Shown here piece after piece: positions 1 to 64,000 of a stretch of DNA of 64,000 nt. The translations under genes and the position numbers were made by a program. How positions within the stretch are numbered: position 1 is the stretch's first letter; each line of letters starts with the position of its first letter. The notes under the pieces were generated by a model. That model had not been told where the DNA came from and searched no databases. It saw only the letters and a program-made list of their open reading frames with translations. The DNA lies in sequence record NC_004629.1. One strand, 5' to 3'.

Positions 1-555
1 CCAGCTGAAATCTGGACTGAATTCGCTGCATCTGAATCTAATGTTCTACTATTGATTGGTCCTCCTGGTACTGGTAAGTCTAATTATATCAATGAGATTA
101 TTCGGGCTCGTGGTTATAATGATCGTAATGTGTATCTAGCTGATCAAGATGATGTACTTGGCCACGCCGGTTTGACTAATTTTATTCGTGGTGTTGAGGA
201 TAATTCACTCATTATTACAGAAGACTCTGATAAAATGGTGGCTAAACGTGTAGATGGTAATAGTAATATGTCAGGGCTATTAAATGCTACAGCTGGTCTA
301 GTATCTACTAAGACCAAGATTATCATTTCTACTAATCTTCCGACTCTTCGTGATGTTGATGAAGCTTTAGTTCGACCTGGCCGTGCTTTCGATATTCTTA
401 CCTTCAAAACACTTACTGCTGAACAAGCGATTGCAGCTCGTTTAGCTAATGGTCTAGATCCAGTTGAGTTTGTCGGTAATAATCTTACTTTAGCTGAAGC
501 ATTGAATACTAGTTCTTGCAGTAGCCCACGCAAAGCAAGTCGTGTAGGTTTCTAA
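1..555 (+). CDS. AAA+ ATPase (5' end lies outside the window)
   Basis: Frame open from base 1 (PAEIW...LLLIGPPGTGKS Walker A), ITEDSD Walker B region, sensor-1 IISTN, SRH DEALVRPGR. Confidence 0.85.
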   Translation, partial: PAEIWTEFAASESNVLLLIGPPGTGKSNYINEIIRARGYNDRNVYLADQDDVLGHAGLTNFIRGVEDNSLIITEDSDKMVAKRVDGNSNMSGLLNATAGLVSTKTKIIISTNLPTLRDVDEALVRPGRAFDILTFKTLTAEQAIAARLANGLDPVEFVGNNLTLAEALNTSSCSSPRKASRVGF

Positions 556-662
556 GGAAAAGTAAGCTGCTTTTAAACTAGCGAAGAAACATGAATTCCA
601 ACGTGTTGTTTATAATCCTGATGACCTTAAAGTAAAGCATTATTTCACATACGGAGATCAGC

Positions 663-1265
663 ATGCAGCGCAATAATGACCCGCAGCAAGTAATCATGTC
701 GATTGAGATGTACAATAGCCTACTGGCTATGGCTAATGATTCACCTCATTACACGACAAAACTTATCCAACGTCACGTGCGAAAGATGAATCCTTTTTTA
801 CAACCTGCACATCTAAAGAATGTCAGAACTAAGGAAGCTATTCGGTCCCAACGTATTCGTGAAGCTCGGACTTTCTTCGAAGCCAATCATAGAAAAATTC
901 TGTACGCAAAGGTTGATATGGGTAACTGTAAAAAAGGAGATGATCCGGTTTACTTCCCATGCATATCTGAACGTATTGCCAAGAATAGACAACTAATCCA
1001 AGTTCGTCATGCCAATGAAGTTGGTTATGGACGGTGCATCCGGTTGGTAGAGGCTAAATATCTCACAACCATTATTCCTGATGGATATATCCAAGGAACT
1101 GGGCCGTATAAAAAATATCTTGTTAAAGAGAATGGTCCTTACGATATCCGTGAACAAGAAGAAAAACGTAAACAAGCTTTTTCGAGTGAGATAGCTAAGA
1201 AGTTTGAGTTCAAACATGATTCTTACGATATGGATAATCTCAAAAAGAATTATTATACACAATGA
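663..1265 (+). CDS. hypothetical protein, paralogue of 25946..26329
   Basis: ORF with GGAG RBS; N-terminal 80 aa aligns by eye to 25946 ORF. Confidence 0.75.
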   Translation: MQRNNDPQQVIMSIEMYNSLLAMANDSPHYTTKLIQRHVRKMNPFLQPAHLKNVRTKEAIRSQRIREARTFFEANHRKILYAKVDMGNCKKGDDPVYFPCISERIAKNRQLIQVRHANEVGYGRCIRLVEAKYLTTIIPDGYIQGTGPYKKYLVKENGPYDIREQEEKRKQAFSSEIAKKFEFKHDSYDMDNLKKNYYTQ

Positions 1266-1392
1266 GATTAGTATAAATGGACATTAGTTTATCTCCAGTA
1301 TGAGTATTCCAACTTCTTAAATATTACTAAAGAGCAGACTATGAATATATCAGTGTTTGCTCTTTGGAGGTAATTACTCTGGAGCATCTAAT

Positions 1393-1725
1393 ATGTGTGC
1401 AATTCCTGTAATACCTGTATCAAATGACATCACTGTTATTAAGCCAGGTGATACAGTTTGGTCAACAGGTGTTCTCGGTATGAAAGCATCCTGTGAGCAT
1501 CCACCAGCGCTATTCTGTATACGGGGTGATGAACTTGAAGTTCTAGAAATTAGCCCTCCCACGGAATATGAGAAAAAAGCAATGTATAAGTGCCGCTTAA
1601 AAAGAGGCACTGGTCATTTCTGGATTTATCGTAGTGGGTTTACTAAAACAAAGCCATTTAATCACAATATGACTGGTTATGAGTTTTGGGATGGTGAGAA
1701 AATTAGAGAATATGGTGGGTATTAG
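1393..1725 (+). CDS. hypothetical protein
   Basis: ORF track 1357..1725; ATG 1393 follows GGAG at 1381. Confidence 0.6.
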   Translation: MCAIPVIPVSNDITVIKPGDTVWSTGVLGMKASCEHPPALFCIRGDELEVLEISPPTEYEKKAMYKCRLKRGTGHFWIYRSGFTKTKPFNHNMTGYEFWDGEKIREYGGY

Positions 1726-1736
1726 AGTAAAAGAAA

Positions 1737-1862
1737 ATGACTAGCGAAAATAATAAATCAGACATACAACATGAACAAGAAGAACCACCCATATTCAAGA
1801 TGCTTTTTCTAAGTGCAGTTATAGGTGGATCATTATGGGAAATAATTAGACAGTGGTTTTAG
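1737..1862 (+). CDS. small membrane protein, 41 aa (not in ORF track)
   Basis: MTSENNKSDIQHEQEEPPIFKMLFLSAVIGGSLWEIIRQWF; C-terminal hydrophobic helix. Confidence 0.45.
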   Translation: MTSENNKSDIQHEQEEPPIFKMLFLSAVIGGSLWEIIRQWF

Positions 1863-1987
1863 CCACTGTCTTTATAATGTATTTTGAGTTATAAAAATGT
1901 CCATAGAAAAAGCCTATTCCAATTTAATAGCTTCAATTAAAACAGTTAGAAAACATTTTCCTAAATTAATTCAAGAGAAGAATTTAG

Positions 1988-2245
1988 ATGAGGAATTACG
2001 ACGGGAGTTTACGACTCCTATTCAATTCGACCCGACTAAGAAATCGGGAAACTCCTTTTGATAACGAACAGTCAGAAATGGATAAGTTAAAACCAATCGA
2101 TGACTTTTGGAAAACTAAAACAATTAAACCATCAGATGCTTATTTAGAAAGAAAGAATGAGCAACTAAAGATGATTAATCCGCATAAAGTTTATAATCCA
2201 TTCAATGAAAAAGATACGATATTAAAACCTATTTCTAAATTATAA
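1988..2245 (+). CDS. hypothetical protein
   Basis: ORF track; co-oriented with neighbours. Confidence 0.5.
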   Translation: MRNYDGSLRLLFNSTRLRNRETPFDNEQSEMDKLKPIDDFWKTKTIKPSDAYLERKNEQLKMINPHKVYNPFNEKDTILKPISKL

Positions 2246-2257
2246 AAAGGATTTACT

Positions 2258-2677
2258 ATGAAACAAGATCATCAATTCTGGCATGATAAACCATTTTCAG
2301 AAAATGAAGTTAGGAAGAAACTTGGCGGATCGTCATTATCCAAACTAAGTACAGAACAGATTTTAGAAGAGTGGCGAACAGAACATATTGAACGTAATAC
2401 TCCTTTAAGTAAAAGGCTATATGACATTCGTAATAAAGCCATCAATGATTACTCACTTACTGATAATCAACAAGTTAATAATTTGTTGCAATGTGCAGTG
2501 GATCAAGTCTTAGCAGATGTGATCATTATGTTAGATGGTTCAGTGCCACATAAGCAATTTCAAATTTCTGAATATGAAATTGAAATGGACAGTAAGGAAT
2601 TATCGATTAAAGAACATACTCGTCCAATAACTGAAGATCTACTAAAAAATTATTTTGAATTGGTGAATGGCAAATGA
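2258..2677 (+). CDS. hypothetical protein
   Basis: ORF, AAGGA RBS. Confidence 0.75.
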   Translation: MKQDHQFWHDKPFSENEVRKKLGGSSLSKLSTEQILEEWRTEHIERNTPLSKRLYDIRNKAINDYSLTDNQQVNNLLQCAVDQVLADVIIMLDGSVPHKQFQISEYEIEMDSKELSIKEHTRPITEDLLKNYFELVNGK

Positions 2678-3018
2678 CTGAACGTATTCATTACTCAGAT
2701 CGTAAGTTACCGCTGTGTTTTAAAGGTGTTTATGACATTCCAGTTGTAACCATCGAAAACTATTGTAAGTGGTATGGTCTTAATATTGTCTATCCAGATG
2801 GGTGTGTTGAATGGGTTGACACTGATTTACTTGCTGAAATAGAACGGGAAAGCAAGTTCTCAGTAATGGGTGATCACAACTATCATCCAATTCTGCTGGA
2901 CAAAGTAGCTGAGAAGATTGGCGGGGTGGCATGTGAGGTTGCACGTGAGTTGATGACTGGTCGTTGGGTACTAGAGGTTATGGACGGTAAAATCCCTGGT
3001 CAAGAAAAATTCTGTTAA
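2674..3018 (+). CDS. hypothetical protein
   Basis: ATGA overlap with upstream stop (translational coupling). Confidence 0.75.
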   Translation: MTERIHYSDRKLPLCFKGVYDIPVVTIENYCKWYGLNIVYPDGCVEWVDTDLLAEIERESKFSVMGDHNYHPILLDKVAEKIGGVACEVARELMTGRWVLEVMDGKIPGQEKFC

Positions 3019-3022
3019 ATGG

Positions 3023-3571
3023 ATGATTAAAATGGGTATTGATGTTTTCCCTGTAGTTACCAAACGTTCCACACGTTCTTCAGATGGTGCACGTGTACTT
3101 AAATTCATTGACATGCATACATGCGAGGCTCTTAACTTTAGCCGTTGCTATTATCTTTGGGATTGGTTAACCGATAATAATGAGTATACCAACCGATTCT
3201 GTCGACCGACTCTTAAAGGCTGTGGATTTGGTACACTCGTCAGTGATGACTCGCATCCAGTATGGAACAACTTTGAAGGTCGCCTTTCACAAATTGTCAA
3301 TTCCAAACAGGACAATCTAACACCGTACGCCTATTATAGTGAAGATGGTTGGTACCCACTTACAATGATCTTCAATATGGAAGACCTCTGGAACTTCGAT
3401 TATGATCAGAAGCCAACGATGTTCGATCAAGATGTTAATGGTGAAGTCATTTCGGAAAAAACCTATCGCCAGCTATTTTTGAGCAATGGTGTGGATGATG
3501 GTTATTTCAAGTTCCTGGAAGAAACTAAAAAGATGGAGTGTGTTCACTTCATCGCCCGATTCTGGGGATGA
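3023..3571 (+). CDS. hypothetical protein
   Basis: 182 aa ORF, tightly packed. Confidence 0.75.
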   Translation: MIKMGIDVFPVVTKRSTRSSDGARVLKFIDMHTCEALNFSRCYYLWDWLTDNNEYTNRFCRPTLKGCGFGTLVSDDSHPVWNNFEGRLSQIVNSKQDNLTPYAYYSEDGWYPLTMIFNMEDLWNFDYDQKPTMFDQDVNGEVISEKTYRQLFLSNGVDDGYFKFLEETKKMECVHFIARFWG

Positions 3572-3594
3572 TTACTTAACAGGAAAAGTTAAAA

Positions 3595-4164
3595 ATGGCT
3601 ATTCTATCTGATAAAACAATCACTGACTTATCTAAAGGTCGTGAACCAATGATTACGGATTTCATTGGTCACCAGGTCCGTGAAAAAGATGGTAAAAAGA
3701 TTATTAGTTATGGGCTTAGTTCATATGGGTACGATGTAAGGCTAGCCCGTAATTTTAAGATCTTTTCTAATGTAACAAGTGCAGTTATTGACCCATTAGA
3801 CCCTAGTGATGGATTCTTAGTAGATTGGACTGGTGATTATTGTATTATTCCACCTAACAGTTATATTCTTGGTCATACTGTAGAATCGTTTAATATTCCA
3901 GATGATGTCCTAGCTATTTGCACAGGTAAATCAACCTATGCACGACTAGGTGCAATTGTTAATGTCACTCCTATTGAACCAGGTTTCAAAGGACAAGTCG
4001 TTATTGAGATTGCAAACTGCACTACACTACCTCTAAAAATTTATGCTGATATGGGTATTGCTCAGTTTATGTTCTTTAGAGGTGATGCCCCATGTGAAGT
4101 TAGTTATGCAAAACGTAATGGTAAATATCAAAATCAAATTGGTATCACAACAGCGAGACTTTAA
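3595..4164 (+). CDS. dcd: dCTP deaminase
   Basis: ILSDKTI N-terminus, ISYGLSSYGYDVRL, GKSTYARLG, TPIEPGFKGQVVIEIAN, IAQFMF, GKYQNQIGIT: canonical Dcd motifs. Confidence 0.95.
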   Translation: MAILSDKTITDLSKGREPMITDFIGHQVREKDGKKIISYGLSSYGYDVRLARNFKIFSNVTSAVIDPLDPSDGFLVDWTGDYCIIPPNSYILGHTVESFNIPDDVLAICTGKSTYARLGAIVNVTPIEPGFKGQVVIEIANCTTLPLKIYADMGIAQFMFFRGDAPCEVSYAKRNGKYQNQIGITTARL

Positions 4165-4166
4165 TA

Positions 4167-4403
4167 ATGCTTAGTCCTAACCAAGAAAAGTTTGTCAGTC
4201 GGCTAACTGAAATTACAAAAGCATCTGATTCAGAACTTTGTGCAGTTAATGATACAATCTCATTTGATATTTCAACTGATAACATGCATGCTGAATTCTT
4301 TAATTTGGTTGCTGAACTGCATTTTAAGATTGTTCATATGTTTCCAATTAACCAATATAACACTCGTTATCGGGTTGTTATTCATGAACCATTCTATCTA
4401 TGA
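4167..4403 (+). CDS. hypothetical protein
   Basis: ORF directly after dcd stop. Confidence 0.65.
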   Translation: MLSPNQEKFVSRLTEITKASDSELCAVNDTISFDISTDNMHAEFFNLVAELHFKIVHMFPINQYNTRYRVVIHEPFYL

Positions 4404-4423
4404 TTGACCAACATAGTGGTTTA

Positions 4424-4462
4424 TACATTTAAAGCATTTTAAACAGTATATCACAAATGTGA
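4424..4462 (+). promoter_or_regulatory. early promoter, class A context (core variant TATATCAC 4447-4454)
   Basis: catttaaagcattttaaacagTATATCACaaatgtga, near-identical to the 30373 promoter. Confidence 0.7.
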
Positions 4463-4493
4463 TATAATCAACATATATAGGAGATTCTAATAC

Positions 4494-4970
4494 ATGTCAC
4501 GCAATACTATTTCTTCCTGGAGTGAACTTGGTTCAATGCTGGGTGTACAGCCGAAGCCGGTTCAGAAGAAACAGAAAAATCGAGCTAAAAAGAATCATGA
4601 AGCTGCGGTTCGTAAAAATTCTAGGGAAACCTTTATGGACATTGCTGCAAAACAAACTAAATCAAGTCCTAACTTCCGTAAGAACAAACAAAAAGATGTT
4701 CGTCATTGCAGTGTATGTGATAATATTAAACTAAAAGAAAATGGTATCGAAGAAGGGCGGGCCAAACCAATTGGTATGACCGAATTAGCTAAGTTCAAAG
4801 TTGAGCTAGCAAAAAATGGTCTTGAGCTATTCGGTTGTGAAGTACGTAAGCAAGAATCTTTTGCAGATGCATTTTATGGTAATAATACCATTTGTGAAGA
4901 AACTGCAAAGCTGATTAAAGCATACCAGGAAGAGTTTGATTCAGTCTTCCGCCGCGCTATTACTGCCTAA
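4494..4970 (+). CDS. hypothetical basic protein, first gene after early promoter
   Basis: AGGAG RBS; Lys-rich; CxxC (CSVC). Confidence 0.75.
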   Translation: MSRNTISSWSELGSMLGVQPKPVQKKQKNRAKKNHEAAVRKNSRETFMDIAAKQTKSSPNFRKNKQKDVRHCSVCDNIKLKENGIEEGRAKPIGMTELAKFKVELAKNGLELFGCEVRKQESFADAFYGNNTICEETAKLIKAYQEEFDSVFRRAITA

Positions 4971-5220
4971 CGATATAGGGGACCTTCTGGTCCCCTTAGT
5001 CATTATTATTTTTTTTTGGATTTTAGCTATGGATGATATTGAAAAGAAAATAGCCAAAATGGAAGCTCTATTTAGGTACCATGGTATTACCGTTGATATT
5101 AACCATAAGTTGAAACCTAATGCTAAGACAAAATTAACTCGTGCGGAAATTAACCGATTACAAATACAATATGATAAGCTTTTAGCTGAACGCGAAGAAG
5201 CTTTAAAAGCAATTCCTTAA
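4936..5220 (+). CDS. hypothetical protein (start uncertain, possibly ATG 5029)
   Basis: ORF track; C-terminal coiled coil. Confidence 0.5.
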   Translation: MIQSSAALLLPNDIGDLLVPLVIIIFFWILAMDDIEKKIAKMEALFRYHGITVDINHKLKPNAKTKLTRAEINRLQIQYDKLLAEREEALKAIP

Positions 5221-5224
5221 ATTA

Positions 5225-5455
5225 TTGAGGATTTATAAAATGTTCAAGCGCGTTATGAGATATATTCGTGTTTTGAAATTAATTGTTATTTTCTATGTTA
5301 GGCGACAACTGGGTTTACACGATTATTGTACACGAAAAAATACAATTGCATTAGATCGTGAAAATAATAAACGTGTTCAAATAAATGCTATTTCTCGTAA
5401 AGTCGAAGAAGCATTATTTAAAGTTGAACTAGTTGCGATAATGAGTAAGCGGTAA
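5225..5455 (+). CDS. hypothetical protein
   Basis: ORF track; GAGG RBS before ATG 5240. Confidence 0.55.
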   Translation: MRIYKMFKRVMRYIRVLKLIVIFYVRRQLGLHDYCTRKNTIALDRENNKRVQINAISRKVEEALFKVELVAIMSKR

Positions 5456-5467
5456 TGTTGTCATAAA

Positions 5468-5487
5468 GCCCTCCCTTCGGGGAGGGC
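5468..5487 (+). terminator. intrinsic terminator hairpin (CCCTCCC-TTCG-GGGAGGG family)
   Basis: gccctcccttcggggagggc. Confidence 0.75.
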
Positions 5488-5512
5488 TATTGCACTAAAT
5501 TTTATTTGAGAT
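5468..5512 (+). repeat. 45-bp terminator + class B promoter cassette, copy 1
   Basis: gccctcccttcggggagggctattgcactaaattttatttgagat, identical at 20907..20951. Confidence 0.9.
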
Positions 5513-5565
5513 CTACATTATAGATTAGCATATACTAATGGAAACATCTACATGAGGTAATTATC

Positions 5566-5865
5566 GTGAACGAAGCTATTATTTCACTGGACCGCAGAGG
5601 AGCCCATCATTTAGGATCTCGCGGTTATCCAATTAGATCAATTGGAGATGTTACAGTATTTGATTTGAATCATAATCAACTATATCCCAAAATCCATTCT
5701 CTTAAAGATCAAAATCATGATGGATGGCACTCCATTAGTGTTGATGATGAAAATGGAGTAACAGCGTATACGTTTGTTTTGAATATGGATCTTAATCTAG
5801 GATGGCTAAGACCTAAGCAGCCTAATGTTGGTGGTGGATATATCAAAATCAAATTTGAACAATAA
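5566..5865 (+). CDS. hypothetical protein
   Basis: GTG start, GAGGT RBS. Confidence 0.7.
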   Translation: MNEAIISLDRRGAHHLGSRGYPIRSIGDVTVFDLNHNQLYPKIHSLKDQNHDGWHSISVDDENGVTAYTFVLNMDLNLGWLRPKQPNVGGGYIKIKFEQ

Positions 5866-5914
5866 GCGGTGTGTACACCGCTTTTATTCCGTGTTTATAC
5901 TCAAAAGGTAATTT

Positions 5915-7048
5915 ATGATTATGTTTAAGTACTTAAAAAATGTTATTGATATTTTTAACAAACCAAAAAAGGTAGATACATTAGAACAAAAGATAGCTAA
6001 TCTAAATGATAAATACATCAGAGAAAATGTAGATGTTGATCAAATTGATATTCTGTCAGGTTATTTCACAGGAATGCTATCTGGGAAATTACATGATCGA
6101 AGTTTAGTATGGGGTTATTATACCAAAGAAACTAAGACATGGATGATTTATTTTGTTGAACAAAATTTTGATTCATTCATGTATAAAGTAACTAATAATT
6201 CATTAGATATTATTAATCTAACTGATATAGAAGATCTTAAATTATTCTATTTCTCTAATGAACAATACATACCTGTAAATACACCAATCAATAGTGATCT
6301 AAATGTGGCTGTAATTTTCACATCAAAACCACTCACTAAGGATTTCATTGATCCATCTTTAATAGATCAAGTTAAATCAGTTAATAGTAATTACAAGATT
6401 GTGATGGGTGGGTTATCTAATAATTCCAAATTTGATAGTAACCCAATAACTCTAATTGTAGAGTCTTATGAAGCAGATGGTGATATCGTCGTAGTTGAAC
6501 TAACTAATGGTACAACTGTGGCCATCAATAGAAAACTACTTAATATGTTTATGTATCAGTCAAGAATAGTTGATACATGTAATAACTCAAAAGTGCTTAT
6601 AGATTTCAATGGACGGCTAAAGTTCACACCTATGGAGAATCATTTAGGTGGTATAAATAGTGCAATGCATTATTGGTCAAGTAATGGAATTATCAAAATT
6701 AGGTGTGACTATAGTATCATATTAGATCTAGATAAGTTTCCAGAGATTGCTAATCATATTGGAAACTGGATACATATTGAAGCTAAGACAATTGCAAAAG
6801 TAATTGACTCGGTTGTGGTACCATACTTAACAAATGGGGAGCTTAGTACGCTCATTGTTGATTTAGATAATATCGATATTCAGTATCGTGGTTTAACATT
6901 ATCTGGTAATATCAGCTTGCGTGATCGTTTAGATAAATGCAAAATCAAACTGATAAATCCATCAACTGATCCATATGAGATACCTAGTCTAAATGGTAAA
7001 CGTGATGTCCATGGTTTTTATAGAGTAGATGGAAGTTTATTAAAATGA
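5915..7048 (+). CDS. hypothetical protein (377 aa)
   Basis: long ORF; no family recognised. Confidence 0.8.
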   Translation: MIMFKYLKNVIDIFNKPKKVDTLEQKIANLNDKYIRENVDVDQIDILSGYFTGMLSGKLHDRSLVWGYYTKETKTWMIYFVEQNFDSFMYKVTNNSLDIINLTDIEDLKLFYFSNEQYIPVNTPINSDLNVAVIFTSKPLTKDFIDPSLIDQVKSVNSNYKIVMGGLSNNSKFDSNPITLIVESYEADGDIVVVELTNGTTVAINRKLLNMFMYQSRIVDTCNNSKVLIDFNGRLKFTPMENHLGGINSAMHYWSSNGIIKIRCDYSIILDLDKFPEIANHIGNWIHIEAKTIAKVIDSVVVPYLTNGELSTLIVDLDNIDIQYRGLTLSGNISLRDRLDKCKIKLINPSTDPYEIPSLNGKRDVHGFYRVDGSLLK

Positions 7049-7515
7049 TTAAATTAGTGATTAGTCTTTTTTATAAAATAGTTAATGAAAAGATGTCTCC
7101 CACATATAAGAAATTAGTTACATTAGATAGAAATGGATACATTTTCAATAATAAACAAGATCTGTATTCGATTAATCTTTCACTCTATCTTGAACTCATT
7201 CATTCAGTGACGAATGACTATATTGTTCAAGAAATTATAATGTGTCTAAGTTCTAAGCCACAAGCAGTGAAAGAACTATTCCTTGAAGACCTAAGTACTA
7301 ATAATCAACTACATTATTCATTGTTAGCTTGTAAAATAATGAATGAGAGGAAAATCATTAATAAGAATATTAATAAAGCGTGTGCTAAAAATATGGCTAC
7401 TTTTTTAAAGGGTTATTTCCCAAGAGACTACTTCACTTGGTATAGTTGTCTCTATTTAGCCCTATCGGCTAAAAATAAAGCTGAGAATAACAAAGTATCT
7501 GTTATTAATGAGTAA
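7045..7515 (+). CDS. hypothetical protein
   Basis: ATGA coupling with upstream gene. Confidence 0.65.
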   Translation: MIKLVISLFYKIVNEKMSPTYKKLVTLDRNGYIFNNKQDLYSINLSLYLELIHSVTNDYIVQEIIMCLSSKPQAVKELFLEDLSTNNQLHYSLLACKIMNERKIINKNINKACAKNMATFLKGYFPRDYFTWYSCLYLALSAKNKAENNKVSVINE

Positions 7516-7617
7516 ATACAATACTATGTAGTAGTATTTCTATTACGTACCTTTCGAGGCATATACTCCATGACTTATGTTGTGGGGTATATGTGTTATA
7601 ATGTTTAAGAGGTTAAA

Positions 7618-7965
7618 ATGCAAAAGCAACTAAATTCTGATGATCTAGATGTTCTTGACTCCTTTAATGCAGCATGGGAAATTGTTAAGGAAGAACATAC
7701 TGATCTATTCTCACGTATAGCAATGATGGCTATTAATAAGTTAACTGATGATGATATCTCAGTCAATGATACTAAAGTAAGTATTCAGCAAGTAGTTAAT
7801 TTCCATGAGAGAATTCGAGATATCATTCCTAGCTCTGAGATTGTTAATCTTACGATTGTTAAAACTATCTTAGGTGAAATGAATGGTTGGTTAGAATTTG
7901 ATGAACTTAATGAAGAACTATTTACAGCATTAGGTAAAGCTTATAGCACTGTTAACTTTAATTGA
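7618..7965 (+). CDS. hypothetical acidic protein
   Basis: GAGGT RBS. Confidence 0.75.
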   Translation: MQKQLNSDDLDVLDSFNAAWEIVKEEHTDLFSRIAMMAINKLTDDDISVNDTKVSIQQVVNFHERIRDIIPSSEIVNLTIVKTILGEMNGWLEFDELNEELFTALGKAYSTVNFN

Positions 7966-8033
7966 TCATTAATATGAAAATTAAAACAATATAAGTGAGG
8001 CATGTGCCTCACTACATAGTAGAGGACTAACAC

Positions 8034-8366
8034 ATGCAGATTCAATTAGATCCATTAATGGTTTACCATGGTAGCACTAGATCTTTATTTAATGAAGATT
8101 CTAGTTTAAATGTTGTTGATGTAAGGGGCATTCAATTAAATGCTGAAGGGATAGCTGATAACAAAAATTACTATTTTGATTATGGACGTAAGAAAGATGA
8201 TGATGGTGAAATACTCACTATTTACGTACATGATCGAAATGTAGCTAAAGATTTTATTGTACTGTACGTTGAATTCCATTTAGGCACACATAAATTTCAT
8301 ACGTATGTACATCCACAATATCGGCATAAATTTCCAGTATTAGTACTGGAGTTATTATTCGTTTAA
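8034..8366 (+). CDS. hypothetical protein
   Basis: GAGGA RBS. Confidence 0.75.
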   Translation: MQIQLDPLMVYHGSTRSLFNEDSSLNVVDVRGIQLNAEGIADNKNYYFDYGRKKDDDGEILTIYVHDRNVAKDFIVLYVEFHLGTHKFHTYVHPQYRHKFPVLVLELLFV

Positions 8367-8554
8367 TATTAAGGGACTCTTAATGAGAGTCCCTATTTAT
8401 TTTGCGTAAGTGTATATATGAAAAAGAAAGCATTTATTGAAACTAGTCTAAAATATTCAAACACCAAATATAACAAAGCGATCATCTGTAATGAAATAAA
8501 ATTCAAACGGTACTAAACATACTAACCCTATGAATTAAAACGCACGGTGGTTGT

Positions 8555-8953
8555 ATGAAAATCTATGGTTCTTCTTTTCATGAAGTCACACTAGAATATG
8601 GAAAACCCTTTATACGCAATGGGGTTTTAAAACATTTACCTGATCTAGGTACACCAGACTTAGGATGGACTGATTTTAATATCCTTGAAATTATTCCAGG
8701 ACCAGGTTATATCGATAAGAATACTCTAAACTTTTATAAAGAAAGAGATTGCTTATTTCCAGCAATCGTCAGGTTTACTGTATTTGAAGAAGAGCGTAAT
8801 CGTATTATATCAACAATTAATGTTGATCTGGCGAAAAAGGAATTAGAGTGGAATAAGACTGATCGTTTTTGGGAAATCGAAAACTTTGCAATTAGATTCC
8901 AATTAACTCAAAATCCTTATTCAGTTTTATGGGCATCCAATGGATCACTATAG
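8555..8953 (+). CDS. hypothetical protein
   Basis: ORF track; GGTGG RBS-like. Confidence 0.7.
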   Translation: MKIYGSSFHEVTLEYGKPFIRNGVLKHLPDLGTPDLGWTDFNILEIIPGPGYIDKNTLNFYKERDCLFPAIVRFTVFEEERNRIISTINVDLAKKELEWNKTDRFWEIENFAIRFQLTQNPYSVLWASNGSL

Positions 8954-9374
8954 GTGTCATATGCTTACAATGGTTCCGTTATACCCTGGTGTGAGAGGAT
9001 ATCTTGAAGACTCGGTATTTTCAAAGAATGGGATTAATGATATTGGTTATCATAAATGGCTATCCCCTAAACGAGTGGTAGGTCCAGATGGGCTAATCAT
9101 TAGTGAGGTAAAGATAACTCCACGTATAGCCAGAATGGAAGGCGAAGTAATTCTTAAAGTATGGGATAAATGGCGAAGAGCCCAGCCTAAGCTAGTTGCT
9201 ACTGTGTATATTGATCCTAAAGATAATTCATACAGGGTAGAAGTAGAGCCTTTTTATGCATGTCGTCGGATATTACTTGAAGTGGATTTATGGGCTCAAG
9301 TAATACCTGGTGACCGTGCACCATTTGTAAATGACTCTGTAGATGGTACATGGGCATCAAGAGATATTATTTAA
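8940..9374 (+). CDS. hypothetical protein
   Basis: overlaps upstream stop. Confidence 0.7.
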   Translation: MDHYRCHMLTMVPLYPGVRGYLEDSVFSKNGINDIGYHKWLSPKRVVGPDGLIISEVKITPRIARMEGEVILKVWDKWRRAQPKLVATVYIDPKDNSYRVEVEPFYACRRILLEVDLWAQVIPGDRAPFVNDSVDGTWASRDII

Positions 9375-9673
9375 TGCTTATACCAATTAAACTTCGTAAG
9401 ACATTTAAAAGACTGGGCAAAAGACATTCTAAAAGAGTGTTGGCTGCCCAGTCATCTTTTCTGCCGTTTGGTGAATTAACGTTGAGGAAGCAAAGAATGC
9501 CTAAGAAAAATAAAGAATATATTCTTGATGTTATTGATACTAATACTAAAGAACTACAGGCACAGATTAATACGTTAAGTGAACTTGTATGTGAACAACA
9601 GAAACAAATTAGTTTATTAAACAGAACACTAGTTGAGTTACAAGATAATTTGAAAAAAAAAGATAGGGATTAA
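9350..9673 (+). CDS. hypothetical coiled-coil protein (start uncertain)
   Basis: ORF track; heptad-rich C-terminus. Confidence 0.55.
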   Translation: MGIKRYYLMLIPIKLRKTFKRLGKRHSKRVLAAQSSFLPFGELTLRKQRMPKKNKEYILDVIDTNTKELQAQINTLSELVCEQQKQISLLNRTLVELQDNLKKKDRD

Positions 9674-9675
9674 AA

Positions 9676-10005
9676 ATGAATGTAGTTGATGAGTACCTAC
9701 TTTTGACCTTATTCTGGATAGTTGTTTTATTTTCATTTATCCATGTATCGCAACGTTATAAACGAATTAAAGAAAAACGAAGAGTTGATTTTCTAGTTAA
9801 AAGAGAATTAGTATATAATTATTTCAAAGTAACAGATCCTTCTGAATTAACTAATGATTCTATAGAAAGTATTATACTTAAATTAATTGGTGATAATTAT
9901 AGAAAATTAACAGATATGCAGAAATTAGTAATTAGGGCAGCAGCAGGTCGTGGTTATATGTATAACCCTAACAGACCAATTGGCAAACATTTGAAATATA
10001 TGTGA
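9676..10005 (+). CDS. hypothetical membrane protein
   Basis: N-terminal hydrophobic helix YLLLTLFWIVVLFSFIHV. Confidence 0.7.
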   Translation: MNVVDEYLLLTLFWIVVLFSFIHVSQRYKRIKEKRRVDFLVKRELVYNYFKVTDPSELTNDSIESIILKLIGDNYRKLTDMQKLVIRAAAGRGYMYNPNRPIGKHLKYM

Positions 10006-10014
10006 GTTATAAAA

Positions 10015-10530
10015 ATGTCAGAAAACCGCCCGTTATATATAGCTGCTATTAAAAAAGATCTTTTAAAAACAACAGGTTTGTATAAACCTTATAATGATTC
10101 ACCAATAGCTGTGGTTAGTAATGAAACCAGTAAGTGGCATGTAATGCTAAATATATTACGACATGGTTGGGAATGGATTGAAATACCTGAAGGTGAGATT
10201 AAACAACCGGAAAGTTACCATGACTATGTTATTCTAGCATTAACCACTGTATTAACTGATACTTTAGATTATAAAAATGATCCAAACTCTGATAAATATA
10301 TCAAGCAAATAATCTGTACTGATATAGCACTAAAAGTTGAATATGATAAATTAATCAATGTGCTAGAGACAAGTAACGAGTTAGATTTAGCTGATGAATA
10401 CACCTTTACTAAACAAGGTAATCTCAGAGGATATTTCCATTATGATGAGTATTATGGTTTAGATGTACTGGCATGTGCATCTTATGTGATCTGTTCACAT
10501 ATCGAACTAACACCTAGAAATGTTAAATAA
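10015..10530 (+). CDS. hypothetical protein
   Basis: ORF, packed operon. Confidence 0.75.
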   Translation: MSENRPLYIAAIKKDLLKTTGLYKPYNDSPIAVVSNETSKWHVMLNILRHGWEWIEIPEGEIKQPESYHDYVILALTTVLTDTLDYKNDPNSDKYIKQIICTDIALKVEYDKLINVLETSNELDLADEYTFTKQGNLRGYFHYDEYYGLDVLACASYVICSHIELTPRNVK

Positions 10531-10542
10531 TAGGAACTACTG

Positions 10543-11142
10543 ATGAAAAAACGTACCGCTTATATCGATCGTGCTAAATTCCGAGATTTTCTAGCCGAGA
10601 AAAAAATTAGCGTAAGTAGCCGACAGTGGATTGAAAAGAGCCACCCAGATCATAAAGAATATTACAAGGCAATCCTAGATTACGTCGTATCTAATGTAAA
10701 ATTCAAAGAAGAACGTTATATTGAAAAGGCAAATGAGGTTATTATTAATGGGTGTATTCGATATCATCTACCCATTCACGCTCAACGTGCACTAACTGTA
10801 GTTGAAGAAGAATTCATTAATAATGCTAGTCTTCAATTTACTTATCTGAATGATAATGATACTAATATTGCCAATATTAACTTTGAAGAAGTTCTTGATG
10901 CACAAGTAACTGAGAATGAAACTGAACTAAGACAAAGTTGGGAATATGTCAATTGTGATATCAACCCATCAGAATACTTTATTGATGTTGTTGATGTACC
11001 AGAAGAACTAATTCTTCGTCTATCTGTATTCCGTTTTGTACACAGTATCAAGAAACTGGAAGTAAAAGATAAGTTAGATCTTGCCGATGTTGTAGGTAAA
11101 GATCTAGTTATTGAAGATGGTAACGTTAAGGTTGTAGAATGA
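10543..11142 (+). CDS. hypothetical protein
   Basis: AGGA RBS. Confidence 0.8.
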   Translation: MKKRTAYIDRAKFRDFLAEKKISVSSRQWIEKSHPDHKEYYKAILDYVVSNVKFKEERYIEKANEVIINGCIRYHLPIHAQRALTVVEEEFINNASLQFTYLNDNDTNIANINFEEVLDAQVTENETELRQSWEYVNCDINPSEYFIDVVDVPEELILRLSVFRFVHSIKKLEVKDKLDLADVVGKDLVIEDGNVKVVE

Positions 11143-11195
11143 TTTAAGGCTATTTTAGTAGCTTTATATTCTGATCTTAGCAACCTAGGTACAAC

Positions 11196-11564
11196 GTGAT
11201 GCAATGTTTAACACACGTAATGAAGTTAGTGGCCGTATTAAGTACGTTGTTATACGTATCAAACCCACTAGCTGCATCGTTGGTAGTTGACGAGAATTAC
11301 TGTAATGGTGTTGCACTTATAGCACATGCCACAGCAGAAGCACGTCAGCGTAAAACACCCATTTTACAATGGGAAGAAAACCTACGATCCCTAAAAGGGT
11401 ACGGCGTGAAGAACAAAGATAACGTTCTTTACAATGTTCTCCCAGCAGCAATTAAAGAGGTGCACGTTGTGTATTCACGTAGACAAAGCCCACGTGATGC
11501 ATACGTTACATCATTTAAAACCTGTATGGATAACAACTACGGTAAAGCTGTGGTTGTAAAATAA
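11196..11564 (+). CDS. secreted two-Cys helical protein (family member)
   Basis: signal peptide ...SNPLAA; LVVDENYC ... C-terminal TCMDNNYG. Confidence 0.7.
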   Translation: MMQCLTHVMKLVAVLSTLLYVSNPLAASLVVDENYCNGVALIAHATAEARQRKTPILQWEENLRSLKGYGVKNKDNVLYNVLPAAIKEVHVVYSRRQSPRDAYVTSFKTCMDNNYGKAVVVK

Positions 11565-11599
11565 ATACCAGCCCTTCGGGGCTGGTTTATTTCATCTAG

Positions 11600-11917
11600 A
11601 TGAGAATCTGTGGGTTGCAAATGTATAAAGTATTTGTTATATCAATGATAACACTAACGGCTATATCAACATGTGTAACTTTCATTATTAATATAAAAAA
11701 TCATTATATTCACTGGATGGGTGTTTATAAGGTTAGATATGTATTAGATAAAATGCCCAATGGCATAAGTTATTTTTTCTATCAAAATGCTGTCCAAGAC
11801 ATTATAGATAAAGAATCATCTAAAATAACAAATCAACATATTTTTACATCTTTTATTTACGATATCAACTCATTGATTATATTAAAATGTAATAATAGGG
11901 AAACAGCAAATGAATGA
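11600..11917 (+). CDS. hypothetical membrane protein
   Basis: N-terminal TM helix. Confidence 0.55.
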   Translation: MRICGLQMYKVFVISMITLTAISTCVTFIINIKNHYIHWMGVYKVRYVLDKMPNGISYFFYQNAVQDIIDKESSKITNQHIFTSFIYDINSLIILKCNNRETANE

Positions 11918-12200
11918 TATCATGACAGTAATTATAGGTATTTTGTTTCTGATTATAATGATGGCTTTAATTAACTGGGGTTATTATGCCATCAAACACA
12001 CGATAAAGTGTAACAGGCTTTATAAAGAAGCACTATCAATTATTGACAATATGAGTGATGGTTTATCTGAATACCAGTATACAGTAGCTATTGGACGTTT
12101 ACGTAAAAAGGCATACTCTATCGACCATTTAACTGCTGTTAAAATGTTTGAAGCATTAGACTTAGTTATTAAAGATAAGTCAAGAAAGAAAAATAAATAA
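11910..12200 (+). CDS. hypothetical membrane protein
   Basis: N-terminal TM IMTVIIGILFLIIMMALI. Confidence 0.7.
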   Translation: MNDIMTVIIGILFLIIMMALINWGYYAIKHTIKCNRLYKEALSIIDNMSDGLSEYQYTVAIGRLRKKAYSIDHLTAVKMFEALDLVIKDKSRKKNK

Positions 12201-12208
12201 GCATAAAT

Positions 12209-12230
12209 AGGAGAGCTATTTAGCTCTCCT
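12209..12230 (+). terminator. intrinsic terminator
   Basis: aggagagctatttagctctcct followed by ttatt. Confidence 0.7.
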
Positions 12231-12233
12231 TTA

Positions 12234-12266
12234 TTGCATTAAATTTTTTTTGAAATCTATATTACA
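12234..12266 (+). promoter_or_regulatory. early promoter, class B context (TATATTAC 12258-12265)
   Basis: ttgcattaaatttttttgaaatcTATATTACa. Confidence 0.75.
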
Positions 12267-12474
12267 TATTTGGTCAAGTCATATCAAAATAGGTAGTTAT
12301 AATGCTAGCATTACATTCACTACTATTATTAGTTATAGTGATTTGTTATATAATTCATAAGTGGTTGTGGTATACTTTCAATATGTTTAAACTAAAAGAC
12401 ATTATTAAAAATAAAGACAATTTAACTAATGATGAACTATTAAAATTACTCATTGATAAAATAAAGGCAACCTA

Positions 12475-12942
12475 ATGTATCCATTCTTTACAGGTAATGA
12501 GAAAGTTACTGTAGATGTTCTTGATGATAAACATAATCTACATAGAAGTTGGACTGATTATAAACATCCCATCACGACGCGTGTGGACGGTAAACTAACC
12601 AATGTGTGGTATAAAGTTGAACCACCGATGAGTGCTAAGGATATTGAAAATAACTTTACAATTGACAAAGATAAAGTTAAATTATCTAATCGTTTGCACC
12701 AAGCTTTAGATGCAACGTTGATTAAAAATGAATTAGAAGAGTTTAACAAATTAATTGATCTATGCGTAAAACATGTTAATTCAGTTAGTATTCATCTAGG
12801 TCTTACTATTTGGAAATTAGCAGATACTGTAAAATATGAAAAAGCAGATTTAAAGAAACTATTTAATGCACATTATACCAAATCTACTGAACTTGTAAAA
12901 GAAAAGAATATAGTGCCCTCAGTAGAAGATATCTTCCTATAA
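12475..12942 (+). CDS. hypothetical protein
   Basis: 155 aa ORF. Confidence 0.75.
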   Translation: MYPFFTGNEKVTVDVLDDKHNLHRSWTDYKHPITTRVDGKLTNVWYKVEPPMSAKDIENNFTIDKDKVKLSNRLHQALDATLIKNELEEFNKLIDLCVKHVNSVSIHLGLTIWKLADTVKYEKADLKKLFNAHYTKSTELVKEKNIVPSVEDIFL

Positions 12943-12964
12943 TTTATTTAAAGGTAATACAAAT

Positions 12965-13873
12965 ATGCTAAAGGTAAAATCATTACTCACTGGCCATATT
13001 CTTCGAGCTACCTATGATTGGTTTCTTGAGAATAACTTCAGAGATATTCTAATTGTAGCACATACTCAATTAGTACCTGATTTATCTGAGGTAGCTCTAA
13101 AGCATGCGAAAGAAGATCACACTATCACTTTCAATATCCATCCACGCTGTGCAAAGAATTTTTATATCAGTGACGAATATATCTCTTTCAATGTAACAGT
13201 AAATGGAGTTGGGGTCAGTATTAAACTTCCTCTTTATGCAGTATTGGGTGTAGTTACACCTATTGATGATAATTCTAACGCATTCTTTGAAATGCCACTA
13301 GTAGATAGATATCTCAATGCAGATACTATTCGTGCAACATTAGAAGGAACTGTTAATAATGTAGTTGACAAAAACCCAGTATTAACTACCGTAGGTAATG
13401 TCACTGAGGTTAATTTTAAAAATAAAGCCGATACCACTAATGGTAAGTTAGTTGTAAGGAATACATCTGAGAATGAGCATGATCAGATGATTGAAAGCGC
13501 CATTAACAGAGTAACTGAATTTAGTAATCCAGAATTAGATGCACATATTAGAGTAGCGGTAACTGTAATTAAACAGAATGCACCAGAATTAATTATGGAT
13601 TGGTGTGAGCGGGTTATTAATTGTACACGTAATGAAAACTATCAGGATAACATCAATGTACTTATGATGGAACTCCTCAGTTACCCTATTTCAAATGTGG
13701 TTAGTGAATCAACTGTGGACTCGGGTGATAATACATCTAATTCATTTGACAATGATGTAAATAAGATGGTTGAGGATTTCAATAATTCTTCCAATTCGCA
13801 GGTTATTATTAATAAACCTTCTCGTCCTACCGGTACACCAAAACTCACTGTTATTAAAGGTGGTAAGAAATGA
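12965..13873 (+). CDS. sspB: SspB-like ClpXP adaptor with central insertion
   Basis: LRATYDWFLEN, ITFNIHPRC, YISFNVTVNG, LPLYAVLGV parallel the SspB core; C-terminal PKLTVIKGGKK resembles the SspB ClpX-binding tail (RPALRVVK). Confidence 0.75.
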   Translation: MLKVKSLLTGHILRATYDWFLENNFRDILIVAHTQLVPDLSEVALKHAKEDHTITFNIHPRCAKNFYISDEYISFNVTVNGVGVSIKLPLYAVLGVVTPIDDNSNAFFEMPLVDRYLNADTIRATLEGTVNNVVDKNPVLTTVGNVTEVNFKNKADTTNGKLVVRNTSENEHDQMIESAINRVTEFSNPELDAHIRVAVTVIKQNAPELIMDWCERVINCTRNENYQDNINVLMMELLSYPISNVVSESTVDSGDNTSNSFDNDVNKMVEDFNNSSNSQVIINKPSRPTGTPKLTVIKGGKK

Positions 13874-14127
13874 ATGCAACTTTAGCAATTCTTTTTAGTA
13901 GTATCAGTATCGCTGGTTATCAAGCCAATGGTGCATCGTAGTCAACCGCTGAGTTCTCTGACATGGCTACTTGTTTTAGCGCGATTGAGCGCATTCAAAA
14001 ACTAGCTAAAGCAAGTGCTATTCGTAATAATGTAGAGACTGTAAAAATCAGTGATGGTGTTCTATTACGTTATTTTTCTTCTAGTACTAGTAAAGTAGAA
14101 CATACTCTAATCTGTGTAAATAAATAG
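13870..14127 (+). pseudogene. small secreted protein interrupted by in-frame TAG at 13939-13941
   Basis: MNATLAILFSSISIAGYQANGAS*STAEFSDMATCFSAIERIQK...LICVNK; frame stays open on both sides of the stop. Confidence 0.6.
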
Positions 14128-14135
14128 GTACGGAT

Positions 14136-14843
14136 ATGTCTGAGAAAATGTATTTATCTTTTTCTGGAATTGGACACAATGACGTAATCAAACAAGATCT
14201 TAATGGATTCGTTCCAATGGATGTATCAACTATTGATAATGAAGTGGCTGATCGATTATTTTATACTCCATTCAATAGTTCTGAACCAGGTACCTCATTA
14301 CCTAATGTTGCTAATGTGGTATTCAAGGTATTACCTATCCATATCGAGGATAACACTATCTGTGTTTTAGATAGTTGTTCTAGTACCGAATACTCATTGA
14401 ATGACTTAGTTGATACCAGTGTCTCATCATTAGAAACATATGGTCCATTAATAGATTTACGTAGTAGTGATCCAATTGAGACATATGCTAATCAGGCAGT
14501 GTATACTTGGTTAAATAAGAATATCTGTGATATCGAATTTGAAGTACATGGCGGGCTGCAAGTGCAACTAACTGCTGACCAAGTGCGTTCCAATGTTAAT
14601 GCATTTGTAGCAGGTATTGATCTTGACATCGACGATAAATTGATGGTATATGTGGTGATTAAAATCAATGATCGTTTATACGATGCTTGGTCTAGTCAAC
14701 ATGTGGTGGAACCATTAACAATGTATCATGTGCAAGGTGGTCATGAGCCTATTGTCTATAGTGAGACCCATATTGAAAATAGCCTATTGCGATATGCTAA
14801 AGAGAAAGGTTGGGCTGAAATTTTGACTCGTATTGGTCTGTAA
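14136..14843 (+). CDS. hypothetical protein
   Basis: 235 aa ORF. Confidence 0.8.
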   Translation: MSEKMYLSFSGIGHNDVIKQDLNGFVPMDVSTIDNEVADRLFYTPFNSSEPGTSLPNVANVVFKVLPIHIEDNTICVLDSCSSTEYSLNDLVDTSVSSLETYGPLIDLRSSDPIETYANQAVYTWLNKNICDIEFEVHGGLQVQLTADQVRSNVNAFVAGIDLDIDDKLMVYVVIKINDRLYDAWSSQHVVEPLTMYHVQGGHEPIVYSETHIENSLLRYAKEKGWAEILTRIGL

Positions 14844-14948
14844 TAAAAATACTTCTTATAGACTAATAATATAGGTAAGATACTAGCCGATTGGTTAGTT
14901 GCGCTTAGGGAGTCCTTCGGGACTCCCGTATATCGTCTAGGAGGTTTT

Positions 14949-15242
14949 ATGTATACAGTTACACTTGAACAAGTAGGACACCGTATACCGTCTAGTTTAA
15001 GTGCTTTTGTAATTAGACCGTTTGAAAATACCATTACGCATAATGATACGTCTTATTACTTGATCATGGGTAAAGATGATTTCGATAACATGCACATGGA
15101 ATGGCGAGATGTAGCTGTAGTTGATAGTCAAGCCGTTATAGTTGCTACATACACTCCATCGAAAAACTCATTTAATCTTGTAAAAAATGAATTAGGTATT
15201 CCAGTTAATATCAAATACAAACGGATAGAGGTTGATCTATGA
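14949..15242 (+). CDS. hypothetical protein
   Basis: AGGAGG RBS. Confidence 0.8.
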   Translation: MYTVTLEQVGHRIPSSLSAFVIRPFENTITHNDTSYYLIMGKDDFDNMHMEWRDVAVVDSQAVIVATYTPSKNSFNLVKNELGIPVNIKYKRIEVDL

Positions 15243-15269
15243 TTACCAGTAAGGTTAGAGGAATGAAGT

Positions 15270-15470
15270 ATGGATCGTCTTGATGAAAGAATCGCATTCA
15301 GTGTAAAGTCGTACAAAATTTTCAATGCTCTCTCCCATGGCCGAGTTCGGGCATTGATTATTAACTTTAAAGATGGTAAGGGTACGATCGTATCTATTAG
15401 TGATGATCGCCGCCATGATAAACATCTCTGGTTCAACTGTGGACTAGTAGACAATCCGAGGATCAAGTAA
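15270..15470 (+). CDS. hypothetical protein
   Basis: GAGGA RBS; TAATG coupling to thyA. Confidence 0.65.
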   Translation: MDRLDERIAFSVKSYKIFNALSHGRVRALIINFKDGKGTIVSISDDRRHDKHLWFNCGLVDNPRIK

Positions 15471-16936
15471 TGGAACAATATCTTAATTCAATCCGTTTAG
15501 TTAAAGAACACGGTGTACATAAAGGTGACCGTACTGGTACTGGTACTCAGAGCATGTTTGGTCAACAAGAACGTTATAGTCTGCGTAATAATCGGCTACC
15601 AGTTGTAACCACCAAGAAGATTCATCTAGCTTCTGTAATTCATGAATTGTTCTGGATGCTGTCAGGTGATACTAAGGTGGATTACCTGATCGCTAATGGT
15701 GTACGCATCTGGAACGAGTGGGTTAAACCTGAAACCGCAGTATATGAGCCGATGACCGATGAGGCCGTTCTTAAAGCAGTAACTGCCCTCATTGGTGCCC
15801 CATTCGTAATGTACTTACATTGTATGAACGATGACTCTACTCCATTCATTGAGACTGTAGCGGAATTCGAGTCGGGTATGACTCCAGAGACTATTCAGGC
15901 CTTCTGGGATGAATATCCAGTTAACCGTGAGGAAATCCAATACATCATTGGAGTTAGCGTAACGTCGTGGAATAGGTTCGCTACTGAAGGGTTCGATGAA
16001 GCCAAAAATCCTGAAGGTATTCGTGCTGAATATAACAAGCGACTGTATCGTGCTTTGATGCATAAAGAACCAGAGCGTCTGGTCGGCGGCGATCTAGGTG
16101 CTGTTTACGGTAAGACATGGCGTAATCTTGAAGACACTCGTGTAATCCCTAAATATGAGTGGTTTGATTATGAGAAGCGTGGTTTTGACTTCGTGGCGGA
16201 TATCCCAGGTACAACCATGGAAACCGATAGATGCGTGGTTACTCGACGTATCGACCAAATCCAAGACATCATCGATCAACTTCGCACCAACCCGGATTCT
16301 CGTCGGATCATTGTTTGTGCATGGGCGCCACATCTTATTGATGAGCAGGCACTCCCACCTTGCCACGCATTTATTCAGTTCTGGACCCGTGAACTGACCG
16401 TAGATGAACGAGTGCAAGCTCTAGACCAAACCCAGTTCGAAGCTGATGCTTATCATGATAAGATTAGTGGTGAGATTACTCGTGGTCAACCTCCATTCGA
16501 TAGTGCTGAGCAGGTTAAAGCACTTCTGCGTGTCTGTCGTGGTTATGAAAAGGCTACAGATGAAGCAGTAGTAGAATGGCTGGATCAACATGGTGCTCCG
16601 AAACGAGCCATCAGTTGTCAACTCTATCAAAGATCTTGTGATACTTTCTTAGGAAAACCCTTTAACATCACGTTCTATAGTCTGCTGACTCACATGTTAG
16701 CTAACCAAATGAATATGATTGCTGAAGAGTTTATCTGGACTGGTGGTGATGTACATATTTACTCTAATCACCAAGAACAGACTGATCTTCAATTAACTCG
16801 TGAACCGAAGGTTCTACCAACTATTCGTTTCAAACAAGAAGCTATTGGTAAAGATATTCGGGAAATTGGTGTAGATGATTTTGTTATCGAAAACTACGAA
16901 TATCATTCACACATTGCTGGTAAAGTTGCTGTCTAA
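15470..16936 (+). CDS. thyA: thymidylate synthase with large insertions
   Basis: DRTGTGT, PVVTTKK, ELFWMLSG, DLGAVYG, NPDSRRII, catalytic PPCH, YQRSCD, PFN, GDVHIYSNH. Confidence 0.95.
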   Translation: MEQYLNSIRLVKEHGVHKGDRTGTGTQSMFGQQERYSLRNNRLPVVTTKKIHLASVIHELFWMLSGDTKVDYLIANGVRIWNEWVKPETAVYEPMTDEAVLKAVTALIGAPFVMYLHCMNDDSTPFIETVAEFESGMTPETIQAFWDEYPVNREEIQYIIGVSVTSWNRFATEGFDEAKNPEGIRAEYNKRLYRALMHKEPERLVGGDLGAVYGKTWRNLEDTRVIPKYEWFDYEKRGFDFVADIPGTTMETDRCVVTRRIDQIQDIIDQLRTNPDSRRIIVCAWAPHLIDEQALPPCHAFIQFWTRELTVDERVQALDQTQFEADAYHDKISGEITRGQPPFDSAEQVKALLRVCRGYEKATDEAVVEWLDQHGAPKRAISCQLYQRSCDTFLGKPFNITFYSLLTHMLANQMNMIAEEFIWTGGDVHIYSNHQEQTDLQLTREPKVLPTIRFKQEAIGKDIREIGVDDFVIENYEYHSHIAGKVAV

Positions 16937-16943
16937 CATAAAT

Positions 16944-16961
16944 GCCTCCCTTTGGGGAGGC
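16944..16961 (+). terminator. intrinsic terminator
   Basis: gcctccctttggggaggc + tttattt. Confidence 0.75.
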
Positions 16962-17069
16962 TTTATTTCCCTATGGTTCATTTGGGATATTCAGCGAATA
17001 CTACTATGCACAGACTCCTGCCTAGTGGACCGATGTAGTACGTAAATACAATACAAAGGAATTTGTCCT

Positions 17070-17477
17070 ATGAACAACACTGAACTGAAGCGTCAACTTG
17101 AAATGGTTATTGAACTGATGGGGGTCTTTCCTGATCCTCTCACGATCGGTATCGCCGGTAATAGAGTAACCAAAGAAACTCGCTGTAGCCTTTTTAACGG
17201 AAAAGATCCAGGTGAAGAGTTTAGTATTGGTCTTGGTATCAGTAGTCGCAAGCAATGGTTGAAGCTTGCAGATCATGCACTGATTCTTACTAAGCCCGAG
17301 AAAGAGCCTATTGTCATCCCGTACGAGGCTATATGCGAACTATCGGCACCACTGAAATTCGAAGAGGAACTTGTGAGCAAAGGTTGGTTTGTATACAACT
17401 TGCTGGGTACATCGATGTTCATGTATCTGGACACAGGTAAAGAAGAAAAACTCAAATTTGAAAAGGTTGGTGGATAA
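17070..17477 (+). CDS. hypothetical protein
   Basis: AAGGA RBS; coupled to the next gene. Confidence 0.75.
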   Translation: MNNTELKRQLEMVIELMGVFPDPLTIGIAGNRVTKETRCSLFNGKDPGEEFSIGLGISSRKQWLKLADHALILTKPEKEPIVIPYEAICELSAPLKFEEELVSKGWFVYNLLGTSMFMYLDTGKEEKLKFEKVGG

Positions 17478-18310
17478 TGGATCAACGTCATCCAGTTAAC
17501 GATGAGATGCGGGTAACGATTAATGTAGAACTAGACCGTATCGAAAAGAAATATGGTGTAAAGATTATTTATGCTTGTGAGTCCGGTAGTCGTGGATGGG
17601 GCTTTGCTTCAACCAATAGTGACTATGACGTTCGTTTCATTTACGTTAACCATCCGAGTCATTATGTTCGTGTGGATAATGAAGCACGTGATACTATTGA
17701 AGAGATGGTGTCTAAAGAACTAGACCTAGCTGGTTGGAGTATCACTAAGACTCTTCAGCTTGCTTACAAGTCTAACCCCACTCTCTTGGAATGGCTAAAC
17801 TCCCCAATCGTTTACCGTAAGGTTGATCGGGACTACAAGTTAATCCGTGATGCTGCGCTAAAGCACTTCATCCCTGAATCGAGTTACATGCATTATATCT
17901 CGATGGCCAAACAAACCAAAATGCGTTGGTTGTCAGATGAGAAAGTCCGGATGAAGAAATACTTCTATTCTCTTCGTCCTCTGTTGGCTGCAATGTGGGT
18001 CCGTGAAAGTCTGGAACATCCACCGATGGTATTCCATGATCTACTGCCTCTTCTAACAGATCCTATCCTTTATAAACGTATCCAAGAACTGGTTAATGAT
18101 AAGGTTGGGGCTACTGAACAGGATCTGATAGATCGTTGCCCTATATTAGATCAGTTCATCGATTTTCAATTGAGTCGTGAGAAACCAGACTTCGGTAAAT
18201 ACGAACGTCCGGACATCTATGCACTTACCGATCTAGCCTGGCATTTTGTTGACCAGTACAAGATCGACACATTCGCGAAACTACAGGGCATCGAACGAAG
18301 AAAATATTAG
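17477..18310 (+). CDS. pol-beta superfamily nucleotidyltransferase (YcgL/RlaP-like)
   Basis: YACESGSRGWGFASTNSDYDVRFIY (GS...DxD), WLNSPIVY, KKYFYSLRPLLA. Confidence 0.85.
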   Translation: MDQRHPVNDEMRVTINVELDRIEKKYGVKIIYACESGSRGWGFASTNSDYDVRFIYVNHPSHYVRVDNEARDTIEEMVSKELDLAGWSITKTLQLAYKSNPTLLEWLNSPIVYRKVDRDYKLIRDAALKHFIPESSYMHYISMAKQTKMRWLSDEKVRMKKYFYSLRPLLAAMWVRESLEHPPMVFHDLLPLLTDPILYKRIQELVNDKVGATEQDLIDRCPILDQFIDFQLSREKPDFGKYERPDIYALTDLAWHFVDQYKIDTFAKLQGIERRKY

Positions 18311-18359
18311 TCAATAAAGAAAAAAGTTTAATACCATCTTATTAAAAGGAAAATATTTT

Positions 18360-18860
18360 ATGCTATTTAAAGATGAACTATGCATCGAAAATATCTTAGT
18401 AAAAGAAAAACTATATCTAGTTAAAAATATTGGTCGGACTCGTGAGGTATATCCTAATCCAGAAGTAATGTATAAGGATATTAAGAAGTTCACTAAAACG
18501 TATGGTGTGATTCCAATGCAGTTCTTAGGGCCACTACTTCATGAAATCGTTGAACGAGAAGATTTCGCCCTAAGAGAAAAAGAAGCACAGAAATTCATTG
18601 ATAATAATCCTTATACTTTAGTTGAACCTATCGGTAATATTCATCTTGACTACGTTATTCGTAATTATATTATCCCAACTACTACTGATCCAGATTGTAA
18701 TAAATTCACTATTAATCTTTATAAGTATAAAGAATTTTTAGAAGAGGTTACTAATAGGTTAAACATGCGACCTTTTTGGGCTGGCTGGATGCCTAATCGT
18801 AATTACTTACTGGCGATGCGTGAACGTCTACTTACCATCCAGGATATTGTGGAAAATTAA
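18360..18860 (+). CDS. hypothetical protein
   Basis: AAGGA RBS. Confidence 0.75.
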   Translation: MLFKDELCIENILVKEKLYLVKNIGRTREVYPNPEVMYKDIKKFTKTYGVIPMQFLGPLLHEIVEREDFALREKEAQKFIDNNPYTLVEPIGNIHLDYVIRNYIIPTTTDPDCNKFTINLYKYKEFLEEVTNRLNMRPFWAGWMPNRNYLLAMRERLLTIQDIVEN

Positions 18861-18959
18861 TGAAGTTTAGAATGTTAAAAGTTAATGTATTCAATTTACT
18901 CTACTACATACTTTACCCTACTCCATATTGGGGTAGGGGTATTAAGGTGGGGTATAAAT

Positions 18960-19253
18960 ATGTCAAGCAACAAACTATCTGCACAACTTAATCGTCATCA
19001 CAATACTCGTATAGTTAATTATTATGTTTCACTAGCCGCGAGTCGTTATAATGACACTAATCCTTCAGCAAAGGCTAAAGGTAAATGGCGTAAACATAAT
19101 CCGTTTAACTGCGGTAGGTCTCGTTGTATGCTATGTGGTAATCCGCGTAAACATTGGAATAGGATTACTCTTAATGAATTAAAAATAAATATTTCATTAA
19201 AAGAGCAACTCAATGATCTTTATGTAGATTATACTACGCTGGCTGAGGATTAA
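18960..19253 (+). CDS. hypothetical basic Cys/His protein (possible Zn ribbon)
   Basis: ATG 18960 after GGGG RBS; CGRSRCMLCGNPRKH. Confidence 0.65.
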   Translation: MSSNKLSAQLNRHHNTRIVNYYVSLAASRYNDTNPSAKAKGKWRKHNPFNCGRSRCMLCGNPRKHWNRITLNELKINISLKEQLNDLYVDYTTLAED

Positions 19254-19324
19254 ATTATGCATGAAGAATATGAAGCAATTTAATAGTTTAGATTAACCAT
19301 TCGAAATAAATTTGGAATTAGCAA

Positions 19325-19447
19325 ATGAAAGTTAAAAATAAGCAACAGCCTAAGTTTGTCAATCTAGCTACTATGCAAGCTGCTTGGCGGCTTAATAATG
19401 CAGAACTCAAAGCTAAACGTGAAGCTAAAGAGAAACAAAAAGAGTAA
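19325..19447 (+). CDS. small basic protein, 40 aa (not in ORF track)
   Basis: MKVKNKQQPKFVNLATMQAAWRLNNAELKAKREAKEKQKE; followed by a hairpin terminator. Confidence 0.5.
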   Translation: MKVKNKQQPKFVNLATMQAAWRLNNAELKAKREAKEKQKE

Positions 19448-19534
19448 AACTATTTAGTTGCATAAAGAGAGAGGATAAATTCCTCTCTCTTTTTATGTTG
19501 TTTTATAATTTGTATACTACAGGTATATTTCAAT

Positions 19535-19951
19535 ATGGAATCTTATTTACACATACCACTACTGAATGCAGCTATTCATGCAATGCATAATGAAATGATG
19601 CGTATTCTATCATCGAAGTATTCTTTAAATAAACTGCCGCAAATTTTAAATAAAAAATACTATATTGGGGATGATGTATTTTTTAATATAGCTTGTAACA
19701 TGGTGAATCATACGCCTAATTTAATTACAACTACAATTGAAGTTGAGGCATACATTCCGGATTTATCCATATCTGAATATATGTATCGCTTTATTCTTTC
19801 TAACACTTATATAAAAAATAATGATCTAATATCAATAGCCAATGGAACTATTCAACTAAGTATTAAAGATAATTATGAACTAGATAGAAATATCCTAACT
19901 GATATGTTTGTTCTTTATTCTCAGATCACTGAACCTAAAGAGGATTTTTAA
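19535..19951 (+). CDS. hypothetical protein
   Basis: AGGT RBS. Confidence 0.7.
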   Translation: MESYLHIPLLNAAIHAMHNEMMRILSSKYSLNKLPQILNKKYYIGDDVFFNIACNMVNHTPNLITTTIEVEAYIPDLSISEYMYRFILSNTYIKNNDLISIANGTIQLSIKDNYELDRNILTDMFVLYSQITEPKEDF

Positions 19952-19952
19952 G

Positions 19953-20435
19953 ATGATTGAGCATTTAAATAAAGATAACTTCTTTTCATGGGGTGCTGTA
20001 GTAGGCGGTGTGCTATTACAGTATTTTGAAAATGGTAAACTTGAAGGTGGGTATGATATATCTAAATTCAGTGATTATGCCAACGGCCTAGTTATTACAG
20101 GTGGTATAACTCATCGAAAAAATATCGGGATCCTGAGTGGTCAAGGTGATGATGAAGATCTGTTTTTAGTATTTGTCATAAGTAATACAGATAGTCCACA
20201 TGTTGTATGGTATTATGATATTTATAAAGATAATGAAGGTATTTGTTTTACAAATGCTTCGCCTACTAGTGGTCGTATTTTTAAATCAAATACTGATGAA
20301 AATAATGACCTGTCGATAAGTCAATTACTTAAAGTAGTTAAATACTTAGTAGATGAACGAGTTCGTTTAAATAAAAATATAGTTAATTCATCAGGTTATG
20401 AAATCATTGAAGAAGATAAAGACTTTCAACTATAA
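19953..20435 (+). CDS. hypothetical protein
   Basis: ATG 19953 after GAGGA. Confidence 0.7.
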   Translation: MIEHLNKDNFFSWGAVVGGVLLQYFENGKLEGGYDISKFSDYANGLVITGGITHRKNIGILSGQGDDEDLFLVFVISNTDSPHVVWYYDIYKDNEGICFTNASPTSGRIFKSNTDENNDLSISQLLKVVKYLVDERVRLNKNIVNSSGYEIIEEDKDFQL

Positions 20436-20463
20436 TAGGTCTTTTACAAAGTTACCATAAAGT

Positions 20464-20479
20464 CCTCCCTTCGGGGAGG
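20464..20479 (+). terminator. intrinsic terminator
   Basis: cctcccttcggggagg + ctttat. Confidence 0.7.
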
Positions 20480-20495
20480 CTTTATATTGTGTTTT

Positions 20496-20536
20496 TTTGT
20501 ATTCAAATGTATTTAAACAGTATATTACACATATGA
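20496..20536 (+). promoter_or_regulatory. early promoter, class A context (TATATTAC 20521-20528)
   Basis: tgtattcaaatgtatttaaacagTATATTACacatatga. Confidence 0.8.
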
Positions 20537-20564
20537 ATTCAATCTTGAAAAAAGGAGATATGTC

Positions 20565-20894
20565 ATGAATATGTCAACTATTTCCACTGGTGTTCTGGTA
20601 CTAGGTGGCATCGCATTTGGTTATCATCTTTTTGATGGGGCGCGCTCCATTTACAAAGAATGGTCTATGGAATACATTTACAAAAAGCAAATGGCTAAGG
20701 TAAAGGAGCAGCTTACCGAATATGAAAATAAGTATGTTGAGATTCCATCAATAGCTGAAATAAATATCTATATCGAACCAGTTCTAACTGAAGCTTTAAA
20801 TAAACTTGATCGGTATAGCTACAGCTGCTTCTTACATGATGTCGAACAGTACATCGAGTTTATTATTGATAATTATCGTGTAGTTAATCGATAA
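20565..20894 (+). CDS. early monocistronic membrane-anchored protein (positional candidate for phiKZ gp241)
   Basis: AAGGAG RBS, N-terminal TM (TGVLVLGGIAFGYHLF), own promoter and terminator; numbering inferred by counting from thyA (gp235). Confidence 0.75.
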   Translation: MNMSTISTGVLVLGGIAFGYHLFDGARSIYKEWSMEYIYKKQMAKVKEQLTEYENKYVEIPSIAEINIYIEPVLTEALNKLDRYSYSCFLHDVEQYIEFIIDNYRVVNR

Positions 20895-20906
20895 TAAGAG
20901 CATATG

Positions 20907-20951
20907 GCCCTCCCTTCGGGGAGGGCTATTGCACTAAATTTTATTTGAGAT
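20907..20951 (+). repeat. 45-bp terminator + class B promoter cassette, copy 2
   Basis: identical to 5468..5512; TATATTAC follows at 20953-20960. Confidence 0.9.
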
Positions 20952-21005
20952 ATATATTACATGTGTGTATTACAAAATCAAATTAATGTGTCGAGGTTTT
21001 AATAG

Positions 21006-21443
21006 ATGGACGTAGTTACTAACATTTGGGAGGACGTTCTTACGAACGTGCATCACAAACTAAAGGTAATGGCCACTACTGCTGGCGATGTCATTCATAC
21101 AGTGGAACCCAAATTAAATGAAATGATTAAATCGAATATTAATCAACTACAGACAGAAAGGTATAGTCTTAGTTTAAACAAAACTAAAGACAATAAATAC
21201 TACGCAAAATACCATGATAATCATCATGGCTGGGATGTTTATTTATTTGTTGAACAAACTAGGTATGGGGCTATTGTTGGTAGTGGGTTACGCCATCGTG
21301 CTAAAGAAGCTTGGGGGCTTAATAAATTCAGAGAATATAATCTTATCAAAGTAAGGTGTACTCGACAAAATAGTGTTGTTGATAGTATTGTCTTCTTCGA
21401 TGATCCATCTGAATATTTTCTTAGAGCTGTAAATAAATTTTAA
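21006..21443 (+). CDS. hypothetical protein
   Basis: GAGGT RBS, after early promoter. Confidence 0.75.
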   Translation: MDVVTNIWEDVLTNVHHKLKVMATTAGDVIHTVEPKLNEMIKSNINQLQTERYSLSLNKTKDNKYYAKYHDNHHGWDVYLFVEQTRYGAIVGSGLRHRAKEAWGLNKFREYNLIKVRCTRQNSVVDSIVFFDDPSEYFLRAVNKF

Positions 21444-21463
21444 ATTAACTAAAAGGTAAAAAA

Positions 21464-22360
21464 ATGAATAATCTACAAGTTAATACCACTATTAAAGAAT
21501 TACATAAACTTCTAATCTGTAATATTATTGATGGTAAACTAATTGAATATAATGACATTGTGAAAGAACTGAAAATTACTAATGATGAATTAGATAATCT
21601 ACTAATAGCTATTTCAAAGTTATCTGATACACCAATTAATAATATCTTTAAATCGCTTTCACTAGCGATTGATCTACGTACGATTACACCCGTCATTGAA
21701 AAACTTAGTAATTCTACGAAACTATCTAAAAAAGAAATCCAACTAGACCTGTTAACTAGTTTAGGAATAAAAGATAATTATTTTTCGAATAGTTGCACTA
21801 ACGTGTATCATGAACTAAGTGATATTATCAAAAAGCTTGAACATAGTGATAAACTATATCAAACAGATTATCAAAACTTTATTATTGATAAAGTAACTAG
21901 TCATTTTAAAGATGTATTGTATTCGGCTGGTTATGCAATCAGTGATATTTATAAGTACACTGATTCTAAAGTAGTTAATGTAGATAAAAATGGACTATTG
22001 ATAGGTATGAGCATTACCAATTATAGCTTCCATAATAAGGATGAACCAATTAGGACTATTGGTTTTTCATTAATTGATAAAACCGAATGTTGTGTTGGAA
22101 AATCTGAAACTATTAAAAAGTTTGATGTTGAAGATTTTCTTAATGCAATGGATACTATCAATATTAACCCTACTTCTATTATTTTTTCAAACCAGTATCG
22201 AGAAAAAGACTTAGCCATTCATAATGGGATCATGAATGAATTTAAGGTGAACAAGATTTCAAATAATACCCGTGATAATATAGTATCTTACTATATTGAC
22301 ATGATGGGACATAACTGTATTATCTCATTTAATCACAATGGGCTCCTATTAAAAATTTAA
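21464..22360 (+). CDS. hypothetical protein
   Basis: 298 aa ORF, AAGGT RBS. Confidence 0.75.
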
Positions 22361-22417
22361 TAGAATATTAATTAAAAATTATCTTATGTAGTTTATCTAA
22401 TTAAGGAAACAAAAAGA

Positions 22418-22774
22418 ATGCCAACTTATATTGAATTAATCAATATTGTCAATGATGATACTCCTGTAGATGATGCAGTTATTAGTGATCTGATGAGTCA
22501 AATGAATGATAAACAAACTGTTCTTGACAGTTGTCGTATCAATCATAAAGGCTATGCTTATTTTAAGTTCCATGTTAAGGGATCAATTAGTAAGGATAAA
22601 CTTAAGGCTCTAAATGAAACTTTAAAAGATTCTAATCTTGTTGTGACTGATGCTAGTACACAACGTGGTTTCATGCCACCTAATAAGTTTGATGATATCA
22701 CTTATACTGAAGAGAGTGTTGGTTATAGGGCAATGGTCTGGACAAGCTTCACTATTGAAAAGCTACTTGTATAA
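22418..22774 (+). CDS. late monocistronic protein, probable virion protein (positional match to phiKZ gp244 vertex capsid protein)
   Basis: TATG at 22385-22388 upstream, AAGGA RBS, own terminator; identity inferred from gene order and recollection. Confidence 0.55.
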   Translation: MPTYIELINIVNDDTPVDDAVISDLMSQMNDKQTVLDSCRINHKGYAYFKFHVKGSISKDKLKALNETLKDSNLVVTDASTQRGFMPPNKFDDITYTEESVGYRAMVWTSFTIEKLLV

Positions 22775-22775
22775 T

Positions 22776-22795
22776 AAGAGCCCTTCGGGGCTCTT
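22776..22795 (+). terminator. intrinsic terminator
   Basis: aagagcccttcggggctctt + tctattt. Confidence 0.75.
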
Positions 22796-22824
22796 TCTAT
22801 TTCGCAATTAGGTATCTGTATTAA

Positions 22825-23259
22825 ATGGATAAGTATCCTATTCTACAAGCTATGTCTAAAGAAGAGGCATTTAGACTTTTAGACATACAAGGTGAGTTTA
22901 GAAAAACTCAAATGAAAGAAAGGTATTGGAATGAGGAAACTGGTCTATGGTGGTGGGAACAACATCCCGATGTGAAATTAAGGATAGTTGCCGCCTGCAA
23001 TAGATGGAAGGATGTTTATTTCATTGCAGCGAGGCATTCATCAATCATAATGACTCAACAACAGCTAATGTATGGTGGTCTTAAGGTATTGCATGAATAT
23101 GCAGGAGATGATCATGAACAAGGTTTTATTGATCAGTATGAAAACTTCCACTCTAGGGAAGAAGCAGTAATTATCGCTAAGAATAATAATCAGTTATATC
23201 GAGCTGAATTAGAAAATAGATTAGTAACTAAATATTTATTTAGTGAAGACCTATATTAG
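22825..23259 (+). CDS. conserved phage protein of unknown function
   Basis: RIVAACNR...ARH...EQGFIDQY..F.SREEA..IA...Q...LFSEDLY motif recurrent in phage proteins. Confidence 0.75.
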   Translation: MDKYPILQAMSKEEAFRLLDIQGEFRKTQMKERYWNEETGLWWWEQHPDVKLRIVAACNRWKDVYFIAARHSSIIMTQQQLMYGGLKVLHEYAGDDHEQGFIDQYENFHSREEAVIIAKNNNQLYRAELENRLVTKYLFSEDLY

Positions 23260-23289
23260 GTTTCCAATAATTTAAATAGGAATATAGCT

Positions 23290-23946
23290 ATGCTAATGAA
23301 TGAAATTATCGATATTCTAGAAGGAGGGAAAGAGAATATTCTCTTAACTAACCATCTAGGTAATGGCAAATATTCCAATGCGGGTAATGCAATGGCTGCA
23401 TCATATGCCATTGCGGCACATACTGCTGTTGGTCAATTGCGAGATGGTTCAGGAAAACCTTACTGGCATCATTTATTACAAGTAGCTGAGATGGCGCAAT
23501 TATTCGACCTATCTCACGCTGCTTATAAAGCAGCATGGTTACATGATGTAATTGAGGATACTGCTGTAACTGCTTCTGATCTAACTAAACTATTCTCAAT
23601 CCCTGTTGTTAATTTAGTAACTGAACTAACAAATGTAACTTACGAAGGTAATCGTAAAACTAGGATTAGTTTACAACATGAAAGACTTTCTCGCATTTCA
23701 TGGAGTGGTCAATCTCTTAAGTTACTAGATTCCATTTCAAACATGTGGTCGATTGTTAATGATAAGCCTGATTTTGCTGAACTGTATCTGACTGAGAAAG
23801 CTCAACTAATCAGTAAGTTAAATAATTGTCACCCCGCTATTAAAGATCTGGCTATATCTGTTCTCTATGGCAGGTGTACTATGGTTGGTGGGGATGCACT
23901 AAAAGAATATAATAAACTATTTTCTGATAATGAAATTGTATGTTAA
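23290..23946 (+). CDS. HD-domain protein, SpoT/Mesh1-like (p)ppGpp hydrolase
   Basis: AH..GQLRDGSGKPYWHH..QVA, AAWLHDVIEDT, LVTELT, KLLDSISN. Confidence 0.8.
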   Translation: MLMNEIIDILEGGKENILLTNHLGNGKYSNAGNAMAASYAIAAHTAVGQLRDGSGKPYWHHLLQVAEMAQLFDLSHAAYKAAWLHDVIEDTAVTASDLTKLFSIPVVNLVTELTNVTYEGNRKTRISLQHERLSRISWSGQSLKLLDSISNMWSIVNDKPDFAELYLTEKAQLISKLNNCHPAIKDLAISVLYGRCTMVGGDALKEYNKLFSDNEIVC

Positions 23947-23965
23947 AATAATTACTTAATATACA

Positions 23966-23983
23966 CCCTCCCTTCGGGGAGGG
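23966..23983 (+). terminator. intrinsic terminator
   Basis: ccctcccttcggggaggg + ttttattt. Confidence 0.75.
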
Positions 23984-23999
23984 TTTTATTTATCTTTTT

Positions 24000-24039
24000 T
24001 TGTATTTAAACTATTTAAAAAGCTATATTACAAATATGA
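24000..24039 (+). promoter_or_regulatory. early promoter, class A context (TATATTAC 24024-24031)
   Basis: tgtatttaaactatttaaaaagcTATATTACaaatatga. Confidence 0.8.
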
Positions 24040-24064
24040 ATTTAATAACCAAGAGGGCAATACA

Positions 24065-24328
24065 ATGACTGAACGTTTGAAATCCGTATGGTGCGCTTGC
24101 AGCTTACTGCGTGAACGCTGGAGACACATCCAAGACATTGCTGTCGGGGATGAACATCATGTCATAGTAAAAAACGATATGCTGATGGTGTTTCGTGGTC
24201 AAGTACCGGTAGGTAGCATGTACCGGGGTGACAGTGACCCACTCATCTACGAGGGTGGTGCACTGGAAGAATTTACTAAAGTTGTATTGGATTTAGAATT
24301 CAATACTCGTGGTGAAACCAATAGTTAA
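24065..24328 (+). CDS. hypothetical protein
   Basis: GAGGG RBS; first gene after early promoter. Confidence 0.75.
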   Translation: MTERLKSVWCACSLLRERWRHIQDIAVGDEHHVIVKNDMLMVFRGQVPVGSMYRGDSDPLIYEGGALEEFTKVVLDLEFNTRGETNS

Positions 24329-24354
24329 TAAAATTAATTTTGAGGTAATTCATT

Positions 24355-24762
24355 ATGAAATATGTAATTGTATTTATGTTGTCTATTGTAACTATCACTG
24401 CTAACTCGGCTGTCATGTACACTAATCGTGATTCATGCATCGAGTTTGTAAAACAGGCAGATGAATTGTTTGTAAAAGGTGCATCTGTAACTGAAGTGCA
24501 AATGAAGACTTATGAAAGGATTCATTATATCCTTAATAACACTAAAGATCTAAAGACCAACCAGTCTAAAGTTGAAGAACTCACTGGTCTATTTTACCTA
24601 TGGTCTAAGGTAGATAAAATGGCAATTGAGGCAAGTTTGCCACGTGCAACAAATGCTGCTAAAGTCTATAAGACCACTCCTGAGAAATTCATCATTGATG
24701 GTTATTTCCAGCGTTGTGTAGCGGCAGGTGCGTTTGAAGCAAAACCACTTACTCTAAAATAA
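24355..24762 (+). CDS. secreted two-Cys helical protein
   Basis: signal peptide MKYVIVFMLSIVTITANSA; DSC...RCVAAG. Confidence 0.75.
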   Translation: MKYVIVFMLSIVTITANSAVMYTNRDSCIEFVKQADELFVKGASVTEVQMKTYERIHYILNNTKDLKTNQSKVEELTGLFYLWSKVDKMAIEASLPRATNAAKVYKTTPEKFIIDGYFQRCVAAGAFEAKPLTLK

Positions 24763-24774
24763 TGGAGGTACAAC

Positions 24775-25134
24775 ATGCTTAAGAATTGGCTATTATTCCT
24801 TTTCCTGCCAATCCTGTCCATTGCATGTCAGCCTGCCCACGCTGTAGAAGTGGGTATTACTAAGAAATCATGTAATGTGGCAGTAAATCTTTCACAAAAA
24901 GCAACTGAGCTTTATGATAAGAACCTATCCCAATTTGAGATAATGATGCAGTTAGATATGATCTCTCGTAAGGATATGGATGACTTAGAGTTCTATGCAG
25001 GTACCGTATATGCTAAATTAAACTTAGTTGATATTCGCGTAAATAAACGAAAAGGATTTACCAATGGAGCTATTCTAGATAGGCTAGCTGAAAACTGTGT
25101 TGAAGCAATTGGTACTAAATTTAACTTGGAGTAG
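24775..25134 (+). CDS. secreted two-Cys helical protein
   Basis: signal peptide ending AHA; KSC...NCVEAIG. Confidence 0.75.
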   Translation: MLKNWLLFLFLPILSIACQPAHAVEVGITKKSCNVAVNLSQKATELYDKNLSQFEIMMQLDMISRKDMDDLEFYAGTVYAKLNLVDIRVNKRKGFTNGAILDRLAENCVEAIGTKFNLE

Positions 25135-25137
25135 AAT

Positions 25138-25932
25138 ATGGTTAGTATTTATATTGTCATTATACTCATGGCTATGCTAGCTGCATTGACATGTGGTAAT
25201 TTGGTAGATAGCTGGGTAAGGCCAGCTATTCTAAAGTGGTTAAATGATGATGTCGCTATTCATTTCACCAATGCTACCTGGATGGTTGGGGGGATCCCTA
25301 ATAGTGTTCCAATGCAACTAGGTAAAGCTGTTTGGTTACCCAAATACGTGGGTGACGGAATACGTCTTTATATCACGGCTGATGAAATAAAATTTGGATG
25401 GAATGGTAAAGAAAAAGATGCTTTAGCACGAGCCATTGTTGAAGTTATCTTTATTGGTAAAAATCCAAATAGTAAACTTCTTGAAGTAAGTATTAAACCT
25501 ATTTGGTTACACCCTTCTATCCAAAAAGAAAGTTTCTATTTAATGTTTGATTGGGAAAAGCTTTATACAAAAAATGAAGAGATGCGTATTTGTTGGAAGA
25601 CAATACGTCACACTTTTTTCTATGGATTCCTAGGTTTGCTATTTGGCGGTAGTGCCAATGCAGATAACCTTGTATTAACTGAACGTGGATGTGACCAATA
25701 TGAAGCAATGGTGAGAACTATTGCATCTAAAGCTTATATTGGATTAGATCCAGTTATGGGTAGGGAATTCATTATTAATGATCCTGATATGTTAAATGCC
25801 CGTGAGAAAGCACAACGTAATACCCGTATCATTATCGATATGGTGGAAACTGGACAAGAACCCAAAGACATTGCATTATGGATGAATACTCAATGTAAAC
25901 AAGAAGCAGTGTCAAATTTAATCAAACAGTGA
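25138..25932 (+). CDS. membrane protein fused in frame to a secreted two-Cys domain (possible internal start 25582)
   Basis: N-terminal TM; internal signal-like segment FFYGFLGLLFGGSANA-D; RGC...QCKQ. Confidence 0.65.
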   Translation: MVSIYIVIILMAMLAALTCGNLVDSWVRPAILKWLNDDVAIHFTNATWMVGGIPNSVPMQLGKAVWLPKYVGDGIRLYITADEIKFGWNGKEKDALARAIVEVIFIGKNPNSKLLEVSIKPIWLHPSIQKESFYLMFDWEKLYTKNEEMRICWKTIRHTFFYGFLGLLFGGSANADNLVLTERGCDQYEAMVRTIASKAYIGLDPVMGREFIINDPDMLNAREKAQRNTRIIIDMVETGQEPKDIALWMNTQCKQEAVSNLIKQ

Positions 25933-25945
25933 AAAAGGCATAGAT

Positions 25946-26329
25946 ATGAAAAGAAATTTTGAAGATGATCACGTGGTAATGGCAGTGGAAGTATATGAGA
26001 AACTGAAAGAAGCTGCTGCTTATTCATTACACTCTTCTGAAATTAGTAAGATCGAACGACATATGCGTAAGTTTAATCGTGTTCAACGCGATAAACATAT
26101 TGAAAATATGCATATGGAAATGCTTGAGAAACGCGAGGCTATTAGAAAAGCAAAATCTTTCTTTTCTCAAAATGCCGGTAAAATTGGTTGCGTAGTAGAT
26201 AGGCTTGTCAAAGTATGTGAAGTGTATAAAATGGATAAGTCTATGGTGGTTGTTGAGTTTCTCCAACATAAATCTAAAATTAAAGTTCCAGTAAATCCTG
26301 AAAAAATTACTATTCTTACCATTAAATAA
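25946..26329 (+). CDS. hypothetical protein, paralogue of 663..1265
   Basis: MKRN..V.M..E.Y..L...IERH.RK.N...H..N...IR.A..FF..N..KI. Confidence 0.75.
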   Translation: MKRNFEDDHVVMAVEVYEKLKEAAAYSLHSSEISKIERHMRKFNRVQRDKHIENMHMEMLEKREAIRKAKSFFSQNAGKIGCVVDRLVKVCEVYKMDKSMVVVEFLQHKSKIKVPVNPEKITILTIK

Positions 26330-26346
26330 ATGAAGAAGGATTTAAA

Positions 26347-26802
26347 ATGAAAAATGTAATTGCAGCAGCTTTCGCTGGTCTCATTGCCATTACCGGTATC
26401 ATGTTCAATACCGCAATGGCTGAAATCAAGATTGGTAAAAAAGATGCTCAACTCACTGTGCAGTCGTGTGCAATGGTTGAAACCATTACTAAACAAGCTG
26501 TATTTCGAATGAGTGAAGGTCATAGCGCAGATGAAGTTGGTGTGCTTATGCTCAACAACTCTGCTAAACTCAAAGATGAGTTGGATACCAATAATTGGAT
26601 TGCGTTAACATTCGTATTCAATAGTCTTAATAAAATCAATAATGACCTTAACAGTAAAGAGATCCATGATTATATCCGTAGTCAAGGTTACAATGTGACT
26701 ACTCCTAATCTGGCAGCTTTTATCAGCGGGTATTATGGCAATTACTGCATGAAGCATATTGGTGAGAAATTCACTCACATGGTAATTGTTGAACTCATTT
26801 AA
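26347..26802 (+). CDS. secreted two-Cys helical protein
   Basis: signal peptide ending AMA; LTVQSC...YCMKHIG. Confidence 0.75.
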   Translation: MKNVIAAAFAGLIAITGIMFNTAMAEIKIGKKDAQLTVQSCAMVETITKQAVFRMSEGHSADEVGVLMLNNSAKLKDELDTNNWIALTFVFNSLNKINNDLNSKEIHDYIRSQGYNVTTPNLAAFISGYYGNYCMKHIGEKFTHMVIVELI

Positions 26803-26834
26803 TTCATATCGAATACTTTCAAAAGGAAAATAGG

Positions 26835-27212
26835 ATGAAATACGTCTTCTCGCTCATTATCACTATGGTAGCAATGTCGGTTAATGCACAACCCGTAACC
26901 GTGTCATCTTGCTACGTGCTGCACAGCTTGGCAAAGAATATGGTTCAATTCTACACTAATGGCGGTGAGCCATTGGAGATGTATGCAATACTGCAAGATG
27001 AACTATCCATTGCCATAGATAAAAACCAGAGTGATAAGGCACTCGCTATTAATATCGCATTGGATAATGTCGATGTAATATACCAAAATCTCACTGATCC
27101 CGCACTTAAGCTTTTGGCAAAGAGCGAGGGAAGTGATCTTGGTGAGATGCTGACTGAAAAACTCAGTAATGGGTGTTTCAATATAGTCGGCGAGGAGTTG
27201 TATGATAACTAG
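26835..27212 (+). CDS. secreted two-Cys helical protein
   Basis: signal peptide ending VNA; VTVSSC...GCFNIVG. Confidence 0.75.
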   Translation: MKYVFSLIITMVAMSVNAQPVTVSSCYVLHSLAKNMVQFYTNGGEPLEMYAILQDELSIAIDKNQSDKALAINIALDNVDVIYQNLTDPALKLLAKSEGSDLGEMLTEKLSNGCFNIVGEELYDN

Positions 27213-27441
27213 AATCATCCTAATTGTTGCATGGGTATGGGTAATCTCTCTTATGGGAATGATTACGTATGTTCTTTATGATACGTATCAATTTCGTAAG
27301 AAATTAGAAATGCCTGTTGTAGAATGGGAAGATAAGGCGAAGGACACTCCTGTTAAGAAGTGTCCAGATGAAGTATTATTCGCTGAAGACCCAAAGGATG
27401 GCAAACTCAAAATGGGATGCCCTGAGAGTTATAAGAAATAA
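27202..27441 (+). CDS. small membrane protein with C-terminal Cys pair
   Basis: N-terminal TM; KKCPD...MGCPE. Confidence 0.7.
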   Translation: MITRIILIVAWVWVISLMGMITYVLYDTYQFRKKLEMPVVEWEDKAKDTPVKKCPDEVLFAEDPKDGKLKMGCPESYKK

Positions 27442-27443
27442 TT

Positions 27444-27463
27444 AGAGGACCTTCGGGTCCTCT
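27444..27463 (+). terminator. intrinsic terminator
   Basis: agaggaccttcgggtcctct + tttt. Confidence 0.75.
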
Positions 27464-27523
27464 TTTTAACCGACTGGACGGTTAAAACTAGGTGGGATAA
27501 ATTAAACTATTTGAGGAAATCTA

Positions 27524-27631
27524 ATGCAACTTAGTAATGAACTTTTCTATGTGGGTATGGTAGCTGTATCAATGTCAATCGGTATGCTATTTAGCTATAT
27601 TTATCACACTCATAAGAAAAAATATAAATAA
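27524..27631 (+). CDS. small membrane protein, 35 aa (not in ORF track)
   Basis: GAGGA RBS; [35 protein letters not shown]; flanked by terminators. Confidence 0.6.
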
Positions 27632-27665
27632 AGTCATAAACCCTCTCCCAAAGGAGAGGGCTTTT

Positions 27666-27696
27666 ACATTAAATTTTTTTTGAAATCTATATTACA
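27666..27696 (+). promoter_or_regulatory. early promoter, class B context (TATATTAC 27688-27695)
   Basis: cattaaatttttttgaaatcTATATTACa directly after hairpin 27641-27660. Confidence 0.8.
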
Positions 27697-27734
27697 CTAA
27701 TACAACATTAAACTATTAAATAGGTAATTAAAAA

Positions 27735-28109
27735 ATGAATGAAAATATTAAACGCTCATTTATTGGTATGCCACTGTCTATCAATATTGGTAAAGATATT
27801 GATTTATCAATGTATGAACGAATTGTATTTGTATCACAAGTAGATAAAAATGATATAAAATACTTTGTTTATAAATTAAATAAATCCAAATTTAAACATG
27901 AACCAAATGTAGTTAATTACGCCGAAACAGATAAGGATATTATTATTTATCCCCCGCTTGATTTCATTCAGACAATTAATGAATATTATCGAGTATCATT
28001 GGAAAATGAATTTATGTGTCATCCTGTTATTCTAAAAGCAGATGATAGTAATAATCAAGAAGTATTTTTGAAAACTATTAAAATGGTACATGAGTATGTC
28101 GATGAATAA
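27735..28109 (+). CDS. hypothetical protein
   Basis: AGGT RBS. Confidence 0.75.
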   Translation: MNENIKRSFIGMPLSINIGKDIDLSMYERIVFVSQVDKNDIKYFVYKLNKSKFKHEPNVVNYAETDKDIIIYPPLDFIQTINEYYRVSLENEFMCHPVILKADDSNNQEVFLKTIKMVHEYVDE

Positions 28110-28557
28110 CTGCGCATTTATTAATTTAAGGCAACGTTTAGTTAATGATAAACTAACCTATGTGATTCATCCCATAGTGAAGGTTTATGATTTCACTAGA
28201 AAGGCTATTAGACAATTAACTGATTTTGCTATTTTAGATAGTTATAACTTCCCAGAGGAAACTTCCAATATTAGTGTTCAGCCAACTATCACAGATGATA
28301 CTAATAATAGAAATTCTTTGATACATCTTGGGGTTATAGAAGAGCCTGATTTTGGACCAACTAGATTATACGCCATCTTAGATAGAGAAATCAAAGATGA
28401 TTCTAATCTAATTGAAACAACTGATGATGGCTGGTATACATTGGATGAGTTAATTCTAGTTGAAGACGATATGGATGAATTCGCGCGACTTATTGTTCAG
28501 TACTTGCGAACTATTCCGAGGAAGCCACAATGGTTAACTTCGACAAAAGATGTTTAG
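28090..28557 (+). CDS. hypothetical protein
   Basis: ORF overlapping upstream stop. Confidence 0.7.
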   Translation: MSMSMNNCAFINLRQRLVNDKLTYVIHPIVKVYDFTRKAIRQLTDFAILDSYNFPEETSNISVQPTITDDTNNRNSLIHLGVIEEPDFGPTRLYAILDREIKDDSNLIETTDDGWYTLDELILVEDDMDEFARLIVQYLRTIPRKPQWLTSTKDV

Positions 28558-28760
28558 AAATAGAGCCTAATCAGTTAGGTTATGTATTTACAAAGATCGG
28601 TTGGGAAATATGTGTTACTATTGGCATACGACATATATGTGCTAAAACCTATTATACAGTGTATTCACTTAATGATAAATGCATTTATTACATTGAGCAT
28701 TCAGCGCAATTTACTAAACGCATAAAACCAAACTATATACAAAGGTTTCATGTTCTATGA
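28530..28760 (+). CDS. hypothetical protein
   Basis: ORF track; coupled to next gene. Confidence 0.5.
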   Translation: MVNFDKRCLEIEPNQLGYVFTKIGWEICVTIGIRHICAKTYYTVYSLNDKCIYYIEHSAQFTKRIKPNYIQRFHVL

Positions 28761-29443
28761 TCAATACAACCGATAAAACTATAGTTGGTATAGGATTTGA
28801 AACAAAGGTTTCAGATTCACCGATTGAACAACCTGTAAAGAAAACTAAGACTCCTAAGATAAATAAACAAAAAGAATGGGAGAAAGTAGATGATCCGAGA
28901 GAATATACAAAAGAGGAACAAACTTCTCTCTTTGTAAATTGGCTTCAAAGCACACGTAATTACTGGCATAAACAGTATACCGATACTCAAAATACAGATA
29001 AGGCACTATCTATCAGAGATATGCTTGATGGATTTATATATAGCATCGCAGCTGGCCTAGATGGCAATGATCCAAATATACCCGGATTCAAACTTATACC
29101 TAATGTTACTCAAGAGGATATTGACTACCTAATAAGTATTGGTGAGAATTATTGGCCAGTAAACCCAGTTGAAAATTTAAAAGATAATATCCGTGCAAAG
29201 TGTGATGCAGTTGATATTTCTGGTAATCTACGTTATCAAGTTTCTAAGACATTTACGGAACCTTTCAAAGGACCACATGCACTATTGAACCATTTCCTTA
29301 GTTTAGCAGGTGAGAAACCTGTTAAGTATTACTCGGGTAATTTTACGCAAGAGCAACTTGCTATGTTAGTAGAAAAAGCTAAAGAAAAAGCGGAAAAGAT
29401 ACAATCACAAATAGCTGATGATATCAGTCGAATAATGCGTTAA
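28757..29443 (+). CDS. hypothetical protein, paralogue of 29488..29862
   Basis: LDGNDPNIPGFKLIP...ENYWP...DISGNLR. Confidence 0.8.
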   Translation: MINTTDKTIVGIGFETKVSDSPIEQPVKKTKTPKINKQKEWEKVDDPREYTKEEQTSLFVNWLQSTRNYWHKQYTDTQNTDKALSIRDMLDGFIYSIAAGLDGNDPNIPGFKLIPNVTQEDIDYLISIGENYWPVNPVENLKDNIRAKCDAVDISGNLRYQVSKTFTEPFKGPHALLNHFLSLAGEKPVKYYSGNFTQEQLAMLVEKAKEKAEKIQSQIADDISRIMR

Positions 29444-29487
29444 TGAACTAATAAATTTATAAGCTACTGATAACAAGGTATGTAATT

Positions 29488-29862
29488 ATGATCTATTTTG
29501 AAGGCGATGGTAATGTTAAACCTGTAACACAGGAACAAGTTAAAGAACTATTTATTAGTAGTGTTGTCAATATGCGTGATAATGCTATCAATAACTCTAA
29601 ACTTGATCAATTTACAGAGCCAGCTGATCGGGACAGGGCTGTAGCAGATAGTGTCATTACAGGCATGCTAGATATACTAGATGGCAATAATGACGATTGC
29701 CCAGCGTTTCATTTAATTCCAGCAGTTGGTGAGGAAGAATATTTAGCGGCTGTAGAAGCAGGTGCTGATTATATCCCTTATGATGATGGTAGTGATAATT
29801 ATCAACCATTAGATTTAGCTGGTGAACTACGAGATTATTTTATCTTTGTTAATAGGGGTTAA
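29488..29862 (+). CDS. hypothetical acidic protein, paralogue of 28757..29443
   Basis: LDGNNDDCPAFHLIP...ADYIP...DLAGELR. Confidence 0.8.
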   Translation: MIYFEGDGNVKPVTQEQVKELFISSVVNMRDNAINNSKLDQFTEPADRDRAVADSVITGMLDILDGNNDDCPAFHLIPAVGEEEYLAAVEAGADYIPYDDGSDNYQPLDLAGELRDYFIFVNRG

Positions 29863-29864
29863 TA

Positions 29865-30299
29865 ATGGCTGATATAGTAATTGCACTAATCCTGTCAGCA
29901 ATTATTGTTTATCTAATTAATATTTTTAAACACCCAAAAATAATTTATGCCAATAGTGTAAATGATAATGTCTTCATTGTTACTGGTTGCTCTTATATAT
30001 CTGAAAATAATGAAGATGGTACATTAACAACTTTTTCACCTAAATTAAATAATAGGTTAATAATTGATTTAACTAAAGGTCAACCCAATAAAGACTTTTA
30101 TATTTCAGTATTAGATAACACACTTAAATTCCATCACACTGTTGATGAAATCATCACAGCTAATAAATGGGAAGCTTTATTTAAAATTAGCATAACCAAA
30201 GAGGATGTGTGTATCTCAGGAATGTCTCTTAAAAATAAACACATTAAATGTAATTTACACTGGGTTATAGTACCAGGTAAAATGGCGAATAAATTGTAA
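29865..30299 (+). CDS. hypothetical membrane-anchored protein
   Basis: N-terminal TM IVIALILSAIIVYLI. Confidence 0.7.
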   Translation: MADIVIALILSAIIVYLINIFKHPKIIYANSVNDNVFIVTGCSYISENNEDGTLTTFSPKLNNRLIIDLTKGQPNKDFYISVLDNTLKFHHTVDEIITANKWEALFKISITKEDVCISGMSLKNKHIKCNLHWVIVPGKMANKL

Positions 30300-30348
30300 T
30301 AGTTATTATATTGCCCTCCCATTGCGGGAGGGCTTATATTTTATTTTT

Positions 30349-30388
30349 TTGTATTTAAAGCATTTTAAACAGTATATTACAAATGTGA
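30349..30388 (+). promoter_or_regulatory. early promoter, class A context (TATATTAC 30373-30380)
   Basis: tgtatttaaagcattttaaacagTATATTACaaatgtga after hairpin 30313-30333. Confidence 0.85.
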
Positions 30389-30423
30389 TAAAACTATCTA
30401 AATTTCAAATAGGTAAATCAATT

Positions 30424-30783
30424 ATGTTGGATTATGCTTTGGAAAAGTGTCGCGAGATCCCTTATGTAAAACATCGTCAACGTGTTTATTCAGTCATTAC
30501 TGATAAGCGTGGCAGGATTATTAGTGAAAGCCAAAATATGTATGGTAAAACACATCCTGTTCAGAAACGTTATTCTCTAAAAGCAGGATTGTCTGATCTA
30601 CGTTGTGAGATGCATAGTGAGTTGCGTTCTATCATCCTCTCCAAAGGAAAAGGATATAGGATCTATGTTGCGCGGGTCGGTGCTGATGGCAGGCCATTGG
30701 ATGCGTATCCGTGCCCCACTTGTCAGATGGCAATTAATGACCATGGTAAATTAAAAGAGGTAATTGTATCTATTGGTAAATAA
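30424..30783 (+). CDS. Zn-dependent deaminase-fold protein (cytidine/dCMP deaminase superfamily)
   Basis: HSE (HxE) and PCPTC (PCxxC) motifs; ATG 30424 chosen because the longer ORF would run through the terminator and promoter. Confidence 0.75.
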   Translation: MLDYALEKCREIPYVKHRQRVYSVITDKRGRIISESQNMYGKTHPVQKRYSLKAGLSDLRCEMHSELRSIILSKGKGYRIYVARVGADGRPLDAYPCPTCQMAINDHGKLKEVIVSIGK

Positions 30784-30836
30784 TAAACCATCAAAACGCG
30801 TATTAAAATTTATTTAACTCACGGGGAACTGATACG

Positions 30837-31181
30837 ATGACTCTTGGTATTTCAAAATCTCTTTTGGAAAATGCAATCAAAACTCTTCAAATAGAAACTG
30901 GCAATTGCTCTATTCCGACCAAAAATGAAATTCATGCAATGTTGGTTGAACGGCAAGCCAATGAAGTCTGTGCGGGTATTCGGAGAAAGATGCTTGAAGA
31001 CCTACCTGGTTTCAACAACTTCCATTTTATTCGCAGTTATGAAATTGTTGTCGAACATAAGGATGAAATTGCTCCATCTGTAATGAAGGTTGTTAAAGCA
31101 CGATTGCGTGAAGCGGGCTGGAGAAAAGTCGAGTTCGGTGAGCACGATTGCGGTATTACAAAGATTAGGATTAAGCTATGA
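30837..31181 (+). CDS. hypothetical protein
   Basis: GGGGA RBS. Confidence 0.75.
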   Translation: MTLGISKSLLENAIKTLQIETGNCSIPTKNEIHAMLVERQANEVCAGIRRKMLEDLPGFNNFHFIRSYEIVVEHKDEIAPSVMKVVKARLREAGWRKVEFGEHDCGITKIRIKL

Positions 31182-31600
31182 AAAATACACGCTTAGTTGA
31201 AGTTGCTGAACATGCATATTGCCTGATTGGTGGACTTCCTAAACCAGAAGAAATGGATGAAGCAGAAAAAGAGTATTGGGCATCTGTACCAAGTGAGGAT
31301 ATTAAATTAGCTTCATATTGGAAAATGGTTCAACCACCACTATATGCCCTAGTGATGAAATATAGTGGAATTGATTACGAAAGATTTTATCCTTATCCTG
31401 GTGGTCCTTCTCTTAACACTGACGAGCTAAAGACTTTCAGGCTCAATGATATCGATGAAGGTGCGCTTATTTGGCGTGATGTCTGCATTACTTGGTATAA
31501 ACGACCAGGACGGTGTATGTGTGTTTCACGCGACATCGCAGATGATGAACTCGTGCAACTTGAACAGGAACTCATTAAAGCTATCGCAAAACCGAAATAA
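31178..31600 (+). CDS. hypothetical phage protein
   Basis: ITWYKRPGR motif; ATGA coupling. Confidence 0.75.
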   Translation: MKNTRLVEVAEHAYCLIGGLPKPEEMDEAEKEYWASVPSEDIKLASYWKMVQPPLYALVMKYSGIDYERFYPYPGGPSLNTDELKTFRLNDIDEGALIWRDVCITWYKRPGRCMCVSRDIADDELVQLEQELIKAIAKPK

Positions 31601-31651
31601 CTTATAAAAGAAGTTTAACAGATTTTTAATCCAACTAAAAGGAAATTGTAA

Positions 31652-31885
31652 ATGCAACATGTAACTGTAAAAACTATGAACTCTGGACTGAAAGTCATTG
31701 ATCTGGATGGTATCCGACTCAAAGACAAAAATATTATCCAGCTACGTTCTATTATGAATCACGATGCAGCAAAGCAATCGTCAGCTTTTATGCATCACGA
31801 TAGCCAGTTCAATAATGTACGTATTGAATTTTGGCGCGAACCATCAGCGCGAATTATCTCGCTGATTAAAGATGCGGTCGCATGA
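31652..31885 (+). CDS. hypothetical protein
   Basis: AAGGA RBS. Confidence 0.7.
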   Translation: MQHVTVKTMNSGLKVIDLDGIRLKDKNIIQLRSIMNHDAAKQSSAFMHHDSQFNNVRIEFWREPSARIISLIKDAVA

Positions 31886-31912
31886 CCGCTTTCTTTTAAG
31901 AAGGTAACTAAT

Positions 31913-32191
31913 ATGTCTATCTCTGATGTAGTATATGAAGCCGCTGTCAAAAGTGGTGTTAGTCTTGAACACCTTGGTAAAGAAGAGCCTATTCTAAAAA
32001 TTCGCTCTGTTAAAGAAAGTGATGGATGGGATATCATCCTCTATTATCCTGGTAAGATTACCAAGACTGTGAAACTACTATCAAGCGATGTAGCTGGGTC
32101 AGATGCATCAAAGTTTATTGAACATGTATTTGGAGATGTTCAATTTGCTAAAGAAGCAGTACGCAATGCTGAAGGCATTGTAATAAAATAA
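31913..32191 (+). CDS. hypothetical protein
   Basis: AAGGT RBS. Confidence 0.7.
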   Translation: MSISDVVYEAAVKSGVSLEHLGKEEPILKIRSVKESDGWDIILYYPGKITKTVKLLSSDVAGSDASKFIEHVFGDVQFAKEAVRNAEGIVIK

Positions 32192-32217
32192 TCAATCTGG
32201 AAAAAAAGGAAATATAA

Positions 32218-32637
32218 ATGTATATTGATGAAAAGTACTGGGCTCATTCTGTAAAAGCTATGGATAACAAACATCCAGTTTTGATGAATGTGCATGGTCT
32301 TCATTGGTGTTCACCGTCTTTGGTTAATTGGAGCCTAACTGCCGTCAAACGCGATGGATCACTTTCATCAAAAGAAGTGTTTGATATCACTAGCAAATAT
32401 GCCAGCCATCTCATTGATCATGAAGTTAAAATCGTTAATGATCAATTGGTCTACCTGATCAAAAATAATCTGATTAGTGGCATTACTGAGCTTGATGATG
32501 GTTTCTTTGTATTTGCAAATATTGATGGCGAGTCATGGTCCATGCATGTTGTAATTGAATGCTTGATGGAACATGAAGAAAATTGGGAAAAACTCGCTGC
32601 CGTTAAGTGCAATGAGTTGACCATTTCTGCATTCTAA
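32218..32637 (+). CDS. hypothetical protein
   Basis: AAGGA RBS. Confidence 0.75.
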   Translation: MYIDEKYWAHSVKAMDNKHPVLMNVHGLHWCSPSLVNWSLTAVKRDGSLSSKEVFDITSKYASHLIDHEVKIVNDQLVYLIKNNLISGITELDDGFFVFANIDGESWSMHVVIECLMEHEENWEKLAAVKCNELTISAF

Positions 32638-32715
32638 TTAATTATGAAAATGGGGGTCTAAAGACCCCCTATCTATTTAATAGAATGAAACTAATCTTAA
32701 TAATGGTGAATACTA

Positions 32716-33012
32716 ATGAATAAATATTACCATTTGAAGAAACAGAAGGATGCTACATGGACAATTGAATTTCTAGGAAAGATGCGTAATTTTAAATTCA
32801 ACCATGTAACTAAACAGAATAATAGCTGGGTTAGCATGGGTATTGAAGGTTATCCAGCACTTAAATTTAACTGTGATGGATTTGGTAGATTAGAAAGTAT
32901 TCAACCCATTGATGATGATTTAACCATCGATGAAATATTTATTCCACGTAAACATTCTGTTTCACAGTGTATCGATATAACAACACTTTACATAGGTGGT
33001 CAATGTGACTGA
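32716..33012 (+). CDS. hypothetical protein
   Basis: GGTG RBS. Confidence 0.65.
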   Translation: MNKYYHLKKQKDATWTIEFLGKMRNFKFNHVTKQNNSWVSMGIEGYPALKFNCDGFGRLESIQPIDDDLTIDEIFIPRKHSVSQCIDITTLYIGGQCD

Positions 33013-33442
33013 GATAATATTAGTTATTTTATCATTGTTTGTTCTTTCAGTCATAACCGGCTATTGTATAACCCGGTTAGAGAAAACCGAAGATATAGCC
33101 TATTATGTTAAATCAATTACGTATTACTTAGGTGAATCCGGTGATACATTTTTTAATAGTGAACCCAAAGTAATACAGCTGGATAACCCTGTAAAACTAG
33201 TTTTCACTAATGAACCAGTTCAAATAAAAACACTTTATTTAGACCTAGATAAGAAAGAATTATATCTTAATCATCCCGAACATGCTTGTATTGTAATGCG
33301 TGTTATTTTCTTTTTAAATTATCATAACCAGAAAAAACTCATCGGTTATTCAGATGAGTACTATCATGACAATGAGTATGTTGATAGTGAGTTTGATATG
33401 GTCATAAAGAAAATTAGTGTAGAATGCTATAAAGGTTTATAA
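32996..33442 (+). CDS. hypothetical membrane-anchored protein
   Basis: N-terminal TM. Confidence 0.65.
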   Translation: MVNVTEIILVILSLFVLSVITGYCITRLEKTEDIAYYVKSITYYLGESGDTFFNSEPKVIQLDNPVKLVFTNEPVQIKTLYLDLDKKELYLNHPEHACIVMRVIFFLNYHNQKKLIGYSDEYYHDNEYVDSEFDMVIKKISVECYKGL

Positions 33443-33478
33443 TGGTCAATTTTATAGACCATCAATCAGGAGTTAATA

Positions 33479-33910
33479 ATGAGTGTTCTACAACAGCTAG
33501 GAAGTTTCCCAGTATATAAGAAAACTAATGGTGAAACTCGATTTCTATTAGACCATGATGTTGCTATCAGCATGGTTACAACTGAGCAAGGTAGTTTTAT
33601 GACTGCCCCACTAAAAACAGATGGGGTAGAGTTCAATCTATCTGAAGTCTTTGGTGATTATAAAAAATTCGATAATGTGATTGTAGATAAACTCTACTAT
33701 CGTGATTTATCTGGTAAAATGCAGTCTAAAAAAGTACCAACTATCCCACAGCTTTATAAAGACATGACTGTATTTAAAAGTGGGTATACCACTAAAATAA
33801 ATAACCTTCGCTGGGGTTATTGTGTAACTATTAAAAATGATGGTACAGCTAAAATTTGGACAGATTCTAATAGTCCTATTTGTGGTGTGTCAATTCGTTT
33901 CACAATGTAA
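33479..33910 (+). CDS. hypothetical protein
   Basis: AGGAG RBS; followed by terminator 33921-33938. Confidence 0.75.
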   Translation: MSVLQQLGSFPVYKKTNGETRFLLDHDVAISMVTTEQGSFMTAPLKTDGVEFNLSEVFGDYKKFDNVIVDKLYYRDLSGKMQSKKVPTIPQLYKDMTVFKSGYTTKINNLRWGYCVTIKNDGTAKIWTDSNSPICGVSIRFTM

Positions 33911-33972
33911 CGTCATAATGGCCTCCCTTCGGGGAGGCTTTTATATCCCTTTATATAAACAGGTATATTCAA

Positions 33973-34275
33973 ATGAAAATGAATAATAAGGTAATTGACT
34001 CGGCGTCGTATATGTTGGCTAATACCGATAAGTTCATTAGTACTGTATTCGCTGGTGAAGACCGGTATATTGAGTCCTGTACTGGGCTCATTAGCGCACA
34101 TGGTGATAAGGTGGAGCAGTACCGTAATGGTTGGGAAGAGGCTGGATTAGACTTTAATAAAGCACAAATAATCTATCTTCTAACCTATACTAAACTACTA
34201 GGTGATACTCCTAAGTATATGTCTAATCAATGGGTGATTGACAACTATTCTAAATACAGTGAACTATTGCCATAA
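33973..34275 (+). CDS. hypothetical protein
   Basis: AGGT RBS. Confidence 0.7.
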   Translation: MKMNNKVIDSASYMLANTDKFISTVFAGEDRYIESCTGLISAHGDKVEQYRNGWEEAGLDFNKAQIIYLLTYTKLLGDTPKYMSNQWVIDNYSKYSELLP

Positions 34276-34358
34276 TGCATAAATGGTTTATTATAAGTAA
34301 ATTTAAAAATATATAATAACCATGCTAAGTTAGATAATCATTATTTGAGGTACTCAAA

Positions 34359-34511
34359 ATGGAAGGAATCAAATATGTAGCACTGTTTTTGATTATAGCT
34401 ATTTTAAGTAGTACATTAGTTGGTATTAATAAAATTATTAGTATAGGTGATATCGATGGATATAGATCAGAAAAAGAAAGAATCACCGAAATTCAATCCC
34501 ATCATAAATAG
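34359..34511 (+). CDS. small membrane protein, 50 aa (not in ORF track)
   Basis: GAGGT RBS; MEGIKYVALFLIIAILSSTLVGINK... Confidence 0.6.
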   Translation: MEGIKYVALFLIIAILSSTLVGINKIISIGDIDGYRSEKERITEIQSHHK

Positions 34512-34567
34512 TATCTTTAACAAGTCATGGTTAACTGAAGATAAAAGTGGTAAAGAGGTAAAAAGAA

Positions 34568-34870
34568 ATGAGTACAACAGTGAGCTGTCTAGCAAACGTG
34601 CTAGCTAATGGTATTAGTCTTATCGCTAAGAATAAAGTTCAAGTAGGTATGATTCTACAAGCAACACAGGATATTTGGATCATGCGTACTTGTAAAAAGA
34701 ATGGTTATTTAGAATGGAAGTTTGCTAATGAAGGTGATGACCTAACCGTATTAGGTGTTGATGAGGGTAATCCCGAAGGCGGCTTTAGAGTTTTAAATGC
34801 CGACAATTATAATCAAATTGAAACTGTACAATGTACAGATATGGATGATATTCTTCACGCCTATAACTGA
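34568..34870 (+). CDS. hypothetical protein
   Basis: GAGGT RBS. Confidence 0.7.
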   Translation: MSTTVSCLANVLANGISLIAKNKVQVGMILQATQDIWIMRTCKKNGYLEWKFANEGDDLTVLGVDEGNPEGGFRVLNADNYNQIETVQCTDMDDILHAYN

Positions 34871-34878
34871 GGTGATAT

Positions 34879-35091
34879 ATGTCAAATTCATTTAAAGCCG
34901 GTGACAAAGTTGTAGTCAACACAGATATTATTAATAGCACTGGTGAATGCGGCTATGATCTTACACTATGCAAAGCTGGTACTGTAGTTATAATCGAATC
35001 TGTTAATGGAGACCATCTGTTAGTATATCCATCTAATAGCGGTCCTAGTAATGGATTTTATGTTCATCTACATCAGGTTAATGCACAATGA
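34879..35091 (+). CDS. small SH3/KOW-like beta protein
   Basis: FKAGDKVVV...GTVVIIESV pattern; GAGGTG RBS. Confidence 0.6.
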   Translation: MSNSFKAGDKVVVNTDIINSTGECGYDLTLCKAGTVVIIESVNGDHLLVYPSNSGPSNGFYVHLHQVNAQ

Positions 35092-35465
35092 AACTTGAAT
35101 GCGTAAGAGATACTGCACAGATCCTCTACAGTAAAAGAGCTTTTATAAAAGGTAATTATATTGGTAGCGAATATCATATTTACCAATTACTAACCCATCT
35201 TCATCATCGTATCGTTAATGCGCTTATTGAAATATATGATGATGATTCACTAGCTGATGTGCTAAATAAAAGTCCTGATGATATTATTATCTTATTCTCT
35301 AAACATGCGACTAATGCGTATCAGCATTACAAAGTTCTTCGCCAAAATATAAATGCTAAGATTGAAGAAGTAAATGCATCACGAAATAGGTATACTCTAT
35401 GGTCTAACTTAGTAGAGGATATTCTTAAGTTTAGACTATATTGCAGTAAACTAAAGGTGGGTTGA
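35088..35465 (+). CDS. hypothetical protein
   Basis: ATGA coupling. Confidence 0.7.
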   Translation: MKLECVRDTAQILYSKRAFIKGNYIGSEYHIYQLLTHLHHRIVNALIEIYDDDSLADVLNKSPDDIIILFSKHATNAYQHYKVLRQNINAKIEEVNASRNRYTLWSNLVEDILKFRLYCSKLKVG

Positions 35466-35466
35466 G

Positions 35467-35832
35467 ATGATCGAAATTAATTCTGCTGAAGTGGAAATGC
35501 TTGTTGAAACGATTACTGGTGATTTGTTCTGCTCTATCCATGACGGCACATATCCAGCTGAAACTTATTGGATGTTTAAAGCAGATGTTGCAATGTTGGA
35601 TGCATGGTTTGCTAAAATTTATAAGTTTGGTATGTTAAAGCAAATCCCATATGCCAGTATTCCATTTGCCAATCTGGTGGATGTATCAACTGAGCGGCTA
35701 TTCCAATATATGGCCAATCTGGCAGCTGATCTAGGTGATTTTGAAGATGTCCAAGAACCTATTTTCAATATCATCAATAAGATCCATTCAATGTGGTTAG
35801 TTTATGATAAGTATTCATGGACTGGTAGCTAA
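35467..35832 (+). CDS. hypothetical protein
   Basis: packed operon. Confidence 0.7.
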   Translation: MIEINSAEVEMLVETITGDLFCSIHDGTYPAETYWMFKADVAMLDAWFAKIYKFGMLKQIPYASIPFANLVDVSTERLFQYMANLAADLGDFEDVQEPIFNIINKIHSMWLVYDKYSWTGS

Positions 35833-35875
35833 TACTTGACCGTCCAATTAGATAGTTATAGGACGGGAATTAACC

Positions 35876-36211
35876 ATGTTTATAGTTGATGATAAGTGTT
35901 ATAGTTGGTCAAGTACTTCGCACGGTCGTGGGAAAAGAAGCGAAATAGTTGGAGCAGGTGTTTATGTTATTGAACACATTGCAACTGGGAAGTATTTAGT
36001 AGGGCTTTCAAAGACTGTTAGTAATGAAGTTGATAAACATATCGCTGCATTACGTAATAATAGTCATCAAAATAAGGCAATGTTGGGTTTAGTACATCGG
36101 GACATGGATTTACGTTTATTAGAATACCCCATTAGTAAGGTTAGTGATCAGAAAGCACTTATTGCTAAGATCCGAGCCACCACTGAACCTAAATATCTAA
36201 TGCTTAATTAG
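35876..36211 (+). CDS. degenerate GIY-YIG-like protein
   Basis: GVYVIEHIATGKYLVGLS....H...LRNNSHQNK resembles the GIY-YIG N-terminal module. Confidence 0.5.
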   Translation: MFIVDDKCYSWSSTSHGRGKRSEIVGAGVYVIEHIATGKYLVGLSKTVSNEVDKHIAALRNNSHQNKAMLGLVHRDMDLRLLEYPISKVSDQKALIAKIRATTEPKYLMLN

Positions 36212-36257
36212 GGAGGGTAATACCTCCCTTTTCTTATATGAGAAAAGGAAATATACA

Positions 36258-36944
36258 ATGAGTAACCCATTAGTTATCAAATCGGCAAGTGATCTAGTAG
36301 AACCAAAAGAGATAGATTACAAAGCGCCTATTTTTAAGGCCAGTCACGAATATGCATCTATTCGTGAGAATAGCAGACAGTTAATTGAAAAGCAAATGAA
36401 ACTATCCAAAAAGCCTTTTGCCGTGCTTGAACGAGAAGGTGATATTGGTCCCAATGTTGTTTATTACACGTGTGGGTGTAATAAAGAAGATCCACTCTTT
36501 CCTGAACTGGTGATCACTGCATGCATCACTAAGGAATCGGCAGTAAATACCTTTTACGCCATTTTTGAAAAATTAAAAGAAGTGAAACAGATCACGGGTA
36601 GCGTAGAGATTGCAGATTTACTGAGCGCATTTGAAGAAGATCAAAGGATGGGACGACAACCTAAATTTGGTATTCGTCTAATTGATACTCATCAGTTTGT
36701 ATATGGGTTCGGTGGTAAACTCCACGCATACTACAATATGGATGACTATTATAACCAATTGCCCATCTGGCAAATTCTCATCAGTGATATTGAAGGATTC
36801 CTACCCACTGATAGTGGTTATCTACAAACAGTTTGTCCGCAGTTTCTTCTAGCCGATAAACCTTTCGGACAAGCTGGTAATATCTATCCTACTGACATTT
36901 TTAAAACTATGAAATGTCGTCCTTCTGCAACAGTTATTCATTAA
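36258..36944 (+). CDS. hypothetical protein
   Basis: AAGGA RBS. Confidence 0.8.
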   Translation: MSNPLVIKSASDLVEPKEIDYKAPIFKASHEYASIRENSRQLIEKQMKLSKKPFAVLEREGDIGPNVVYYTCGCNKEDPLFPELVITACITKESAVNTFYAIFEKLKEVKQITGSVEIADLLSAFEEDQRMGRQPKFGIRLIDTHQFVYGFGGKLHAYYNMDDYYNQLPIWQILISDIEGFLPTDSGYLQTVCPQFLLADKPFGQAGNIYPTDIFKTMKCRPSATVIH

Positions 36945-36956
36945 GAGGTTAATATA

Positions 36957-37196
36957 ATGCGTGAGTTTCGTACTGGTCAATATTGTATTACTAAAATTGA
37001 TATTCCTCATCCAAAACCCAATGCATTAACTGGCCCAACTTATTTAACAGCTGGACAGCAGTGCCAAATTATCGTTTATGATCCATCGAAAACACCTTCT
37101 ACTGGTATTCGTAAAGAAGGTGAAAACTTCGCAATGGTTTATGTAGAAGAATCTGCACTAATTGCTGATCCATCAAAACCGGTTCCAACTCTATGA
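36957..37196 (+). CDS. hypothetical protein
   Basis: GAGGT RBS. Confidence 0.7.
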   Translation: MREFRTGQYCITKIDIPHPKPNALTGPTYLTAGQQCQIIVYDPSKTPSTGIRKEGENFAMVYVEESALIADPSKPVPTL

Positions 37197-37552
37197 TATT
37201 TAAATTCTTTGATGTTAATGGAGAGTATGATCCACGTAACTTGTGGTTACCCGCTGAACGTCAGCTATATATCTCTATTATTAATCCAGAGGGTCATGAG
37301 GTGCTCTGGTATGCTAGAAAACCAGGCACTAATGTAGCTATGTTGACACCTAAGCGAGATGATTATGAACTTGTAAATTGTTCAAATATTCTGAAGGCTA
37401 GGAATGTTCTATTGGTTAATCATGAGGCTGGTTCAGTAGAAAAAGCATTACGTTATTTTGACTTACCTGTTAAAGGTAAATATAAATTAGCAAGTCGTAC
37501 ATGGGAATGTAGTGAACTATTCACTCTTCAATTTATTGAATATAATTTTTAA
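37193..37552 (+). CDS. hypothetical protein
   Basis: ATGA coupling. Confidence 0.7.
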   Translation: MIFKFFDVNGEYDPRNLWLPAERQLYISIINPEGHEVLWYARKPGTNVAMLTPKRDDYELVNCSNILKARNVLLVNHEAGSVEKALRYFDLPVKGKYKLASRTWECSELFTLQFIEYNF

Positions 37553-37566
37553 ACAGGTAATTATAA

Positions 37567-38088
37567 ATGGCTCTTATTTGTGGATACGGTGAAAATGCCG
37601 TGCTATTTGGCGGCGATGTTGATGTAGTCGACTATGCGATGTCTCAAAGAAAATATACCTTAGATAATAAATTCATTATCCGTGGTATCGCTGTTATGAG
37701 TGCTGATAAAAAAGCGCGACATAGTTTCTGCCGAGCTAATAGTGAGCTGTTTCTTAGCCATCGCACAAAAGACTATAATGTAATCACACAACAATTCCAA
37801 GAATCGGTTAATAATTATAAAGTGATGGTTTACATTGTATTCGATGACGAACTAGCCGTCTTTGTACCGAATACACCAATCACTGTACTGAATTATAAAA
37901 ATAATCCAGATGGAGTTACTGTGATTAATAAAGGTTTCCGATATAAACAAAGGGAGAGGCTTAAAGTTCTCATTAAAACATATCACGATGATCTATTGTT
38001 ATTGGCTAAGAATATTGCAGATAATTCATTGAAAGATGTTAATCAACTAACTGTCTTTAAAGACGGAACTACCCAACGGTTTATTTAA
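37567..38088 (+). CDS. hypothetical protein
   Basis: AGGT RBS. Confidence 0.75.
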   Translation: MALICGYGENAVLFGGDVDVVDYAMSQRKYTLDNKFIIRGIAVMSADKKARHSFCRANSELFLSHRTKDYNVITQQFQESVNNYKVMVYIVFDDELAVFVPNTPITVLNYKNNPDGVTVINKGFRYKQRERLKVLIKTYHDDLLLLAKNIADNSLKDVNQLTVFKDGTTQRFI

Positions 38089-38099
38089 GGTATCTTTAC

Positions 38100-38399
38100 A
38101 TGACCACTAAACAACAGCGCATTACCTATCACTATCATTGTAAAGGTCTTAAACAGACATATCACCCAGTCATTGGTAAAGATGGGGAATTGAAACTGTC
38201 TGTACTTACACCTGATAATATTTATAGTCAATATCCATTATACGAGGATGTAGAAGATGGAGCTATTGATAAATTATGCGATCAGGTAGAACAGCTACTG
38301 AGAAAAGAACTTGTGGGTGTAATTGCTATTAAATATAATGTAGATTATCTAGCTACCCCTGGTGAAAAATTAAAAGAAGTATATAGACTCGTAATTTAA
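38100..38399 (+). CDS. hypothetical protein
   Basis: AAGGT RBS; terminator 38413-38430 follows. Confidence 0.7.
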   Translation: MTTKQQRITYHYHCKGLKQTYHPVIGKDGELKLSVLTPDNIYSQYPLYEDVEDGAIDKLCDQVEQLLRKELVGVIAIKYNVDYLATPGEKLKEVYRLVI

Positions 38400-38457
38400 T
38401 AATGGTATAATTGCCCTCCTTCGGGAGGGCTTCTATTTCGTAAAAAGGAAAATACAA

Positions 38458-38898
38458 ATGAAAGCATTCATTCCAAAATGGCGCCAAGATCCAAATAACG
38501 TTGACCATAAGTATGGTTATGAACTGAATGCGTACACCTCTGTTTCTGGTACTCGCGTCTTCATCGAACGTCGTGTTGAATACTACAATAAGAAAAAGAA
38601 ACAATGGTGCGATGAAACAATTCAAGTAATTCATCTTGGTAAACTGAATTGTTATATTTGGAAACACTATCCAGTTATCAGTTTCAGAGATGTTGGTGTA
38701 ATCTACGGTCGGTTAGAATTTGATGAACTAAAGAAAGTAAATAAACTTATTCAGAGTTCAAATTCCGTATCTATTGAACTGATGGAATCTATTTCAAAAG
38801 AATATCAGGTTTATATCACAGCTGTAATTAATAACATCAAATATGTGTTCAGCCCTGAACGCACTTATGTATCTGATGAGGGTTACGTAGATGACTAA
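38458..38898 (+). CDS. hypothetical protein
   Basis: AAGGA RBS. Confidence 0.75.
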   Translation: MKAFIPKWRQDPNNVDHKYGYELNAYTSVSGTRVFIERRVEYYNKKKKQWCDETIQVIHLGKLNCYIWKHYPVISFRDVGVIYGRLEFDELKKVNKLIQSSNSVSIELMESISKEYQVYITAVINNIKYVFSPERTYVSDEGYVDD

Positions 38899-39403
38899 AA
38901 CACTCCGTGTAGTACGTGTCCGTGATGGGATCGTTGATAGTCTTAATAACGATGGTCTATGGGTTAACAAACATACCTTTTGTATGGAGGAGGTATGGGA
39001 AGCCCACAAACAAACAACCCAATTCCAGTCTTACAACTGGGGGACTATGTACTTCGTTAGTGAAAATGATGTAGCATGTAATCCATATCCCCATCATCAA
39101 TACCGTGAGGTATGGATCTGTCAACGAGGTGTGCAACAAAAACTGGAACTATGTGAGGATTTAGAATCCGGTATAGTTGGGGATGATCATGTTGTAGTTA
39201 TTATGACTACTACGGATGGATTAGATTATAGTTTTGTGAGTGGTGTGTATGGCGACCGTATTAACTACAGTCCTTACTATGGTGATGCCATTTCTATACC
39301 TTGTACCAATAATCAAGAAGCAGACGATGTCTATCATAGCCTAGCTAAAATGGCCAATGGCATAAGTCTATCTGTTCCTCTAGTAATGAAGCTGATTAAA
39401 TGA
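38891..39403 (+). CDS. hypothetical protein
   Basis: GAGGG RBS, overlaps upstream stop. Confidence 0.75.
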   Translation: MTKTLRVVRVRDGIVDSLNNDGLWVNKHTFCMEEVWEAHKQTTQFQSYNWGTMYFVSENDVACNPYPHHQYREVWICQRGVQQKLELCEDLESGIVGDDHVVVIMTTTDGLDYSFVSGVYGDRINYSPYYGDAISIPCTNNQEADDVYHSLAKMANGISLSVPLVMKLIK

Positions 39404-39410
39404 AGGAGTA

Positions 39411-39776
39411 ATGATTATGGATTATAAATGGCATGATAAGTTCATTATAGAAATTATTAGTAAAAGTTGTAAAAAAGATGGAATCTGTAAAAGTTACTTA
39501 GTACGTAAAGGTTGGAGAGATGTTAATCAGCGTGATTACGCCATTTTATCACGTATTGGTTTCCATGACACTCTTTTGCTTGATGAACATGAAGTCGAAT
39601 ACTATTTGAACAATGTGGTATTTGATATCGTAAAGGCCGTATGGGAGTCTGAAGGTAAACCAAAAGATACTCATATGCATATTCGGGCATTGCGTGTAGA
39701 TATGGATAGTCTATCTGATAGATTCAAGATATATGCTGATGTAAAACTAGATATGGATAAGCACCGGAAATCGTAA
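39411..39776 (+). CDS. hypothetical protein
   Basis: AAGGAG RBS. Confidence 0.75.
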   Translation: MIMDYKWHDKFIIEIISKSCKKDGICKSYLVRKGWRDVNQRDYAILSRIGFHDTLLLDEHEVEYYLNNVVFDIVKAVWESEGKPKDTHMHIRALRVDMDSLSDRFKIYADVKLDMDKHRKS

Positions 39777-39816
39777 AAGATATCCATCGTATACATTTAT
39801 TAATAGGAACCTACAA

Positions 39817-40173
39817 ATGCAACTAGATAAAGACAAATTGAAAGAATTGGTAAATATCATTGAAGAGAATACACGCCTTAAAGGTAAAGTATTCCACCAG
39901 GAAGTCTACTCCAGTGTTCACGGTGAAATAGAGGTTCGCAGTTACGCTGGTACTTTCACTTTTTACAAAGATCATACCACTGAACATTATGCAATGTTTA
40001 ATGTAGAGTTTGACACACATGGTAAGGTAGTTAGATTCATAGCACCTGCACTATTACGTGCGACTGTCATTTGGGAATTGAACGAAGAACCGGAATACTA
40101 CAAAATCAACATCGAGCATATGCTGATCGAAGCAGTAACCAATCACTTCAATACGGCCACACTGCTACCTTGA
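39817..40173 (+). CDS. hypothetical protein
   Basis: AGGA RBS. Confidence 0.75.
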   Translation: MQLDKDKLKELVNIIEENTRLKGKVFHQEVYSSVHGEIEVRSYAGTFTFYKDHTTEHYAMFNVEFDTHGKVVRFIAPALLRATVIWELNEEPEYYKINIEHMLIEAVTNHFNTATLLP

Positions 40174-40207
40174 AGTTAATTGATAACCATAACTCTTATA
40201 AAGCATA

Positions 40208-40735
40208 GTGGATTTTATTATGAATAAACCAGAATTACTTTACCATGGTTCTCTTTATAAACAAGATGAATTAATGCCAGGATTTAAAAGATCTGGTGAA
40301 CTTGTTATGTGGGATGGTATTGAGTCTAACCAATACCTATATGCAACGTCATCTGAAAAAGATGCATCTTATTTAGGTATTGGTAGCGCTATCGAAAAGT
40401 TATTTGATAGTGATAGATATGCTACTGTTGATAGGGATATTACAATCTATTGTCAAAATAATATCGATAAAAGTGATATTTTAAAAATGGTTGTGTATGT
40501 TTATACCATTCCATTTAGGGACTCTGACAAATGGATTAAGAATAATAATCCTCACAATAGCATTGATACTGAGTGGATTACGAAAAACACTATCCATGAT
40601 GTTACTGTAAGGAAATTAGATATTGGTGAATTTTTAAAAGGTGCTCGCTTAACTGTCACTAAAGCACCAGTGGATGTTGATCCATTAAACATCATGTCAC
40701 AATATCGTTCAGTAACAGAGCGTTATCTGTTTTAA
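40208..40735 (+). CDS. putative ADP-ribosyltransferase-fold protein (Arr-like)
   Basis: LYHGS...LMPG...SNQYLYATS...A pattern like the Arr/ART H-G-S and Y-x-T strands; likely start ATG 40220. Confidence 0.5.
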   Translation: MDFIMNKPELLYHGSLYKQDELMPGFKRSGELVMWDGIESNQYLYATSSEKDASYLGIGSAIEKLFDSDRYATVDRDITIYCQNNIDKSDILKMVVYVYTIPFRDSDKWIKNNNPHNSIDTEWITKNTIHDVTVRKLDIGEFLKGARLTVTKAPVDVDPLNIMSQYRSVTERYLF

Positions 40736-40750
40736 TTAAATAGGTTAATT

Positions 40751-41215
40751 ATGTATCACATATCGACAGTATACCTTGGGGATTATGTTTTATTAAGGCC
40801 ATATATTCCAAGTAATAGAGCTGATGGCGAAGACAGTGTAACCAACCGTATATGTGTGGCCCCATCAGTTATTGAATGTATTGCAGCTAAAAGCGGGTGT
40901 TATGATATCGATCTTAATTTACTTGGTTCTAAATCAACTATTTACGCATACCGAAGTAATTCTACTGACTACATTATAGGAAATGTACCTGATCAAAAAC
41001 AATATAGGGAACACTGGTATTTAAAACCAACTTTATTTGCGTATGTTGGCTCTCTGCAATTATTAGAGACTGGGGTGATTAAGGTAAGTAGTGAAGTCGA
41101 TATGCATTCTAAATTAATGGTATCACATCGGTTAAACTACTTCAATAATATTATTAGTAAAGAAGAACTAATACACCATTGGCATATAGAGGCTTTATCT
41201 ATTTTAAATGGTTAG
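40751..41215 (+). CDS. putative ART-fold-like phage protein
   Basis: MYHIS...LRPYIP...GED...RICVAPSV..CI pattern; function unproven. Confidence 0.4.
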   Translation: MYHISTVYLGDYVLLRPYIPSNRADGEDSVTNRICVAPSVIECIAAKSGCYDIDLNLLGSKSTIYAYRSNSTDYIIGNVPDQKQYREHWYLKPTLFAYVGSLQLLETGVIKVSSEVDMHSKLMVSHRLNYFNNIISKEELIHHWHIEALSILNG

Positions 41216-41217
41216 AT

Positions 41218-41244
41218 CATAATTTATTTAAGATCTATATTACA
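41218..41244 (+). promoter_or_regulatory. early promoter, class B context (TATATTAC 41236-41243)
   Basis: cataatttatttaagatcTATATTACa. Confidence 0.7.
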
Positions 41245-41270
41245 AGTGTACTATCAATAAACTAATAGGA

Positions 41271-41633
41271 GTGATACAAGTGGATTTTATAATTGAAATT
41301 ATCGATAATCCCAATAGTGATACTGCGTTGTATGTTTATGATTATTGGGGTACCCTAACTACGGTTGTGGGTAATGCAAAAACCCTGGCAGAAGCATATA
41401 GTTTTAAATATTCATCCATTGACAGCATTGAAAAATTAAAAGCTGTCATTGGTAAAAATATCGAATGCATTTTTAAAGAAATGCATGATCAATCGAATAA
41501 GGTAATTCGTGTTAATATCGTAAAAGTAGATCTAGAGAATAAGATTATTAGTAAGCGCATCGAAATTGTAAAAAGCTATAGTGTTATCAATAGTGATGGT
41601 GAACTTATTCTAATCACAGATGTAGTACGGTAA
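41271..41633 (+). CDS. hypothetical protein
   Basis: GTG start after AGGA. Confidence 0.65.
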   Translation: MIQVDFIIEIIDNPNSDTALYVYDYWGTLTTVVGNAKTLAEAYSFKYSSIDSIEKLKAVIGKNIECIFKEMHDQSNKVIRVNIVKVDLENKIISKRIEIVKSYSVINSDGELILITDVVR

Positions 41634-41674
41634 TTGAATAAATAATTCATTAATTTAACATAGGTGATATAACC

Positions 41675-42511
41675 ATGGCACGTCGTTCTAATAAAATTCG
41701 TATTGGTTTTAACGTATCGCTTAAAGCGCTTGAACGAAATGGATCTGATGTAATTAAACTACATGATGACATCATATCTTGTTTTAGTGAACTATATCAA
41801 AATTACGTAAAAATTGATACAACTACTGACAAAGATGACAAATCACTAAAACAAGGCATTATTGATGTCGTGGTGTATGTCGATCTAAATACAGCGAACC
41901 AAGCCATTCGTTTTAAAGGTATTAGTGATCTGGTAAACCATCTACAGTTTAATGTAATGGCGAATGATGTTATCGTCGATACAAGTGAATATATTCAGCC
42001 TAGCCATATGTCATATATCGAAGATGGTCACCTGAATATGTTAGTGCGTCGAGAAGGTAAAGAGGTTATCAAAACCATTTTCACTGATGAATATGGTGTT
42101 GATCCACTAGTTAATAATGGATCAATAGGAGATGGATGTAGTGTTTCCGGGATCTATCTAATCGGTGAAGAAAATCGGGTTAATAAACTAACACGTATTG
42201 TTTCTAACAACATTCGCAACGGAGAGTTTAATTTCAAGACAGAAGTAAATATCCGTAAATTCTATTGGAGTGTACTCGGAAAACCAAGTGCGCTATTTAA
42301 TGAAATATGGAACCGTAATGGTTTCTATGTGGATGTACTTATTAAGCTAACCAATGGCAAAGTTTATAGTTATGCTAAGAATGGTTTTGTTGGTGGACCT
42401 ACTGAACTAGAATTCCATTATTATGGTGTAACTGATCGAGAAAATTGGGATAATGCATCCGACAATTTCCTATATCAGGAATTCGAGCAACACTGGTCTG
42501 TAAAAATCTAA
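41675..42511 (+). CDS. hypothetical protein, paralogue of 42569..43354
   Basis: shared C-terminal pattern C.V......GE...VN.......NG....Y. Confidence 0.8.
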   Translation: MARRSNKIRIGFNVSLKALERNGSDVIKLHDDIISCFSELYQNYVKIDTTTDKDDKSLKQGIIDVVVYVDLNTANQAIRFKGISDLVNHLQFNVMANDVIVDTSEYIQPSHMSYIEDGHLNMLVRREGKEVIKTIFTDEYGVDPLVNNGSIGDGCSVSGIYLIGEENRVNKLTRIVSNNIRNGEFNFKTEVNIRKFYWSVLGKPSALFNEIWNRNGFYVDVLIKLTNGKVYSYAKNGFVGGPTELEFHYYGVTDRENWDNASDNFLYQEFEQHWSVKI

Positions 42512-42568
42512 TATATAAAGGGCTCTTCGGAGCCCTTTATTTTTTTCTTTATTTGGCAGGAATATAAA

Positions 42569-43354
42569 ATGCATCGTCGAACTATGTACAGATTTAGCTT
42601 ATCATATTCCAATAAACTTATTAATAATAACCCACTTGGCTTTACAGTCGAGAGTTATCTTGAAAGCTGGTTTGACAAACTCAAGTGCCGATTAACTAAA
42701 GGTTATACCAAAAGCCATGCTATTCATTTTCGTGGAAGTTGGAAATACTTTGAGTTAGATCAATATAAGAACAATGCTTTCTTCAATCAATATCACATGG
42801 TGATGCAGTCACTAGAGGATCTAGAAAGAAAGATTAGTGGGGTGATTGGGTTAAGTATCAAAATCACTAAACCAGAACGACATTTATTTCATGTTCTATT
42901 TAACCATGAAAAGATTATTCTATCCCCTAATGGCATTATCTTTGATGTACGTGTTCCAAAACACACCGTGATAGCTAATCCTGAAGTTATGGGATATCGT
43001 AATTGCAATGTAGATAGACTGGCGGTATTTGGCGAGCGCTCTAAAGTTAACTATGTGGTTAAACAAGTACGTTATGCCTTAAAGCAGAAAGGGGTGACAA
43101 CTGTTGCCAATAGTTCAATGGCTCGTTTTTTACATGACCTATTTCATCCAAAATACAGAGACAATCAAATTTATAACTACGGCATGACTATGTCTGATGT
43201 TTATGTAATGGCCGTATTCAAAAATGGGTATACGGAAATCTATGGTAAAGATGTAGGTGAAGTATTTGAAAGTCATACTCTAGATTTCCTAGAGCGTGAG
43301 TACATGATCTGTGGACAATATTTTCCCATGTTATCCAGAGGGCTGCTAGTATGA
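42569..43354 (+). CDS. hypothetical protein, paralogue of 41675..42511
   Basis: AGGA RBS; CNVDRLAVFGERSKVNY. Confidence 0.8.
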   Translation: MHRRTMYRFSLSYSNKLINNNPLGFTVESYLESWFDKLKCRLTKGYTKSHAIHFRGSWKYFELDQYKNNAFFNQYHMVMQSLEDLERKISGVIGLSIKITKPERHLFHVLFNHEKIILSPNGIIFDVRVPKHTVIANPEVMGYRNCNVDRLAVFGERSKVNYVVKQVRYALKQKGVTTVANSSMARFLHDLFHPKYRDNQIYNYGMTMSDVYVMAVFKNGYTEIYGKDVGEVFESHTLDFLEREYMICGQYFPMLSRGLLV

Positions 43355-44877
43355 TTATAGAGACCTTATTGCAATATTACGCCATGTTCATCGACATCTC
43401 TCAAAAGAATATGGTGATGGGTGGTGCGATTGGTATGGCGATTGGTGGTGTATTATGGACCACTATCCGAGGTCTACCAAGTAAGATAGTTAGATTCACA
43501 TTAAATCAATTTACAGTTAGTTTACATATCACTAATACTGGTAATGGTTTAAATGAGAAAAACTTTGACTCATTTATGGAGTGGTATATTAAACAACCAT
43601 TAGCTGGATTTAATCGCCGTTTTTCAACCAACGTTGATGAGCAAAGTTATAGTGCAACTAAACAGAAAATTGGTGTTGGTTTTGGCTTACATTTCTTTCT
43701 GTTTAAAGGTAGGTTATTCTGGTTTGTAAAAGCACGCCGGGATAGCCAAAATGCCAGTCGAGACCAGATGGACATTACTATCCGTGGATTATCTAGAAGT
43801 AGTAAACTTATTATTGATTTAGTTGATGCGTACCACTGGCGTCCAAATGAAATGGGTCTTACTATCTCACATTGGGATGGTAATCGCTGGGGTAATGAAA
43901 TCGAAGTTACTAAACGCGATATCAACACGGTGATTTTGCGTAAAGAGATCAAAGAAGAATTCCTTAATAAGATTGAAGAATTCTATTCTGATCGGAAATG
44001 GTACGATGATCGTGGACTACCCTATAAATTCACTTGTGTTCTAACAGGTCCTCCTGGTACTGGTAAAACCTCAATCAGTAAAGCGATTGCCTCACATTTT
44101 AATAAAAATGTTAGTGCACTGTCATTAGCCTCTATGACCAATGATAGTCTTAGGCGGGCATTTACTACACTACCTAAAGGTAATATTCTTCTAATTGAAG
44201 ATTTCGATGATACCCCGGCAGTTAAAGATCGTGTTTTAAATGATCCTGTAAAACTAGATAAAGAGATAAAGGAATTAGAGAGGAAATATTCTTTTATTGA
44301 TTTAATTGAAAAATATCCGTCTGCATGGGTTGATCTTAAAGATGACTATGAAGGATACTCTGTAGTTGGGTTTAATGACACCATCTATATCTTTGATGAA
44401 AATAGCGATGATCAAGGTTTTGGGATAAGTGCTTATGCTATGGCTGAACTGGGTGTTTCAAAATGGGCCGATGAAAAAGATCCATTATTTACCACAATTC
44501 GCCGATGGTGGAAATTAAAGAAGTGCATGAAGAATGGAATCACGTATGAACAACCAGCTAGCGGATTAACTTTGTCAGCTCTATTAAATGGGCTAGATGG
44601 CATTGTTCCACTAGATGAGACTATGACCATTCTAACTACAAACCATCCTGAGAATATTGATAAAGCACTTCTAAGGAAAGGTCGCGTTGATTACATGGTG
44701 GAGATTCCATATCTACGAGATCAAGAAGTTAGGGAGTATATTAAACTAATGTTCCCTGACTTCGATATTCCTGAAGATATCAGATTTAAAGATCAGCCAG
44801 GGTGTGATGTAATGGCGGCTTTTTCAAATAACCGTTATGACCCTAATGCTTTTATCAATAGTCTATTGAAATATTAA
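43351..44877 (+). CDS. BCS1-like membrane-anchored AAA+ ATPase
   Basis: N-terminal TM, GPPGTGKT, LLIEDFD, LTLSALLNGLDG, ILTTNHPENIDKALLRKGRVD. Confidence 0.85.
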   Translation: MIIETLLQYYAMFIDISQKNMVMGGAIGMAIGGVLWTTIRGLPSKIVRFTLNQFTVSLHITNTGNGLNEKNFDSFMEWYIKQPLAGFNRRFSTNVDEQSYSATKQKIGVGFGLHFFLFKGRLFWFVKARRDSQNASRDQMDITIRGLSRSSKLIIDLVDAYHWRPNEMGLTISHWDGNRWGNEIEVTKRDINTVILRKEIKEEFLNKIEEFYSDRKWYDDRGLPYKFTCVLTGPPGTGKTSISKAIASHFNKNVSALSLASMTNDSLRRAFTTLPKGNILLIEDFDDTPAVKDRVLNDPVKLDKEIKELERKYSFIDLIEKYPSAWVDLKDDYEGYSVVGFNDTIYIFDENSDDQGFGISAYAMAELGVSKWADEKDPLFTTIRRWWKLKKCMKNGITYEQPASGLTLSALLNGLDGIVPLDETMTILTTNHPENIDKALLRKGRVDYMVEIPYLRDQEVREYIKLMFPDFDIPEDIRFKDQPGCDVMAAFSNNRYDPNAFINSLLKY

Positions 44878-44900
44878 TATACTAAAAAGGAATCTGTAAA

Positions 44901-45089
44901 ATGAGTCTACTCAACATTCTAAATACCGTTGCGGCTGCTAATGGTAGGGAAGTAGATGATTTTAATATCACCTATTTAAACGATACGGATGTGTCATCTA
45001 GTTATACCTCATTTCGATATCGGTATGTTGATGAGGATCGTATTGCACATATTTTCATTGTTTCTGAAAAAATCGAACAGGTTCGCTAA
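44901..45089 (+). CDS. hypothetical protein
   Basis: AAGGA RBS. Confidence 0.65.
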   Translation: MSLLNILNTVAAANGREVDDFNITYLNDTDVSSSYTSFRYRYVDEDRIAHIFIVSEKIEQVR

Positions 45090-45237
45090 TTTGTATTGTT
45101 GGCAAAACTAACTGGTTACAATGTAACTGTAAATACATGTATTTAATTTTGAAAACATACTGGAGTTATTGATGTATTGAGTTGAAACTCAATAATAACT
45201 CCTACTTTAATTTAAAAAATACAAAAGGAATATTTCC

Positions 45238-45891
45238 ATGGCGTCAATCATTAGTCTACCTTTTATCAAACTAGTAATCAGCCGTAATAATAATTACACT
45301 GTTAACCATCAGTCAGGTGCTGATAATGTACCTCATCTATGTGTTAAAGTAAAACATTCTAACGGTTATGCCTGGTTCGGTATTATCATTGTTGATTATG
45401 AAAAACGTACCAGTGGTTGGACTGAAGAAGAATTCAATGCAGTTGTAACTCGTTTCCATGAAGCAATGAATTCTCAATGTGATATCCAACGATTAGAAAC
45501 AGACATTAACCGACTAATGGATTCCATCCAAGATGTTGTTACTGGTCGGAAACGACCAACCCTATTCGGCGGTGATAGTAATGACTTCATTCAAATGCAT
45601 CTTCAAAATAATATCCAACTTGATATTTATCGGAATGAAATTAACGAAGATACTCTAACCTATGGTGGGTATCGTGGTAAAGTAAGTCTTCGCCATGGTT
45701 ATGATGAATACAGCTTCTTCCTGTATCATCGTGGTATTATTCTAAACCATTACATCGATGCAGAGATTGCTAAAGAGCTAATTGAAGATGCTCTTAATAA
45801 GACTTTCCCGGAGATTACTTATCTACCGCGAGCCACTGTCGAACCTACAGCAGTGGAACGCACTCGTAATAGACATCTGGATAAAAGTTAA
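45238..45891 (+). CDS. hypothetical protein
   Basis: AAGGA RBS. Confidence 0.8.
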   Translation: MASIISLPFIKLVISRNNNYTVNHQSGADNVPHLCVKVKHSNGYAWFGIIIVDYEKRTSGWTEEEFNAVVTRFHEAMNSQCDIQRLETDINRLMDSIQDVVTGRKRPTLFGGDSNDFIQMHLQNNIQLDIYRNEINEDTLTYGGYRGKVSLRHGYDEYSFFLYHRGIILNHYIDAEIAKELIEDALNKTFPEITYLPRATVEPTAVERTRNRHLDKS

Positions 45892-45892
45892 A

Positions 45893-46306
45893 ATGACTAG
45901 TCAACTTATCGTAGTTGATTTACAAAACCCTAGAAATAAACATATATACAGTGAATTAACTCATGAACATCCTAGAACAATAACATCACATCTAGTTGAA
46001 GAATTAGATGATTTTGATGTTCATCAATATTCATACCAAGCGGAGTATAAATCTGGGATTGATCTTAGATTAATATTCTTTTGGGATGGACCATACACTG
46101 AACCAAGAGAAGAAGGTTACGAACCAACTGATCTAGAGAAAAGGTGTGTGAAGTTGTGTAGGCAATATGAGGCTGCGATTAACGGGCAATTATCTGTAGT
46201 TGATCACTCTCGGTTCCGGACGGTGTGTACCTTCAGATCAGATAATAGTTTACCAACAACTTTAGACTGGATTCATAAAGAACCCCCATCTAAAGAGGTT
46301 ATGTAA
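45893..46306 (+). CDS. hypothetical protein
   Basis: ATG 45893 just after upstream stop. Confidence 0.7.
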   Translation: MTSQLIVVDLQNPRNKHIYSELTHEHPRTITSHLVEELDDFDVHQYSYQAEYKSGIDLRLIFFWDGPYTEPREEGYEPTDLEKRCVKLCRQYEAAINGQLSVVDHSRFRTVCTFRSDNSLPTTLDWIHKEPPSKEVM

Positions 46307-46447
46307 AAAATAGTAAAAGAAATACACTATTCTATGTAGTTCCTTTACGATTGCTCTTTTATCTTAGTTTCAGTTTTGCTGAAGAAGTACCAATGAGATA
46401 CCCTCCCCTGATCGGGGAGGGTTTTTGACATCTAAGAGGAAAATATA

Positions 46448-46828
46448 ATGTGCGAACAACATCGTGTAGTATCTATGAAAGTTACATGCACGCAAGCTCG
46501 CTATCCGATCGGTCTGTGCGATCTCGGATTTGATAATGCTGCTGATGCTCGGCAATATCTACTAGATGTCGTCGAGTACAATATGGATCGTCTCCACCCA
46601 CAACATGCTAATACATTCCAGCTACAAAATCTACAAGACGGGTTCGTAGTATCCTACGATATCGAAAAAGATGGATCCGTTTATCTTCGGTTAACACTGG
46701 CGGCTGTAGCTTATCAATCAATCGATCTTGAGTTGGGGGTTACCGTTAAAGAAAATGAAGGGATCAGTGTTGTAATCAAAAATTGGATCAATGGTGATTA
46801 TACTGCGGGGAACAAATACTTGCAGTAA
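46448..46828 (+). CDS. hypothetical protein
   Basis: GAGGA RBS. Confidence 0.75.
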   Translation: MCEQHRVVSMKVTCTQARYPIGLCDLGFDNAADARQYLLDVVEYNMDRLHPQHANTFQLQNLQDGFVVSYDIEKDGSVYLRLTLAAVAYQSIDLELGVTVKENEGISVVIKNWINGDYTAGNKYLQ

Positions 46829-46837
46829 TACCATATG
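46814..46837 (+). promoter_or_regulatory. bipartite promoter AAATAC-N14-TATG
   Basis: C of AAATAC at 46819, G of TATG at 46837: same 18-nt offset as the seven - strand sites. Confidence 0.65.
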
Positions 46838-46957
46838 TAAAGAATACCCAAATCGGGATCTCCCGGACTATCTCCCTTCAGCGTTCCCGTCCGCAAATGA
46901 AGGTGCCGCCGAGATCCCACCTATTGATAATGCCCTCCCTTCGGGGAGGGCTTTATT
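46837..46957 (+). ncRNA. candidate structured small RNA (possible pseudoknot)
   Basis: own promoter, GC-rich, 8-bp stem gggatctc/gagatccc, crossing pairs cggac/gtccg and ccttca/tgaagg, ends in terminator 46932-46951. Confidence 0.6.
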
Positions 46958-46994
46958 TCGCTTAAGCCTATTTATTTTATTATAAGGAGTGAAA

Positions 46995-47726
46995 ATGACA
47001 TATATCGTAAATGATGGTAAAGTCATGATTGCAGACTGCCTATTAATTGAGCGGAATAATGCAACTGATAGCATTGGGCGACTTCCAGTATTAGATAACG
47101 GTTATATTGATCTAACTGCTAAAGCTGAAGGTGTAGATGTATATTACAATGATTGCCACAAGATAATTTTTCATCCGACTGTTACTTGGCAAGGCAAACG
47201 TGTTAAAACTATGGCTTTTGCTGGAACTATAGATAATGTTTATGATCTATTGAATGCCCTTACCGCAGGTGTTGATTTAGCTGATTGGTTTAAAGTTGAA
47301 GTAAATATCTTGCCAGTCATAGAACGCAGGTTGTTTAATGGTAATACTTCTATGATGTTCACTATGGAGAATGGTGACATATATACAGTTATTCTTAAAG
47401 ATATGAGTATCGAGATCACCAAGAAAGATTGGGCTCATTTAGGTAGTGGTGTAGATGCAGTTAATAGTGTACTTGAGTTTATCCCTAATTGTAATGATAA
47501 TGGATCAACCAAACTAACTGCACTTGAAGCATTTGCTATTGCATGTGCACATACTACTACTGTAAGTCGTAAATTTGATTATTACATCCATGCTACAGGT
47601 GAGTACAAGCAAAATCAGGAACTATCAACTAAACAACTAAAATGGATTCTGGCGCGTATTCAAAAGCGGATGGATCTTACCTGCATTTTCAATGACCGCG
47701 AATATGCCAATAACATATGGGGTTGA
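46995..47726 (+). CDS. HslV/proteasome-like Ntn-hydrolase
   Basis: M-T start (Thr nucleophile position), DGKVMIAD, K, FAGT, LGSG, ALEAFAIA: layout typical of phage HslV-family peptidases; AAGGAG RBS. Confidence 0.55.
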   Translation: MTYIVNDGKVMIADCLLIERNNATDSIGRLPVLDNGYIDLTAKAEGVDVYYNDCHKIIFHPTVTWQGKRVKTMAFAGTIDNVYDLLNALTAGVDLADWFKVEVNILPVIERRLFNGNTSMMFTMENGDIYTVILKDMSIEITKKDWAHLGSGVDAVNSVLEFIPNCNDNGSTKLTALEAFAIACAHTTTVSRKFDYYIHATGEYKQNQELSTKQLKWILARIQKRMDLTCIFNDREYANNIWG

Positions 47727-47731
47727 TTTGT

Positions 47732-48247
47732 ATGAGTGATTCTAATATGGATATGCTATATTACACTAATGTAAATTGGGAACAATATTTTCATCACGTG
47801 AAACAACGGGCAGATGATACTGTTAAAGTAATGTATAAACCTGAATATGAAGATCTTATTGATGAAGCATGTAGACCATTGATTAAATGGTTTAACCAAT
47901 TCACCAATATTGCAACTATTTATTGCTGTTCAGGTCATGTTGATGAAGAAACTGGTGGTAGCCCTGGATACATTAGTATTTTATTTCAAGATACCAATGC
48001 AGAGAATTCTGTAATGCGTTTATTGCGTGAAGCAATGTGTAAGGGGCGTGAGTGTAAGATCCCATTCGAAATTGAACTGGGGGTTTATTTCGGGCATCTA
48101 CATGAGACCATTGATAAAAATCACTGGGTCGCCAATCTAATTATCCGCACCAATAGCTACAAACGTAAAAATACGTATGATCGCTATTGGCATCGTCTTT
48201 ACAACATCATAACAACATGTAATACTGAGGGTTTATACACCATCTAA
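47732..48247 (+). CDS. hypothetical protein, possibly TYW3-like fold
   Basis: IDEACRPLIKWFN...ATIYCCSGH resembles the TYW3 ID..I..L...N...T..SCSGR motif. Confidence 0.45.
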   Translation: MSDSNMDMLYYTNVNWEQYFHHVKQRADDTVKVMYKPEYEDLIDEACRPLIKWFNQFTNIATIYCCSGHVDEETGGSPGYISILFQDTNAENSVMRLLREAMCKGRECKIPFEIELGVYFGHLHETIDKNHWVANLIIRTNSYKRKNTYDRYWHRLYNIITTCNTEGLYTI

Positions 48248-48265
48248 AGAATCTGAGATAATTTA

Positions 48266-48415
48266 ATGAATGATATTAAAAATACATTATTAGTTAGATT
48301 AAAGAGGAAACAAAAAGCTAAGCGTATAGATAAATTGCAAAGACTAGGTTTATGGTTTATTCTATTGCTATGTGTATCTAATCTATTTGTCCAATTAATA
48401 AAAGGTATATTCTAA
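48266..48415 (+). CDS. small membrane protein, 49 aa (not in ORF track)
   Basis: basic N-terminus then LGLWFILLLCVSNLFVQLI; abuts next ATG. Confidence 0.5.
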   Translation: MNDIKNTLLVRLKRKQKAKRIDKLQRLGLWFILLLCVSNLFVQLIKGIF

Positions 48416-49096
48416 ATGGCAGAAAAGCTAAGTTTTGTTGATATATTTAAGATGGCTAAAGAGGAAAATGTTAAGCTTGAATTGCATTGTCTAATTGGTA
48501 CTCGACCAGTTAGGGGTCTTATTAAAAGTTTAAACTTTAATCAAATCAGACCTGATATATACGAATCTGTTAATCTATATGTAGATGTATTTTCTAAAGT
48601 AGTAGAGACTAGAGTAGATCTATCGAGTACTACTGCTGATTATGGTTGCTGGAGAATGACACCAGAAACTAAGAATTATGTAGATAGTAAATATAACTTA
48701 CCAGTAAAAATGGATATCACTAATCCAGATATCGTTAGGAGTAATATTAATTATTATCTCAGTTTACCTACTCAGGAACGCATTGAATTATTTAATAAAA
48801 TAAATAATCCTAATGTCATTGAGGCGATAAACAAAGAATGGTCTAAGATGGTTGTAGAATATTATCAATCTGAGATCGATTTGTTTATTGGATTAATTGA
48901 TTTCGATCATGTCCTTATCAATAAGTTCATGGCATTTAACTGGATGGACGATTTATTTGAGTATGCTTTAAATATCCCATTAAAACAAACCAATACAGTA
49001 AATGAAGGCACCTGTTGCTTACTGGTTCACAAAGATAAAAAGGCAACATATACCCATCTCACTGATATTAAAAATCTTATCAAAGTGAGTGTATAA
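48416..49096 (+). CDS. hypothetical protein
   Basis: AAGGT RBS; last + strand gene. Confidence 0.75.
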   Translation: MAEKLSFVDIFKMAKEENVKLELHCLIGTRPVRGLIKSLNFNQIRPDIYESVNLYVDVFSKVVETRVDLSSTTADYGCWRMTPETKNYVDSKYNLPVKMDITNPDIVRSNINYYLSLPTQERIELFNKINNPNVIEAINKEWSKMVVEYYQSEIDLFIGLIDFDHVLINKFMAFNWMDDLFEYALNIPLKQTNTVNEGTCCLLVHKDKKATYTHLTDIKNLIKVSV

Positions 49097-49108
49097 TTAC
49101 GGCATAAA

Positions 49109-49130
49109 CCCCTCTCCGCATGGAGAGGGG
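49109..49130. terminator. bidirectional terminator at the convergence of the + and - blocks
   Basis: cccctctccgcatggagagggg between convergent stops. Confidence 0.75.
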
Positions 49131-49157
49131 CTATGTCTTTATTTTCTTTATTTAAAC

Positions 49158-49547
49158 TCACTTAGAATAATCTTCTACTGGAATATCATCTAGCCAATCA
49201 TTAAGTAGTTTAAATTGTTGAGGGTGTTGCATCTTAGTTACTTTACCGTATTTAACACTAATAGCGTAACCACCAGATACTGCAAGATCCACTAGTTTGC
49301 GTTCATATGCATTAAATTCATCATACCAACGGGTATGAATAAGTTTTGCTAAGCGTGCATATGCAGTCTTACGATATTGATCTTCCTGTTCCCGACGTAG
49401 GACTTCAAGTAGTTCTTTCTGACGCTGCTTCTGCTGGCGTTTCTCTTCTTCCTTTTTCTCTTTCTCCAGTCGTTTTTTCTCAGCAATGTGTGATAGAATG
49501 GGTAGCTTGAAAAGCAGACTTAGAATTAGTTGAAAGAATTGTTTCAT
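49158..49547 (-). CDS. hypothetical protein with charged coiled coil
   Basis: ATG 49547 after GAGGA; MKQFFQLILSLLF... Confidence 0.75.
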   Translation of the reverse strand: MKQFFQLILSLLFKLPILSHIAEKKRLEKEKKEEEKRQQKQRQKELLEVLRREQEDQYRKTAYARLAKLIHTRWYDEFNAYERKLVDLAVSGGYAISVKYGKVTKMQHPQQFKLLNDWLDDIPVEDYSK

Positions 49548-49604
49548 TAGTATTTCCTCAGTTTGATTAAATAGATAATTTACAAATGGCAATCCGCCTA
49601 GTTA

Positions 49605-49627
49605 CATACTAGATAGCTGTAAGTATT
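49605..49627 (-). promoter_or_regulatory. bipartite promoter AAATAC-N14-TATG
   Basis: TATG G at 49605, motif C at 49623. Confidence 0.6.
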
Positions 49628-50038
49628 TTAATCCGTTACAATATCTGGATAACGTTCATCAATTAATGATTTCCTATATGCAAACTCACGTACCTCTACT
49701 TCTAACTTTTCTTTAGTTGCATATGTAGTGCCGATTACAATAATTGAATCATTATTAATTGATAACTCTACATCATTATCTTTTCCAAATACTAATTTAA
49801 AAACAGTATTTAATTCATCTAATTGATTTTGAATGGACACTGTATCATCATGGATTGCCCTAGATGGCTCTTCTAATAAACCCTCTAGTACTTTATAAGA
49901 CTTTATAAAAAGAGTATCATTAAAATCTTCTTTTAGCCATGCTAATTCAAGTGTATATAAATCAACTACTCTATTAAGATTTGAAGTAGTTATATCTGTT
50001 TTCCATTCATAACCTAGATAGTTAGTTTCATTACTCAT
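49628..50038 (-). CDS. hypothetical protein
   Basis: AGGAG RBS. Confidence 0.75.
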   Translation of the reverse strand: MSNETNYLGYEWKTDITTSNLNRVVDLYTLELAWLKEDFNDTLFIKSYKVLEGLLEEPSRAIHDDTVSIQNQLDELNTVFKLVFGKDNDVELSINNDSIIVIGTTYATKEKLEVEVREFAYRKSLIDERYPDIVTD

Positions 50039-50059
50039 TATAAACTCCTTTGATCAATA

Positions 50060-50082
50060 CATATTAAATAATCTGGAGTATT
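50060..50082 (-). promoter_or_regulatory. bipartite promoter TAATAC-N14-TATG
   Basis: TATG G at 50060, motif C at 50078. Confidence 0.6.
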
Positions 50083-50257
50083 ATTTCTTTGTAATACGAT
50101 AACCAACTGACCATAAATCTACACGGACGAAACCTTTTCCATCATGTTGACCGTATACACATACACGTAACATTCTATTGCCTGTCTTCATGTCAATTCG
50201 TGTTATCTCAAATTTATTAGTAATATATTCTTGGATGATAAATAATAGATGACTCAT
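50081..50257 (-). CDS. small protein, 58 aa (not in ORF track)
   Basis: AGGA RBS; MSHLLFIIQEYITNKFEITRIDMKTGNRMLRVCVYGQHDGKGFVRVDLWSVGYRITKK. Confidence 0.6.
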   Translation of the reverse strand: MSHLLFIIQEYITNKFEITRIDMKTGNRMLRVCVYGQHDGKGFVRVDLWSVGYRITKK

Positions 50258-50386
50258 TTTATATTTTCCTGATTAATGACAAACATAAGCCCCTCCATAT
50301 GGAGGGGCAATATGATTTACTGAGTCTTTCACGTTCAATCCCATCCTAACTAATATATTTAAGAATAGTTTAAACCTCAGTAAATT

Positions 50387-50463
50387 TGGTGCCGCCACTC
50401 CGAATCGAACGGAGGACCTACGCATTACAAGTGCGTTGCTCTACCTAGCTGAGCTATAGCGGC
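50387..50463 (-). tRNA. tRNA-Thr(TGT)
   Basis: GCCGCTA...ACGCA-CTTGTAA-TGCGT...TTCGATT...ACCA; full cloverleaf with encoded CCA. Confidence 0.95.
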
Positions 50464-50474
50464 GTAATCTTCTA

Positions 50475-50497
50475 CATATAGTGTATATGAAAGTATT
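50475..50497 (-). promoter_or_regulatory. bipartite promoter for tRNA-Thr
   Basis: TAATAC-N14-TATG; G at 50475, 12 nt before the tRNA. Confidence 0.65.
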
Positions 50498-50523
50498 ATT
50501 TTAATTTATTATAATAAATAAAG

Positions 50524-50563
50524 TTATATTCAAACCTATTTAAAAGGTATATTACAAATGTGA
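50524..50563 (+). promoter_or_regulatory. early promoter, class A context (TATATTAC 50548-50555), opposite to the local gene direction
   Basis: tatattcaaacctatttaaaaggTATATTACaaatgtga. Confidence 0.75.
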
Positions 50564-50611
50564 TATTACTAAAAGTAATATTTTCTATTAATTGTAAATA
50601 GGATACTAAAT

Positions 50612-50749
50612 ATGAATATTGATCCAAAAACTCTTGGCATTATTATTAGCACCACTATTGGCACCGTGGGTGCTCTTATTCTTACGTATGGTATTGCGAG
50701 AGCAGTACGTTGGAATAATAAACCTGATGTAAAAGATGTAGCAGAGTAA
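50612..50749 (+). CDS. small single-TM protein, 45 aa (not in ORF track)
   Basis: AGGA RBS; MNIDPKTLGIIISTTIGTVGALILTYGIARAVRWNNKPDVKDVAE; terminator 50761-50781. Confidence 0.7.
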   Translation: MNIDPKTLGIIISTTIGTVGALILTYGIARAVRWNNKPDVKDVAE

Positions 50750-50805
50750 GATAACATAAAGCTAGCCCATTAGGGGCTAGCTCTTATATTTATTTTTTAT
50801 TTGTT

Positions 50806-51435
50806 TTAACTTAGAGTACTATAATAAATAAATTTAGTTAATTCATCTTGTTGCTCTTTGATTATATTATTTTTCGTTTGTTTAACATTAATGTAATATT
50901 CAATAAATAACCAACGTCTATCATGTTTGGCTAAGTCTTTGAATTCAATTTTCTCAAATCGCCATGACTGTACAGTAGTCCTAATGAGATTACCGGATTT
51001 ATTGATAATATACCCTTGCATGGTGTTAATTTGATCATCGATAGTAGGCGTTGGTAAAAATATCAAATAAACACCATCTGTATTTTTAGTGTGCATACTT
51101 TTTAATTTATACATCATTGGGTTAAAGTATTCATCACTTTTATGATAATCGCTTAATTCTAACACAGCATCAATCATCATTTTAGCGCTTTCAGTAACAC
51201 CAACATTTAGTAAATAATCATTAAGCTCTTTTAATGAATTATCTGTAAGTGATGCATCTATGTGTTCTTCACTTATAGGTTCATTATAAACTAGTTTATT
51301 AATAGTTGAATTAACAATATTTAGCCTATCGATATCATAAACTGCTAGTGTTTGTTTACCAACATTTATTTTTAAGTCTTTACCTGATTCATTGATAAAA
51401 TCATTTAAATCTACTTCAGTAAAATGAAAAGCCAT
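50806..51435 (-). CDS. hypothetical protein
   Basis: AAGGTG RBS. Confidence 0.75.
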   Translation of the reverse strand: MAFHFTEVDLNDFINESGKDLKINVGKQTLAVYDIDRLNIVNSTINKLVYNEPISEEHIDASLTDNSLKELNDYLLNVGVTESAKMMIDAVLELSDYHKSDEYFNPMMYKLKSMHTKNTDGVYLIFLPTPTIDDQINTMQGYIINKSGNLIRTTVQSWRFEKIEFKDLAKHDRRWLFIEYYINVKQTKNNIIKEQQDELTKFIYYSTLS

Positions 51436-51906
51436 TTTTATACACCTTTATGTTTTCCGTAGTGTTAAATTTTATTAACACCCGGTTTCAAGTTGAGTTA
51501 TGTGTAGAACTAATCTACAAATAATATTAACTCTATGTATAATTTTACTTATAAATAGACCACTCTATATAGAGGGGTATTAAGTCATATAAAGTTATTT
51601 TAGTGTGGGTCTAAATACAAACATTACGTCTACTTCATCAGTTGGGTCGACATCATATTCTGTCCCAGTATTATCAATCGCAACCAACATTCTCACATTC
51701 CTCGGTAAAGGGCTTTATGTGATTTAGATAGGCGAGTGATAAAATACCTAAATGCACTGAGATATTCTCTGATAAATCCTTTACTTTTATTAAAATTATC
51801 ACCTACATGGACCATTCAATCACTTTTATGTAGCTTGATTTCAATCAATTAAAGGGTATAACGAATGTAATGTATTTATACACGAATATAGTTATCATAA
51901 GCTCAA

Positions 51907-52197
51907 CTACTTGGGGTAAAAGAGTGGACGGAGATCAGTCTCATGGTATTCATCTTTGATATGGGAAAAGTACTTATTGAAATTATCCACACTATACGAA
52001 GTTCTAAGCCCATTTGGCCAAATCACTAACATGTCACCAACTTCGAATGCCGTGATCATAGCCTCAAAGTCTTTTATGTTTACATGATCATTACCAAGTT
52101 TCACGAATCGACATGCACGGAAACCACATTCCCAGTCAGACGACATCCATTGACCAGCTTCAGTAATCAGCTTTGCACGAACTAATGTCTTAGCCAT
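51907..52197 (-). CDS. hypothetical protein
   Basis: coupled to upstream 52190..52375. Confidence 0.7.
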   Translation of the reverse strand: MAKTLVRAKLITEAGQWMSSDWECGFRACRFVKLGNDHVNIKDFEAMITAFEVGDMLVIWPNGLRTSYSVDNFNKYFSHIKDEYHETDLRPLFYPK

Positions 52198-52375
52198 ACT
52201 TGGTACCCCAGTTTATCGTTTTGTCGAGAAGAGCTTGACTAGGTCGTTTATTACGAATCTGATTCTTAATAGACTCATTTAGCTCTTCCATCGTTTTCCG
52301 AACTTTAACTAATCGTTCCTTTTGTTCATTTGTAGGAACACTACTAACTATATCTTGCAATGCTTTAAGTGACAT
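52190..52375 (-). CDS. hypothetical protein
   Basis: GGGT RBS. Confidence 0.65.
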   Translation of the reverse strand: MSLKALQDIVSSVPTNEQKERLVKVRKTMEELNESIKNQIRNKRPSQALLDKTINWGTKYG

Positions 52376-52506
52376 GTCTTTACCCTATTTGTATTTAGCT
52401 ATAAGATTCAACTACTGGGTACTTTTACAAGACGACATAAAGGCAGCATTAGCTGCCTTTATAGTTTACATAGTAGTGAAATATAACTAAATCTAAAACT
52501 ATGAAT

Positions 52507-52547
52507 TGGCTCCGTGACCTGGGTTAGAACCAGGGACCCAGTGATTA
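52507..52547 (-). pseudogene. 3' half of disrupted tRNA-Asn(GTT)
   Basis: TAATCACTGGGTCCCTGGTTCTAACCCAGGTCACGGAGCCA: 38/41 identical to the 3' part of tRNA-Asn 55407..55482. Confidence 0.9.
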
Positions 52548-52581
52548 TGTTTTTGTATATTAATCTACATCGAGTATATTT

Positions 52582-53140
52582 TTATTGTGTGGGGGCCAAG
52601 GTGCTAATACCCCCATTAGTGCTGACCCTAATAAACCTAGCTGGAATATTGATTTTGTATGACCGACACCATTTACGAATTGCATTATCCGATACCCCAT
52701 ACTTTTCTCCTATTTTCACAAGAGATAACAATGTAACGTCAAGGACGAATTGTTCTTTAGATGGTCGATCAACCTTACGTCGACCTTTGGCAGAACACTC
52801 AGGGTTACAGAATTTAATCAATTTATGATTCATTACCCTACCACAAGCACCACAAAGTTTTGTAGGATAGTTCTTTGGATCAATGCCCAGTCGTTTCATC
52901 CATGCATGTAGTTTTAGATGCTGTGATTGAGGGAGGATCAAAAGATTATCGGGATGGTTATTGAGTTTGTTCTCATCCAAATGATGAACCTCTTCGTCAT
53001 CGTAAAGAGGTCTTCCGATTGTATCTTCACCGACTACACGGTGTTCGTATACCCATCCAAACATTTTGGGGTTAGCTTTTGCCTGCCGATGTTCAGGTAA
53101 ATACAGAGCCCGATAACCATTAATTATTTTTTTCTTTCAT
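52582..53140 (-). CDS. HNH homing endonuclease (HNH + CxxC Zn finger + HTH); natural start frameshifted in an A7 run
   Basis: YEHRVV.E..IGRPL...EEVHHLDENKLNNHPDNL; CGACG, CNPEC; ATG 53140 joins the frame only if A7 (53127-53133) were A6; otherwise in-frame ATG is 53064. Confidence 0.85.
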
Positions 53141-53223
53141 ATCGAACCTAGGGTTTAAAAAATAGATAGCTAGTTCGATCTATAGAACAAGATAAAAGTA
53201 GCCAGCTGGCTACTTTTAGAAAT

Positions 53224-53310
53224 TGGCTGGTAAGGTAGGATTCGAACCTACGGTGGGCTTTCGCCAACGGATTAACAGTCCGCTCCCTGCTGCCACTCGG
53301 GTACTTACCA
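53224..53310 (-). tRNA. tRNA-Asn(GTT) with long variable arm (type II body)
   Basis: TGGTAAG/CTTACCA acceptor, G73, CCA; GCGGA-CTGTTAA-TCCGT; 15-nt variable region with GGC-GAAA-GCC hairpin; GTAGG-TTCGAAT-CCTAC. Confidence 0.85.
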
Positions 53311-53319
53311 ATGAAATCG

Positions 53320-53356
53320 TAACAGTCATTTGCTCTACCGACTGAGCTATCACGGA
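53320..53356 (-). pseudogene. 5' half of disrupted tRNA-Asn(GTT)
   Basis: TCCGTGATAGCTCAGTCGGTAGAGCAAATGACTGTTA: 36/37 identical to the 5' part of tRNA-Asn 55407..55482. Confidence 0.9.
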
Positions 53357-53421
53357 AGAATTATGGCGATTTTATATTAGAGATGAGTTACTGACAACCT
53401 AATATAGATATGTAATAACTA

Positions 53422-53444
53422 CATATTATTACAATCTGAGTATT
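53422..53444 (-). promoter_or_regulatory. bipartite promoter upstream of the split tRNA-Asn
   Basis: TAATAC-N14-TATG; G 53422, C 53440. Confidence 0.6.
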
Positions 53445-53517
53445 ATTTATTTCTTGTTATGACATTATGTAAATAACGTGTAGTTAATCTTATTAGAAAC
53501 TATCAAAGTTACTAATT

Positions 53518-54030
53518 CTAACTAAAACGAACCACCATTACCTCTGTACCAAAAGTATCTGCAACCCACTGGTTAAATTCTTTATCAGTGATACCGCGTA
53601 GGTTCAGATTAAATGAGGCATTGTCAACAAGAATATATTTTACAGACGATATTAATTCTTCTTTAATATCTTTTTGAATAGATGATTCTTCAGGTTGATG
53701 AATATATTTACGGAGTTGGTGTGTAATTAAACAAGAAACAATATTATCTTTAGCATTCTGGAACTTAGCCAGTACAGCCTGTTTAATTTTATCTTCTACA
53801 AATACAGCTAGACATTCGCCAGGATGACGATTAGCAAACTCAATCAATGCAGTTGTACTACCACATTGCCGACCTACAAATAATCCAACAGTCCTGTATT
53901 CACGAATAACAATATGACCAATAGAATTAGATCGATAATTAACCCAGTTCTCATTCGTTTTTTGAATTAAAGCATCTAGGATATCTTGGTACTTTACAAT
54001 AGTTCTTACAAACGGATTAGAGTTAGTCAT
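53518..54030 (-). CDS. hypothetical protein with degenerate P-loop
   Basis: GRQCGSTT resembles terminase-type GRQxGKT; ILVDNA Walker-B-like; AAGGAG RBS. Confidence 0.7.
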   Translation of the reverse strand: MTNSNPFVRTIVKYQDILDALIQKTNENWVNYRSNSIGHIVIREYRTVGLFVGRQCGSTTALIEFANRHPGECLAVFVEDKIKQAVLAKFQNAKDNIVSCLITHQLRKYIHQPEESSIQKDIKEELISSVKYILVDNASFNLNLRGITDKEFNQWVADTFGTEVMVVRFS

Positions 54031-54261
54031 AATAGACTCCTTTATTACAATGTAGCATAGATTCAGTTTTTTAACTGGAATTAAATGCCGATTTTGAAAA
54101 GGTGATAAAACCTTTTCTCATCTATAAATGAATTTATAATAGTAACAATGAATATAACCAGGGGTGGCAAACCCCTGGCATTTAGACACACTCTATAATA
54201 AGTTCTACCACCGAGTGTGTTTAGTGGATAGATTTAAGAATACTTTATTATAGTACTCTTA

Positions 54262-54284
54262 CATAATATCATCGTGCCAGTATA
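54262..54284 (-). promoter_or_regulatory. bipartite promoter TTATAC-N14-TATG
   Basis: G 54262, C 54280. Confidence 0.5.
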
Positions 54285-54314
54285 ATTATCTAAATAGTTA
54301 TAAATATTATTATT

Positions 54315-55322
54315 TTAATCAATGATTAATGGCGCTAGTTTTACCTGATAGATACCTGATAACAATTGGCTTTTCAACATATATGCTCCACCACCAACTG
54401 GCATTTTAGATCCACCTACAATGATCATGCTATTATCCGGACCTTTAGCTATAGATGAAATATTAAGGAATCCGATACCTAGTTCAAATGGTTCAGCCCA
54501 TTTCCGGCGCCTAATATTAAAACGTTGTGCAAACATTTTAGTTACACCGCCGACATCAACAGCGTTAAGGTAATTAAAATAGTCCCCATCTACATAACCA
54601 TTACCTTGCCAGATTGTTCCTTTATCAGCAGGTATAATCATCCAAGGTGTTTGCTCCCATATTAAGGTAGTTGCATTATATCGATAAACTTCAAGATTAG
54701 GTATGTTCTTTGTATTATCCCAACCACCAAAATGGTAAAAGTAACCATTATAAAAGAATAACTGTTGACCTGAACGAGCACCACCTGAATAATCTTGCCC
54801 ACTAAGCCATGTCTTACCCGATGGTTTTAACCGCATTGCATTTACCCCAACTGGGTTAACACACATAATAAGATCATTACCATCTGATGCGGAGGCTGTG
54901 CCCCAAAGTGGTACGGGACCACTATATCGCTCAACCCTATTGCCTGTAGCTATATCAAAATGTTGTATAAAGTTAGATGTTCCCGTACCACCATTACCAG
55001 CCGAGTTCCATCCAGTAATACCGCCATAAACAATAAAGTTATTCTTATGTAATGTCCCAAATCCTAAAGATACCCCTGGTAAGAATGTTCCAGAAGCAGT
55101 TGCACCTATATCGGCAAATGGCGATATGGTAAAACGTCTGAACACAGTTGCAGCTGTTTGTCCTTCAGTATGATGACCAGATCCAACATACAGTGTATTT
55201 CCATCCACATATGACATTGTACCAGCTAACGCTACAGGTAGATCACCTAATTTAATAATTTCATTAAATCCAACCAAGGGTAACTCTTCGCCTATATCTG
55301 GCGATAATAGTAATTCAAACAT
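54315..55322 (-). CDS. Kelch-like beta-propeller protein
   Basis: repeated hhhGG...W units: LYVGSG, IVYGGITGW, FYHFGGW...YRYNATTLIWE, IIVGGS. Confidence 0.75.
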   Translation of the reverse strand: MFELLLSPDIGEELPLVGFNEIIKLGDLPVALAGTMSYVDGNTLYVGSGHHTEGQTAATVFRRFTISPFADIGATASGTFLPGVSLGFGTLHKNNFIVYGGITGWNSAGNGGTGTSNFIQHFDIATGNRVERYSGPVPLWGTASASDGNDLIMCVNPVGVNAMRLKPSGKTWLSGQDYSGGARSGQQLFFYNGYFYHFGGWDNTKNIPNLEVYRYNATTLIWEQTPWMIIPADKGTIWQGNGYVDGDYFNYLNAVDVGGVTKMFAQRFNIRRRKWAEPFELGIGFLNISSIAKGPDNSMIIVGGSKMPVGGGAYMLKSQLLSGIYQVKLAPLIID

Positions 55323-55377
55323 GAGTGTGCTCTCAAGTAAATCATTTTAATTCATAAGATAACCCATGGCAACATAA

Positions 55378-55399
55378 AAGAGTAGCCGAAGCTACTCTT
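55378..55399 (-). terminator. terminator after the Asp-Asn tRNA pair
   Basis: aagagtagccgaagctactctt with T-run on the - strand. Confidence 0.7.
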
Positions 55400-55406
55400 T
55401 AGAATA

Positions 55407-55482
<76 letters not shown>

Positions 55483-55488
55483 ATTAAA

Positions 55489-55565
55489 TGGCGCGCCCAA
55501 GGGGACTCGAACCCCTGACCACCCGCGTGACAGGCGGGTATTCTAACCAACTGAACTATGAGCGC
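55489..55565 (-). tRNA. tRNA-Asp(GTC)
   Basis: CCCGC-CTGTCAC-GCGGG; 77 nt with CCA. Confidence 0.95.
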
Positions 55566-55588
55566 AAACGTATGGACATGACTTCCTA

Positions 55589-55611
55589 CATAGTATTACA
55601 TAACCAGTAAT
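55589..55611 (-). promoter_or_regulatory. bipartite promoter for tRNA-Asp/Asn
   Basis: TATTAC-N14-TATG; G 55589, C 55607. Confidence 0.65.
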
Positions 55612-55617
55612 ATTTTA

Positions 55618-55965
55618 TTACGGGCGATCAGTCCAGTGCTTGAAATAGTTACCATCCTTGGGACGATCGTACTTAGCAAGAATATTTTTAAGTTCTTCGC
55701 CGGACAACTTAATACTATCGCCTACTGGGCTATCCAGTTCAGGGCAAGGTTCAGTTTTACGTGTAATGATTAAATTATCAGTCCCATCTTTGAAGATAAA
55801 GATAAACTGCGTTTCATTAGCACTAATCTTTTTCTTAACGCAATGCTTTACTTCTGGATGTTTCTTGTGGATCGCTACAAAAGATTCAACAAGAGTTAGC
55901 TTTATAAACTCAGGGCTAATAAATGTGAAATATACAGCGCTCTGCGTTGGGGTTAGATGATCCAT
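55618..55965 (-). CDS. hypothetical protein
   Basis: GGAG RBS. Confidence 0.75.
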   Translation of the reverse strand: MDHLTPTQSAVYFTFISPEFIKLTLVESFVAIHKKHPEVKHCVKKKISANETQFIFIFKDGTDNLIITRKTEPCPELDSPVGDSIKLSGEELKNILAKYDRPKDGNYFKHWTDRP

Positions 55966-55967
55966 AT

Positions 55968-56273
55968 TTACTCCGTATGTTTGAGATAGGCTTTAACTGC
56001 TTTAAGACCTTTATTAAAGAACATAGCTTCAACATAAGTAATGTTACTTACATCCTCGCCGATAAGTTCCCATTTGATGCAACGTGTAACAGCGTTGATT
56101 GTAATATCTAATCCGTTTGGGAATAGGGTTACTTCATCGGTCAGGTGAATCCAATCGGGAGCCTTCGCTCCATTACGTAAACGGGGACTAAAAGTAAGAT
56201 TATAAAGTGTTTGTAATGGTTGTCTCAATAGTTCTTTTTGTTCTTGATGTTCCATGTATTTTCCTAGAGACAT
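55968..56273 (-). CDS. hypothetical protein
   Basis: packed operon. Confidence 0.7.
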   Translation of the reverse strand: MSLGKYMEHQEQKELLRQPLQTLYNLTFSPRLRNGAKAPDWIHLTDEVTLFPNGLDITINAVTRCIKWELIGEDVSNITYVEAMFFNKGLKAVKAYLKHTE

Positions 56274-56485
56274 TTAAAAATATAAATAGAATGGTTATCT
56301 CTTTCGGTTATCTTTAGAGTATTCTCATTTCGAATAACTTCAAGAGACTTGTATTTATGTTCCAGAATATCCAGATGAGAAATACACTGTTCCCTATTTT
56401 CAAATAGGATATTACTTTCATTAGTCGAAATGAAACCAAATAATCCAACTTTGATAGATAATACCAACATTATTACTGTATTCAT
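56264..56485 (-). CDS. small hypothetical protein with hydrophobic N-terminus
   Basis: ATG 56485 after GAGGA. Confidence 0.65.
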   Translation of the reverse strand: MNTVIMLVLSIKVGLFGFISTNESNILFENREQCISHLDILEHKYKSLEVIRNENTLKITERDNHSIYIFKCL

Positions 56486-56537
56486 GTTTTCCTCAATGAG
56501 ACAGTATAAAACCTCCCCCAAGTGGGAGGCTAGTATA

Positions 56538-56614
56538 TGGTGGGCCCAGCAGGACTTGAACCTGCGACCAAGCGATTATGAGTCGCCTGCTCTAACCAAC
56601 TGAGCTATAGGCCC
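56538..56614 (-). tRNA. tRNA-Ile2(CAT), lysidine-type; not Met
   Basis: anticodon arm GGCGACTCATAATCGCT as in E. coli ileX; C4-G69 and C5-G68 TilS determinants present. Confidence 0.8.
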
Positions 56615-56621
56615 TTTTTAT

Positions 56622-56915
56622 TTATTCTGGTAAGAATGTTCCATCTTTTTGACGGACTAATACACCTGACCATTTGAATGTATTTGTATCACTAGCAGGG
56701 CACTCTCTAATTACATTGGTTCTAAATGTGCCATGTGGATAGGTTACAGTGAATGTAATATGGTTATTACAAACATGTAATACAGAAGACTTTGCTTCTG
56801 TTAGATAGTGTAAGCCTTGAGCTAATTGAATATTAGTTAATTCAGGGTCACTAAGAATAGCGTAAAGAGCTGTTCCTATAATTTGATGTTCCCATGATAT
56901 CCATTTATTATCCAT
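56622..56915 (-). CDS. hypothetical protein
   Basis: AGGA RBS; sits between tRNAs. Confidence 0.7.
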   Translation of the reverse strand: MDNKWISWEHQIIGTALYAILSDPELTNIQLAQGLHYLTEAKSSVLHVCNNHITFTVTYPHGTFRTNVIRECPASDTNTFKWSGVLVRQKDGTFLPE

Positions 56916-56936
56916 CCTATTTACCTATTATTAAAA

Positions 56937-57012
56937 TGGTCGGAGTGGGGAGACTCGAACTCCCGACATCCTGCTCCCAAAGCAGGCGCGCTACCAACTG
57001 CGCTACACTCCG
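56937..57012 (-). tRNA. tRNA-Pro(TGG)
   Basis: CGGAGTG acceptor, CCTGC-TTTGGGA-GCAGG, CCA. Confidence 0.95.
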
Positions 57013-57021
57013 TATTTAAAT

Positions 57022-57106
57022 TGGTGCCCGAAGTCGGATTCGAACCGACAAGACCGTAGCCGGAAGATTTTAAGTCTTCTGTGTTTACCAATTTCACCAT
57101 TCGGGC
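57022..57106 (-). tRNA. tRNA-Leu(TAA)
   Basis: GAAGA-CTTAAAA-TCTTC, long variable arm, 85 nt with CCA. Confidence 0.95.
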
Positions 57107-57120
57107 ATTGTGCTTCAATA

Positions 57121-57143
57121 CATAACATGTAATGCTAGGTATT
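57121..57143 (-). promoter_or_regulatory. bipartite promoter for tRNA-Leu/Pro
   Basis: AAATAC-N14-TATG; G 57121, C 57139. Confidence 0.65.
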
Positions 57144-57164
57144 TTATTACAACTTATTTTAAAT

Positions 57165-57617
57165 TCAACGTGGCCATTGTAAAGAAGTTATCTTATTACC
57201 ATTAATGTAGACATCGGTCACTTCGCACCAATCATTAATTCTGTGTTCAATAATTGGAACATCATTTCGGCCAGCCACTCCAATCATATTCCATTTAACA
57301 TAAATATTCATTAGATCAATTGTTAATTTCTCTTTTATGAGTTTAGGAGAAATTAATTTAATATTATTAATGTTAAAGAAGTAATTATTAACTTCTTCTA
57401 AATATTCATTAGTATTAGTAGTACTAACTTTGCCTTCATGTTCAAGTGAGGATGGTTTATTCTGATTTACAATATTGCTCACTAGACTTCTTAAAACGGC
57501 ACTTGCCCTACCAGCTTCGCGTCTTTTATACTTATCATAGTCTTTTACATTAGCTGCAATTTTATCAAATTCTTTTTGGGCATAGATTAGCCCTGGTAAA
57601 AGTTCATTTTTGATCAT
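57165..57617 (-). CDS. hypothetical protein
   Basis: 150 aa ORF. Confidence 0.7.
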   Translation of the reverse strand: MIKNELLPGLIYAQKEFDKIAANVKDYDKYKRREAGRASAVLRSLVSNIVNQNKPSSLEHEGKVSTTNTNEYLEEVNNYFFNINNIKLISPKLIKEKLTIDLMNIYVKWNMIGVAGRNDVPIIEHRINDWCEVTDVYINGNKITSLQWPR

Positions 57618-57674
57618 TTTATAATTACTCTATGTTGTTTATACATATTTTAATATACATACGTAAAAACAAAA

Positions 57675-57815
57675 TATAAAGCCTCCCCGAAGGGAGGCGA
57701 TATATCGTCATTAATGCCCAGCAAAGAGTTTTACTCTCTGGGAGCCAGTTGGAAGGGGGACTGGCTCCGATCTATTATGACTAATGTAGAAACAAGGGGG
57801 AAGGATTATTTCTAC
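57675..57815 (-). ncRNA. candidate multi-hairpin small RNA with C-rich loops
   Basis: TATG at 57818-57815, perfect stems ATGTAGAAA/TTTCTACAT and GGAGCCAGT/ACTGGCTCC, terminator 57681-57698. Confidence 0.5.
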
Positions 57816-57830
57816 ATAATATTAGATACA

Positions 57831-59771
57831 TTACTGGTAGTTTTCATTACCCATTGCTAACCTACCTTTTATAGACCGATCTACCCATTTTGCGGCGGCC
57901 TCCATGATATCAATGAATGAGTGGTATTGCCGCATTTTATTAACTTCCATCACATCATCATCAATCCCAGGGCCAAAGCATGCGAATAACAAATCATTCC
58001 AATCATAGTAATCGATACCAGCTATTGGACTAGGGTTATCCAACATATCGTAGATTAGTCCTTCCAGTGGATCTGGTAAATCAGGGAACTTGAAGCTAAG
58101 AGTTATCTGACGTTCCAATGCCGATATAATTAAGTTCATGGCCTTAGCTGCTTCTTCTTCAGTAAGAGCTTTGAGTTTACTATCAGTAGATGGATATTTC
58201 GCGACCACGGTGCGAGGTGAATTATAGGTACCCTTACCTGTAATAGTACCGGCAGGCCATTTAACACTAGTCTTGAATCCAGCACGTGCCTTGTCTACGA
58301 TAGCCTTTGCTTCTTTGTATACGTTAGCGTCTAGGTTATGTGCATTCTTAATGAGTAGATCCAATGCAGGTTTAGTCTTCTGCCTGTAAGACTCCATTTC
58401 GCGATTAGACTTTTCTTCGAGTTTGAAGAATGGTTCTACTGCACGAATGGCATCCTCGATACTGACTTTACCATTAATACTCAGTACGTTAGCTATACCA
58501 TTACTATTGATATCGCCAGTAACGAATACCTGCTTATTAAGCCATTGTGGATTGCCAAATGTAGATTCTAGTTGTTCCAGAAATCCTCTTGCACTGGACG
58601 ATGAACGCCAGATACGTTTCTGATCACCTCGATTAGAAATGCCAAGAACTTTTTTGATTGAATCGATAAGACCTTCATTTGAGACTTGTATAAAACCGGG
58701 AGTATTAATGATGGACTTCTCTACATACCCGCCACGAATAACCCGATTTATAAAACCATTAAGACCACTACCAGTTTCGGCCATATCTTTCATGATTTCT
58801 ATATTCGTTTCACCGGCACTTTGGGCATTGTATAAATAATAAGAACCATCTTTGAATTTCAGTATAATCCAGTCATCCCCAGTTAGATATGAATCAATAT
58901 TACTATCATTCATACTTTGATATTTAATGAATTCTGGATTAGTACTTAATACTTCTTCAATGAATTCTTCTAATGCCGCAGAATTATTAATAGCATCAAC
59001 CGGTAGAATTTCACCATCAATGGGTTCAGTAGTTGGACCAGTAACAATGGCAGGTAACGGATCCTCCTCTACAATAACAGTTTCTTCCACTGGTAGAGCA
59101 CCGCAAGATAAATCAATTAGTTTATTAAAACTACTAATGATCTCACCAAGTGCTACAAGAACTGCTGGCTGTTCAACTTGTTCAACTTTAGCAATACCAG
59201 TTTCTGTAAATTCTTCAGTAATTCGGTTATAGACTTCCACTAATTGATTAGTAAGCTCTGCTACTTTTGGCAGAGTCTGCTTAGACAGAGGTTCAACTAC
59301 AGTTGTATCTGCTTCAACAAAAATAGAGTCATCTTCTTCTAAACGGCTAGTATTAGCTGAGCCAGCTGTGAAGTTATAAGGCATATCTTGAATTACTTCA
59401 TTAATTTCAGATGCCTCCATATCTTCATTTAGACGACCACTATAAGTACGCATCATACCTTCTGCTTCTTTAATAGTAGAATGCGCTAAGCGTCCCCAAT
59501 CACCACGCATAATACCGCGCTCGGTAAGACCGCGTGCAGCTGAACCAAGATCAATAGGTTCTTCAATAAATGATTGTTCTTCAACCCACTCCTCATTACT
59601 GTAACATTCTTTTAGAATGGTTTTAAATTTAGTACTAAAGGGTTGTAGAATCTTTTTATCTACTTGTTCAACATTTGTTTTAAAGTGTTCTAGACTTGGT
59701 GTAGCTTTTGAAGATACTTTTTCAGTACCGCTATATAGCGTACGGTTTAGGAAGTTTAGCATTTTATTCAT
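57831..59771 (-). CDS. probable virion head protein with two homologous halves and an internal KTSC-like domain (positional match to phiKZ gp303)
   Basis: internal repeat (YSNEEWVEEQSF vs FGNPQWLNKQVF); DSNIDSY...LKFKDGSYYLY...GSGLNGFINR; VSNE-GLIDSIKK head-protease-like site. Confidence 0.6.
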   Translation of the reverse strand: MNKMLNFLNRTLYSGTEKVSSKATPSLEHFKTNVEQVDKKILQPFSTKFKTILKECYSNEEWVEEQSFIEEPIDLGSAARGLTERGIMRGDWGRLAHSTIKEAEGMMRTYSGRLNEDMEASEINEVIQDMPYNFTAGSANTSRLEEDDSIFVEADTTVVEPLSKQTLPKVAELTNQLVEVYNRITEEFTETGIAKVEQVEQPAVLVALGEIISSFNKLIDLSCGALPVEETVIVEEDPLPAIVTGPTTEPIDGEILPVDAINNSAALEEFIEEVLSTNPEFIKYQSMNDSNIDSYLTGDDWIILKFKDGSYYLYNAQSAGETNIEIMKDMAETGSGLNGFINRVIRGGYVEKSIINTPGFIQVSNEGLIDSIKKVLGISNRGDQKRIWRSSSSARGFLEQLESTFGNPQWLNKQVFVTGDINSNGIANVLSINGKVSIEDAIRAVEPFFKLEEKSNREMESYRQKTKPALDLLIKNAHNLDANVYKEAKAIVDKARAGFKTSVKWPAGTITGKGTYNSPRTVVAKYPSTDSKLKALTEEEAAKAMNLIISALERQITLSFKFPDLPDPLEGLIYDMLDNPSPIAGIDYYDWNDLLFACFGPGIDDDVMEVNKMRQYHSFIDIMEAAAKWVDRSIKGRLAMGNENYQ

Positions 59772-59826
59772 GTCTACTCTCTCGTTGATGACTGTTAATA
59801 AGAGTGCTATAGAATTGTTAGCATAA

Positions 59827-59848
59827 ACCCTCCCAATTAAGGGAGGGT
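59827..59848. repeat. 22-bp terminator palindrome, copy 1
   Basis: accctcccaattaagggagggt, identical at 61501..61522. Confidence 0.85.
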
Positions 59849-59856
59849 CATTATGT

Positions 59857-60270
59857 CTACATTATATCTCGTGTACCATCATTCATTTCAACAACAGTGA
59901 CTTTATCACCAACCTTTGGTTTTTCATTGGTAACTGTTTGAACCATGTACTGCTTGCCATCTGTATTAACAATCAGTTTACATTGAAATGTTTCAGTAGC
60001 ACTAACATTATTACCGACTGCGCCGCCTGCGGCACCACCGATTAAACCACCTACCCAACCTCCAGATTTACCAAAGATTGCTCGACCTAATACAGCGCCT
60101 GCGGTGGCTCCAACCGCACCTCCAACAGTAGTGCCGACAACACTACTATCTTTAGCAACTAGCTGACATTCTGAATGTGCAATAATACCATCTGTAGTTG
60201 ATTTTACTTCAGTTGCTGCAAATAGGACAGTGGACCACATTAAAACTACGAATGCGATAATCTTAATCAT
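59857..60270 (-). CDS. glycine-zipper 2TM envelope protein (YcfJ/SlyB-like)
   Basis: signal peptide; GTTVGGAVGATAGAVLG...GGLIGGAAGGAVG. Confidence 0.8.
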   Translation of the reverse strand: MIKIIAFVVLMWSTVLFAATEVKSTTDGIIAHSECQLVAKDSSVVGTTVGGAVGATAGAVLGRAIFGKSGGWVGGLIGGAAGGAVGNNVSATETFQCKLIVNTDGKQYMVQTVTNEKPKVGDKVTVVEMNDGTRDIM

Positions 60271-61430
60271 AAGAAGTCAACCTCAAATTCTTCTTCTTCA
60301 CCAACATCATTTACAACGTTGACCATGTAATCAGGCTTCTCTTCTTCCTGAGGAGATGCTTGGGTTGATGAAATATCTAGGTAGTCTTCCATATAAAGAA
60401 GTGGGTTCTTCTCTGGCCAAACAAAATCAAATCCAGCTGATTCTTTAAACTCCACTTGATACTGTTCTACAACATCATTTTCAATACTTAGGAATGTTGC
60501 TGCGGCATTAGCATTGAAAAGTACCCAGTTAATAAGTTTAGTCGCATTAACACCAGTTAGTTCACGACCTTCAGAGAATAGATAATTAATCCAGGTAACT
60601 TCAGTCTTTACAATTTCCCATAGTAGTTCAATGATTTTATCTTTACATTGACTGTAAGCGAGTTTACCGCGTTCAGTTGCCAGTAGTGCACGAATAACTT
60701 CTTGTCCATATTGTGCATGGATTTCGAATTCGTCTTGGGCAATTTTCTTAACAGCGGCTGCAATTTGCTGGAATGCACCAGTACGACCAATAGCAAAGGT
60801 TACTGCAAAGGATGCCATGAACTGGATACGTTCTAGGAAATATAGAGCGATGAAGAACATGAATACTTTATTGTAAAGTTCTTGATCATTGGGTACCTGA
60901 TTAAGAGCATACGCATGAACTGCGTCATGTGCTTCACCCATAGTGCGGGCTACTGCAACCATTCGTTCTTGTGCTTCTTCTACCCTAAGAATTTCGTCTA
61001 GAATAACTTTAGGATCTTTAAAGCTATTACGTACAATTTCAGAATAAGTTAAAGCATGTACGTCTTCATTATCATTAATACGTACATATCCCGCCCATAC
61101 TCGTGAATCTGTCATGACAGGTGATAGAATATTAACAATGGAACGACTGGCTACAGAGTCAGCTTCCCATTGCCAGGCCAGTGTCTTAATCATCATGTCA
61201 TAAGTTGATTTATCACACGTTTCAAATTCTACTAGACAAGTGGAAAAGTCAAATTCTAGCTCATCCCAATCAAGCATCTTTAGACGCTTATATAGCTCCC
61301 ACATTTTAGGATAATGAGTGTGGATTGAATCTAGTAGACCTGGATCATCTCCAAGAATAATTTCCGGTAGATGATAATCACTCTTAGCAACATTGAAGAT
61401 TTTCTTTGGTAGTTGAGATTTAGTAGACAT
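60267..61430 (-). CDS. nrdB: ribonucleotide reductase class Ia beta subunit
   Basis: W...E, EADS, NEDVHALTY, LERIQFMASF, QDEFEIH, PQEEE: di-iron ligands and tyrosyl radical site. Confidence 0.95.
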   Translation of the reverse strand: MSTKSQLPKKIFNVAKSDYHLPEIILGDDPGLLDSIHTHYPKMWELYKRLKMLDWDELEFDFSTCLVEFETCDKSTYDMMIKTLAWQWEADSVASRSIVNILSPVMTDSRVWAGYVRINDNEDVHALTYSEIVRNSFKDPKVILDEILRVEEAQERMVAVARTMGEAHDAVHAYALNQVPNDQELYNKVFMFFIALYFLERIQFMASFAVTFAIGRTGAFQQIAAAVKKIAQDEFEIHAQYGQEVIRALLATERGKLAYSQCKDKIIELLWEIVKTEVTWINYLFSEGRELTGVNATKLINWVLFNANAAATFLSIENDVVEQYQVEFKESAGFDFVWPEKNPLLYMEDYLDISSTQASPQEEEKPDYMVNVVNDVGEEEEFEVDFL

Positions 61431-61500
61431 ATCAGTTCCTTTACAATTTAAAAATATTTCTTACAATAAATAATAGAGGTTAGTATAAATTGGGAATAAC

Positions 61501-61522
61501 ACCCTCCCAATTAAGGGAGGGT
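61501..61522. repeat. 22-bp terminator palindrome, copy 2
   Basis: identical to 59827..59848. Confidence 0.85.
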
Positions 61523-61530
61523 GTATACAC

Positions 61531-63819
61531 TTAAAGAGTGCACGAACCGCCTGCACACCCAACTTCAGTATTAGTTACCTCAACAGCACGTTCAAGTGAT
61601 TTAATATCAAGTCCTGCTGCTGTTTCTAGATTTACATAATACCGGGTTTTCATTCCACGTTTCACCATGTAGAAGTGATTACCTAGCATTTCATTAGAAG
61701 AGATCTTTTCAGAACCTACAATGCGTCGGTAGAGGTCCGCACTGATTGTTTGATCAGTCCACTTTTGAATAATGGCATAGCAATCAATAAGATCTTTAGT
61801 GGGGATATCATAAGCTGATTCATACACATAGGAGTCATCATCTCCATATGGAGCAGCCCATAGCACACGTGCACCATTATCAGTCTTATTAAGAATTAGG
61901 CGACGTACCGGGTATGGACCATTAGTTGACCCTAGTGCCTTAGATGATGCTTCACCAGGCATGTATGCAGCTAGTACGGAGTGTGCAATACCACCATTCT
62001 CCTTAATTTCTTTCTCTAGCTCATCCCATGGATAAAGTTCTTCAAAGCCACCTTCAATGATAGTATCCACTGACTTATTATAAGTCTTACGTGGAGTCCA
62101 TCCCTCTGGCCATTTAGTCTTATGAATCCAAGGCGCATTCCCGCGTTCTTTAGAAATCTTAAGTGACGCCTTGATAAGGAAGTACATATGCCGTTCAGCA
62201 ATGAAGTGGATTTCAGCTTTACCAGCATCGCTGCTATATTTAAGGCCAGCACGTGCCATATGTGTGGCTAGACCCATGATACCAACACCAGCACTCATTC
62301 GATTCTTAGCGGTTAGTGCAAGGTGTGGGAAAGCATACTCTGCATTAAGGATACAATAGTCAATCATCTTAAGTGCGTAGTAAGCCGCCATTTCATAAGT
62401 TTGCTTATCAGGAACGTTATCCACTGCAATAGCAGCCAGTGAACAAGTAGCAATCTCACCGCGCCCGTGATCCTCACTAGAATAAAGATCTTCCATTCGA
62501 TAGTAAGGCTTAGTGGGTTCTGCGATTTCAAGGCATAGGTTAGAACTGTAAATAGGTTCTTTAAATGGTGTATGATGATTGAGTTCATCAATTTGAGCTG
62601 AATAGATGGTTCCAGTCTCATATGCTTCAACTAGCATTGATTTGAGAAGATCCCGAGCATTTACATAAGTTTTCTCAAATTTAGGATCCGCTTCATATTT
62701 TTCATAAAGCTTAATAAACTTATCAATATCACCACTATAGAAAGCATCATGTAGATCTGGAGCAGTAAATGGATTGAATACAAAGATCATGCCATCTTTC
62801 TGAGCCGCTTTCTTAGCAAAGAACTTATTACTTAGGAATGCATAGTGAAGATCACGGTTCTTCCTATCCTCAGTAGAACGTGGATTACGTAGCTGAGTAA
62901 TCATATCTGCTTCAGGATCGAAAGCACTGTAGTAACACGTAACAGCACCACCTCGACCATTTTGTAGGTTAGCCCTTACTGCTTTACCAATTACATCGAT
63001 GTATGGTTTCTTACCTTGGTGAATGATTAGGCCATTACGGATAGGATCACCAATTGACCTAGTCATTAAGTTAACACCAATGCCTGCTGATGATTGGGTC
63101 ATGATGTTAGCAATATAATCGCCCATTGCCAGTGATACACCATTATCACCAGAAGCAAATAGGCAACATGATGCAAAACCACGAAGCTTAGTACCTAGGT
63201 TAACGTAGTTAGGTGTTGGCGCACTAAGAATTTTATTAGAAAGTAGTTTATAGTAATTCTCCACATGAGTCATGCGAGTTTCAGCTGGCTCTTTTTCAGC
63301 TAGAGCCATTGCCATTCGCATATATACAAACTGGGCAGTCTCATATTCTTGACCAGTTTTACGATTACGTAGAGCATACTTTCCACGAATGTGATGAAGT
63401 GAAAAATGCGGACAAAGTAGGTCAAGATCGTGATCAATGATCTTTTCAATCTGAGCGTATTCTTTACTACTATAATCTAATTTAACAATGATACCATCTT
63501 TACGCATCCTGGTTTGAAGCGCTTTAACAGTTGGGATGCCATTTAGACCATAGAACTTCTTACGAAGATAAATCGCATATAGTCTACCAGCCATTAGATA
63601 ATAAGACCATGTCTTACGATTTAAACATTCTTCAATAAGTTGTAATTGTAGTTCTTGTGATGAAGTTTTATCACCAAGAGCTTGAACAGCATCCATCACA
63701 ACACTACTCCAATCCACCTTATCGCCAAGATGTTGGGCTGCCCATTCACCCCAACCATTAATCTTAGCAGGTGAGTATGCTTCTTCAGTACCGTCTAGTT
63801 TAATGATAGTTTTTAACAT
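61531..63819 (-). CDS. nrdA: ribonucleotide reductase class Ia alpha subunit
   Basis: N-terminal ATP-cone-like IIKLDG...KI, SAPTP, ASCC, SNLCLEI, CSLA, MPGEASS, KTRYY, C-terminal CAGGSC; start 63819. Confidence 0.95.
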   Translation of the reverse strand: MLKTIIKLDGTEEAYSPAKINGWGEWAAQHLGDKVDWSSVVMDAVQALGDKTSSQELQLQLIEECLNRKTWSYYLMAGRLYAIYLRKKFYGLNGIPTVKALQTRMRKDGIIVKLDYSSKEYAQIEKIIDHDLDLLCPHFSLHHIRGKYALRNRKTGQEYETAQFVYMRMAMALAEKEPAETRMTHVENYYKLLSNKILSAPTPNYVNLGTKLRGFASCCLFASGDNGVSLAMGDYIANIMTQSSAGIGVNLMTRSIGDPIRNGLIIHQGKKPYIDVIGKAVRANLQNGRGGAVTCYYSAFDPEADMITQLRNPRSTEDRKNRDLHYAFLSNKFFAKKAAQKDGMIFVFNPFTAPDLHDAFYSGDIDKFIKLYEKYEADPKFEKTYVNARDLLKSMLVEAYETGTIYSAQIDELNHHTPFKEPIYSSNLCLEIAEPTKPYYRMEDLYSSEDHGRGEIATCSLAAIAVDNVPDKQTYEMAAYYALKMIDYCILNAEYAFPHLALTAKNRMSAGVGIMGLATHMARAGLKYSSDAGKAEIHFIAERHMYFLIKASLKISKERGNAPWIHKTKWPEGWTPRKTYNKSVDTIIEGGFEELYPWDELEKEIKENGGIAHSVLAAYMPGEASSKALGSTNGPYPVRRLILNKTDNGARVLWAAPYGDDDSYVYESAYDIPTKDLIDCYAIIQKWTDQTISADLYRRIVGSEKISSNEMLGNHFYMVKRGMKTRYYVNLETAAGLDIKSLERAVEVTNTEVGCAGGSCTL

Positions 63820-64000
63820 TGTTAATTTCCAATTGTGAGTCGTAAGTTCATGTGAAAAAGTATTCAACATATCTTTAGATCAACTAAGTATTTTTACGAC
63901 CCATTTTAAATGAATTTAGTTGATCTATTGTAAAAGCATATTATGGTACATTGGATATCTTTATCTTAAAAACCTCTGTAGCCTTAGTGCCTTAAGGGTT

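Follow-up and report, generated by a model that had tools for sequence, protein, structure and literature searches.

A conserved, covarying hairpin RNA of phiKZ-like Pseudomonas jumbo phages, located upstream of PHIKZ289 in phiKZ

Introduction

To our knowledge, few lytic-phage RNAs have known functions. Nucleus-forming jumbo phages are under development as Pseudomonas aeruginosa therapy. Dozens of short 5'UTR fragments are now on record from transcriptome surveys of phiKZ-like phages, and products and by-products among them are not distinguishable. The closest description is that of Putzeys et al. (Microlife, 2024; bioRxiv 10.1101/2023.10.13.562163, PMC10914365), who used ONT-cappable-seq and reported 17 candidate 5'UTR-derived non-coding RNAs (ncRNAs) in phage phiKZ, in which a promoter is followed by a terminator and there are two read-through modes. 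One of these is TU198, the 120-nt transcript examined here. The set was presented with coordinates and a single-sequence folding energy, and candidate conservation was noted within a genus only. Likewise, sRNA005 of phage 201phi2-1 and a phiKZ sRNA upstream of gp182 (PMC11512511) are 5'UTR RNAs detected by ONT-cappable-seq that share a predicted fold and are conserved among giant Pseudomonas phages. RNAs of the sRNA005 type differ from the RNA described here in that they belong to another locus, upstream of a tail protein gene, and the phiKZ sequence given for it in Table S7 of Putzeys et al. has no similarity to the 120-nt RNA. The filter applied in that study (<250 bp) would exclude the 201phi2-1 member of the family described here, because this member is about 470 nt long. 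In other work on phiKZ, Wicke et al. found no phage sRNA and Gerovac et al. found two sRNAs, both at other loci; the locus between PHIKZ288 and PHIKZ289 is not mentioned in the earlier phiKZ RNA papers.

We analysed a 64-kb stretch of DNA, referred to here as the window, which is the last 64 kb (right end) of the genome of Pseudomonas phage phiKZ (100% identity). Positions are those of the window, and adding 216334 converts them to phiKZ positions. The RNA with its promoter and terminator, PHIKZ288 and PHIKZ289 are on the forward (+) strand.

The phiKZ RNA has partial likenesses to several other kinds of RNA. Riboswitches and attenuators also combine a conserved structured domain with an intrinsic terminator 5' of a gene, but the phiKZ RNA has no mutually exclusive antiterminator, its terminator is generic with stems that vary freely, and the first downstream gene across the family is of three kinds rather than of one functional class. 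No Rfam riboswitch family matches the window. Type III antitoxins of the ToxI type are similarly small, structured RNAs linked to phages or plasmids, but the phiKZ RNA lacks a repeat array, a conserved pseudoknot and a toxin gene. With Hfq-type sRNAs it shares conserved single-stranded loop bases and an intrinsic terminator with a U-tail. The put RNA of phage HK022 is a compact, structured processive antitermination RNA that lies between a promoter and a terminator, before genes needing read-through. The phiKZ RNA is also compact, structured and situated between a promoter and a terminator, a likeness of position only; it differs in that phiKZ uses a non-canonical polymerase, the short terminated RNA was mapped as a unit of its own, and in relatives the hairpin is part of a much larger RNA. 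GOLLD and ROOL, two kinds of large structured RNA that phages carry near tRNA genes, resemble the long form of the RNA described below. This long form is likewise a structured non-coding phage RNA of several hundred nucleotides in genomes that also carry tRNA genes, but it is shorter and matches no Rfam model, theirs included, at E <= 1.

The phiKZ hairpin stands out on comparative evidence alone, since its helices covary and two of its loops are frozen next to proteins that are only 21-45% identical. It persists in two settings, one a minimal RNA of 120 nt and the other a larger RNA of 370-470 nt in which it forms one domain. With its covarying helices, frozen loops and two persisting forms, it is therefore a well-founded functional-RNA candidate in nucleus-forming jumbo phages, and it provides the field with one defined structure and two defined patches to probe. 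In the literature, we found no description of a cross-genus family, a covarying fold, invariant loops or a long form, and to the best of our knowledge all four are new.

Results and discussion

A mapped 120-nt transcript between PHIKZ288 and PHIKZ289

The RNA gene lies within the 166-nt gap from PHIKZ288 (46448-46828), whose last codons overlap its promoter, to PHIKZ289 (46995-47726). No feature is annotated in this gap in the GenBank/RefSeq record of phiKZ. An earlier reading of the window, made without database searches (the sequence-only reading), had proposed an unannotated, stand-alone small RNA gene here. The gene is indeed absent from the GenBank annotation, but it was already listed in Table S7 of Putzeys et al. 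as a 120-nt '5'UTR-derived' ncRNA candidate of PHIKZ289, with no northern blot or validation entry.

The promoter consists of an upstream element, AAATACT (46814-46820), and a TATG start motif (46834-46838); the motifs named in the sequence-only reading, AAATAC at 46814-46819 and TATG at 46834-46837 with its G at 46837, are present as described. According to Yakunina et al. (PMC4666361), the phage non-virion RNA polymerase starts transcription at TATG, the G being +1, and middle promoters carry an AAanTTACc-like element some 20-24 nt before the start site. At this locus an element of that kind lies upstream and is combined with TATG at -3 to +1. The assignment of the element to the phiKZ middle-promoter class is based on its sequence, on the recurrence of its layout and on its class in Table S3 of Putzeys et al. 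The expected +1 is G 46837 and the mapped 5' end is 46838, since Putzeys et al. report P130, a 'middle promoter', with its transcription start site at 263172 (window 46838) and a positional tolerance of about 2 nt. The same layout (AATAC, 14 nt, TATG, TA) occurs upstream of tRNA-Thr, tRNA-Asn and tRNA-Leu, in line with the earlier description of a promoter of the tRNA-operon type, and also upstream of PHIKZ292 and PHIKZ293. A loose version of the promoter pattern had 16 matches in the window compared with 8.2 expected, and 0 shuffles reached 16.

Transcription ends at the intrinsic terminator T119 (46932-46958), which has an 8-bp stem, a 4-nt loop and a TTTATTT tail. Its hairpin was detected at 46932-46951, where it had been predicted, and Putzeys et al. 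place the termination site at 263292 (window 46958) with an ARNold energy of -18.6 kcal/mol. The resulting primary transcript, TU198, is 120 nt in length (46838-46958; ONT-cappable-seq, Tables S5 and S7) and has no annotated feature. Its published ends agree with the discrete transcript of about 120 nt starting near 46837 that the sequence-only reading had anticipated. The longest extension of TU198 runs to 264292 and covers PHIKZ289. TU198 thus combines a primary 5' end at a phage promoter, termination giving a product of <250 nt and a longer read-through form, which together define the 5'UTR-derived class, and Putzeys et al. ascribe this class, TU198 included, to premature termination. They mapped no promoter between T119 and PHIKZ289, and P130 is the sole mapped promoter that serves PHIKZ289. 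The term 'stand-alone' is only partly right: the RNA has its own promoter and terminator, but reads from P130 run on over PHIKZ289.

The terminator is of a type common in phiKZ. By eye, T119 matches the published phiKZ terminator motif (30 nt, degenerate, with a C-rich/G-rich hairpin and a TTAT-containing tail, 61 genome sites) at 27 of 30 positions, and the T119 hairpin region recurs at 10-13 places in each phiKZ-type genome. According to the published tables, T119 also ends the PHIKZ287-288 units that start upstream at P128 and P129, so that PHIKZ288 transcripts share this 3' end. In relatives the sequence of the terminator stem differs and its pairing is kept. The tail 3' of the terminator hairpin is conserved in relatives because it is part of the generic phiKZ terminator motif, and a second promoter in this conserved tail was rejected on these grounds.

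The body of the RNA is GC-rich, as the sequence-only reading had pointed out (62.5% G+C compared with 35.2% for the window). That reading also saw no credible ORF. A 64-codon ORF (46791-46985), which starts within PHIKZ288 and is the sole ORF across the RNA, does span the gap, but a comparison of the reading frames of the core revealed no frame that is open throughout all relatives. The 120-nt RNA contains no ORF with a preceding Shine-Dalgarno sequence. In the cores of phage PhiPA3 and of one uncultured relative, each of the three forward frames is interrupted by stops, from which it follows that the RNA is non-coding. The transcript is therefore a discrete non-coding RNA gene of phiKZ, which is real and was already catalogued as an unvalidated candidate.

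A nested four-helix hairpin with compensatory changes

The conserved structured core (46855-46918) is a nested four-helix hairpin, as indicated by the minimum free energy (MFE) and centroid folds, covariation, RNAalifold and a covariance model. The outermost helix, P1 (8 bp, 46855-62/46911-18), and helix P2 (6 bp, 46875-80/46898-903) are perfect inverted repeats, both of which the sequence-only reading had recognised. P1b (3 bp, 46864-66/46906-08) lies inside P1, and P3 (3 bp, 46881-83/46892-94) lies inside P2. Two loops interrupt or close the helices: an asymmetric internal loop with 8 nt on its 5' side (46867-46874) and 2 nt on the opposite side (46904-05), and an 8-nt apical loop (46884-46891). 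A single-stranded spacer (46919-46931) connects the core to the terminator. The predicted fold has an energy of -46.3 kcal/mol (z = -4.6), and 0 of 200 shuffled sequences were equally stable. Both the MFE and the centroid fold keep the hairpin and the terminator separate, 13 nt apart, and these folds of the phiKZ RNA contain no alternative pairing between the two.

Covariation was examined on 7, 15 and 22 sequences. In an alignment of seven sequences made with MAFFT only, the nested fold was recovered, with 97.9% of cells pairing and 15 of the 20 pairs changed on both sides. This alignment was used to build a covariance model (R1), with which further members were gathered; the model scores the core in phiKZ at 94.5 bits, its sole match in the window. 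Across the 22 distinct sequences 94.1% of cells pair and compensatory changes are present in 17/20 pairs, counts that lean towards the fold because the covariance-model alignment is fitted to structure; the MAFFT-only alignment of seven sequences agrees with it. The covariation score was 0.776 (n = 22), compared with 0.242 for shuffles (0/500). As a control, the pairing partner was slid by 1-3 columns, which reduced pairing to only 36-48% of cells. RNAalifold, an independent prediction, returned the same helices.

In the sequence-only reading, the segments cggac (46864-68) and gtccg (46889-93) were thought to pair across P2, giving an H-type pseudoknot or a switch, and covariation among relatives was named as a check. 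The two segments are complementary in phiKZ, but relatives do not preserve this pairing. For the crossing helix, only 68.6% of cells pair and 0/5 pairs have compensatory changes; for the two nested helices competing for the same bases, the figures are 100% of cells and 5/6 pairs. The RNA is therefore a nested hairpin rather than an H-type pseudoknot. To judge from the aligned sequences, the cggac/gtccg complementarity in phiKZ is no more than chance, being lost in relatives.

Twenty positions are identical in all 22 family members. These include five consecutive bases of the internal loop (46870-46874) and the apical-loop bases 46884 and 46886-46890. In the spacer, positions 46920 and 46922 are invariant and 46921 and 46923 nearly so. 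The remainder of the core is far from uniform: identity to phiKZ is 39-66% in 20 of the 21 other members and 94% in T2P. For the protein encoded next to the RNA, gp289, identity drops to 21-45%. The phiKZ-type isolates, roughly 46 of them and nearly identical, show only one or two differences in 167 nt. By eye, no conserved partner for either invariant loop was found in the long forms or at the downstream start sites.

Short and long forms in phiKZ-like Pseudomonas jumbo phages

The family has 22 distinct members, and every examined lineage of phiKZ-like Pseudomonas jumbo phages carries the RNA, as a single copy in each genome. PHIKZ289 homologues in distant phages were used to find the element upstream. 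The pattern with which members were collected was tightened and reverse-complemented, as a looser first pattern gave mostly chance matches in coding DNA. Members belong to the genera Phikzvirus (phiKZ with 45 near-identical records, and the T2P group), Pawinskivirus (PA1C, HPP-Temi and six similar phages), Miltoncavirus (PhiPA3), Serwervirus (201phi2-1), Tepukevirus (Psa21) and Phabiovirus (Phabio), and to unclassified or metagenomic jumbo phages. The isolates RVTF4, D6 and Viktualia also have the RNA, as do about a dozen further variants in IMG/VR and metagenome contigs, of which those long enough to judge are 290-325 kb. Each whole jumbo-phage contig has one pattern match. A search for loci with the gp289 alignment returned none beyond those already found.

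We searched 185,579 bacterial and archaeal genomes with a stringent pattern, which misses diverged copies, and found no member; there were 10 pattern matches, none of them a family member, the best being a partial match at 19.7 bits. The comparison with Rfam that the sequence-only reading had also suggested did not assign the RNA to a known family. Against Rfam 15, only the tRNAs in the window reach the gathering threshold, and in the region 46600-47100 the best scores are <=20 bits, compared with thresholds of 41-80, for matches that rest on the terminator.

The members come in two forms. The short form, which consists of the hairpin, a spacer of about 13 nt and the terminator, is present in phiKZ, T2P, RVTF4, D6, Psa21, Phabio and seven metagenomic variants. 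In all short-form members the order of promoter, structured RNA, terminator and gene is kept. The long form is 370-470 nt in length and has a single promoter of the same type, the hairpin with further conserved blocks, and a single terminator. It is present in PhiPA3, PA1C/HPP-Temi, 201phi2-1, Viktualia and five uncultured phages; in 201phi2-1 it lies at about 287,056-287,529 of NC_010821. The two forms have the promoter, the hairpin and the position of the terminator in common.

The 370-470 nt stretches contain no conserved ORF and fold better than shuffled sequences (z = -5.3 and -3.8). In addition to the shared hairpin they have a long-range helix that is invariant and another helix with compensatory changes in 5/6 pairs. 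No Rfam family matched the long-form loci at E <= 1, and ARAGORN identified neither a tRNA nor a tmRNA in them. The 3' part of the long form was not found in the window using nhmmer, nor in any Phikzvirus record in a BLASTN search of all phage records.

Possible roles of the RNA

We propose that the hairpin is a recognition module for a putative conserved partner and that the RNA is stable and acts in trans, a proposal that could about equally well turn out right or wrong. A protein is more likely than an RNA as the partner. Transcription starts at the TATG motif of a middle-class promoter that has the layout seen at three phage tRNA genes, and the standard phiKZ intrinsic terminator ends it to give the 120-nt RNA, with some polymerases continuing into PHIKZ289. 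In this scheme, the helices would keep the two invariant unpaired patches in a set arrangement for recognition by the putative partner, which would be common to all these phage-host pairs. The stable RNA would be made alongside the phage tRNAs and act in trans, and read-through into PHIKZ289 would be a by-product of a terminator shared with the upstream operon. We favour a trans-acting RNA because the first downstream gene is not constant, because T119 is of a generic type and also serves the upstream operon, because there is no antiterminator alternative and because the module persists inside a much larger RNA. More tentatively, and with a good deal of doubt, the hairpin may be the core of an undescribed class of jumbo-phage RNA, confined to phiKZ-like Pseudomonas phages and transcribed with the phage tRNAs, whose members are either short (~120 nt) or long and multi-domain (370-470 nt) and serve as a dedicated ribonucleoprotein component or as a decoy for a Pseudomonas-conserved host factor. 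If true, the RNA would count as a new functional component in the life cycle of nucleus-forming phages and not as a by-product of termination.

As the main alternative, the RNA might be a cis-acting 5' leader or attenuator, in which the hairpin on the nascent transcript sets the passage of polymerase through T119 into PHIKZ289, or in relatives into the small membrane ORF and gp289 homologue. This may occur through a binding protein or small ligand, or through processive antitermination on the phage polymerase. The idea is possible, although we consider it on the unlikely side. It is consistent with the order of promoter, RNA, terminator and gene kept in all short forms, with the assignment of TU198 by Putzeys et al. 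to RNAs derived from the 5'UTR by premature termination, with a longest unit that covers PHIKZ289 and with the lack of any other mapped promoter for this gene. A gp289 homologue follows in 11/17 loci, with synteny even in PhiPA3 at 21% identity, and the constant position and orientation 5' of a gene would fit a leader equally well. However, the hairpin and the terminator have no alternative pairing and are both kept in the MFE and centroid folds, and the sequence of the terminator stem is not conserved, so that there is no fixed antiterminator partner. T119 is generic and is also where the PHIKZ287-288 units from upstream end, lineages differ in the gene that comes first after the RNA, with no gp289 homologue in 46.7 kb in 201phi2-1, and the long forms exceed what an attenuator needs by 300-400 nt.

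Three further explanations are each less probable. The sequence-only reading had also suggested an anti-Shine-Dalgarno sRNA, that is, a base-pairing regulatory RNA whose CU-rich internal-loop seed would act on Shine-Dalgarno-like purine tracts in phage or host mRNAs. Bases 46870-46874 are single-stranded in the conserved fold and complementary to a GGAGA-type ribosome-binding site, and the intrinsic terminator has a U-rich tail; however, Shine-Dalgarno sequences match any CU-rich loop, the adjacent downstream start regions are complementary by only 3-5 bp that are not kept in relatives, and the equally invariant apical loop would be left without explanation. We regard this role as improbable. 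It is still harder to believe that the phiKZ hairpin is a functionless remnant of the 370-470 nt RNA, as might be supposed from the promoter, hairpin and terminator position common to both forms and from the 3' part of the long form, which was not traced in the window or in any Phikzvirus record. The short form is spread over no fewer than five divergent lineages (phiKZ/T2P, RVTF4, D6, Psa21 and Phabio) and seven metagenomic variants, and decay is unlikely because all of these keep the loops unchanged and the helices compensated. Least credible of all is a proposal of the sequence-only reading in which an H-type pseudoknot or switch serves as a decoy, for example by mimicking a type III antitoxin. 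In its favour, 46864-68 is complementary to 46889-93 in phiKZ and crosses 46875-80/46898-903, but the crossing helix lacks the compensatory changes of the competing nested helices, as described above, tandem repeats are absent, and none of the proteins encoded nearby belongs to a toxin family by its matches. On the sequence comparison, both the remnant and the pseudoknot or antitoxin mimic are contradicted.

Genes flanking the RNA

The RNA is always located directly 5' of a gene in the same orientation, and the identity of this gene varies. A gp289 homologue comes directly after the RNA in phiKZ, T2P, PhiPA3 and PA1C. In RVTF4, D6, Psa21 and others, an ORF of 56-77 aa encoding a membrane protein separates the RNA from the gp289 homologue. 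A gp425-like gene takes the first position in 201phi2-1, Phabio and three uncultured phages, and no gp289 homologue was found in a 46.7-kb stretch around the RNA of 201phi2-1. Overall, a gp289 homologue is located within about 1.3 kb downstream in 11 of the 17 loci. The locus is syntenic even in PhiPA3, in which the protein is 21% identical.

Homologues of PHIKZ287 occur in 65 records, each from a Pseudomonas jumbo phage, and in every one of them the homologue is encoded a few genes upstream of the RNA. The PHIKZ287 family and the RNA locus have the same distribution among phages. The predicted structure of PHIKZ287 is confident but has neither a fold match nor a family match, and the protein consequently offers no functional lead. 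The neighbouring genes point to no partner for the RNA.

PHIKZ289, which is reached by read-through of T119, looks like an Ntn hydrolase of the proteasome-beta/HslV/Anbu type. It matches the HslV family in PHROG (E = 1e-5), and in all gp289 homologues Met1 is directly followed by threonine, or by serine in the case of PhiPA3. The structural model of PHIKZ289 is of medium confidence (pLDDT 70.6). Among the best 50 of its 98 PDB matches (E <= 0.001), the top ones are proteasome-family chains, with TM scores of 0.38-0.47.

A longer RNA in related phages

In PA1C, PhiPA3, 201phi2-1, Viktualia and uncultured relatives, the hairpin forms a single domain within a structured non-coding RNA of 370-470 nt. 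This long form was located in PA1C (L193:2098-2470), PhiPA3 (L152:3154-3540), 201phi2-1 (L195:17057-17530) and Viktualia (L006:32-520), and also at the phage loci L230, L215, L198 and L226. It has a single promoter and a single terminator, contains additional covarying helices beyond the hairpin, and yielded folding z-scores of -5.3 and -3.8; nothing in Rfam matched it. Annotated CDSs overlie the conserved RNA in Viktualia (L006:86-367 and 447-536) and HPP-Temi (L194:2218-2435), and these are probably spurious gene calls. Within the phiKZ hairpin, the 7-mer spanning the invariant internal-loop bases (46870-46876) has a second copy 12 nt upstream in helix P1 (46858-46864), a duplication that is limited to phiKZ and T2P and might permit an alternative pairing register.

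Promoters and neighbouring transcripts

The layout of the small-RNA promoter (AATAC, 14 nt, TATG, then TA) recurs at five other promoters in the window, all on the (-) strand (50475-50497, 53422-53444, 57121-57143, 49605-49627 and 50060-50082). The genes they precede are tRNA-Thr, tRNA-Asn, tRNA-Leu, PHIKZ292 and PHIKZ293. The small RNA and the phage tRNAs therefore share a single promoter set. Upstream of PHIKZ288, an 89 nt "5'UTR-derived" ncRNA candidate (46337-46426, +) has been reported, which runs from the early promoter P129 to terminator T118 (Putzeys et al., bioRxiv 10.1101/2023.10.13.562163). This candidate and the 120-nt small RNA are both entries of one table in that study.

Protein-coding neighbours

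PHIKZ289 (46995-47726, +) looks like an Ntn hydrolase of the proteasome-beta/HslV/Anbu type, because it has an HslV-family match in PHROG (E = 1e-5), the residue next to Met1 is Thr or Ser in all homologues, and the best PDB matches of its medium-confidence structure model are proteasome-family chains. This is a very small family: a set of 5.8 billion proteins contains 6 clusters of it. In RVTF4 (L003:1271-1504), D6 (L004:1286-1504), Psa21 (L005:1334-1504) and metagenomic relatives, a small membrane ORF of 56-77 aa is conserved between the RNA terminator and the gp289 homologue, with its stop codon overlapping the start of the following gene; phiKZ and T2P have no such ORF.

Three genes 5' of PHIKZ289, PHIKZ286 (43351-44877, +) encodes an AAA+ ATPase with a BCS1 N-terminal domain, and the two could possibly form an unfoldase-peptidase pair. 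The PHIKZ287 family (45238-45891, + in phiKZ) and the RNA locus share one set of Pseudomonas jumbo phages, represented by 65 records. Its structure model is confident (pLDDT 79.9) and had no matches in the PDB, nor did the protein in Pfam/NCBIfam. PHIKZ290 (47732-48247, +) has a weak, sub-threshold match to TYW3, a family of tRNA-modifying methyltransferases (E = 0.002; 18 bits, where the cut-off is 27); this match is probably noise.

Follow-up and report, generated by a model that had tools for sequence, protein, structure and literature searches.

The 64,000-nucleotide window of phiKZ DNA analysed here (sequence record NC_004629.1) contains a canonical tRNA-Asn gene that is broken in two, which raises the question of what the interrupting DNA is and why it carries a second tRNA-Asn gene of its own. 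An initial annotation, made from the sequence alone, described on the minus strand a 5' half, 9 nt, a complete type II (here class II) tRNA-Asn, an HNH endonuclease ORF and a 3' half, and proposed that the insert is a selfish cassette which destroys its target and supplies a replacement. The described order and positions proved exact to the base. At this locus (site A) an insert of 774 bp on the minus strand (52546-53319) divides the anticodon loop of the canonical gene. Read from 5' to 3', it consists of a 9-nt leader and an 87-nt class II tRNA-Asn(GTT), hereafter the cargo tRNA, after which come a terminator, a hairpin that occludes the start of the HNH_3 gene, that gene itself and a tail of 34 nt (Table 1).

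Table 1. Features of the split tRNA-Asn locus (site A) and related elements in the phiKZ window, with the basis of each assignment.
Feature	Coordinates	Strand	Basis
Native terminator-like hairpin of the interrupted gene, aaaggcagctaatgctgccttt + atgtcgtc	52431..52460	-	Sequence read; function inferred
Canonical tRNA-Asn, 3' half, start TAATCAC	52507..52547	-	Opens with TA (52547-52546), a repeat of positions 36-37; the remainder is positions 38-76
Insert tail, 34 nt, from HNH stop codon to 3' half	52548..52581	-	Sequence read
Stop-free frame of 184 codons for the HNH_3 homing-type endonuclease	52582..53136	-	Pfam, PHROG
Original HNH start codon (53140), A7 run with one extra A (53133-53127) and stop (53120)	53120..53140	-	Comparison with the intact PA1C gene
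Hairpin GAUCGAACUAG x CUAGGUUCGAU, spanning the ribosome-binding site and adjoining the HNH start codon	53132..53187	-	Minimum-free-energy fold
Intrinsic terminator hairpin 3' of the cargo tRNA, 11-bp stem then TTTTATCTTGT	53193..53218	-	Terminator scan and fold
Cargo class II tRNA-Asn(GTT), 87 nt, long variable arm	53224..53310	-	ARAGORN; Rfam tRNA 53.7 bits
Spacer cgatttcat, 9 nt, native 5' leader of the class II tRNA gene	53311..53319	-	Homologous leaders elsewhere
Canonical tRNA-Asn, 5' half, positions 1-37, end CTGTTA	53320..53356	-	Sequence read
Candidate phage promoter TGTAATAATATGTAG	53419..53433	-	Recurrent motif; function at the split gene inferred
Intact paralogous canonical tRNA-Asn (site B), 76 nt, adjoining tRNA-Asp	55407..55482	-	ARAGORN

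When the two halves are rejoined and the shared TA is counted once, a 76-nt sequence is obtained that ARAGORN calls as tRNA-Asn. As initially annotated, it has 4 differences from the copy at 55407 and the junction shares a TA dinucleotide, confirmed here as a 2-nt overlap (52547-52546). Phage KEN51 has an uninterrupted allele from which the rejoined sequence differs at 1 position, and the rejoined halves of phage Brmt show no difference from the KEN51 tRNA. Within the 5' half, phiKZ departs from the empty allele only by G28A; Brmt is unchanged, and phages 6B and 124.01 additionally carry A31G. The T-loop of the 3' half reads TTCTAAC in phiKZ and Brmt and TTCGAGT in 6B and 124.01, both versions being found among empty alleles. 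A chance origin of the split gene was rejected, given a match of 72 of 76 positions divided at a single point. An assembly or sequencing artefact was also rejected, the structure recurring in 9 independently sequenced phages.

If the insert is a mobile element, precise presence/absence polymorphism is expected, and this was found. The insert occurs in 9 phages, while about 20 Phikzvirus genomes have at this place, between flanks that are 99% identical, a 627-bp form with an uninterrupted tRNA-Asn and neither HNH nor class II tRNA, i.e. the empty allele by which the selfish-cassette proposal was to be checked. Once 52546-53319 is deleted, phiKZ, Brmt, 6B and 124.01 are colinear (627 nt) with KEN51, Churi and SL2, with zero further indels. 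Among themselves, the occupied alleles of the phiKZ clade show 99.7% identity, and they have a flank SNP in common (52415 G), so that a single gain followed by recombination, rather than repeated homing, is possible; the flank SNPs are too few to distinguish the two. This resemblance to one lineage, reinforced by a common frameshift, also speaks for a passive origin, in which a foreign module of tRNA and HNH gene entered by illegitimate recombination, the HNH has its target elsewhere or none, and the polymorphism goes back to phiKZ-like phages recombining in the ordinary way. Phage tRNA regions are indeed recombination hot spots strewn with tRNA fragments, as in Y1-MI. We regard a passive origin as quite unlikely, first because the insertion is base-exact, with its 2-nt TA overlap, and lies at the same tRNA position as the introns that carry relatives of the HNH; further evidence against it is given below.

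The upstream motif listed as a candidate promoter recurs at 55586-55600, ahead of the tRNA-Asp/Asn pair, as well as at 57812-57826, and was matched 6 times versus 1.9 expected. It is kept upstream of the tRNA-Asn genes of PA1C, Psa21, Phabio, RVTF4 and the contigs L012 and L022, and it contains TATG, the phiKZ late-promoter consensus (PMC7598289). Transcription of the split gene, and with it of the cassette, would start from this candidate promoter. The terminator hairpin behind the cargo tRNA is found in all 4 cassette lineages and conforms to the phiKZ terminator type, a hairpin followed by TTAT (PMC10914365); the native hairpin of the interrupted gene is of the same type and is likewise found 3' of the empty allele. 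The fold that occludes the HNH start has z-scores of -3.4 in phiKZ and -4.2 in PA1C, and the start codon is similarly paired in Psa21 and L012. From these predicted structures we infer that the hairpin may regulate the HNH.

The cargo tRNA reads TGGTAAG…CTGTTAA…CTTACCA-G-CCA, with U1-A72, G73, an encoded CCA and a variable hairpin capped by GAAA. The hallmark of class II, a paired extra arm that separates the anticodon arm from the T arm, is present and supported by covariation: an alignment of 17 family members shows compensatory changes in 18 of the 23 pairs, including the 3 pairs of the variable arm. The stem of this arm has 3 bp and ends in a GAAA loop; its columns 47-56, 48-55 and 49-54 have undergone 6, 3 and 6 compensatory changes, respectively. 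An identity as Leu, Ser, (bacterial) Tyr or Sec tRNA does not apply, and the anticodon is GTT in every family member. Since A73 is a feature of Leu and Tyr tRNAs (PMC9976931), G73 excludes these two identities. By the published identity rules of tRNA-Asn (PMC9976931, PMC2330236), the complete set G34, U35, U36 and G73 is present, as is U1-A72, the GatCAB determinant in hosts that make Asn-tRNA indirectly, e.g. P. aeruginosa (PMC2330236, PMC9976931). Judged by these sequence features, the cargo is a real tRNA-Asn; its charging is inferred, and its enlarged D loop might affect GatCAB.

The initial annotation had called this tRNA complete but structurally unrelated to the interrupted one. Completeness and a different structural class hold; "unrelated" does not, because the cargo is one member of a larger family of class II tRNA-Asn in phages, and its acceptor and T arms are shared with some canonical tRNA-Asn genes, of the type found on metagenome contig L052. 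A remodelled tRNA-Tyr was also considered as the origin of the cargo and rejected, the tRNA-Tyr genes of PA1C and T5-like phages being not especially similar, whereas the arms of the L052 tRNA-Asn match. Cargo and canonical tRNA differ in the long variable arm, the D arm and the anticodon stem. The anticodon loop GACTGTTAATC is identical in both, so a nuclease that discriminates between them would have to use the flanking stems.

Class II tRNA-Asn genes without any HNH were observed in Y1-MI, in T5-like phages, on contigs L019, L020 and L022 and on many further metagenome contigs, which indicates that the cargo leads an independent existence. Of 185,579 species genomes covered by a pattern search for class II tRNA-Asn, a single one had a match that was a real tRNA; the conserved class II tRNA-Asn is virtually restricted to phages. 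This distribution favours the possibility that the unit is kept mainly for the benefit that phages draw from the tRNA, be it resistance to tRNA-targeting nucleases of host or competitor or a better fit to the indirect Asn-tRNA pathway of the host, the HNH serving as a spreading or amplifying device rather than being a pure parasite. In line with this, the T2P group of phages retains only the class II tRNA-Asn at the examined locus, and SegB, a different homing endonuclease, amplifies phage tRNA genes against tRNA-cleaving defence (PMC13096335). Yet about 25 Phikzvirus genomes do without the class II tRNA, and the anticodon loop, the usual target of such nucleases, is unaltered. Phage benefit is a real but unlikely candidate for the main reason of maintenance; it is complementary to a homing model, the two not being mutually exclusive.

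The HNH frame matches PF13392 with 38.1 bits in phiKZ, 41.2 in PA1C and 45.0 in Psa21 (cut-off 24.8 bits), and the phiKZ protein matches phrog_15471 with E = 2.5e-56. The motif EVHHLDENKxNNHPxNL…H is invariant. The phiKZ protein is 88% identical to the intact 185-aa protein of PA1C, and comparison of the two genes gives a dN/dS of 0.05 at a dS of 1.16. This ratio indicates that the HNH is retained through strong purifying selection, which again argues against passive acquisition. In phiKZ itself, the gene is not intact and translatable: the conserved frame (53136-52582) is +1 relative to the ATG at 53140, the shift falling across the A7 run, and the annotated PHIKZ296 is a 160-aa ORF (52582-53064) that begins at an internal ATG. 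PA1C, BRkr, Psa21 and L012 all retain an intact gene. The frameshift is common to 4 genomes of the phiKZ clade (phiKZ, Brmt, 6B and 124.01), and the HNH start is out of frame in phiKZ and its 8 closest relatives; a homopolymer sequencing error was rejected since independent genomes have the same shift. With its start out of frame, current mobility of the phiKZ copy is doubtful, and the cassette may now be immobile in this phage. A crippled HNH fits the survival of the intact target paralog in the phiKZ genome. Searches of the PDB with the single protein sequence and with a profile gave no match even at E <= 10, and an AlphaFold model from a 3-sequence alignment (pLDDT 47) was set aside.

Phage phiKZ shares the combination of leader, class II tRNA-Asn, terminator and HNH with three further lineages of jumbo phages, represented by the PA1C group (4 phages), Psa21 and UViG_3300046542_000291; PA1C, Psa21 and the UViG have an intact HNH ORF of 185-188 aa. 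A search of IMG/VR yielded a single additional cassette-bearing contig. Leaders homologous to that of phiKZ precede the class II tRNA-Asn in PA1C (GATAGTTTTCT), Psa21 (CGATACGTTTTAAAAT) and L052 (TGATAGTTTTAT). The interrupted genes themselves differ. The halves of PA1C carry the compensatory pair C5...G68 versus T5...A68 in phiKZ, and the 5' half of Psa21 has a TGGTAAA acceptor resembling the canonical tRNA-Asn of L052. The cassettes thus occupy lineage-specific tRNA-Asn alleles. Their presence in three different canonical alleles and at two paralogous loci is a further point against passive acquisition.

The second of these loci is site B, whose tRNA-Asn is a potential second target in phiKZ. 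In 8 phages the junction …TTACGATTTCAT-TGGTAAG is found again at site B, without HNH and without a 3' half, and the right junction falls in a terminator that is homologous between cassette and site B (T2P/Churi). An HNH-less daughter copy has taken over the 3' part of the second tRNA-Asn gene in these 8 phages; ordinary ectopic gene conversion, with no nuclease involved, could also account for this replacement. The T2P group has the class II tRNA with the 5' half, no HNH and, in the locus examined, no canonical tRNA-Asn. An intact HNH and a close canonical tRNA-Asn that is itself intact were in no case seen together in one genome; for PA1C and Psa21, absence of the latter is based on loci of 6.6-9 kb and on BLAST ranking, not on whole genomes. 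The linkage of HNH, class II tRNA and split gene implied by the initial annotation is supported: the pair is linked in 4 diverged lineages and always accompanied by a broken canonical tRNA-Asn. The HNH-less T2P form and class II tRNAs without HNH or split are caveats.

Relatives of the HNH place it in a family bound to tRNA genes, which likewise disfavours a passive origin. Among 80 IMG/VR loci with such relatives, 66 have tRNA genes within 1.5 kb, nearly always on the same strand. Long Lys, Gly, Thr, Ile and Arg tRNAs adjoin some of the relatives. At L108 to L112 the relative lies inside a group I intron of tRNA-Met, directly after the anticodon, and a valid tRNA results when the exons are joined. 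The group I model RF00028 scores 83.6 bits at L110 and 82.7 bits at L111; L108 was included in both searches and gave no match. The introns of L108, L110 and L111 have G as their last base. L110 and L111 are also nested tRNA-in-tRNA loci. At L114 a relative is situated between two tRNA halves with neither intron nor cargo tRNA. The intron-borne HNHs group with the cargo-cassette clade (SH-aLRT 83) and are its closest outgroup. From these contexts we infer that the family homes into tRNA anticodon loops; its cleavage specificity is also an inference.

These relatives at the same position of tRNA-Met, and the fact that the rejoined tRNA-Asn exons form a valid tRNA, could mean that the phiKZ insert is itself a self-splicing group I intron, the split gene still giving a functional tRNA and the inner tRNA being incidental. 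This reading is scarcely tenable and was rejected for want of an RF00028 core and of a splice-site signature. Searches with RF00028 came up empty for phiKZ (E <= 10) and for PA1C, Psa21 and L012 (E <= 5), while L110 and L111 scored as positive controls. Beyond the HNH ORF there remain merely 34 nt, less than a group I ribozyme core, and the last base is not G. A U for the 5' exon end is available (CTGTT), but G never precedes a possible 3' exon start (…AAAAACA/TAATCAC), all candidate 3' boundaries following A, T or C (…AAAAACATA/ATCAC). The insert encloses a complete tRNA and a strong terminator. Moreover, the 5' half gathers the stem-breaking changes G28A, A31G and G34T, and loop nucleotides or the entire 3' half are missing in PA1C, Psa21, L012 and the T2P group. 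In the phiKZ cassette, the cargo tRNA substitutes for the ribozyme.

Together, the 774 bp are probably a mobile cassette, at the core of which is a free-standing HNH_3 homing endonuclease. We observed its anatomy, its presence/absence polymorphism, the linkage of its parts, selection on its nuclease and the tRNA and intron contexts of the family, whereas cleavage site, immunity, direction of transfer, expression and charging are inferred. The insert-and-replace proposal of the initial annotation is supported by the empty alleles, the linkage in four lineages and the association of the family with tRNA clusters and introns. Insertion at or next to position 36/37 would destroy both the host tRNA gene and the cassette's own recognition site. 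The cargo would maintain AAY decoding and presumably escape cutting by the HNH. The resident tRNA promoter may produce a transcript of 5' half, leader and cargo tRNA, from which RNase P and 3' processing would free the latter; the strong terminator and the start-occluding hairpin would restrict HNH output to traces. In a mixed infection, the HNH would nick or cut the canonical tRNA-Asn genes of cassette-free relatives, and repair would copy the cassette, with the tRNA halves and flanks as homology arms. Cutting at site B and repair from the cassette, with the right junction in the homologous terminator, could yield the HNH-less form "5' half + class II tRNA" of T2P/Churi. The HNH of the phiKZ clade has been crippled by a recent +1 frameshift.

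A full-text literature search found no description of such a cassette or of a class II tRNA-Asn. A close parallel is SegB of T4/T6, a GIY-YIG enzyme of "intronless homing" whose gene lies among tRNA genes, is co-inherited with the neighbouring ones and is polymorphic in presence among close relatives; the SegB family is statistically tied to tRNA genes (PMC2330249, PMC13096335). The phiKZ nuclease is HNH_3, not GIY-YIG, and is located inside its target tRNA gene, which remains as two flanking halves, rather than in an intergenic position; its cassette also carries a tRNA with the same anticodon and of another structural class. Anticodon-loop group I introns with homing endonuclease ORFs are known from the tRNA-fMet and tRNA-Leu genes of cyanobacteria. 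The phage tRNA-Met introns described above share with the cassette the HNH family (40-45% identity), the kind of target, the position adjoining the anticodon and a similar size (751-773 nt). In contrast to tRNA introns, the phiKZ insert has no ribozyme or splice signature, the interrupted tRNA is not restored as RNA, and function comes from a separate cargo tRNA gene. In phage Aeh1, mobE reportedly splits nrdA without an intron ("fractured genes"), and the protein pieces are said still to cooperate. As in phiKZ, an endonuclease ORF has gone straight into a conserved gene and left two pieces; unlike in Aeh1, neither tRNA piece is functional, and the nuclease is accompanied by a gene for a substitute. 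The I-HmuI-type HNH (HNH_3) gp210 of PhiPA3 nicks the phiKZ RNA polymerase gene (PMC11620839). It has the HNH catalytic motif and the phage setting in common with the phiKZ enzyme, and for both it is plausible that they act when co-infecting jumbo phages compete; gp210 differs in being intron-encoded within a protein gene.

More tentatively, as a possibility that we would not yet favour, one HNH family may have two interchangeable solutions, a group I intron or a cut-and-replace cassette with a spare tRNA of the same anticodon, remodelled to class II, that the nuclease does not recognise; phage class II versions of normally class I tRNAs, Asn in this case and possibly also the long tRNAs that adjoin relatives of the HNH, and the arrangements at L110 and L111, would then be footprints or products of an arms race. 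If the homing model holds, the cassette would represent a third strategy of homing endonucleases, beside introns or inteins and intergenic free-standing genes: a cost-free seat in an essential-type gene, obtained by bringing a nuclease-immune substitute. It also offers a concrete origin for the conserved phage class II tRNA-Asn. PhiKZ is a leading, therapy-related model among jumbo phages, and in its relatives recombination takes place within shared phage nuclei. In the phiKZ system, a drive that acts on tRNA genes and separates close relatives would be directly testable. Such a cassette could account for part of the differences in tRNA repertoire among otherwise 99% identical phages.

The region matches Pseudomonas phage phiKZ (AF399011) at 100% identity (record position = window position + 216334), and ARAGORN predicted seven minus-strand tRNA genes in it. 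One of these, an 87-nt tRNA-Asn, lies together with an HNH ORF between the two halves of a further tRNA-Asn gene. When the halves, which overlap by TA, were rejoined with this dinucleotide counted once, a 76-nt sequence was obtained that ARAGORN called as tRNA-Asn and that differs from the copy at 55407 at four positions. Sequence reading and ARAGORN thus bear out the layout described in the initial annotation (halves, spacer, inner tRNA-Asn, HNH and four differences). The TA overlap leaves 35/36, 36/37 and 37/38 of the tRNA as alternative insertion points, unless TA represents a 2-bp duplication.

Features of the split tRNA-Asn locus (site A) and its surroundings, in window positions
Feature	Position	Strand	Basis
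5' half of split tRNA-Asn, TCCGTGATAGCTCAGTCGGTAGAGCAAATGACTGTTA	53356-53320	-	sequence reading
Spacer cgatttcat, 9 nt, between 5' half and 87-nt tRNA		-	sequence reading
tRNA-Asn(gtt), 87 nt	53224-53310	-	ARAGORN
Terminator hairpin, HNH ORF and 34-nt tail, in this order 3' of the 87-nt tRNA		-	sequence reading
3' half of split tRNA-Asn, TAATCACTGGGTCCCTGGTTCTAACCCAGGTCACGGAGCCA	52547-52507	-	sequence reading
Canonical tRNA-Asn, 76 nt (site B)	55407-55482	-	ARAGORN
TGTAATA.TATGTAG copy	55586-55600		
TGTAATA.TATGTAG copy	57812-57826		
Variant CTATATGTAG upstream of tRNA-Thr	~50470-50480		
Intergenic region between PHIKZ297 and PHIKZ298	54031-54314		
Strong terminator-like hairpin in this region	54179-54157		

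With window 52300-53700 as megablast query, the full 1401 bp was recovered at ≥99.5% identity in nine phages, 10 records (phiKZ, Brmt, 124.01, 2PS, 6B, 9-Ps-8B, 9Ps-7B, 14Ps5-6 and NK1). Empty alleles, proposed earlier as a check across Phikzvirus, do exist: both flanks are 627 bp apart in about 20 Phikzvirus phages (24 records), and KEN51 has an annotated, uninterrupted tRNA-Asn at the same site. After removal of 52546-53319 (774 nt, the cassette), four occupied genomes were colinear with KEN51, Churi and SL2 without further indel. The rejoined Brmt halves show no difference from the KEN51 gene and those of phiKZ only one (G28A).

The inner, or cargo, tRNA gene encodes its own CCA, reads GTT at the anticodon and combines U1-A72 with G73; its D stem is 3 bp long and its variable arm forms a hairpin capped by GAAA. 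Relatives of this class II (type II) tRNA-Asn were found in PA1C-like phages, Psa21 and a 310-kb IMG/VR contig, as well as in the 93-kb P. fluorescens phage Y1-MI, T5-like coliphages, salmonella phages and many metagenome contigs. Compensatory changes were observed in 18 of the 23 cloverleaf pairs of a 17-sequence alignment, including all three variable-arm pairs. Since only one of 185,579 species-representative genomes yielded a real tRNA with the search pattern, class II tRNA-Asn is, as judged from sequence searches, essentially phage-borne. Bacterial Asn identity resides in the anticodon and G73 (PMC9976931), and P. aeruginosa makes Asn-tRNA via ND-AspRS and GatCAB, the latter requiring U1-A72 (PMC2330236). 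The Pseudomonas-phage members have U1-A72 and the T5-like member G1-C72.

Metagenome contig L052 has a canonical tRNA-Asn and, 18 nt downstream of it, a type II copy whose acceptor and T arms are almost the same; the spacer separating the two (…TGATAGTTTTAT) shows homology to the short leader carried within the cassettes. From this tandem we infer that the type II gene is a remodelled paralog of canonical tRNA-Asn, and not the structurally unrelated tRNA initially assumed. L052 is one of four contigs of up to 1.86 Mb (with L034, L048 and L051) in which repeated Asn, Thr and Met tRNA genes form arrays; these contain three or four tRNA-Asn copies, of which one is class II. In Y1-MI (L006 2420-2500), an orphan T arm plus 3' acceptor strand, then a D arm, directly follow the class II tRNA-Asn; these pieces look like debris of earlier rearrangements. 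A class II tRNA with anticodon CTT (Lys) and discriminator T, encoded by Caulobacter phage CcrColossus (L017 1505-1594), shares the GAAA-capped variable arm with the class II tRNA-Asn family and resembles it in the T arm; phages thus have long-armed tRNAs for either half of the AAN codon box.

A CxxC…CxxC segment is present in the ORF product, an HNH_3 protein, and the motif GVSDNAIRKWC is conserved at its C terminus. The original phiKZ ATG (53140) precedes A7, where PA1C reads AGAAAA; as a result, this frame terminates at 53120, with the HNH frame (53136-52582) shifted to +1. This frameshift is common to phiKZ, Brmt, 6B and 124.01. Orthologues of 185-188 aa are intact in PA1C, BRkr, Psa21 and contig UViG_3300046542_000291. 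The dN/dS of 0.05 (dS 1.16, phiKZ versus PA1C) implies that the gene was strongly constrained until recently.

All four cassette lineages have a strong hairpin with a U tract 3' of the cargo tRNA and a second hairpin over the ribosome-binding site or start codon of HNH. Such an arrangement is the usual route to low expression of phage homing endonuclease genes. The motif TGTAATA(A/C)TATGTAG stands 63 nt ahead of the 5' half. It recurs before other phiKZ tRNA genes, among them the Asp/Asn pair, and is conserved ahead of tRNA-Asn genes in distant phiKZ-like phages. It contains TATG, the phiKZ late-promoter element (PMC7598289), and is likely a tRNA promoter. Production of phage tRNAs during phiKZ infection, and their association with ribosomal fractions, have been observed without telling the two Asn species apart (PMC8545117); promoter use, processing and charging at the split locus are inferred. 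A published Grad-seq study reports an abundant non-coding RNA of ~100 nt between PHIKZ297 and PHIKZ298 (PMC8545117).

PA1C-group phages carry the same cassette order at the syntenic site. C5 and G68 in their halves, versus T5 and A68 in phiKZ, form a compensatory pair, and a few loop nucleotides are lost at their junctions. In Psa21 the 5' half persists in diverged form, its acceptor being different (TGGTAAA), and the 3' half is missing; on the UViG contig only a vestige is left. In PA1C itself only the 3' end of the PHIKZ297 homolog is left upstream of the cassette (L003 4940-5070), and this lineage lacks the tRNA-Asp/Asn pair.

A left junction identical to that of the cassette was found at site B, beside tRNA-Asp, in eight Phikzvirus phages: T2P and Churi (checked in sequence), and U1B, U5, phi9_PA9, OMKO1, fMGyn-Pae01 and HUST_1 (from BLAST pattern). 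At this site, site B's own terminator, a homologue of the cassette terminator, comes immediately after the type II tRNA, and HNH and 3' half are both missing. Such an allele would result if a break in site B were repaired from a cassette template and the right end annealed at the first homology. Site A is empty in Churi (same BLAST pattern in fMGyn-Pae01 and HUST_1), which places the donor in a different genome; T2P has no site A at all. An intact HNH together with an intact close canonical tRNA-Asn was seen in no genome of the data examined. In different Phikzvirus genomes the two tRNA-Asn loci bear the T-loop variants TTCTAAC, TTCGAAC and TTCGAGT in shuffled combinations (52519-52527, 55419-55427; L002, L013, L014), a sequence pattern that indicates gene conversion between the paralogs.

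HNH relatives at 30-50% identity were gathered from phage records and IMG/VR. tRNA genes, nearly all on the same strand, lie within 1.5 kb in 66 of 80 IMG/VR loci, and a scan for orphan tRNA halves identified split-tRNA cases. In L108/L109, L110 and L111/L112 the relative resides in a 751-773-nt group I intron that splits tRNA-Met at the point immediately following the anticodon (…CTCAT / … G / AATCG…), and a valid tRNA results when the exons are joined. Rfam RF00028 matched L110 (83.6 bits) and L111 (82.7) and not L108, which has the same exon boundaries and an intron ending in G. In L114 (IMG/VR contig 3300046328_000321, 1403-2068) the relative separates the halves of one tRNA (5', GCCGGTT…CTT; 3', T-arm and acceptor part, …AACCGGCACCA), and neither inner tRNA nor intron was detected between them; a separate group I match (62 bits) lies upstream at 878-1126. 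A quick maximum-likelihood tree grouped the cargo clade (support 99) with the intron-borne clade (support 83). No group I signal was obtained from the cassettes of any lineage, and they lack a terminal G.

Further arrangements were observed among the relatives. In L110 (1286-2290) and L111 (1284-2300; IMG/VR 3300018050_001860 and 3300042368_001592), the 5' and 3' halves of another tRNA enclose a complete tRNA-Met, which itself contains the group I intron and HNH ORF. A helix that covaries between the contigs (CTCTCGT/ACGAGAG versus TCTCAT/ATGAGA) closes this nested arrangement, which represents a second insert-and-replace event or else a signal for excision at the RNA level. In L101 (1369-1454, Erwinia phage Hallingskeid), L100 (1365-1446, Salmonella phage 7t3) and L116-L135, tRNAs of normally short classes but unusual length are often found 15-60 nt away from HNH relatives: Gly 86 nt, with 12 nt of extra variable region, Lys 85, Thr 83, Ile 90 and Arg 83. 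One relative adjoins a tRNA-like acceptor/T-arm element. These may represent the cargo principle applied to other anticodons. On a 266-kb contig (IMG/VR 3300037721_000031, L107 1292-2096), two tandem tRNA-Arg(TCT) genes precede a relative of 45% identity, and a class II tRNA-Asn with GAAA-capped extra arm begins 6 nt after its stop codon.

It is established that free-standing homing endonucleases (SegB) occur in tRNA clusters and are linked to tRNA genes (PMC2330249; PMC13096335); in phiKZ, by contrast, the endonuclease is inside a tRNA gene and accompanied by a tRNA of the same anticodon. Our literature search turned up no account of an endonuclease that sits in a tRNA gene without an intron and brings along a same-anticodon tRNA of another structural class. 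We consider it probable that the HNH homes into the tRNA-Asn anticodon loop, destroys the target gene and supplies a spare tRNA-Asn, with enzymology and inheritance bias still to be shown. Group I introns with an endonuclease in tRNA anticodon loops are also established, and combine the endonuclease with a ribozyme, whereas the phiKZ cassette is intron-less. The tRNA-linked, split-tRNA and intron contexts of its relatives indicate that this HNH family lives in tRNA anticodon loops, and in the phiKZ-type cassette the spare tRNA is where these relatives have the ribozyme.
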